Shown: piece by piece, positions 1 through 29,165 of the stretch
How positions within the stretch are numbered: the stretch's first letter is position 1
Layout of the letters: every line of letters begins with the position of its first letter
Made by a program: the position numbers and the translations under genes
Origin: a virus
Taxonomy: Duplodnaviria > Caudoviricetes
Strand: one strand, 5' to 3'
DNA: 29,165 nt
IMG/VR virus record: IMGVR_UViG_3300012667_000067
Span: 1-29,165 of that record
The notes under the pieces: model-generated
The model's database searches: none
What the model was told of the DNA's origin: nothing
Seen by the model: the letters and a program-made list of their open reading frames with translations, nothing else

Positions 1-55
1 ATTACCGCTACGACTGCAGTAGTATCTAAAAAAATGGTAGAGGTAGAAAAAAAAA
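1..55. repeat. 55-bp terminal direct repeat (copy 1), circular assembly overlap
   Basis: 1-55 is identical to 29111-29165, and the ORF starting at 28817 reads in frame across the junction. Confidence 0.95.
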
Positions 56-373
56 AGACTAAATAGTCTTACTTGGGACGACGTATTAGTTAAGGCTGCA
101 GAATGTGGGATAAAGCCTAGTGAATTTTGGGAAATAACTTGGAAAGACTTTTCTATTATGGTAATGGGTAAAGAACGATCCGAGTTAAACGAATGGTCCC
201 GAACTAGACAATTAGCCTATGTAATGTACCTAAGCAGTACGACGGAAGCGCATCCTAAACCTTTGAAATCATTTTGGCCTATTCCGGAACTAGACGAGGA
301 AGACGAGGAAGAAAAAATTTATATAACGGACGAGCAGTTAAAGAACACTCTTAAACTGTACGGAGTAAATTAA
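47..373 (+). CDS. Tail assembly chaperone, frameshift-accessed 'T' part (GT-like); the listed ORF 158..373 is its 3' portion
   Basis: Frame is open from the A10 run (TAG at 44-46) and encodes LNSLTWDDVLVKAAECGIKPSEFWEITWKDF before the first ATG. It lies between chaperone G and the tape measure gene. Confidence 0.75.
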   Translation, partial: KKKRLNSLTWDDVLVKAAECGIKPSEFWEITWKDFSIMVMGKERSELNEWSRTRQLAYVMYLSSTTEAHPKPLKSFWPIPELDEEDEEEKIYITDEQLKNTLKLYGVN

Positions 374-380
374 TAAGGAA

Positions 381-2246
381 ATGGCAGAAAGTACCGGAAA
401 TCCCGAATTACAGGTCAATATCGGCGGCGATATTTCTCAACTTCAAGCCTCCATTATTGCGGCCGAAAATGAATTAAGAGGATTTCAAGCGGAAATAAAA
501 AAGACTACCGATACCGGTAAGATCGCCGAGTTATCGGCAAAAATAGAAACGACTACCCAACGTATCGCGGGGATGCGTCAAGAAATGGGTAAAAGCGCCG
601 GAGCGACTAACCAAGCGGTAAACGCTTTAGGTAACGTATCTAGAGTAGCGCAGGATGCTTCTTACGGATTTATGGGTATAGCCAATAACTTAAACCCTTT
701 ATTCGAGTCGTTTCAAAGATTACAAGCTAGTTCCGGAGGTACAGGAAACGCACTTAAGCAAATGGGCGCAGCCTTAACAGGCCCTGCGGGTATTGGCCTA
801 GCTATTGGCGTAGTATCTTCTTTAATCGTTTCTTTTGGGGACGATTTAACGGATTTTGCTAATAATAAACTTAGCGGAGTAACGGAAGCTATGAAGCTAG
901 AGGCTGCAGTATTTAAAGAAGCCCAAGCGGGATACGTTAAGGCTACCGAAGATATTAACGGTCTTAACCAAGCGCACGACGATTATACTAACGGCATTAT
1001 TAGTAAGGAGCAATTCCTAAAGAAGTTTAACAGTACTTTAGGAGAAACAATACAAAAAACCGACGATCTAGCTACTGCGGAGAAATTCTTAGCAGACGGG
1101 GCCGAACAGTATATCCAAATGATGTACTACAAGGCGGTAGCTACCGAAGCCCTTAACCAAGCGGCGAAAAAACAAATTGAAGCTTTACAAGAACAAAACG
1201 CGCCTTTGCAGCCTACTTTAATGCAAAGAGCGGTTAGCTTTTTAGCGCCTGCAGGAAGTGCAAGTGCGGAAGATAGGGCCGAAGAATCAAGAAAAGAAAA
1301 AATAGATCAATTAGGGTACGACGCTATTGTTTTAAAAGATATAGCGGAGAATTATAAAACCCTAGGCGATAATATACAATACAATCTAGCTAAAATATTT
1401 GGCGCTCCTGCAGGAAATAATAATAAGGATGTAGATCCTATGAAGGAGTATATGGCGCAGCAAAAGTACGAGTTACAAAAGGCGTTAAATGATATGGAGG
1501 CTTTAAGAAAAAAGTTCGCTAAACTTGATCTTAAGCCTATACTTACTGTATTTGATCCCGAAGCAGACAAAGAAGAAGAGAAGAGAAGAAGATATTTTGA
1601 GAAGAAAAATAAAGAGTTACTAGATCAATCTAACAAAGGAGGACTAGGAGACTTTTTGCAGAAGGATTCGCAAAAAAGAATCGACGCTTATAAAGCAGAA
1701 GACAAACAGTTAAAAGAATTACAACAAAGCCAAGAAGATTTCGCTAATTCAGTAGCAGACTTCGGGGCTAACGCTTTTAGGACCTTATTTACTACGCTAG
1801 AAAATGGAGGGGATGTTTTAGAAAGCATAGGTAATATGTTTAAACAGTTAGCTATGGATATAGCGGCTGCGGCTATTAAAGCGGCAATATTCGAGGCTAT
1901 AATGGCTACGATTAATGCTTCTACCGGTGGCGATACAGGCGGCGGAGGTGGCGGAGGAATTGGCGGGATCTTAAAATCTATATTTGGTTTCGCAGACGGA
2001 GGTATAGTAACTAAGCCTACTTTAGGCCTTATAGGCGAAGCAGGGCAAAACGAAGCTATTATCCCTTTAAGTAAGCTTAATAGCTTTATGAATACTTCCT
2101 TTAACGCGGGCGCTATGTCCGGCGGTAATGGTGGCGGTAATGGCGGAGGAGGAGTAGCGGTATTAAGAGGACAGGATCTTCTAATCGCAATTAATAGAAC
2201 GCAGAAAGCTTCTGCCCTTAAAGGACAAAATATAAGTTTATTATAA
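381..2246 (+). CDS. Tail tape measure protein
   Basis: 621 aa, Ala-rich and helical, with C-terminal FADGGIVTKPTLGLIGEAG..EAIIPL motif; follows the chaperones. Confidence 0.9.
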   Translation: MAESTGNPELQVNIGGDISQLQASIIAAENELRGFQAEIKKTTDTGKIAELSAKIETTTQRIAGMRQEMGKSAGATNQAVNALGNVSRVAQDASYGFMGIANNLNPLFESFQRLQASSGGTGNALKQMGAALTGPAGIGLAIGVVSSLIVSFGDDLTDFANNKLSGVTEAMKLEAAVFKEAQAGYVKATEDINGLNQAHDDYTNGIISKEQFLKKFNSTLGETIQKTDDLATAEKFLADGAEQYIQMMYYKAVATEALNQAAKKQIEALQEQNAPLQPTLMQRAVSFLAPAGSASAEDRAEESRKEKIDQLGYDAIVLKDIAENYKTLGDNIQYNLAKIFGAPAGNNNKDVDPMKEYMAQQKYELQKALNDMEALRKKFAKLDLKPILTVFDPEADKEEEKRRRYFEKKNKELLDQSNKGGLGDFLQKDSQKRIDAYKAEDKQLKELQQSQEDFANSVADFGANAFRTLFTTLENGGDVLESIGNMFKQLAMDIAAAAIKAAIFEAIMATINASTGGDTGGGGGGGIGGILKSIFGFADGGIVTKPTLGLIGEAGQNEAIIPLSKLNSFMNTSFNAGAMSGGNGGGNGGGGVAVLRGQDLLIAINRTQKASALKGQNISLL

Positions 2247-4234
2247 TGGCATACGCTAAAAGATATACAATAGGCCAAGCCTTACGAGACGATACGCAAT
2301 TAACAGTAGAAATCTACGAAAAGGGTTATAGCGGAAGCGTAAAGACTTACGAAGCGATAAATATTAACTTAGAATCTAATTCTAGCGGAGACGAGCCTTT
2401 GCCGTCTATTATTTCTTCGCAGTTAAACGTATCTTTTTTAGTATCGGATGCGGACGCTGCGGCGGACTTCCCCGATCTATTAAGTTTTGACGATCGTAAA
2501 TATTTTGTTAAATTTTATAACGGAGCGACCTTATTGTGGTGCGGCTTTTTATTTAACGATTACGTTTCTTTGCCTTTTAGTACAGGTTTCGTACAAGTAG
2601 ACATAGTAGCTATAGACGGGCTTTCTTTATTAGAATATACGGCGTTTGATACTATAGAGGGAATAAGCGTTAACTCTTTATCGCGTTTAATAGACGTAAT
2701 AGCGGAGTGTATAAATCTTATAGACTATCCCGATCCGCTTAGTATGATTACCTCCTGCTCTTATTATGCAGAGGGAATGTTCGATCGTTCGGACGCTTCG
2801 GGAAACGAACCTTTGTCTCAAAGTTATATCTATAGAAGAGACATACAGGGTAAAACATATTACGAGGTCCTAGATAATATAGTAAGTTCTTTTGGCTGCA
2901 GGTTATTTCAATCGGACGGCCAATGGCAGCTATTAGCTATTAACGAAATGGCCCAAGCTACTAGGTACTATACGCAGTATTTTTTATCGCCTAGCGTTTC
3001 GGTAGGTAATACGGGGACTTTAGACGAATCGGTAAATATTGCGCCTTATGTAGACGGTAACGTGCATTTTATAAATAACTCACAATCTAAAGTAGTTAGA
3101 AAAGGTTATCCTAAACTAATACATAGTTATAATTACGACTACCCTTCTAACTATATACATAACGGGACCTTTAAGGGGGTATATAATGCAGGACTTTTAA
3201 CTAACCTTCCTTACGGGTGGTTTTATTTTCAATCTATTACTACCCCTTATACAGGTAGCGTAGTAACTGTTATTCCGGATTCGGAATATAACGAATTGAG
3301 TTTACAGGCAATAGGGAATAGAGACCAATACGCTTATTTACAAAATACTCCGGACGGAGGTGCTTTATTGCAGACTTATTATACTCCTTATATGGTAGGG
3401 CCTAGCTTTACTTTTTCTTTTGAGTATTATATGCTATCCGACGTAGGTAAGGTAGAAATAGCCTGCATAGTAGGCGGTACTTTTTATTACTATAACGAGA
3501 CTAACAATACTTGGGGTACTACGCAAAGATATGTAACCTATGAAGGGGTAGAACCGGCTTTCTTAGGTGTACCTTGGGGTTCTTTTAGTCTTAACGTAAG
3601 TATGAGTTATCCTGCTATACCTTTTTCTTTTGGCCAAGTTTGGGCGGGCCATATTAGGATTAAATTTTATGTAAGTAACGGAACTTTAGGTCAATTTTCC
3701 GATACAAGAGTAAGAAATATTAGAATAACGCAAAATCCTTACGATACTAAGTCTATAGAGGTTACTAGACAAGTAGGGACAGGGAATACCAACGTTAAAA
3801 CTACTTCGCAGGCTTACGGATCTTTCGTTTATTTAAGATTAGCTATTAGCTATATAAATACTAATAATTTAGGAGTGTTATACAATGAATCCGGCGTCGC
3901 TCTTAAAAATTGGTATAGGTGGCCTAGAACGGAGACTTTTTTACTATTGCAAATGCTTATAGCTAGACAGTTCTCTAACCTTTTAAATCGTAACTACGGT
4001 ACTTTAGAAGCCGAGTTAGGAAGCTTTAAAACGGCTAAAGGGTTAAACTATTTGGATAAGGTTTATACTTTAACGGACGCTTCTACTAACGCGCTTAGCT
4101 ATAATGATAAAAAGTTCTTAATGAATAGGGGATCTATTAATCCTAGGATCGACGAAGTAGACTCTTTCCAAATAATTGAGGTAACGGATCAAGACAATAC
4201 TTCGACCGAAACGATTAAATATATAGAAGAATAA
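2246..4234 (+). CDS. Tail tip/hub (baseplate) structural protein
   Basis: 662 aa, rich in beta-strand and aromatic residues, coupled to the TMP gene by TAATG. Confidence 0.6.
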   Translation: MAYAKRYTIGQALRDDTQLTVEIYEKGYSGSVKTYEAININLESNSSGDEPLPSIISSQLNVSFLVSDADAAADFPDLLSFDDRKYFVKFYNGATLLWCGFLFNDYVSLPFSTGFVQVDIVAIDGLSLLEYTAFDTIEGISVNSLSRLIDVIAECINLIDYPDPLSMITSCSYYAEGMFDRSDASGNEPLSQSYIYRRDIQGKTYYEVLDNIVSSFGCRLFQSDGQWQLLAINEMAQATRYYTQYFLSPSVSVGNTGTLDESVNIAPYVDGNVHFINNSQSKVVRKGYPKLIHSYNYDYPSNYIHNGTFKGVYNAGLLTNLPYGWFYFQSITTPYTGSVVTVIPDSEYNELSLQAIGNRDQYAYLQNTPDGGALLQTYYTPYMVGPSFTFSFEYYMLSDVGKVEIACIVGGTFYYYNETNNTWGTTQRYVTYEGVEPAFLGVPWGSFSLNVSMSYPAIPFSFGQVWAGHIRIKFYVSNGTLGQFSDTRVRNIRITQNPYDTKSIEVTRQVGTGNTNVKTTSQAYGSFVYLRLAISYINTNNLGVLYNESGVALKNWYRWPRTETFLLLQMLIARQFSNLLNRNYGTLEAELGSFKTAKGLNYLDKVYTLTDASTNALSYNDKKFLMNRGSINPRIDEVDSFQIIEVTDQDNTSTETIKYIEE

Positions 4235-4240
4235 AAAGCT

Positions 4241-4248
4241 TAAATTTG
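4241..4248 (+). promoter_or_regulatory. Bacteroidota sigma-A -7 element TAAATTTG
   Basis: Exact TAnnTTTG in the intergenic gap, ending 4 nt before ATG 4253. Confidence 0.6.
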
Positions 4249-4252
4249 TAGT

Positions 4253-4945
4253 ATGGCAAACGCAGTAAACGGTAAAAATTTAATGCTTTATTGGCATAGA
4301 ACGGATGTAAGTCCGGAAGTAGACGTACCTATCGCCTGTTCTACTAACTGTACTTTTACGGTTAACGTAGAGCAGAAAGAAGTTACTTCTATTACTTCGG
4401 CTTGGTTTAGAGAATTTAAAAACGATCTAGGTTCTTGGAGTATAACTGCAGACGGCTTAATAATCTTAAGCGGCTTTAGTTATTTATTCTTTATGCAGAA
4501 GCAGTTAGCAAGAACTCCTATAGAAATAAATCTAGTAATAGACAACGGCGAAGACGGATTGGTTATAATTAACGGGATAGCGAATATCGCTAACTTTAGT
4601 TTTAACGGACCGGTTAGAGACGCAGGTACTTATAATATTAGCTTACAGGGAGTAGGTCCTTATGGTATAACAGGTACAAGTATTAACCCTGCGGGAATTG
4701 TTATCCGTGGCGGATACGTTTATAATAAAGAATACACGGCGGCCGGCGGAGAAACTACTATAACTTGGGTAGATATGATCGGTAAAGACTGCGTTTATGT
4801 ATCTAGAGGAGGTATCGACGTCCAAGGGATCATAACGACAGGAACGCCAATAGAAGAGCAGGTAAAGTGGAATAGTGCTACAGGCGTTTTAACGTTTGCT
4901 AGGGCTTTAGAAAGTACGGAATTTGTAAGAGGACTATTTAACTAA
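4253..4945 (+). CDS. Second tail-tube-fold protein (TP901-1 tube-like) with C-terminal extension
   Basis: VNGKNLMLY..IACSTNCTFTV..EVTS..SWSITADGL parallels the tube protein at 28359. Confidence 0.65.
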   Translation: MANAVNGKNLMLYWHRTDVSPEVDVPIACSTNCTFTVNVEQKEVTSITSAWFREFKNDLGSWSITADGLIILSGFSYLFFMQKQLARTPIEINLVIDNGEDGLVIINGIANIANFSFNGPVRDAGTYNISLQGVGPYGITGTSINPAGIVIRGGYVYNKEYTAAGGETTITWVDMIGKDCVYVSRGGIDVQGIITTGTPIEEQVKWNSATGVLTFARALESTEFVRGLFN

Positions 4946-4952
4946 TAAGACA

Positions 4953-7900
4953 ATGAGTAACCAAATTTTAATAAGTAGCGGAGCAAAATTAAGAGACCTA
5001 GACGACGTAATTATAGGGACCGACGGGGTATTAACCTCTTTAGGCTTTAACGTCGCAAATGGGGTACCTAAATTAGACGAAAACGGTAAGATCCTAGTAA
5101 GTCAGTTGCCTAACTCGGTAATGGAATTTAAGGGCGTTTGGAATGCAGCTACGAATACTCCTACTTTAGCAGACGGTACCGGTAACGCGGGAGACGTTTA
5201 CTTATGTAACGTAGCGGGTACGGTTAACTTCGGCGCAGGTCCTATTACTTTTGCGGTGGGCGATTACGCAGTCTATACGGGTTCGGTTTGGGCTAGGTCT
5301 TCCGGTGCTACAGGTACAGTTACTAGCGTAGGGCTTTCTAGAGACGGAGACGCTTTATCGGTTACGGGTTCCCCGATTACAACTAGCGGGACAATTAATT
5401 TAGGATTTACGGGTACTAATTTACAATACATAAACGGAGCAGGTAACTTAACTACCTTCCCCGATCTAACAGTTTACGTTCCTACTAGCAGGACTTTAAC
5501 TATTAACGACGTTACTTACGACTTAAGCGCTAATCGTTCTTGGACGATAGACTCTATGATATATCCGGACGCAGGGATCGCAGTTTCTACGGGGACTGCT
5601 TGGGGTACTTCTATTATTGATAATTCCGGTAATTGGAATACTGCTTATAATAATTCTATTATTTCTGCGGCGGTTACAGGAACTACTACTAAGACTTTAA
5701 CTTTAGACCAACAGGACGGAGGAACTATTACGGCTTCTTGGACCGATTACGATACCGCTCCGGTTACTTCGGTATTCGGTAGAACAGGCGCAGTAGTGGC
5801 CGTTAGTGGAGACTATACGACGGCCCAAGTAACGGAAAGCGGTAACCTTTACTTTACGGATGCTAGAGCGCGCGCAGCTATTAGTTTAACGACTTTAGGT
5901 ACAAGCGGCGAAGCGACTTATAACAATACTACAGGGGTTTTAAATATCCCTAATTATACTACGGATCTTACGGGCTACGTTCCTTATACAGGAGCGACGA
6001 CTAACGTAAATTTAGGAACGCATAGCTTAAGCGCTTACGATTTAATTATTAATCATACAAGCGGAAGCGGAGTAGCGGCTTCTATTACTAAAGGCGGTAA
6101 CGGCGAAGCTTTAACAGTAGTTAAATCTAGCGGTAGCGGTAACGCTGCAAGTATTACCGGAGGGGTAACTTTATTAGACGAATTACACTTAACTACTGAT
6201 CTAGCAGACGCATATATAGCAAGCGCGGCTACTTGGAACTCAAAGCAGGCCGGATCTACTAACTTAACTTCTTTAGCAGCTTTAACTTTTGCGTCTACTT
6301 CTTTTGTAAAAATGACTGCGGCGGGAACTTTTGCTTTAGATACTAATACTTACGCTTTAGCTTCTGCGTTGGGGGACTATCTTCCTTTAGCAGGAGGTAC
6401 TTTAACAGGACCTTTAAATTCAAATAGTCAAATTTCTACTAGTTATAAAACTACTTCTGCTGCTATTTTGATAGATTCCGGAGGTGCATATAATACTAAC
6501 CCTGTTTCATTTTTTAATAATTCATATCCTAACGACAATACAAAATATTTTGCTCAATTTTCGGCGAATTGGGCGGGTTCAAATACTTGGGGTATAGGTG
6601 TTAGAGGTGCTAATGATAATACTATTTATATAAGTAGCGCAAGTAGTGGGGTATTAGATCCTACTAATACTGCAATAGTATTAAGAATTGGGAATCATAC
6701 TGCGGTTACTTCGGGGAATATTTCTAGTTATGCAATTACAGGAACGGGATCTACAAATAAAATAGCAAAATTTAACGGTGCTTCTACTTTAGTAGATAGT
6801 TATATTTCGGACGCGGCGGGAAATCCTACTATTATTAATAAAGATGCTTCTACTATTACGTCTGCGTTATTTTCTATTGCTCCTGCTACAAGTACTAATG
6901 CTTCAATTTTAAATTTAGATAATGCAGGTGCAGGTAGCTTTTATGCAGGTAGACAAAATAGCGCGGGTAATAGCCAATTAATAGGAAGTCTTGGTACTTA
7001 TGATTCGGTTTTAGGGCATACAGGAACTCAAACTTTACACTTAGTTACTAATGGACTTTCAAGATTAGCAATAAACGGAAGCGGTAACGCAGCATTTACG
7101 GGTACTATAACGGCAAGTAGTGGAGTATATGCAGGGGATTCTAAATTTTTTAATTCGGTACAATTAACAGATAGTTTAGGTGGTACTTGTCAAGGTTTTT
7201 TATGGACCGACGCTGCAAATACTTTAAAGTTAGGAACAGGTACCGTTGCAGGTGGTAATGTTAAAATGACCATCACAAGCGGTGGTAACGTTGGAATCGG
7301 AACGGATAGTCCATCTTATGCTTTATCTGTTGTTAAAAATACAAGTGATTGGATTGGACAATTTAAAAACTATGGTTCTTCAGCATACGGATTACAAATT
7401 GATTTAAGCGGAAGCACAGGAGCTGCAACCAATTCAGCTTTTCAAGTATACACTCAAACAGGCACAGGTTTAAGATTAGTGAATAATGGTACTTTAATGC
7501 TAGGTACTACAACAGGAGTAAGTGGAGGTGGTGCATTACAAGTAAATGGTAACGTAAATATTAACGGAGTTTTCCAAATTAACGGTGTAACTATTGGAGG
7601 CGGTGGTGGAAGTGGTGTAACAGGAAGTGGAACTAATGGATATATGACTAAGTGGACAGGTTCTAGTACTTTAGGTAATAGTATTATTCAAGATAATGGT
7701 AGTAGTATTACTGTAATAGCAGGAGTAGAAGCAATAGCAAGATTTTGGGCAGCAGGAGACGGAACTATTATAATTGGAGGTAATGCAGCGCAAGGCACTT
7801 CAAGTGGAGAACAGTATATAACCTATCAAAACGGTACTACTAATACTAACGCTTGGTTAGTAGGTATGGACGACGGAGAAGACTTTAGATTTGCATACGG

Positions 7901-8447
7901 TGCGGCCGGAGAAATTACCGACGCAAATACTTTAGCTAGAATTTCACAGTCGGGGAATTGGTCTTTAGGAAGTATTGCAGATAACGGGTATAGATTACAA
8001 GTTTACGGAGGCGGTATTTCTTTACAATATGGGTATATATTTAATTTAAAAGGTAGCGGATCGGATATACTTATAGCTAATACAGGATCTACTATGTCTA
8101 TTACAGGAAATGTAAGCGTAGGTGGTTCGGTTACTGCTTCGGGTGGTTTCTTTGACACTTCGGACGCTAGGTTAAAGACTTTAGTAGAAGATAATTACTT
8201 ACTAAATTCTATAGCAAACGTAAAAGCTAAACTTTACATAAAGAACAACCGTAAAGAATTAGGTTATTATGCGCAGGATATACAGTCTATTTTACCTTAT
8301 GCAGTAAATGAAGGATCGGACGGCTTCTTATCTTTATCTTACGCGCAGGTTCACACGGCTAAAATAGCAGTAATAGAAGACAAAGTAACTATTTTAGAAA
8401 ATGAAGTAGCGGAATTAAAAAGTAAACTACAAAAATACGAAGCGTAA
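4953..8447 (+). CDS. Tail fibre/spike with C-terminal intramolecular chaperone (peptidase S74)
   Basis: 1164 aa, G/T/S-rich, with VTSVFGRTGAV, YLPLAGGTLTG and GNVGIGT motifs; SDARLK..GYYAQDIQ..P.AV plus terminal coiled coil from 8160. Confidence 0.9.
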   Translation: MSNQILISSGAKLRDLDDVIIGTDGVLTSLGFNVANGVPKLDENGKILVSQLPNSVMEFKGVWNAATNTPTLADGTGNAGDVYLCNVAGTVNFGAGPITFAVGDYAVYTGSVWARSSGATGTVTSVGLSRDGDALSVTGSPITTSGTINLGFTGTNLQYINGAGNLTTFPDLTVYVPTSRTLTINDVTYDLSANRSWTIDSMIYPDAGIAVSTGTAWGTSIIDNSGNWNTAYNNSIISAAVTGTTTKTLTLDQQDGGTITASWTDYDTAPVTSVFGRTGAVVAVSGDYTTAQVTESGNLYFTDARARAAISLTTLGTSGEATYNNTTGVLNIPNYTTDLTGYVPYTGATTNVNLGTHSLSAYDLIINHTSGSGVAASITKGGNGEALTVVKSSGSGNAASITGGVTLLDELHLTTDLADAYIASAATWNSKQAGSTNLTSLAALTFASTSFVKMTAAGTFALDTNTYALASALGDYLPLAGGTLTGPLNSNSQISTSYKTTSAAILIDSGGAYNTNPVSFFNNSYPNDNTKYFAQFSANWAGSNTWGIGVRGANDNTIYISSASSGVLDPTNTAIVLRIGNHTAVTSGNISSYAITGTGSTNKIAKFNGASTLVDSYISDAAGNPTIINKDASTITSALFSIAPATSTNASILNLDNAGAGSFYAGRQNSAGNSQLIGSLGTYDSVLGHTGTQTLHLVTNGLSRLAINGSGNAAFTGTITASSGVYAGDSKFFNSVQLTDSLGGTCQGFLWTDAANTLKLGTGTVAGGNVKMTITSGGNVGIGTDSPSYALSVVKNTSDWIGQFKNYGSSAYGLQIDLSGSTGAATNSAFQVYTQTGTGLRLVNNGTLMLGTTTGVSGGGALQVNGNVNINGVFQINGVTIGGGGGSGVTGSGTNGYMTKWTGSSTLGNSIIQDNGSSITVIAGVEAIARFWAAGDGTIIIGGNAAQGTSSGEQYITYQNGTTNTNAWLVGMDDGEDFRFAYGAAGEITDANTLARISQSGNWSLGSIADNGYRLQVYGGGISLQYGYIFNLKGSGSDILIANTGSTMSITGNVSVGGSVTASGGFFDTSDARLKTLVEDNYLLNSIANVKAKLYIKNNRKELGYYAQDIQSILPYAVNEGSDGFLSLSYAQVHTAKIAVIEDKVTILENEVAELKSKLQKYEA

Positions 8448-9034
8448 TGAGTTGGGCCGGAATATCAAATAGCCAAGCGGTAAGCTGCAATAACTTACAA
8501 GATGCGGTAAATACGGGCGTATTAGCTTTAAAAAATACTATTCCCGCAACTAGCGAATGTATTACTAAAGCAGAAGCGGATTATTACGTTTATATTGATA
8601 CGGCTTACGCTAGTTATGCGGCTAAATCTTCTAACCAATTAGTAGTTAAATCGGATCTACAAGCGCAGGGAGGAATAGTTTATACTCCTTCAAGTGGTCT
8701 TTATCCTTTGAGTGGGAGTTCTACTGTTTCTACTGCGGGTACTATTAGAAATAACTACGGTATAAATGTTTACTTATATATCGGATTTAATAGCGCAGGT
8801 TTAAATAGTGGTACTGTTTCTAACGATAATATGGTAATTGTCCCTCTCCCTGCAGTAACTCTTAGCGGTACGATTACCTCTTACGGTCAATTAATAATTT
8901 CGGGGACTAGATATATACTAAGCCCTAGCACTACTTATAATATTACTTTAACTAAAGGGGATTTATTAGGCGGAGGTAGTACGCTTAGATTTTACTATTC
9001 TCTTTGCGATTTATGTACTAGATTTCCTGTATAA
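8447..9034 (+). CDS. Tail-fibre-associated protein, possible adhesin tip
   Basis: TAATG-coupled to the fibre gene; S/T/G-rich beta-type C-terminal half. Confidence 0.5.
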   Translation: MSWAGISNSQAVSCNNLQDAVNTGVLALKNTIPATSECITKAEADYYVYIDTAYASYAAKSSNQLVVKSDLQAQGGIVYTPSSGLYPLSGSSTVSTAGTIRNNYGINVYLYIGFNSAGLNSGTVSNDNMVIVPLPAVTLSGTITSYGQLIISGTRYILSPSTTYNITLTKGDLLGGGSTLRFYYSLCDLCTRFPV

Positions 9035-9053
9035 AAATTAAAATAAAAACAAA

Positions 9054-9347
9054 ATGAAAATTCAACCGGTAATGGTTTGGCAAAATGGCCAACAAAAAGA
9101 AGCTAATAACTTCGTAATGAGAATAGCAAACGACAATTTGGAAACTTCTTGTAATTTTTACTACGAAATGCAAAATGTAACGGAAGTAGTAGAAAACGGA
9201 CAAACTGCTAAAGTAGTAGAAGTTTTAACTTTTGGTAATTTAAATCTAGGCGGAGAAGAGTATCAAACTTGGGACGCTGATCCAAGCGCTAACGAATGGG
9301 CTTATAATTGGGCGGCTGCGCAGCTAAATTTGGTTTATGTCCTTTAA
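9054..9347 (+). CDS. Hypothetical tail-module protein (possible fibre assembly)
   Basis: 97 aa ORF with an A-rich start, downstream of the fibre genes. Confidence 0.5.
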   Translation: MKIQPVMVWQNGQQKEANNFVMRIANDNLETSCNFYYEMQNVTEVVENGQTAKVVEVLTFGNLNLGGEEYQTWDADPSANEWAYNWAAAQLNLVYVL

Positions 9348-9353
9348 TCCGCT

Positions 9354-9361
9354 TATTTTTG
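9354..9361 (+). promoter_or_regulatory. Bacteroidota -7 element TATTTTTG upstream of the lysis-proximal genes
   Basis: TAnnTTTG in the intergenic gap; a second copy TAAATTTG at 9325-9332. Confidence 0.45.
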
Positions 9362-9378
9362 TATAAATAATAAACTTT

Positions 9379-9768
9379 ATGAAGTACAAACAAATTAACG
9401 TCCTAGTAACCGAATTAAACAAGGTTATCGGTAAGCAGGAGACTAAGATCCAAAAGAAGCTATACAAGTTTGCGGAGAAAATTAAGCCGTTACAAGAAGA
9501 CTACATTAAAAAAGTAGAAGAGTTACGCTTAGACAATGCAGCCGCAGACGATAAAGGCGTTTTATTAACTAACGAGAAAGGGGAGTTCCGATTCTCTAAG
9601 GAAGGCCTTAAGAAGCTTAACGAAGACATTAAAGCTTTAGGCGATAAAGACTTCGACTTTAAGAAGATTGAGGTAGTTAACCCGCAGGGCTTAGAGGACT
9701 TTCACTTCCTAGAAGATTGGACTACAGGTATTACCTTTAATCCTAAAGAAGTAGAAGAGGAGTTATAG
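9379..9768 (+). CDS. Hypothetical helical protein
   Basis: 129 aa K/E-rich ORF with typical codon usage. Confidence 0.55.
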   Translation: MKYKQINVLVTELNKVIGKQETKIQKKLYKFAEKIKPLQEDYIKKVEELRLDNAAADDKGVLLTNEKGEFRFSKEGLKKLNEDIKALGDKDFDFKKIEVVNPQGLEDFHFLEDWTTGITFNPKEVEEEL

Positions 9769-9769
9769 A

Positions 9770-10306
9770 ATGAAAAATTTGGTTATAATAGTTTTAATTT
9801 TAGCGATAGGGTGGCTTTTATTTAGCCGCCCTAATTCGTTATCTACAATAGTAACCGAGGTAGACACGTTCTACAAGGTAGACACGTTCAAGACCGTAAA
9901 AAAGGGGAAGGATATACCTTACAAGGTAATCGATTCTATCTTCCTTATTGACGAGGTACACGATACCGCGTACATAGTAAAGGATTACGCCGAGGTAAAG
10001 GCTTACTCCGATACGATCTATAAAGATTCTAACAGGTTCGTAATAAACGACACAATTACAAGAAATAAGATACACTCTAGAGGCTTCGAAGCTTATTTAA
10101 CCGAAAAAACGATAATTAGAAATAATTATATCTTTACAAAAGAGAAAGGCGCGCTTTATTTAGGCGGTTTTTCTTCTTACGATAGTAGAGGCGGGAAAAT
10201 AGGGATCGGGGCCGGTATTCACTACCAAACTCCTAAAAAGTCTATATTTTCTTTGCAGTACTCTTCTAACGTAACTTCGGTAGGGTATTATAAGAAAATA
10301 TTTTAG
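9770..10306 (+). CDS. Membrane-anchored exported protein with C-terminal beta-strands (candidate spanin-like)
   Basis: N-terminal TM (LVIIVLILAIGWLLF); terminal amphipathic strands end ..VGYYKKIF. Confidence 0.55.
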   Translation: MKNLVIIVLILAIGWLLFSRPNSLSTIVTEVDTFYKVDTFKTVKKGKDIPYKVIDSIFLIDEVHDTAYIVKDYAEVKAYSDTIYKDSNRFVINDTITRNKIHSRGFEAYLTEKTIIRNNYIFTKEKGALYLGGFSSYDSRGGKIGIGAGIHYQTPKKSIFSLQYSSNVTSVGYYKKIF

Positions 10307-10309
10307 ACA

Positions 10310-10612
10310 ATGGCAGTAAGTAAGAAAGTAAATGTAAGCGCTAACACTCTTCCGATAAGCTTTAAAGAGTTTAGTAAAAATCCAATCGTAGGAACTTTAT
10401 TTATAGTTTTAATAGCTATAGGTTATCTATACATAGACGTAAGATCCACGTTCAAAGATCAAGTAGTAAGTCAAAGCGTAAAAGTTCAAAAGTTAGAAGA
10501 TAGGGTAGATGCAATAAGCGACGCGTTAAGAAGATGCGATTCTGCTTTAGCGACCTCGAATACTAAGCTAAGTACTTTAGAGCAATTAGGTAAAATTCAA
10601 CATATTAAGTAA
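10310..10612 (+). CDS. Single-TM coiled-coil protein (i-spanin- or holin-like)
   Basis: TM IVGTLFIVLIAIGYLYI followed by a heptad-rich C-terminus with one Cys. Confidence 0.5.
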   Translation: MAVSKKVNVSANTLPISFKEFSKNPIVGTLFIVLIAIGYLYIDVRSTFKDQVVSQSVKVQKLEDRVDAISDALRRCDSALATSNTKLSTLEQLGKIQHIK

Positions 10613-10615
10613 GTT

Positions 10616-10942
10616 ATGAAATACCTTTTTTTTATATTCCTATTCGGATGCACCGCAACGGCCCAACAAAAAGCAGAAGATAAAGGGGACAAAGAATTCC
10701 TAGAGTTAATGAATAGATTTAACTCTACTTATGTAGAAAGTAAGCAGGTCCAAAAAAAAGCAGAAAGTAAAGAGACGGAGTTAGTAAATGAAGCGGCGGA
10801 AAAGATAGTTACTTTGAATAATGCGGTTAACGAATTAAAACTAGAATTAAATGAGGTTAAAGCTACTTTGGATAGCGTTAGTAATGATACAGGCCGCGCC
10901 TTTTTGTTACTCCCAATATCCAATAATAAAGAAGATAAATAA
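10616..10942 (+). CDS. Putative lipoprotein with coiled coil (o-spanin-like)
   Basis: MKYLFFIFLFG-C lipobox-like signal; long coiled coil. Confidence 0.55.
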   Translation: MKYLFFIFLFGCTATAQQKAEDKGDKEFLELMNRFNSTYVESKQVQKKAESKETELVNEAAEKIVTLNNAVNELKLELNEVKATLDSVSNDTGRAFLLLPISNNKEDK

Positions 10943-11249
10943 CGACACGGTCGTAATAATGACCGTAAAACAGGGCGAAGAAATAAATAATCTTTACAGG
11001 TCCTACAATGATAGGATAAGCCTGTTAAAGGATTCTTTAACAATTAAAAAATTAAACAATGACTCCCTTATTAAAGCACTACATAAAAAAAGCGATAGCC
11101 TATTTTATTGGGAAGGAAAATACGAAGCAAGTAGAGAACTTTATCGCGCCCCCAAAAGTAGAGACTACGACAAAGAGCAAGCGTTCGACACGCTCCAAAA
11201 AATCCTCCTAATGGGTATAATAGTATTACAGTTCTCACAATTAAATTAA
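10851..11249 (+). CDS. Exported protein with signal peptide and C-terminal hydrophobic anchor
   Basis: MRLKLLWIALVMIQAAPFCYS|Q signal peptide (Gln at +1 is typical of Bacteroidota); C-terminal ILLMGIIVLQF; overlaps the upstream gene by 92 nt. Confidence 0.6.
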   Translation: MRLKLLWIALVMIQAAPFCYSQYPIIKKINNDTVVIMTVKQGEEINNLYRSYNDRISLLKDSLTIKKLNNDSLIKALHKKSDSLFYWEGKYEASRELYRAPKSRDYDKEQAFDTLQKILLMGIIVLQFSQLN

Positions 11250-11254
11250 ATACA

Positions 11255-11503
11255 ATGATTAAAAATTATATTTGGCACTTATTAAACGTTAAAAGCCCTA
11301 TTAACTCCGGCGTAGCGATCGGGTTTAAAGCTTTTTTAATGATGTGCTTATTTGCAATGGCCGACATATTTACGGGCCTATTTGGTAAGGACTTAGCCGT
11401 TTCTAGTATGATCTACGGATCTTTTACTAGCGTAGTTTTCGCAGGGTTTTTTAAGGAACTATACGAAAACTCTAAAGGGAATAAAAACTTAAACAATGAA
11501 TAA
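11255..11503 (+). CDS. Putative holin (2 TM)
   Basis: 82 aa with two hydrophobic segments and a charged C-terminus, upstream of the endolysin. Confidence 0.55.
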   Translation: MIKNYIWHLLNVKSPINSGVAIGFKAFLMMCLFAMADIFTGLFGKDLAVSSMIYGSFTSVVFAGFFKELYENSKGNKNLNNE

Positions 11504-11585
11504 AAGAGAAAAGATAGCTTTAGCCGTTGGATTCATTTTTTGGATCGTAGCTTTAAGCTATTTTATCGGTCAAATGTTAAAATAA
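11496..11585 (+). CDS. 29-aa single-TM peptide (not in ORF track)
   Basis: MNKREKIALAVGFIFWIVALSYFIGQMLK; fills the gap between holin and lysin; AAACAATG start. Confidence 0.6.
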   Translation: MNKREKIALAVGFIFWIVALSYFIGQMLK

Positions 11586-11592
11586 TTAACTT

Positions 11593-12060
11593 ATGAAACT
11601 TAGCGAACACTTAGCCCTATCGGAGGTAATCCGTAGCGAAAGCGCAAAAAGAAACGGTATTAGCAATATGCCAACGCCCGAACATATCGAGAACTTTAAG
11701 CTATTGGCTGAAAAGGTTTTCGAGCCTATTAGAATGAATTTTAGATGTCCGATCCATATTTCTAGCGGTTACAGGTCTAAGGAATTGAACGCTTGTATTG
11801 GGGGAAGTTTGACTTCGCAGCATTGCCAAGGGGAGGCGATCGATATAGATATGGATGGTACTCCTCACGGCGTAACTAATAAAATGGTTTTCGACTTTAT
11901 TAAAAGTAGCCTAGAGTTCGATCAATTAATTTGGGAATTTGGTACGGATCAAAATCCGGATTGGGTTCATTGCTCTTACGAGTCTACAGGTAAGCAAAGA
12001 AAGCAAGTATTAAAAGCTAAAAGAGTAGCGGGTAAAACCGTCTACGAGCCTTATAAATAA
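11593..12060 (+). CDS. Endolysin, peptidase M15 family Zn peptidase
   Basis: SSGYRS..LN..IGGS..SQH..GEAID and WVH.S motifs. Confidence 0.9.
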   Translation: MKLSEHLALSEVIRSESAKRNGISNMPTPEHIENFKLLAEKVFEPIRMNFRCPIHISSGYRSKELNACIGGSLTSQHCQGEAIDIDMDGTPHGVTNKMVFDFIKSSLEFDQLIWEFGTDQNPDWVHCSYESTGKQRKQVLKAKRVAGKTVYEPYK

Positions 12061-12663
12061 ATGATCCCGCGCCCTGCTATTGAGTTAATTATTAAGTTCG
12101 AAGTAGGGAACAGGGCCTTTTATTCTAAATTCCTAGAGCGTCCGACATATAGAAACGAGGAGCAGGGGATTATAATAGGAATAGGCTACGACCTAGCTAC
12201 GGTATACAAGGCGCAATTATTGTGGGATTGGGGGGAGAATATTAACCCTAACTTTTTCCCGCTCTTATTTCGCGTCCTAGGGCTTAAAGGACACGCAGCT
12301 AGGCAGATGCTAGGATCGGAACTGCAGAAGGTAAATATACCGTTCTTAAATGCCTACGAGGTATTCGCAAAAAGGGCGATCCCTAGGGCTTATTTAATGA
12401 CTAAGCATATCTACCCAAACTTGGACGATCTATCGCCGGAAGTTAAAGGAGCCTTGGTTTCTCTAGTATTCTGCAGGGGTAATAGCCTAGAAGGCGATTC
12501 TAGGGAGGAAATGCGGGAAATAGTACAATTAGCAGCCGAGAAGGATTACGCGGGAATAGCGGAAGCGATAGAAAGGTCCAAGCGCCATTTTGAGGTTAAG
12601 GGACTAGACGAACAGGTATTAAGGCGCGAAGCGGAAGCGGATCTAATTTGGAATAGCTTATAA
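12061..12663 (+). CDS. Lysozyme-fold (GH24/pesticin C-terminal-like) protein
   Basis: LIIKFEVG..IGIGYDL..ALVSLVF.RG..RREAEADL pattern. Confidence 0.75.
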   Translation: MIPRPAIELIIKFEVGNRAFYSKFLERPTYRNEEQGIIIGIGYDLATVYKAQLLWDWGENINPNFFPLLFRVLGLKGHAARQMLGSELQKVNIPFLNAYEVFAKRAIPRAYLMTKHIYPNLDDLSPEVKGALVSLVFCRGNSLEGDSREEMREIVQLAAEKDYAGIAEAIERSKRHFEVKGLDEQVLRREAEADLIWNSL

Positions 12664-12721
12664 ATATCTTCATAACGTTTAGGTTTAAACGTCCGGCCTC
12701 CGTTTCTACGGGGGCTTTTTT
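12664..12721 (+). ncRNA. Candidate antisense sRNA (3'UTR-derived) complementary to early start codons
   Basis: TCTTCATAACGTTTA (12667-12681) is complementary over 10-13 nt to five gene starts and is followed directly by an intrinsic terminator; the 5' end is uncertain. Confidence 0.4.
12695..12721 (+). terminator. Rho-independent terminator ending the tail/lysis transcript
   Basis: GCCTCCGT-TTCT-ACGGGGGC hairpin followed by T6. Confidence 0.85.
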
Positions 12722-12773
12722 ATGGTATAAAGTGGGTTTGTCCGGTTTTTTGTCCGGACAATCTTTAGACATT

Positions 12774-12809
12774 TTAACCTATTTAACAAGTTTTAACAAG
12801 TCCTTAACA
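12774..12809 (+). repeat. Four helically phased TTAAC(A/C) direct repeats
   Basis: TTAAC at 12774, 12783, 12793 and 12804. Confidence 0.7.
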
Positions 12810-12828
12810 AAATAATTATAAAAATACT

Positions 12829-12860
12829 TTTGTTTATATTGTATACAATGTATACCTTCG
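12829..12860 (+). promoter_or_regulatory. Early promoter (-33 TTTG, -7 TACCTTCG) with palindromic operator ATTGTATACAAT in the spacer
   Basis: TTTG 12829-32, 20-nt spacer, TACCTTCG 12853-60; perfect palindrome at 12838-12849. Confidence 0.65.
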
Positions 12861-12900
12861 ATAAACAATCGAGAGACACTCGTAAAACTGTTTTAACGTT

Positions 12901-13116
12901 ATGAAGGAACTAATAAAAACAATGAAAGAAACTATGGGCCGTTTATACTGCCTAAAAACAGGTTGGGACTATGATAACCTAACCTTGATCCAATCGTCTT
13001 TAATTAACGCTTACTGTACGCAGTTATTCATTAATAACGGAGACGAAGAAAAAGCCCTACAAATCTTACAGGACCAAGTTAATTCGTTCACTTTTAAATT
13101 TACTGAAAATGCGTAA
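12901..13116 (+). CDS. Hypothetical early protein
   Basis: First ORF after the early promoter; AACGTTATG start. Confidence 0.7.
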   Translation: MKELIKTMKETMGRLYCLKTGWDYDNLTLIQSSLINAYCTQLFINNGDEEKALQILQDQVNSFTFKFTENA

Positions 13117-13213
13117 CCAAACACAATACGAAAAGGATTCAGTATCTACTAAATGGGGTATTATCATTTTTGCCGCTTGCTTAATCCTAGGGATGCTAGC
13201 GGATAACCTTTAA
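13109..13213 (+). CDS. 34-aa single-TM peptide (not in ORF track)
   Basis: MRNQTQYEKDSVSTKWGIIIFAACLILGMLADNL; fills the gap between neighbouring genes. Confidence 0.6.
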   Translation: MRNQTQYEKDSVSTKWGIIIFAACLILGMLADNL

Positions 13214-13222
13214 ATCTACGTT

Positions 13223-13480
13223 ATGAATTACCTAGAAAAAATGGCGCACGAATTATGGCTTAATCATTTTAATTGCCAATTAATTACAAACGATTTAAGT
13301 AGCGAATTAGCTTATAAGTCTGCTTTAATTAGTGTAGAATTAGCTATATCCTTGGTTTATTCAGTTGATCATAAAAATAAAGCCGTTTATAATGAAGAAA
13401 CTAAGTATTGGGATTATGAGCAATGCAAAGAGTTAAAAGACTTATTATTAGTAAAACACATATTAAATCAAAAATTATGA
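13223..13480 (+). CDS. Hypothetical protein (AT-rich)
   Basis: 85 aa ORF with ACGTTATG start. Confidence 0.65.
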   Translation: MNYLEKMAHELWLNHFNCQLITNDLSSELAYKSALISVELAISLVYSVDHKNKAVYNEETKYWDYEQCKELKDLLLVKHILNQKL

Positions 13481-13653
13481 ATTTAGACGAAGTATTATAC
13501 GATAGCAATAAAACCGCCTTAGAGCAGTATATAGTTATCCTGCAGGTCCAACTTGATACAATGCAGAAGAACAATCCTGTAACGCAGACTATCCAAGCCT
13601 GCCAAGACCTAGCAATAGAAGTAAATCGATTATATCAAACAATTAACAATTAA
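13477..13653 (+). CDS. Hypothetical protein (start revised from 13423)
   Basis: ATGA overlap with the upstream stop; MNLDEVLYDSNK..., 58 aa. Confidence 0.6.
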   Translation: MNLDEVLYDSNKTALEQYIVILQVQLDTMQKNNPVTQTIQACQDLAIEVNRLYQTINN

Positions 13654-13869
13654 ATGCAAAAGGAAGTACTAGCGGTAAGGATCTTACCTACAATTAAATC
13701 TAAACTTTTAACCGAAGCCGACCTAGGTAATACTACTATTTCTAGGTTAGTTTCTAAAATCTTAATTAATCATTATGCAAAAGACGAAAATACTATCGAG
13801 AATAAACAAGTTAGAAAGGCTATTAAATCTAGCAGTAGCAAGGGAAGCAATACTAAGGGAAGACCTTAA
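13654..13869 (+). CDS. Ribbon-helix-helix (Arc/CopG-like) DNA-binding protein
   Basis: EVLAVRI strand, helix, then GNTTISRLVSKIL helix. Confidence 0.6.
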   Translation: MQKEVLAVRILPTIKSKLLTEADLGNTTISRLVSKILINHYAKDENTIENKQVRKAIKSSSSKGSNTKGRP

Positions 13870-14059
13870 CAGGTGGCGCGCTTGCGGTCCTTACGACGTT
13901 ACTAGGTTATTTTCACACGAAAACGATATTCTTTTAAAGATTGCTAGGATTAACGCAATTCAACGTAGAATAGTTAACTCGTTTAGGGACCAACTTTATT
14001 TAATGTTTAAAGAGACCGAATTTAAACCCTTAGAAAATGAGCCTACGAAATACAATTAG
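13775..14059 (+). CDS. Hypothetical coiled-coil protein
   Basis: 94 aa amphipathic ORF with an ATTATG start. Confidence 0.55.
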   Translation: MQKTKILSRINKLERLLNLAVAREAILREDLNRWRACGPYDVTRLFSHENDILLKIARINAIQRRIVNSFRDQLYLMFKETEFKPLENEPTKYN

Positions 14060-14231
14060 TAACGAATACTTAACCAATTTAGAAAATGAAGAACTTAGAC
14101 AAAGAATTAAAGAATACCGAATCGAAATTGCCCGACTTAAAGCCGAAATCGAAGTTTATATCCAACTTCAAACGAAGAAAGCTAGAAGAACAGGAACTCC
14201 TAAAGGACAAAGCGGTAGGGGTACTACTTGA
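14037..14231 (+). CDS. Hypothetical coiled-coil protein, largely overlapping the next gene
   Basis: LENEELRQRIKEYRIEIARLKAEI heptads. Confidence 0.45.
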   Translation: MSLRNTISNEYLTNLENEELRQRIKEYRIEIARLKAEIEVYIQLQTKKARRTGTPKGQSGRGTT

Positions 14232-14490
14232 CGTTTGCGCTTATTTCGATACGCCTTGGACTAGAGTACTAAGCCCTTATCGAGGTCCTAAGTATGTTAG
14301 AATAAGAAAAATAGCCTGTTATATTATGAAGGTTAAAACAGGGTTACCGCACGGTAAAATCGCCGAGGTAATGAAGATAGATCGTACTAGCGTTCAAAGG
14401 AATATTGGCCTTATTAAGGATCAATACGAAAGCAAACGCAATAACGAAATAAAAAAGGATATTAACAATATTTTATTAATTACTTTATAG
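14086..14490 (+). CDS. DnaA domain IV-like HTH protein
   Basis: VCAYF..VLSPYR....VRIRKIACYIM...GL....IAEVMKIDRTSV resembles Bac_DnaA_C. Confidence 0.7.
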   Translation: MKNLDKELKNTESKLPDLKPKSKFISNFKRRKLEEQELLKDKAVGVLLDVCAYFDTPWTRVLSPYRGPKYVRIRKIACYIMKVKTGLPHGKIAEVMKIDRTSVQRNIGLIKDQYESKRNNEIKKDINNILLITL

Positions 14491-14510
14491 TTATTCTCGT
14501 AAATAAATTA

Positions 14511-14518
14511 TATATTAG
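14511..14518 (+). promoter_or_regulatory. Variant -7 element TATATTAG upstream of bet
   Basis: One mismatch to TAnnTTTG, intergenic. Confidence 0.45.
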
Positions 14519-14534
14519 CACAAATTTAAACGTT

Positions 14535-15272
14535 ATGAACAACCAAATCGAAAAGACACAAAGTACAATTAGCTTTAGCAAAGAGCAGCTAGAGTTAATT
14601 AAAACACAAATCGCACCCGAAGCGACTAACGACGAACTGCAGTTATTTTTATATACTGCGAAGCGTTCCGGCTTAGATCCATTGGCGCGCCAAATCTACT
14701 GCATACATAGAAGCGTTAAACTACCTAACGGGCAGTACGGTAAAAAAATGACCGTCCAAACTTCTATCGACGGGTTCCGCGTAATCGCTGAAAGGTCCGG
14801 ATTATACGGAGGACAAGGGGAGCCTATCTTCGAGTACGACGATAACGGTAATCCTATTTCCTGTAAAGTATCGGTATTCAAATTTAGAGGCGACGTTAGA
14901 TACGAAGCGGCCGTAGGAGTAGCGTTCTTTAGTGAATACGCACAAACGGACCGAAACGGTAATCTTACCGGATTATGGGCTACTAAAAAAAGAATAATGT
15001 TACAAAAGGTCGCAGAATGTTTGGCGTTACGCAAAGCGTTTTCGCAGGATCTAAGCGGGCTTTATACTTCGGAAGAAATGCCGCCGCCGGAAGATACGAT
15101 CGTAGCTGCTTCTTACATTAAGTCGCACGATAACCAAGAAGACCTAGAGTTAGCTATAGATAGCTGCGAAACTAAGAAGGAACTTAAAGCCCTTTACGAT
15201 CTTAACGAAGCTATGGTTAACGACTTGCAAATGGCCCCTTTATTTACCGAACGCAAAAAAACTCTTAAGTAA
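14535..15272 (+). CDS. bet: Redbeta/RecT-family single-strand annealing protein
   Basis: ATNDELQLFL...GLDPLARQIY..QTSIDGFRVIAERSG.Y.G..W.....ML.KVAE..ALRKAF...LSGLYTSEEM. Confidence 0.9.
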   Translation: MNNQIEKTQSTISFSKEQLELIKTQIAPEATNDELQLFLYTAKRSGLDPLARQIYCIHRSVKLPNGQYGKKMTVQTSIDGFRVIAERSGLYGGQGEPIFEYDDNGNPISCKVSVFKFRGDVRYEAAVGVAFFSEYAQTDRNGNLTGLWATKKRIMLQKVAECLALRKAFSQDLSGLYTSEEMPPPEDTIVAASYIKSHDNQEDLELAIDSCETKKELKALYDLNEAMVNDLQMAPLFTERKKTLK

Positions 15273-15523
15273 TGAATCTAATTTATAAACTAGAAAGCTT
15301 ACGCGCTAACGTATGGTATTGGCAGGGCCTTTACGATAGATCCGATTCTGCAAATGCGCGTAAATTGCAGGATAAGTTAAATAGTGCTAAGGAGTTATTA
15401 AAAGCGTTTAAACGCGATAATATGCCGCACTTATTAGAGCAACCTAAAAACAATTTTAACCCTATTCCTTTCGTCCCTATGGATCAATGGACGGAAGAAC
15501 TAGAACAAACTTTAATTAAATAA
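15272..15523 (+). CDS. Hypothetical protein
   Basis: 83 aa, TAATG-coupled to bet. Confidence 0.6.
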   Translation: MNLIYKLESLRANVWYWQGLYDRSDSANARKLQDKLNSAKELLKAFKRDNMPHLLEQPKNNFNPIPFVPMDQWTEELEQTLIK

Positions 15524-15525
15524 TT

Positions 15526-15804
15526 ATGAACTGTCAAGATTGCAAATTCCTTTCAAGTCAAGACGACGGGTATAGTAATTGGACCGTAACTAATACCGTA
15601 GTTAGTTGCTTAAAAGGTAAATTTAAAGATATAGAAGATTCCTATACTTGGGAAGAAAAAAAGTTTTACGATCAATTTAATAACTGCGAACACTTTAAAG
15701 AGGGTTGCGGTCCTACTTTTGACGTAGACGGGGAAATAACTATAGAAGACTACAAAGACGACGAAGAGGTCTACCAATTATTAGTTAAACATAAAAACGA
15801 TTAA
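15526..15804 (+). CDS. Hypothetical Cys-containing acidic protein
   Basis: CQDC..C..C..C pattern, 92 aa. Confidence 0.6.
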   Translation: MNCQDCKFLSSQDDGYSNWTVTNTVVSCLKGKFKDIEDSYTWEEKKFYDQFNNCEHFKEGCGPTFDVDGEITIEDYKDDEEVYQLLVKHKND

Positions 15805-15806
15805 TT

Positions 15807-15980
15807 ATGCCATTTTCTACTTGCTGCGGCGCACATACTAACTTCCCCGAAATCGATATATGTCCGGAATGTTTGGATCATTGCGATTGGGAAGAGGAAG
15901 ACGAAGAGGAAATATTAGAAGACTTAAAAAACGAAAACGACTTAGACGATTCATTAATTAAAAATCAAGACAATGATTAA
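15807..15980 (+). CDS. 57-aa Zn-binding acidic protein (not in ORF track)
   Basis: MPFSTCCGAHTNFPEIDICPECLDHCDWEEEDEEEILEDLKNENDLDDSLIKNQDND. Confidence 0.7.
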   Translation: MPFSTCCGAHTNFPEIDICPECLDHCDWEEEDEEEILEDLKNENDLDDSLIKNQDND

Positions 15981-16380
15981 AACGCAGGTAATAGGACACT
16001 TAGGCAAAGATGCCGTAGTAAATACCGTAAACGGTAAAACAGTAATTAACTTTAGCGTAGCACATACGGAAAAGTTTAAGGATGCTACAGGTCAACAAAG
16101 GGATAAGACTACTTGGGTAGACTGTTCTAATTGGACCGATAAAACGGCTATAGCGCCTTACTTAAAAAAGGGTACGCAAATCTATGTAGAAGGAACTCCG
16201 GACTCTAGGGCGTATCTTAACCAAGACAATAAGCCGGCCTCTAGTATTACGCTAAGAGTTTCTAGTATTCAGTTACTAGGAAGCCCCGAAAAAAACGAAG
16301 TAACTAACGCAGAAAATAAAAAGGAGTACGCTCCAAATCCTGCGCAAATCGTAGAAGACGACGGCGATTTACCCTTCTAA
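15973..16380 (+). CDS. ssb: Single-stranded DNA-binding protein
   Basis: IGHLGKD..FSVA..T.W..C..YLKKG.Q.YVEG; acidic C-terminal DDGDLPF. Confidence 0.95.
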   Translation: MIKTQVIGHLGKDAVVNTVNGKTVINFSVAHTEKFKDATGQQRDKTTWVDCSNWTDKTAIAPYLKKGTQIYVEGTPDSRAYLNQDNKPASSITLRVSSIQLLGSPEKNEVTNAENKKEYAPNPAQIVEDDGDLPF

Positions 16381-16406
16381 TTATTTATTAACAAAACTTT
16401 AACGTT

Positions 16407-16721
16407 ATGAAGACGCTATTTGACGAACTAGAGACCGATCAATTTAAATGGTTTAAGGAGTATCACAAAGAGAATCCGCAAATCTATGAGTACTTTAAAA
16501 GATATACTTTTAAGTCAATAGAGCGCGGGTTTAAGAACTTATCCGCCGAGTTTATTTTTAATATTATTCGTTGGGAAACTCCGGTAAAAGCAAACGGAGA
16601 CGACTTTAAGGTTAACAATAACGCCAAGCCTTTTTACTCCCGTTTATTTATGAAGGAGCATCCCCAATACGAGGGATTCTTTAGAAAAAGATCGAGTAAG
16701 GCCGACGAAGTTTATATTTAA
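16407..16721 (+). CDS. Phage hypothetical protein
   Basis: 104 aa with NPQIY..IRWE..FKVNNN..FF motifs; AACGTTATG start. Confidence 0.7.
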   Translation: MKTLFDELETDQFKWFKEYHKENPQIYEYFKRYTFKSIERGFKNLSAEFIFNIIRWETPVKANGDDFKVNNNAKPFYSRLFMKEHPQYEGFFRKRSSKADEVYI

Positions 16722-16725
16722 TTAC

Positions 16726-16733
16726 TATATTTG
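16726..16733 (+). promoter_or_regulatory. Bacteroidota -7 element TATATTTG for the replication genes
   Basis: Exact TAnnTTTG, intergenic. Confidence 0.65.
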
Positions 16734-16738
16734 TTTAC

Positions 16739-16820
16739 GAGTGTTGCAGACTCTTTTAAAACTTCTTGGCCCAAGGTGGCGTAGGTACTGCAACGACCTA
16801 CAAAACTGCGGGCTATTTTT
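16739..16820 (+). promoter_or_regulatory. Structured 5' leader with two complementary loops (kissing loop/attenuator)
   Basis: GAGT[GTTGCAG]ACTC and GTAGGT[aCTGCAACg]ACCTAC; the second hairpin lies inside a TGGCCC/GGGCTA stem followed by T5. Confidence 0.6.
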
Positions 16821-16823
16821 ATT

Positions 16824-17531
16824 ATGGCAATATTTAGAAAAGTTCACGTCTCTTTTTGGAGGGACGAATTTATAGAGGGACTAACGCCGGAGCAGAAGTA
16901 TTTCTACTTATACCTGCTAACCAACGATAGGACTACCCAATGCGGGATCTACGAAATTACGATCCGACAAATGTGTTTCGATACAGGTTATAACGACGAG
17001 ACAATCAAGAAGCTATTAGAATACTTTATAAGCAAAGGACGCTTAATGTATTCCGAGTCTACAAAAGAAATAGCTTTAAAGAATTGGTCCAAGTATAACG
17101 ACTCAAATAGTCCGAAGGTTAGGGCTTGTATCGATAAGGAGTTAATTAAGGTAAAAAATAGAGTATTGATAGAGTATCTATACAGTATCGATACACATAC
17201 GCAAGAAGAAGAAGAACAAGAAGAAGAAAAAGAAGAAGAACAATACATAAACATAGATTTTGAGTTTTTTTGGATAGAGTACGACAAAAAGGTAGGGGAT
17301 AAGCAAAAGTTAATAAAAAAATGGAATAATTTAACGGATGCCGAGCGCGAAAAAATAATGCAGTACTTACCTTCATATAAGCAGTCGGTTCCGGATAAGC
17401 AGTTCCGCAAAAACCCCGAAACATTTTTTAATAATAAATCTTGGAATGATGAAATCGTTAGCAGAATTAGTCCCGCAAACAGTAAGCAATCTTACGCCGA
17501 GCGTGAGTTCGAGAAGCTTAAAAACTTATGA
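16824..17531 (+). CDS. Replication initiator (replisome organizer/O-like)
   Basis: FW.D..L..E..YFYLYLLTN..GIYE winged-helix N-terminus, poly-E linker, FE.FW..Y.KK..P.TF.N...W.DE C-terminus; internal iterons. Confidence 0.8.
   Translation: MAIFRKVHVSFWRDEFIEGLTPEQKYFYLYLLTNDRTTQCGIYEITIRQMCFDTGYNDETIKKLLEYFISKGRLMYSESTKEIALKNWSKYNDSNSPKVRACIDKELIKVKNRVLIEYLYSIDTHTQEEEEQEEEKEEEQYINIDFEFFWIEYDKKVGDKQKLIKKWNNLTDAEREKIMQYLPSYKQSVPDKQFRKNPETFFNNKSWNDEIVSRISPANSKQSYAEREFEKLKNL
17127..17243. repeat. Putative replication origin: 11-bp iterons plus a GAA tract
   Basis: AGTATTGATAG/AGTATCTATAC/AGTATCGATAC in tandem at 17162-17194, another copy at 17127, then a GAA-rich purine tract. Confidence 0.6.
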
Positions 17532-18180
17532 TCTACTAGAGAAGCACGAACTAAAAGTAGTAGACGCCTTAGAAACTATGGCTATAGGTAGATGCTCTAG
17601 GATTGAAGTTAAAGAACACTTAAAGACCTGCTTACATTTTAGCGGATGCACTATCCCAACGCCGGAAGAATTCGACTTTATGGTAAATTTTGTAATAGAT
17701 AACTATAAAAGATTTTGCATAAAGGAGTTAGGCTGCGCGTTTGAGTTATACGCTTTAAACAAACTAGACGTAGACAAATCTATTAAGTTTACTCCTAAAT
17801 TTGTGGGGGAAGTGCTAAGCGCCTACGAAAAGATAAGCGTTAAGGTCCGCAAAAGTATCGTAGTACAAGAGCCGGAGCCTCCGGTAATTGAAATAAGCGA
17901 CGACGAAATCTTAGACTATGTTATCGATTATTGGAAGACTTCGGTTAAAAAGAATTTTATTTTACTAAATGAAAAGGCTTTCGACATACTTTGGAAGAGA
18001 AAAATACTAAATTCGTCTATAGTAACTAAAGAAAAGGCGGACGCTATAAGAAATAAGGTTATCGCTATAGTTATGACTTCTCAAAGTAATTCAGCTAAAG
18101 AAAGCCTAAGTAGCGAAACTTTCGTTAGGACATTATGTAAAAAATATACTTTATCCCTTTATTTAGACAACCAATTATAA
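17446..18180 (+). CDS. Replication accessory protein, possible helicase loader
   Basis: Follows and overlaps the initiator by 86 nt; no Walker motif; function inferred from position only. Confidence 0.45.
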   Translation: MMKSLAELVPQTVSNLTPSVSSRSLKTYDLLEKHELKVVDALETMAIGRCSRIEVKEHLKTCLHFSGCTIPTPEEFDFMVNFVIDNYKRFCIKELGCAFELYALNKLDVDKSIKFTPKFVGEVLSAYEKISVKVRKSIVVQEPEPPVIEISDDEILDYVIDYWKTSVKKNFILLNEKAFDILWKRKILNSSIVTKEKADAIRNKVIAIVMTSQSNSAKESLSSETFVRTLCKKYTLSLYLDNQL

Positions 18181-18186
18181 ACTAAT

Positions 18187-18245
18187 ACCGCCTCGAGAAA
18201 TTAAATATTTTTAACAAGATAGTAATTACGGGAACTTGGGGCGGT
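18187..18245 (+). other. Intergenic long-loop RNA hairpin
   Basis: ACCGCCTCGAG pairs with CTTGGGGCGGT (two G-U pairs) around a 37-nt AT-rich loop. Confidence 0.55.
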
Positions 18246-18262
18246 TACTTTAAACTTAATTT

Positions 18263-18397
18263 ATGATTTATTCAAAATGCCCTGTATGTAAAAAAGGCAA
18301 TCCATTTGAAGTTTGTTGTGGGTATGAAAAATTAACAGGGGAAAAAGTATTTACCTTATTTGATATTATTAAAAGATTTTTTAAATTAAATAAATAA
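18263..18397 (+). CDS. 44-aa Cys-rich protein (not in ORF track)
   Basis: MIYSKCPVCKKGNPFEVCCGYEKLTGEKVFTLFDIIKRFFKLNK. Confidence 0.55.
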   Translation: MIYSKCPVCKKGNPFEVCCGYEKLTGEKVFTLFDIIKRFFKLNK

Positions 18398-18400
18398 CCT

Positions 18401-18532
18401 ATGAAACAATTAACTTTTATTTATGAATTGATAAAGTTTATACTTATTTCGGTTCCTTTAGCCTGTCTAATTTATCTAACCGCGTCTACCTACTTCGAGG
18501 TAAAACGAATTTTATATAAGAATAAGTTATAA
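18401..18532 (+). CDS. 43-aa single-TM protein (not in ORF track)
   Basis: MKQLTFIYELIKFILISVPLACLIYLTASTYFEVKRILYKNKL. Confidence 0.6.
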   Translation: MKQLTFIYELIKFILISVPLACLIYLTASTYFEVKRILYKNKL

Positions 18533-18540
18533 TTTTACGA

Positions 18541-18915
18541 ATGACATTAAAGCCGTTACCGAAACTACTAGAGCAGACTCAAAAGGTTTTTAACGCTTAT
18601 ATTCGAAATAGGGACCAAGGGAAGGCCTGTATATCCTGCGGATCTAACCAAGCTAACCAAGCCGGACACTACTTCCCCGTTAAGGGATTTTCGGTCCTCC
18701 GGTTTAACGAGTATAACGTTAACTTACAATGCGCCGCCTGCAATATGTATAAACACGGTAACCAAGCTATGTATAGAATAGGCTTAGTTCAAAGGATCGG
18801 GGAAGAGCAAGTAGTTAACCTAGAACGAATCGCAGTTAACGAAAGGATTAAGAAATGGACTAGGCCCGAACTTTACGAACTAATAAACACTTATAAAAAT
18901 GGCAAAAGCGACTAA
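18541..18915 (+). CDS. ninG: NinG/Rap-family HNH-like endonuclease
   Basis: FNAYIR.RD...CISCG..AGHY..LRFNE.N...QC..CN....GN...YR..L. Confidence 0.85.
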   Translation: MTLKPLPKLLEQTQKVFNAYIRNRDQGKACISCGSNQANQAGHYFPVKGFSVLRFNEYNVNLQCAACNMYKHGNQAMYRIGLVQRIGEEQVVNLERIAVNERIKKWTRPELYELINTYKNGKSD

Positions 18916-19018
18916 CTCGGGTAAAGTAAACTTCGGCCGCCGTAAAGGTGGTAAGGCTACAAAAACAAAAGGACCAAAACAAAAACCGACCAAGCCTTAC
19001 AAAGGGCAGGGCAAATAA
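18899..19018 (+). CDS. 39-aa highly basic peptide (not in ORF track)
   Basis: MAKATNSGKVNFGRRKGGKATKTKGPKQKPTKPYKGQGK. Confidence 0.65.
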   Translation: MAKATNSGKVNFGRRKGGKATKTKGPKQKPTKPYKGQGK

Positions 19019-19023
19019 AAGTT

Positions 19024-19455
19024 ATGAGAATAGAAGAAATAAGGCCTAACCCGTCTAACCCCCGCTACATTAAGGACGATAAGTTCAAGAAGCTAGTAGA
19101 CTCTATTAAGGCCTTCCCCCAAATGCTAGAGTTAAGACCGCTAGTTATCGACGAAAATAATATCGTCCTAGGTGGCAATATGCGTCTTAGGGCCTGTATC
19201 GAAGCAGGCCTTACGGACGTACCTGTAACCCAAGTAATGAACTTTACTAAGGAGCAGAAGGAAGAATTTATAATAAAGGATAACTCTTCTTATGGCGCTT
19301 GGGATTGGGACGTCCTAGCTAACGAATGGTCCGATATGCCGCTCGAAGATTGGGGGCTAGACCTACCTACAATGGACCGAGAAGAGGAGCCTAAACCCGA
19401 GAAAGATAATACCAAGGCAGGGAAGGAATGTCCTAACTGCGGATTTAATCTTTAA
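19024..19455 (+). CDS. ParB/Srx-like N-terminal domain protein with C-terminal CPNCG
   Basis: PNPSNPR..L..SI..RPLVID..LGGNMRLRA..IIKDN...G.WD. Confidence 0.85.
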   Translation: MRIEEIRPNPSNPRYIKDDKFKKLVDSIKAFPQMLELRPLVIDENNIVLGGNMRLRACIEAGLTDVPVTQVMNFTKEQKEEFIIKDNSSYGAWDWDVLANEWSDMPLEDWGLDLPTMDREEEPKPEKDNTKAGKECPNCGFNL

Positions 19456-19460
19456 CTTTG
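19453..19460 (+). promoter_or_regulatory. -7 element TAACTTTG before terS
   Basis: Exact TAnnTTTG, ending 4 nt before ATG 19465. Confidence 0.55.
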
Positions 19461-19464
19461 TAAT

Positions 19465-19824
19465 ATGGCAAATACTGACATACTAAAAAAGGCAATGATA
19501 GAGGCGCTAGAGAAAAGCCTCGGAATCGTAACTACGGCCTGTAAAATGGTCGATATATCTAGGGAGACTCATTACAGGTGGCTAAGAGAAGACGAGGCCT
19601 ACAAAGAGGCCGTAGACGCTATAGCGGACCTTACTCTAGATTTTGTAGAAAGCCAACTGCATAAACAAATCCAAAAGGGGGAAGTTACTTCGACGATCTT
19701 CTACCTTAAGACTAAGGGTAAGAAGCGCGGATTCATAGAGAAGCAAGAAATAGAACACTCCGGCAATATGCAAGTAAATTGGGTAGAGGAGAAAACTTAC
19801 GAGCCTAAAACAGGTTCTTTATAA
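19465..19824 (+). CDS. terS: Terminase small subunit (HTH type)
   Basis: G.VT.AC....ISR.T.Y.W...D HTH and IFYLKT.G..RG..EKQEIEHSG; upstream of terL. Confidence 0.75.
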   Translation: MANTDILKKAMIEALEKSLGIVTTACKMVDISRETHYRWLREDEAYKEAVDAIADLTLDFVESQLHKQIQKGEVTSTIFYLKTKGKKRGFIEKQEIEHSGNMQVNWVEEKTYEPKTGSL

Positions 19825-19842
19825 ACAATAAAAACTAACGTT

Positions 19843-20088
19843 ATGAATTTCGGACAAGCACTACAAGAATTAAAAAAGGGGAACAAAGCAGCCCGTTTAG
19901 GGTGGAATGGTAAAGGTATTTTTATCGAACTTCAAGTTCCGGATGAAAATAGCAAAATGACTAGCCCGTACATTTTTATAGATACTACAGGCTTACAAAC
20001 TAATAACGAAATGGCCCCTAAAAGCCGCGTACCTTGGTTAGCTTCTCAAACTGATATGTTAGCCGAAGATTGGGAAATATTAGCGTAA
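19843..20088 (+). CDS. DUF2829 / Tad2-like anti-defence sponge protein
   Basis: MNFGQAL..LK.G....R.GWNGKG.F...PWLASQTDMLAEDW family signature. Confidence 0.85.
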   Translation: MNFGQALQELKKGNKAARLGWNGKGIFIELQVPDENSKMTSPYIFIDTTGLQTNNEMAPKSRVPWLASQTDMLAEDWEILA

Positions 20089-20089
20089 T

Positions 20090-21400
20090 ATGAAGCTAAC
20101 AATAAAGCAAACTATAGCTTTAGATTATTTAGAGGACGATATTACTAGGGAGTTACTATTCGGTGGCGGAGCCGGCGGAGGTAAGACGGCGCTAGGATGT
20201 TATTTCCAAATTAAGCGCAGACTTAAGTATCCCGAAAGTAGAGGACTAATAGGAAGAGCGGTCCTTAAAACGCTAAAGGAGACTACCTTAGTTTCTTTTT
20301 TTCAAGTGGCAAAAATGCAGGGGCTTTATGCCGGCCAACACTACCGCTATAACGCCCAATCTAGCCAAATAGATTTTTTTAACGGATCGGTTATCCTGCT
20401 TAAGGATTTATTTCAATATCCAAGCGATCCCAACTTCGACGAATTAGGTTCCCTAGAAATTACCGACGCCTTTATAGACGAGGCTAACCAATGTACCGAC
20501 AAAGCTAGGAACGTAGTTAAGTCGCGTATTAGATTTATGCTAGACGATTACGGCCTAATACCTAAGAGTCTTTATACCTGTAACCCCGCTAAGAATTGGA
20601 CCTATTCGGACTTCTATAAACCGGATCGCGATAATGTATTAGATCCCGATAAAAAGTTCGTTCAATCCTTAGTAGACGATAACGTTAACGTCTCAAAGTA
20701 TTACAAAGAGAATTTATTAACTTTAGATAAAGAAAGTAAAGAGCGTCTTTTATTTGGTAATTGGGAATACCTTAGCGATCCTTCAAGTTTGATAGAATAT
20801 GACAAAATTATTAACTGTTTTAGTAACTCCTTTATTTCTAGTGGCGATCCTTTTATTACTTGCGACGTTGCTCGTTTCGGTAATGACAGTACAGTTATTG
20901 GCGTTTGGTTTGGGTTCCGTGTTAAGATTTTTCGCTATGCTAAGAAATCAATAGTAGAAGTATCGGACATAATCAAAAGCTTAATGTTAGAATATAAGGT
21001 CCCGTTATCTAACGTAGTGGTCGACGAGGACGGAGTCGGGGGAGGTGCGGTCGATATACTTAAGTGCAAAGGATTCGTAAATAATTCTAGCCCTTTAAAT
21101 AATCCGGTTACTCACGAAAAGGATAACTTCGATAACCTTAAAAGCCAATGTTATTTTAAATTAGCTGAAAAGGTAAATAACGACGAACTTTACATACAAT
21201 GCGACGATACACATAGGCAGCTAATAATAGAGGAACTAGAACAGGTTAAGCAGAAGTCGGTAGATAACGACGGCAAAAAGGGAATAATACCGAAGGACCG
21301 AGTTAAGCAATTAATAGGGAGGTCCCCCGATTTCTCCGATATGCTAGCTATGCGAATGTTCTTCGAGTTTAAGCCTAAATTTGTGGTCGGAGTTTGGTAA
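20090..21400 (+). CDS. terL: Terminase large subunit
   Basis: Walker A GGGAGGGKT, Walker B FIDEA, TCNP, nuclease DVARFGND..D..GVGGG..SPD..D. Confidence 0.95.
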   Translation: MKLTIKQTIALDYLEDDITRELLFGGGAGGGKTALGCYFQIKRRLKYPESRGLIGRAVLKTLKETTLVSFFQVAKMQGLYAGQHYRYNAQSSQIDFFNGSVILLKDLFQYPSDPNFDELGSLEITDAFIDEANQCTDKARNVVKSRIRFMLDDYGLIPKSLYTCNPAKNWTYSDFYKPDRDNVLDPDKKFVQSLVDDNVNVSKYYKENLLTLDKESKERLLFGNWEYLSDPSSLIEYDKIINCFSNSFISSGDPFITCDVARFGNDSTVIGVWFGFRVKIFRYAKKSIVEVSDIIKSLMLEYKVPLSNVVVDEDGVGGGAVDILKCKGFVNNSSPLNNPVTHEKDNFDNLKSQCYFKLAEKVNNDELYIQCDDTHRQLIIEELEQVKQKSVDNDGKKGIIPKDRVKQLIGRSPDFSDMLAMRMFFEFKPKFVVGVW

Positions 21401-21411
21401 TTAAAAAATGT

Positions 21412-21419
21412 TAACTTTG
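21412..21419 (+). promoter_or_regulatory. -7 element TAACTTTG before portal
   Basis: Exact TAnnTTTG, intergenic. Confidence 0.55.
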
Positions 21420-21435
21420 AACAAATATTAATAAT

Positions 21436-22824
21436 ATGGGTTTATTAGATTTTTTCTCTAGTAAGAAGAAAGTAAACACTCTAAATCCTATTCTGCCTAC
21501 GGCTTCGCAGGTGGCAATACAAAAGGGGATCGTTACTTGGCAGGGTGCAAATTCGCAGGAATACGTTAGACTTGGTTATCAAAGTAACGATATAGTCTAC
21601 TCTATCATTAAGTTAATTACTGATAAGGCTAAACTAGCGCCGCCACACGTTTACAAAGAAGTAGACGCAGTAGCCGCTAAGAGGTTTAAGTCCTTAATGA
21701 AGCAGCCCGACAAAATCACTAATTGGAAGGAAGTAAAAGAACTACATAGAAAAGCCTTTGAAATATACGACGGCGATAGCAGGTTAAACGAGTTAATTAA
21801 GTACCCTAACGAGGAGGACTGTTGGAGCGATTTCGTAGAAGAGTGGATCGGGTTTAAGCTTATAACAGGTAACGCCTTTATTTGGGCTAAAATGATCGAG
21901 GGCGGAAATAACCAAGGTAAGCCTTATCAATTAATCCCGCTTCCTTCTCAATATATGGCGGTAATTGCAGACGTAGAGTTATTCCCTCCTATTAAGGTGG
22001 GCTACCAATTATTCTACGGTAAGCTATGGAATTTCGATCCTAAAGAAATCCTACAAGACAAGTACTTCAATCCGGCTTGGAATGTAACCGGTAACCAACT
22101 ATACGGCCAATCGCCTTTAATGGCTGCGGCTAGAAACTTAACTAGATCCAACGAAGCTAAGACGGCGGCGGTTGCTTCCTTTCAAAATGGAGGACCTGCG
22201 GGCGTTTTATTTATGAAGGATCAAAGATTCGATCCAACTAGCGGACAGGCGCAGGCCCAAGCGTTAAAGACTGCAGTATCGCAAAAAGCGGGCGCAGAAA
22301 ACTTTAACTCTATCGCGGTTTCTGCTTATGAAGTAGACTATAAGACAATCGGTTTAAGCCCTGTCGAGTTAGATATTATCGAGTCCGAAAAGTGGGATAT
22401 GAAAGCCCTTTGTAATATCTACGGCGTACCTTCTCAATTATTAAACGACGCGGATAATAAGACTTACAATAACCAAATAGAAGGCGAAAAGGCTTTAACG
22501 CTTCGTTGCGCTATTCCTTTATTGGATGCGCTTTACGATAACTTAAATAGGAAGCTTCACTCCGATTGGGGTTATAGAGGTACTAATATCTACATAGGGT
22601 ACGATATACAAGTTTACCAAGAATTAGAAGCTAATAAGGTAGATCAAACTACTTGGCTAGATAAAGCTTGGTGGATTCCTCCTGCGCAGAAATTAGAAAT
22701 TATGGGTATTAAAGCTCCGGATTATATCGCTAAAGAAGAGTTAGAAAAACTATATATCCCTTCAAACTTGCAGCCGGTAGACGACTTCCAACCTTTGCAA
22801 TTACCTAACGACGAAAACTTATAA
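21436..22824 (+). CDS. Portal protein, HK97 family
   Basis: PN..GNAF..LYGQSPL..F.NG..P.GVL..CNIYGVPSQLL..TYNN. Confidence 0.95.
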   Translation: MGLLDFFSSKKKVNTLNPILPTASQVAIQKGIVTWQGANSQEYVRLGYQSNDIVYSIIKLITDKAKLAPPHVYKEVDAVAAKRFKSLMKQPDKITNWKEVKELHRKAFEIYDGDSRLNELIKYPNEEDCWSDFVEEWIGFKLITGNAFIWAKMIEGGNNQGKPYQLIPLPSQYMAVIADVELFPPIKVGYQLFYGKLWNFDPKEILQDKYFNPAWNVTGNQLYGQSPLMAAARNLTRSNEAKTAAVASFQNGGPAGVLFMKDQRFDPTSGQAQAQALKTAVSQKAGAENFNSIAVSAYEVDYKTIGLSPVELDIIESEKWDMKALCNIYGVPSQLLNDADNKTYNNQIEGEKALTLRCAIPLLDALYDNLNRKLHSDWGYRGTNIYIGYDIQVYQELEANKVDQTTWLDKAWWIPPAQKLEIMGIKAPDYIAKEELEKLYIPSNLQPVDDFQPLQLPNDENL

Positions 22825-22826
22825 CA

Positions 22827-23192
22827 ATGGCTACTTTTGTAGAATTCTTAAGCACACTTTTAGATAGTAAAGAACAGGCTATCGTTTGGCATAATCAAAC
22901 TAAAGGCTACGCAGAACATAAAGCCTTAGATTATTACCAAGACGAAATAGCGGATAAATTCGACGATCTTATCGAAAGCGTTAGCGGTATCTACGGAAGA
23001 CCGCAGAATTATTCAGTTAGTACGTTAAGTAACTATAAGGGAAGCGATCAAGTATTCGAATACTTTAAATCCCTTTATATGTACGTTCAAGAGAATAGAA
23101 AGACTATCTATCAAGACTCTTGGATTCAAAATCAAGTAGACGAAATAGCAGCATTAATAGCTAAAGTTCTTTACCTTTTAACTTTAAAATAA
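22827..23192 (+). CDS. Ferritin/Dps-like four-helix protein (DUF5856-like)
   Basis: WH.QT..YAEHKAL..Y.DEI....D.L.E...G.YGR..IQN.VDEI......LY.L. Confidence 0.7.
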   Translation: MATFVEFLSTLLDSKEQAIVWHNQTKGYAEHKALDYYQDEIADKFDDLIESVSGIYGRPQNYSVSTLSNYKGSDQVFEYFKSLYMYVQENRKTIYQDSWIQNQVDEIAALIAKVLYLLTLK

Positions 23193-23587
23193 TGGGAAAT
23201 CGTTTCGACAAAGTATTAAACTCTTTAGAAGAGTTGAAGCAAAAAATTAAAAAGACTACAGGATTAAATAAAGGAGGCGTTACTTACGCTATGGCTTTAG
23301 TATCCGAAGGTCAAGTCTCTAAGCCTAGTTCTTGGAATCCTCCAAGCGCAGAAGAGGAAAACGCTTATATCGAAAAGGAAGGAATGGCAGCTTTTGGTAA
23401 GTGGCACCTAGGCGTAGACGGTAACGTAGACGCAGAATTAAAAGGCCATTGGACCTATATCTATACAAGCGACTTTAAAACTGTAGATAGAGCGGCTTTA
23501 ACTGCAATTAGACAAAGAGCAGGACAACAAAAAGAAACGGCTATATTTGAGGCCGCAGGTAAATTAATAGAAAAATTAGACGCCTAA
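23192..23587 (+). CDS. Hypothetical head-module protein
   Basis: 131 aa, TAATG-coupled to the upstream gene. Confidence 0.55.
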   Translation: MGNRFDKVLNSLEELKQKIKKTTGLNKGGVTYAMALVSEGQVSKPSSWNPPSAEEENAYIEKEGMAAFGKWHLGVDGNVDAELKGHWTYIYTSDFKTVDRAALTAIRQRAGQQKETAIFEAAGKLIEKLDA

Positions 23588-23588
23588 A

Positions 23589-24464
23589 ATGATATGGCAG
23601 GACTATAAAAAGCTTTATTGGAACGCGTTAAGAGAATACTCCCCTAAGTTTAAAAAGGAGTTGCAACGCCAAGTAGATACTTACTGCGATACGTTAGACT
23701 TTAACGCTATTAGTCCCGAAGGGATTAAGAAGACGATAAAGAAACTTCATATCGCAATGGGTTCTAAAATGGCGTCTATATCTTATAACGACGTAAAGAA
23801 AGGCATTAAGTCCGGCCAAGGTCCTTTAGAAATAAAGTCCGCCTTAATGGATCTATGGTCTTATACTATCTTAACCTATCTAGAATTAAAAGGCCTAGAA
23901 GAGTTATCCGAAGAAATAACCGACACAACTAAGGAGCAAATAAAAAGATTCTTACTTAGGGCGCAGCAAAATAATTACACTATCCCCCAAACAATCGCAC
24001 TACTACGAGAATCCGGTATAACTGATTACCGCGCGGAACTTATCGCTAGAACGGAGACCGGAAGGGCCGCTAACGTAGGTTCCGTAGTAGGCGCGGTATC
24101 TACCGGACTCGTTACAGTTAAAGAATGGATCGCTACAAAAGATAACAGGACAAGACGTATCCCTAGGGACCAAACGGATCACTTAAATATGGACGGCGTG
24201 CAAGTACCTATAGATGCAACGTTTGAGGTAATGGGTAAAGGCTACATAGATTTAATGACTCACCCCTGCGACTCTACCGCTACTGCGGCTAACGTTTGTA
24301 ACTGTAGATGTACGCTAGGATATGAAGCGCAAAGGGATAACACGGGCCAACTAAAAACCTTAACTAACTACCCTCCGCAGGGAGACGTAGGCAGGATATG
24401 GAATATAATTAGGGACAATTCCGGAAGAGAAATTAGGACCTTAGTAAGGCAGGCTTTACAATAA
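23589..24464 (+). CDS. Head morphogenesis/minor capsid protein (Mu F / SPP1 gp7-like)
   Basis: RAELIARTET..K.W....D.RTR..H...DG..NCRC. Confidence 0.9.
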   Translation: MIWQDYKKLYWNALREYSPKFKKELQRQVDTYCDTLDFNAISPEGIKKTIKKLHIAMGSKMASISYNDVKKGIKSGQGPLEIKSALMDLWSYTILTYLELKGLEELSEEITDTTKEQIKRFLLRAQQNNYTIPQTIALLRESGITDYRAELIARTETGRAANVGSVVGAVSTGLVTVKEWIATKDNRTRRIPRDQTDHLNMDGVQVPIDATFEVMGKGYIDLMTHPCDSTATAANVCNCRCTLGYEAQRDNTGQLKTLTNYPPQGDVGRIWNIIRDNSGREIRTLVRQALQ

Positions 24465-24475
24465 AAAAAAATGCA

Positions 24476-24483
24476 TAACTTTG
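24476..24483 (+). promoter_or_regulatory. -7 element TAACTTTG before protease/capsid
   Basis: Exact TAnnTTTG, intergenic. Confidence 0.55.
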
Positions 24484-24504
24484 AAATAATATTAAAGGCT
24501 TAAT

Positions 24505-25263
24505 ATGAAAAAAGAATTCCAATATAAAGATATTTTTAACCTCGATATGGGGCCGGATGCTATTCTAGACGTAGATACTACGCAAAGAAGAGTTAAAGCA
24601 GTTTGGGCGCGTTGCGGTAATGTGGATCTAGATAACGACGTTATTATCCCCGAAGCGTTTACTAAGACGATTAAGGAGCGCGGTCCAATGGGTAAAAACC
24701 TTATTTGGTCTTTAGTAGACCACGAGGCCGAAATGGAAATGGCTATAGGTAAGCCGGAAGAATTATATATTGAAAACGATATGTTAATCGCCGTAACTCC
24801 TGTAGTAATGACCGAGACCGGAGAAAACATTATGAAAATGTACGACGCGGGCTTAATTAACCAACACTCTATCGGGTTCGCTACAATTAATAGCGACGTC
24901 GATAAGAACGGGGTTAGAACTATTAGAGAATTAAAACTCTACGAAGGATCTGCGGTTTTATGGGCTGCTAATCCGGAGACTCCAACTTTAGCCGTTAAAT
25001 CCGAGCAAAAGAAGGAAAACTTACAGGACCGACTAGGTAAATTATTGAAGGCGTTTAAAGGTGGCCGTTTTACGGACGAAACGTTTTCTCTAATTGAAAT
25101 AGAAATAAAGAGAATCCAAGCTGAGTTAATGGAAATCGAAATCGTAAAAGAAATCACTCAACCCGCGAAAGCAGTCGAGCCGGTAATCGAAGAGAAGAAA
25201 GTTAACGAAGACGAGGTAATACTTAAAAAATTAACTGAATTAAATAACCTTTTTAAATCCTAA
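24505..25263 (+). CDS. HK97-type prohead protease (S78)
   Basis: D.DNDVI...AF.KTI..L.DH..IGK..SIGF..L.L.E.S.V...AN. Confidence 0.92.
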   Translation: MKKEFQYKDIFNLDMGPDAILDVDTTQRRVKAVWARCGNVDLDNDVIIPEAFTKTIKERGPMGKNLIWSLVDHEAEMEMAIGKPEELYIENDMLIAVTPVVMTETGENIMKMYDAGLINQHSIGFATINSDVDKNGVRTIRELKLYEGSAVLWAANPETPTLAVKSEQKKENLQDRLGKLLKAFKGGRFTDETFSLIEIEIKRIQAELMEIEIVKEITQPAKAVEPVIEEKKVNEDEVILKKLTELNNLFKS

Positions 25264-25267
25264 AACA

Positions 25268-26365
25268 ATGGAAATCGAAAAGCAATTAGGCGAAATCGCC
25301 GAAAACGTTAAAGGTCTTAAGACTGATAGCGCAGCACAAATCGACGAATTAAAGTCGAACATTAAAGTAACTCGCGACGAAATGCAAAATCAAATCGACG
25401 GGTTATATGCTAACCAAAAGAAAGCAGAAAAGAAAACTGTAAAGTCTTTAGACGAGGCTATTATGGAGAAATTGGACGGTAAAATGCAAGAGTTCGAGTC
25501 TTCTTTGAAGTCTTCTAGCGGTTCTTATAGAATCGACTTAAGCGACATTAAGACAATGACTTTAAGCGGTAACTTAACAGGCGATCCTGTAGCTACTTAC
25601 GCTCCTAACCAAGCTATCTTCCCTTCTCAAAAAGTTAACTTTAGAGACTTAGTACCTACTGTACGTTCTACTACAGGTCTTTACGTTTACTATGCGGAAG
25701 ATGCAGGAGAAACTAACAATATCGGTAAGCAAACAGAAGGTAACGACAAAGGAGAAAATAACTACTCTTTAACTGAAACTAAGATCGTTACTAACTATAT
25801 CGCAGGTTTCTCTACTTTCTCTAAGCAAATGTCTAAGAGTTTGCCTTTCATTAGCCAAACTTTACCTCGTTTGTTACAAAGAGACTTCTTTAAGAAGGAG
25901 AACGCTTTATTCTTCGCTACAGTAAGTGCAGCCGCTACAGGTTCTACTACTACTGCAGAGACTAACGACTTGTTGCAATTAATCGACTATATCGGTAACC
26001 AAAAGGCTGCTAACTATAACTCTTCTTATGTTTTAGTAAGCGAAGCGCAAATGGGTAAATTATTGAAAGCTACTGTTACTGCAGGTTACTACGCAGGTAA
26101 CGGATCGGTAGTAGTTAATCCTAACGGCGGTATGACTATTTGGGGTACTCCTGTATTGTCTGCTTCTTGGGTTACTAACGATAAGGCTTTAGTAATCGAT
26201 AGCGATTATATCGAGCGCGTAGAGACTGAATCTTTAGCGATCGAATTCTCTTACGAGAACGGTACTAACTTCCAAAAGAACTTAATTACTGCTCGTATTG
26301 AGTGTATGGAAGAAATCAACTTAATGTTGAACTCTTCTGCGATCTACGCTTCAATCAATGCATAA
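25268..26365 (+). CDS. Major capsid protein, HK97 fold
   Basis: Coiled-coil delta-like N-terminus, EG..K, IWG.PV, F.KN.IT.R.E; strongly biased codon usage. Confidence 0.93.
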   Translation: MEIEKQLGEIAENVKGLKTDSAAQIDELKSNIKVTRDEMQNQIDGLYANQKKAEKKTVKSLDEAIMEKLDGKMQEFESSLKSSSGSYRIDLSDIKTMTLSGNLTGDPVATYAPNQAIFPSQKVNFRDLVPTVRSTTGLYVYYAEDAGETNNIGKQTEGNDKGENNYSLTETKIVTNYIAGFSTFSKQMSKSLPFISQTLPRLLQRDFFKKENALFFATVSAAATGSTTTAETNDLLQLIDYIGNQKAANYNSSYVLVSEAQMGKLLKATVTAGYYAGNGSVVVNPNGGMTIWGTPVLSASWVTNDKALVIDSDYIERVETESLAIEFSYENGTNFQKNLITARIECMEEINLMLNSSAIYASINA

Positions 26366-26395
26366 TTGACATAGGTAGTAAATAAGCAATAAATT

Positions 26396-26427
26396 AGGGG
26401 GTAGTCTAAAAGCTACTCCCTTTTTTT
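26396..26427 (+). terminator. Rho-independent terminator after the capsid gene
   Basis: AGGGGGTAG..CTACTCCCT hairpin followed by a T run. Confidence 0.85.
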
Positions 26428-26445
26428 GTTATTAAATAAATCCGT

Positions 26446-26453
26446 TAAATTTG
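26446..26453 (+). promoter_or_regulatory. -7 element TAAATTTG for the head-tail/tail operon
   Basis: Exact TAnnTTTG directly after the terminator. Confidence 0.6.
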
Positions 26454-26466
26454 TAAAAAAGAGGTT

Positions 26467-27003
26467 ATGTATAATTATACGATAGATCATACTTTAGTCT
26501 ACGACGGAGAAATCGTAGAGCCGGTAACAGTAGAGGAGGCTAAATTATATTGCCGCGTTACTAACGACGTAGAAGACGGCTTATTCGAGGACTTAATTAC
26601 ACAGTCTAGAGAAGCTATCGAAAAGGCTACGGGCCTAAGCTTGGTCCCTAAAATTGCCGTAGTTTGGTTCTCTAACTTGGCGGGGATGTATCAATTCCAA
26701 TTTGGACCGGTACAAGAAATAACCGAAATATTAGACGCAGAAGGAAACGAAATCGCTCCGGCGCATTATAAAATAATCGGAGGTCAATACCCAATGATCC
26801 AACGCCCTTTTTGGACCGATCTTAAAGCTACTTATAGCTGCGGGTTCCCCGAAGGAGAACTTCCGAAAGAACTTAAAATAGCTATGTTAGACCAAATTAA
26901 CTACGGCTACGAAAATAGAGGAATGGACGTCGACGATATGGGCGTATGTGAGAAGACTTGGAGGGTTTGCCAACGTTGGACTAGAACTTCGCCAATTTTA
27001 TAA
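26467..27003 (+). CDS. Head-tail connector (gp6-like)
   Basis: EPVTVEEAK.YCRV...ED.L...LI..P.ELK.A.L......YENR. Confidence 0.9.
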   Translation: MYNYTIDHTLVYDGEIVEPVTVEEAKLYCRVTNDVEDGLFEDLITQSREAIEKATGLSLVPKIAVVWFSNLAGMYQFQFGPVQEITEILDAEGNEIAPAHYKIIGGQYPMIQRPFWTDLKATYSCGFPEGELPKELKIAMLDQINYGYENRGMDVDDMGVCEKTWRVCQRWTRTSPIL

Positions 27004-27006
27004 AAT

Positions 27007-27348
27007 ATGAGAATAGGACTACATAAAGACAATTACGTCGACGCTAACTCAATGACTAGGCTAGTAGGCTTATATGCCGCTACGAGGACTAGCGACGGCG
27101 AAGGAGGCTATACGACGGCTTTTACCTTGCAGTCGACAGTATGGGGCGATTTTAGGCCTCAAAGCCAAAATAGGGCGCTTTTAGAGTTAGAGGTAAGCTT
27201 TACTAGGTTCGCTAAGTTATTTATTCGCTACGACGTTACTATTAACGATAACTACCAAATAGAAGTAGAAGGCCAACGCTATACGATCCACTCTATTAAG
27301 GACGTGGATAATGCGAAGCGATTTTATGAAATATTAATGTACTACTAA
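27007..27348 (+). CDS. Head closure/head-tail adaptor (SPP1 gp16-like)
   Basis: DGEGG..VW..IRY..G.RY.I.SI..VD motif and position. Confidence 0.85.
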   Translation: MRIGLHKDNYVDANSMTRLVGLYAATRTSDGEGGYTTAFTLQSTVWGDFRPQSQNRALLELEVSFTRFAKLFIRYDVTINDNYQIEVEGQRYTIHSIKDVDNAKRFYEILMYY

Positions 27349-27349
27349 A

Positions 27350-27952
27350 ATGGCGGATCGTATAACTTTTAGCATAAACGGGATCGATAAGCTTAAAGAG
27401 CGCCTTAAGTCTATGGACCAAAAGGTAAAAGATTCTTTAGCTATGGAGTTAAGAGACTCCGCTATGAAGATTCAAAGAGACGCTAAAAGAAACGCTCCTG
27501 TAGATATGGGAACCTTAAGGAATTCTATCTATATGGATTACGATTACCAAAAGAATAAGCTTACCTATACGGTGGGCGCTTCTGCTAGTTACGCTCCTTA
27601 TATTGAGTTCGGAACCGGAGGAAGCGTTAAAGTACCTCCGCAGTATTCTTCTTACGCTTTAGCTTTTAAGGGTAAGGGAAAAGGAGGGGGAACCTTAGAC
27701 GAATTAATGCTAGCTTTAATGGATTGGGTAAAACGTAAAGGAATAGCAGGAACTTATAGCACGAAGACACAAAAAAGAACGGGTAGTAAATCGGCTAGAT
27801 TAGGCGAAGATTACGACGTAGCTTTTGCGATAATGTTAAAAATATTAAAGAAGGGAATAAATCCGCAGCCGTTTTTATTGCCTGCTTACGAAGCCGAAAA
27901 GGTTAACTTAGTAAAGAAAATTAAACAAGCGATAAAAGATGCTAAACCCTAA
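27350..27952 (+). CDS. HK97 gp10-like tail component
   Basis: AK.NAPVD.G.LRNSI..YA.YIEFGT..QPFL.PA. Confidence 0.9.
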   Translation: MADRITFSINGIDKLKERLKSMDQKVKDSLAMELRDSAMKIQRDAKRNAPVDMGTLRNSIYMDYDYQKNKLTYTVGASASYAPYIEFGTGGSVKVPPQYSSYALAFKGKGKGGGTLDELMLALMDWVKRKGIAGTYSTKTQKRTGSKSARLGEDYDVAFAIMLKILKKGINPQPFLLPAYEAEKVNLVKKIKQAIKDAKP

Positions 27953-28346
27953 TATAGAAATAAAGAAATGGTTTTTTACCAACTTAGAAACTGCTACTAA
28001 TCTAGAAGTTTACGACGGAATAGCGCCCGATAACGCAGGTAACGAATACATAGTTTTAACAGGCCGCGCAGGATCGCAGGACCAAGGTAAGACCGGTTAT
28101 ACTAGCGATATTACTATCATAGTAGACATTATTACAAAAAACGCTAACTTTGGTTTTAAGAGGGCGGAAACTATTAGTAATTTAGTTCTTACTGCGATTA
28201 ATTCGGATACCGATATAACGCTACCTAGCGGGTGGGGTTCTTCGAGTTTAAGCGTAGGAAATATAAGAAATTTAGACGGGCTAAATCCAATAGATAACGT
28301 TTTCCGAGTTTTAATAACTTATAATATAACAATAACTCAAAATTAA
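27939..28346 (+). CDS. Tail completion/terminator protein
   Basis: VYD..P....YIVL motif; between the gp10-like and tube genes. Confidence 0.75.
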   Translation: MLNPNIEIKKWFFTNLETATNLEVYDGIAPDNAGNEYIVLTGRAGSQDQGKTGYTSDITIIVDIITKNANFGFKRAETISNLVLTAINSDTDITLPSGWGSSSLSVGNIRNLDGLNPIDNVFRVLITYNITITQN

Positions 28347-28358
28347 AAATTAAACAAA

Positions 28359-28808
28359 ATGGCAGAAACAAAAGTAAGCGGTAGAGACTATATCCTACTT
28401 GCAGACATAGACAACGACGGAACTTTTAAGCCGGTAGCGTGCTTAACTTCTAACTCTTTAACTTCTACGTTAGGTACTATCGACGCGACTTCAAAGTGCG
28501 GCGATCAATACACGCCTAGCCCTTCTTTTAACCAATCTTTTGAGTGCGAAGGTTTCGCTATTGACGAAACGGGTACTCCTTCTAAAGATAGCTACCAACA
28601 GTTATACACGGCGCACGCTGCTAAGACTTTGTTCGCTATTAAAATGGGTAAAGCTACTCCTACTACAGGAGACGTGTATTACGGTGGTGCAGGTCAATTA
28701 GTATTTATTAGTAACTTTAACGTTAACGCTGCAGACAAAGACGACGTTAAGTTTACTGCTACTTTCGTAGTAAGCGTACCGCCAATTACACAAACTGAAC
28801 AAGCTTAA
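28359..28808 (+). CDS. Major tail tube protein
   Basis: VSGRD.IL..VACLTSNSL..IDATSKC..FTATF.V. Confidence 0.85.
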   Translation: MAETKVSGRDYILLADIDNDGTFKPVACLTSNSLTSTLGTIDATSKCGDQYTPSPSFNQSFECEGFAIDETGTPSKDSYQQLYTAHAAKTLFAIKMGKATPTTGDVYYGGAGQLVFISNFNVNAADKDDVKFTATFVVSVPPITQTEQA

Positions 28809-28816
28809 TAAAATTT

Positions 28817-29165
28817 ATGTTTGAATTAAAAGTAAACGAAAAGACTATCCCCCTTAAGTGGGGGACTTGGTCTATGCACGAGTTCACAAAAGAAAAGAAT
28901 TTAACTATACAAGAATTTTTCCAAGTATTGAGCAATTCGTCTATAGATATAGGGAATATAGTTAGCTTTATTTTTATCGGGTATAAGCACGCTGCGTTAT
29001 CTAACAAAGCCGAAGTAGTTTATACCGAGTTTGACGTCTACGAATGGTTAGACGAAATGGGGGGGATGCTAGATGTAAAAGGGCAGGTAATGGAATATAC
29101 TAAGTATATTATTACCGCTACGACTGCAGTAGTATCTAAAAAAATGGTAGAGGTAGAAAAAAAAA
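28817..29165 (+). CDS. Tail assembly chaperone G (119 aa; wraps the junction to TAG at 64-66)
   Basis: MFELKVNEKTIPLKWGTWSM...VEVEKKKTK is open through the repeat; lies between the tube and TMP genes. Confidence 0.8.
   Translation, partial: MFELKVNEKTIPLKWGTWSMHEFTKEKNLTIQEFFQVLSNSSIDIGNIVSFIFIGYKHAALSNKAEVVYTEFDVYEWLDEMGGMLDVKGQVMEYTKYIITATTAVVSKKMVEVEKK
29111..29165. repeat. 55-bp terminal direct repeat (copy 2)
   Basis: Identical to 1-55. Confidence 0.95.

Follow-up and report, generated by a model that had tools for sequence, protein, structure and literature searches.

The window analysed here is the complete 29,165-bp virus record IMGVR_UViG_3300012667_000067, which carries direct terminal repeats. 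Its annotated genes lie on the + strand, in the order tail, lysis cassette, early/replication region (bet/recT, ssb, replication initiator, ninG), terminase, portal and head. A ParB-like gene adjoins the terminase genes. The phage likely infects a freshwater member of the Bacteroidota, as inferred from the scarcity of AGGAG or GGAGG elements (present at 1 of the 46 starts of the window), from the TAnnTTTG boxes that precede several genes, and from a sister-clade bet gene on a 5.4-kb contig (L321) binned with a Bacteroidota MAG, binning being an indication rather than proof. Exact TAnnTTTG boxes also occur close upstream of late genes, at 4241, 9354, 19453, 21412, 24476 and 26446, which suggests several internal host-type promoters. 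Among the GenBank phage matches listed, there was no DNA relative of 11500–13200, and none of the best 40 Bet matches listed exceeded 40% identity.

The genes bordering the lysis–early junction are an endolysin of the peptidase M15 type (11593..12060, +; PF08291, E 3e-17; phrog_894) and a 200-aa ORF (12061..12663, +), the 3' UTR of which contains the element studied here. The original prediction took this second ORF for the last lysis gene, a label that we drop, as its product has no Pfam or PHROG match and the identified endolysin is the gene before it. Downstream lies a likely early promoter region (12825..12860, +), with an exact TAnnTTTG box at 12825 and a one-mismatch box at 12853; the latter is exact in four relatives (L004, L006, L007 and L009). 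The stretch upstream of the early genes also contains direct and inverted TTGTCCGG repeats, TTAACA repeats and a near-palindrome (12737–12761, 12782–12811 and 12842–12855); these repeats, spanning 12737–12855 and largely kept in clade A, the clade of this phage, are possible operators or a possible origin.

Within the 3' UTR, the seed CTTCATAACGTT (12668..12679, +) is antisense to a tag found at start codons. Folding predicts a single-stranded leader or toehold at 12656..12674 (+) that includes the anti-AUG letters UUCAUA, with 5-mer unpaired probabilities of 0.95–0.96 across 12664–12674. The 3' half of the seed (12675–12681) is predicted to be hidden in a 7-bp hairpin (12675..12692, +), which folds identically in three linker haplotypes; alignment A4 holds one one-sided and zero two-sided changes, and structural covariation within clade A is uninformative. 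Next comes an intrinsic-terminator-like hairpin with a GTTTCTAC loop and a T-run (12695..12721, +; stem 12695–12716, T-run 12716–12721), so that the pre-terminator location originally proposed for the seed is borne out, and the fold z for 12656–12722 is –3.9. Rfam gave no match at gathering score anywhere in the window, and the seven matches obtained for 12560–12900 at E values up to 10 are at chance level, with neither C4 nor CI among them. A GTTTCTAC-like loop (12702–12709 in the window) recurs in the junction terminators of clades C, E, G and J despite differing stems, as well as in the unrelated contigs L360, L403 and L428; it may bind a protein, or it may mark a terminator type common in Bacteroidota.

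The core of the tag, ACGTTATGAA, occurs five times on the + strand (12896, 13218, 14530, 16402 and 19838), each copy lying across the ATG of an ORF, and once on the – strand, at 12669–12678, in the 3' UTR before the terminator. Our count on both strands thus agrees with the original prediction, which listed these five copies, noticed no others on the + strand and placed the reverse complement at 12669–12678. Shuffled sequences contained a mean of 0.04 copies, and none of 100 shuffles reached six. The tagged genes are the first early gene, 12901 (71 aa, no family; tag 12896..12905, +), gene 13223 (85 aa; missing here in L009; tag 13218..13227, +), the bet/recT recombinase gene 14535 (RecT/Bet, PF03837; tag 14530..14539, +), gene 16407 (104 aa, phrog_13625, function unknown; tag 16402..16411, +) and the Tad2-like gene 19843 (PF11195; tag 19838..19847, +). 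The labels given earlier to bet and the Tad2-like gene hold, and an Atlas search with gene 16407 returned hypothetical viral clusters only. The Tad2-like gene (19843–20088) is an insert that separates the small from the large terminase gene; in relatives these two are joined directly. It and 13223 are the two tagged inserts that relatives lack. The element shares its strand with its targets, at distances of 0.2–7.2 kb.

To the RNA that the element would specify, these five genes are the best predicted partners of all 47 starts (ranks 1–5), with interaction energies of –8.0 to –12.0 kcal/mol when the opening costs of both partners are counted. The remaining 42 starts average –2.3 kcal/mol, and the best of them reaches –5.5 kcal/mol. 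Perfect pairing extends over 12 nt for gene 12901 (–10.3 kcal/mol), 10 nt for 13223 (–8.9), 13 nt for bet (–12.0), 13 nt for 16407 (–11.8) and 11 nt for the Tad2-like gene (–8.0), the lengths that had been read off before; with G-U pairs included, the bet duplex has 18 consecutive pairs. A sixth gene, 9379, had been put forward on the strength of a 13/14 match. The match exists, but its mismatch is central and the predicted energy is –3.1 kcal/mol, outside the top 14 of 47, and we reject this gene as a target.

The base at position –3 is G in all five tagged starts and A in 26 of the 41 others. According to the available text of PMC6847099, A at –3 is the favoured base and a positive determinant in Flavobacterium. 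The tag is not the optimal Bacteroidota start context.

Conservation was assessed in clade A by searching with bet, which yielded 10 loci. The seed is kept in all six loci that reach the junction, while the adjacent linker varies. In five clade-A loci (85 kb), ACGTTATG is found at 20 ORF starts and at one non-start position, and the genes that bear it at their start belong to at least nine non-homologous families. The same string is absent from clade B (0 in 271 kb) and clade E (0 in 160 kb); conversely, CCAATATG occurs at 29 starts in clade B and at none in clade A. We also searched metagenomes blind to the seed, using the terminator arm alone as the query. Among 87 matches, 20 were terminator-like; the seven of these with the seed have two to five tagged starts, and the 13 without it have none. 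In one contig (L010:1390–2200), a truncated bet is followed by the junction region in inverted orientation, which reflects either misassembly or a real inversion.

To compare lineages without presetting a location, we scanned for any 10-mer antisense to at least two starts. In clades A and B, the best such 10-mer lies 47–53 nt ahead of the terminator T-run, and the seeds differ. For clade B, the Bet protein of which is about 60% identical, the scan gave TTCATATTGG, matching starts with CCAATATGAA. The clade B junction seed, TCATATTGG, is kept in 64 of the 66 loci that reach the junction (80 loci in total, 14 of which stop short of it), and the other two carry variants. Analogous pairs are TTCATAGTTT with AAACTATGAA in clade E, ATGTGATTTGA with TCAAATCACAT in clade C1, ATTGTGATTTGA with TCAAATCACAAT in clade C2 and TTTCATAGTGTG with CACACTATGAAA in clade J, and there are others besides. 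Orthologous bet starts in these three clades are each predicted to pair best with the RNA of their own clade (–9.2 kcal/mol in A, –9.8 in B and –9.7 in E), whereas cross-pairings among A, B and E range from 0 to –5.0 kcal/mol. The F2 element is promiscuous, scoring –9.4 kcal/mol on the clade-A bet and –8.1 on its own. In clade C, all 7 C1 loci but none of the 4 C2 loci have the start TCAAATCAC-ATG. Three orthologous gene pairs gain an A together with the seed. Counter-examples exist: L222 retains a C2-type start beside a C1 seed, and in L040 a seed base has changed while the tags have not.

An element-by-genome matrix was computed for those loci that had long flanks and in which a junction terminator had been detected. 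They number 66 and fall into 14 groups, with only 14 loci taken from clade B, and all first and second ATGs served as the start set. Elements match 3.6 per 100 starts in their own genomes versus 0.7 per 100 across groups. In 11 of the 14 groups (all but F1, C2 and C3) the row maximum falls on the own genome, as it does in all nine groups with distinct seeds, the latter an outcome of 1 in 362,880 permutations. Such values overstate independence and are descriptive, because the groups were drawn after the seeds had been seen and share common descent. Under a stricter gene caller, which dropped many true starts (7 clade-A matches remained, versus 20 with all ATGs), the own genome is the row maximum in 10 of 14 groups. 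The co-variation of seed and tag in related phages that was anticipated for a functional pair is therefore found, and it includes bet orthologues in three clades. U-rich UTRs and A-rich starts do produce a cross-clade background, the 0.7 matches per 100 starts noted above, and one may ask whether AT-rich composition and a generic start context could generate the whole pattern by chance. The shuffles, the cross-clade controls and the restriction of each tag to its clade refute this explanation, to which we assign a negligible probability. The element is not universal: the junction terminator went undetected by our script in 30 of 65 clade-C loci, and about 70 of 80 loci found through the endolysin showed none. 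Two contigs (L109:850–905 and L117:1970–2025) have a similar element after a structural gene, ~10 kb from the early genes, that matches a recombinase start.

Matches are also confined in position and orientation. With one locus per group, the element matches 25 of the 365 starts in the 6 kb that follow it, none of the 299 upstream starts and 2 of the 241 starts farther downstream. As a further control, 23 other intergenic terminators gave 0 matches among 729 starts with the stricter gene caller. Matches are antisense in 140 cases and same-strand in five. This fixed orientation, antisense at the junction and sense at the starts, makes it improbable that the motif is a DNA site such as an operator, a recombination site or a cassette-insertion site. 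Such a site would fit the palindromic AACGTT, the inverted block in the junction region of L010 and the absence of the tagged genes 13223 and 19843 from relatives; yet the motif keeps a fixed register with the ATG, the search for a tyrosine integrase was negative, and the copy in clades B, E and F is bracketed by a promoter and a terminator. We regard a DNA site as quite unlikely.

Slightly less likely still, in our view, is that the reverse copy marks the start or relic of a leftward gene, such as a repressor or integrase since lost. In temperate phages this junction is often home to leftward genes, and a minus-strand ORF of 25 aa does start at the reverse-copy ATG; its peptide resembles the start of a TIR domain, which we take to be a coincidence. 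But this ORF lacks conservation: its length is 25 aa in the window, 7 aa in L004, 6 aa in clade B and, in a different frame, 42 aa in L009. The elements of clades C, G, H, I and K mostly lack TCAT, and together these two observations make a leftward gene improbable. The seed, moreover, stays fixed while the adjacent linker changes.

How would an RNA arise from this element? The Bacteroidota promoter consensus TAnnTTTG is placed at –12 to –5 in the accessible part of PMC9723704. A weak promoter element, TAATTTGG, had been proposed at 12644, but the box there (12644..12651, +) has one mismatch, lies inside coding sequence and is not distinguishable from chance, since one-mismatch –7 boxes number 250 on the + strand of the window (8.6 per kb). 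A sigma-70 promoter scan likewise stayed at background level. This phage and clade C have no separate promoter, the element standing directly behind a stop codon, and clade A has no exact box for the element's 5' end. Given the lack of a good box, the copy in this phage is probably derived from the 3' UTR of gene 12061. Because exact boxes also stand before or in late genes (9354, 11267 and 19453), transcription through the element may extend beyond the late phase.

In clades B, E and F the arrangement differs, with two tandem units (also at L022:8240–8395). A box-less 3'-UTR unit comes first; behind it stand a perfect TAnnTTTG box, a seed with TCATA and another terminator. The exact box precedes the second unit in all 25 distinct sequences (30 loci from B, E and F), whereas first units have 1 match in 85. 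On sequence grounds, this second unit is built like a small RNA gene, and a box occupying –12 to –5 would put the clade-B seed at the very 5' end of the RNA. The phage studied here shares TTAGGTTTA with the clade B second unit and the GTTTCTAC loop with clades E, G and J. A model built from the B, E and F units, comprising three base pairs only, missed the element of this phage under default filters and, with the filters off, returned it as the top match, though a weak one (E 0.13). In clade B, the opening codons of bet are complementary to the first unit. Stand-alone units consisting of a box, TTCATA and a terminator also occur in other phages (L452, L460, L484, L488, L514 and L518); no 10-nt match to them was present in the fetched flanks, and their targets may be distant or in the host.

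Nine RNA runs were listed, all as assembled contigs, and the contig sets of five of them (X1, X2, X3, X5 and X8) were inspected; the relatives in them were mostly 85–99% identical; ends, strand and level are not readable from assembled contigs. One contig covers the seed, from a run only guessed to be RNA, and there was no stand-alone short contig.

Comparison of sequences across lineages indicates that the feature is real, conserved and co-varying with its predicted targets. Because mirror and tag change together across lineages, one short RNA likely switches the tagged genes off together. Our preferred interpretation, which we consider probable, is that a trans-acting antisense RNA represses the tagged early genes as transcription of the lysis cassette builds up. 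This RNA of ~55–65 nt would either form the 3' terminus of a transcript likely running through the lysis genes or be processed out of it, and an RNA with that origin would accumulate with late transcription. The open UUCAUA toehold is predicted to nucleate on the AUG; the small hairpin would then open, giving an 11–18-bp duplex over about –13 to +6 of the mRNA. In a host that does not use Shine-Dalgarno pairing, such a duplex could occlude initiation, as FopS does in Bacteroides. As it accumulated, the RNA would turn down the recombination, early and anti-defence genes, and a new gene could enter the regulon simply by bearing the tag. For the seed-plus-terminator RNA of the original prediction, copy counts, pairing ranks, co-variation and tag specificity all speak in favour; its promoter and gene 9379 have fallen away, and folding predicts pairing for half of the seed.

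Timing could differ from that of our preferred interpretation. The same RNA made early or constantly might provide immunity, superinfection exclusion or a copy-number brake in an integrase-free carrier state, an alternative that we hold possible but rather doubtful. It would suit the stand-alone unit behind a perfect host-type box in sister clades B, E and F, and the clade-specific seeds would make exclusion clade-specific. It would also suit the results of our repressor searches, which covered this phage and four relatives with near-complete genomes: a tyrosine integrase was found in none of the five, and an HTH_3 protein is missing in four, including this phage. In this phage and in clade C, however, there is no separate promoter and the element directly follows a stop codon, and nothing in the genome points to a carrier state, the ParB-like gene lying beside the terminase genes. 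The earlier statement that the phage has no CI repressor stands as far as the HTH_3 and integrase searches of this genome go, though a protein regulator could have escaped recognition. One early ORF (13654–13869; 71 aa), overlapping 13775–14059, has a weak CcdA-like match (E 0.026); by eye we take its product to be like a ribbon-helix-helix regulator, and it could be such an unrecognised protein.

It is also conceivable, though unlikely, that the RNA pairs mainly with host mRNAs or other phages, or that pairing stabilises or activates its targets. UUCAUA is able to pair with many AUGAA starts, and foreign elements reach –6 to –7.5 kcal/mol on the five targets of this phage. Against this, the tags are confined to early and inserted genes, with none upstream, and a duplex over the AUG blocks initiation in Bacteroides, as described for FopS in the text available from PMC11697453.

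Repression by the RNA, as we favour it, would have its closest counterpart in the FopS/GibS family of Bacteroides thetaiotaomicron. These are RNAs of about 65–70 nt with a 5' seed that pairs near the start codons of several mRNAs and blocks initiation; most are made from canonical sigma promoters, and one member is 3'-UTR-derived (PMC11697453, accessible text). Multi-target start-codon pairing, a Bacteroidota host and sRNA size would be common to both. FopS and GibS differ in being host-encoded and, as far as that text goes, in targeting polysaccharide loci, with neither a phage self-regulon nor a lineage tag. Kinship finds no backing in Rfam, which returned no match for the element, the comparison with FopS being one by description only.

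Phages are known to repress their own genes with antisense RNA, the P4 CI RNA being one case. The C4 RNA of P1/P7 represses by pairing elsewhere in its transcript and controls one operon, icd-ant, under a protein repressor (PMC8198154, in part). C4 and CI resemble the proposed RNA in that a phage RNA pairs with a site elsewhere in a transcript to repress phage genes. C4 differs, in what that source covers, in that the tag of the present phage is common to five separate genes, its seed lies over the AUG and no repressor/antirepressor was found: icd or ant genes are absent from the 46 ORFs searched against Pfam and the 28 searched against PHROG, and the element has no C4 or CI match in Rfam. Other phage antisense RNAs, namely sar of P22, OOP and aQ of lambda and STnc6030 of BTP1, tune development or exclude superinfection (PMC12197685, available text). 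Those of the sar/OOP type are described there as cis-encoded against one gene, unlike the multi-target element here, which is on the same strand as its targets rather than opposite to them. Our literature search, to which most subscription journals and supplements were closed, gave no description of such an element in Bacteroidota phages. The element is a candidate for a previously undescribed form of base-pairing sRNA control.

If the interpretation is correct, a single RNA and a co-evolving start-codon tag would constitute a programmable gene set for a phage without a recognisable repressor, in distinction to known phage antisense RNAs, which act on one gene or operon. It would represent a new way to time or silence the early programme, the anti-defence (Tad2-like) gene included, and the natural, near-orthogonal seed/tag pairs could serve for translation control in Bacteroidota. 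More speculatively, an RNA master repressor that reads a lineage-specific start-codon barcode may stand in for the CI-type protein in Bacteroidota phages at large; genes would join by acquiring the barcode, and drift of seed and barcode would create immunity groups. We put this forward tentatively, as a possible extension that may also explain the start-associated sequences (SAS) of cluster K mycobacteriophages, and the system offers a direct test of what phage start-associated sequences do.

SAS is a motif shared by many non-structural gene starts, with a role described as unknown (PMC3203893; PMC11373665, both in part), and four genomes have a lone copy in the opposite orientation (PMC3203893). 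It differs from the tag in host phylum and sequence, in lying 3–7 bp upstream of the ATG and in including a Shine-Dalgarno core, and the accessible text proposes no RNA partner for the reverse copy. The 13-bp SAS motif GGGATAGGAGCCC stands upstream of the ATG, whereas the motif of the present phage spans it. In Adephagia (JF704105) we counted 16 forward copies and one reverse copy of SAS. The reverse copy, between genes 92 and 93, makes up the loop (10 nt, CCUCCUAUCC) of a long hairpin predicted there (L565:33662–33715, about 58,660–58,715); the fold z of the 151-nt stretch is only –1.8, and such a loop would suit an anti-SAS RNA.
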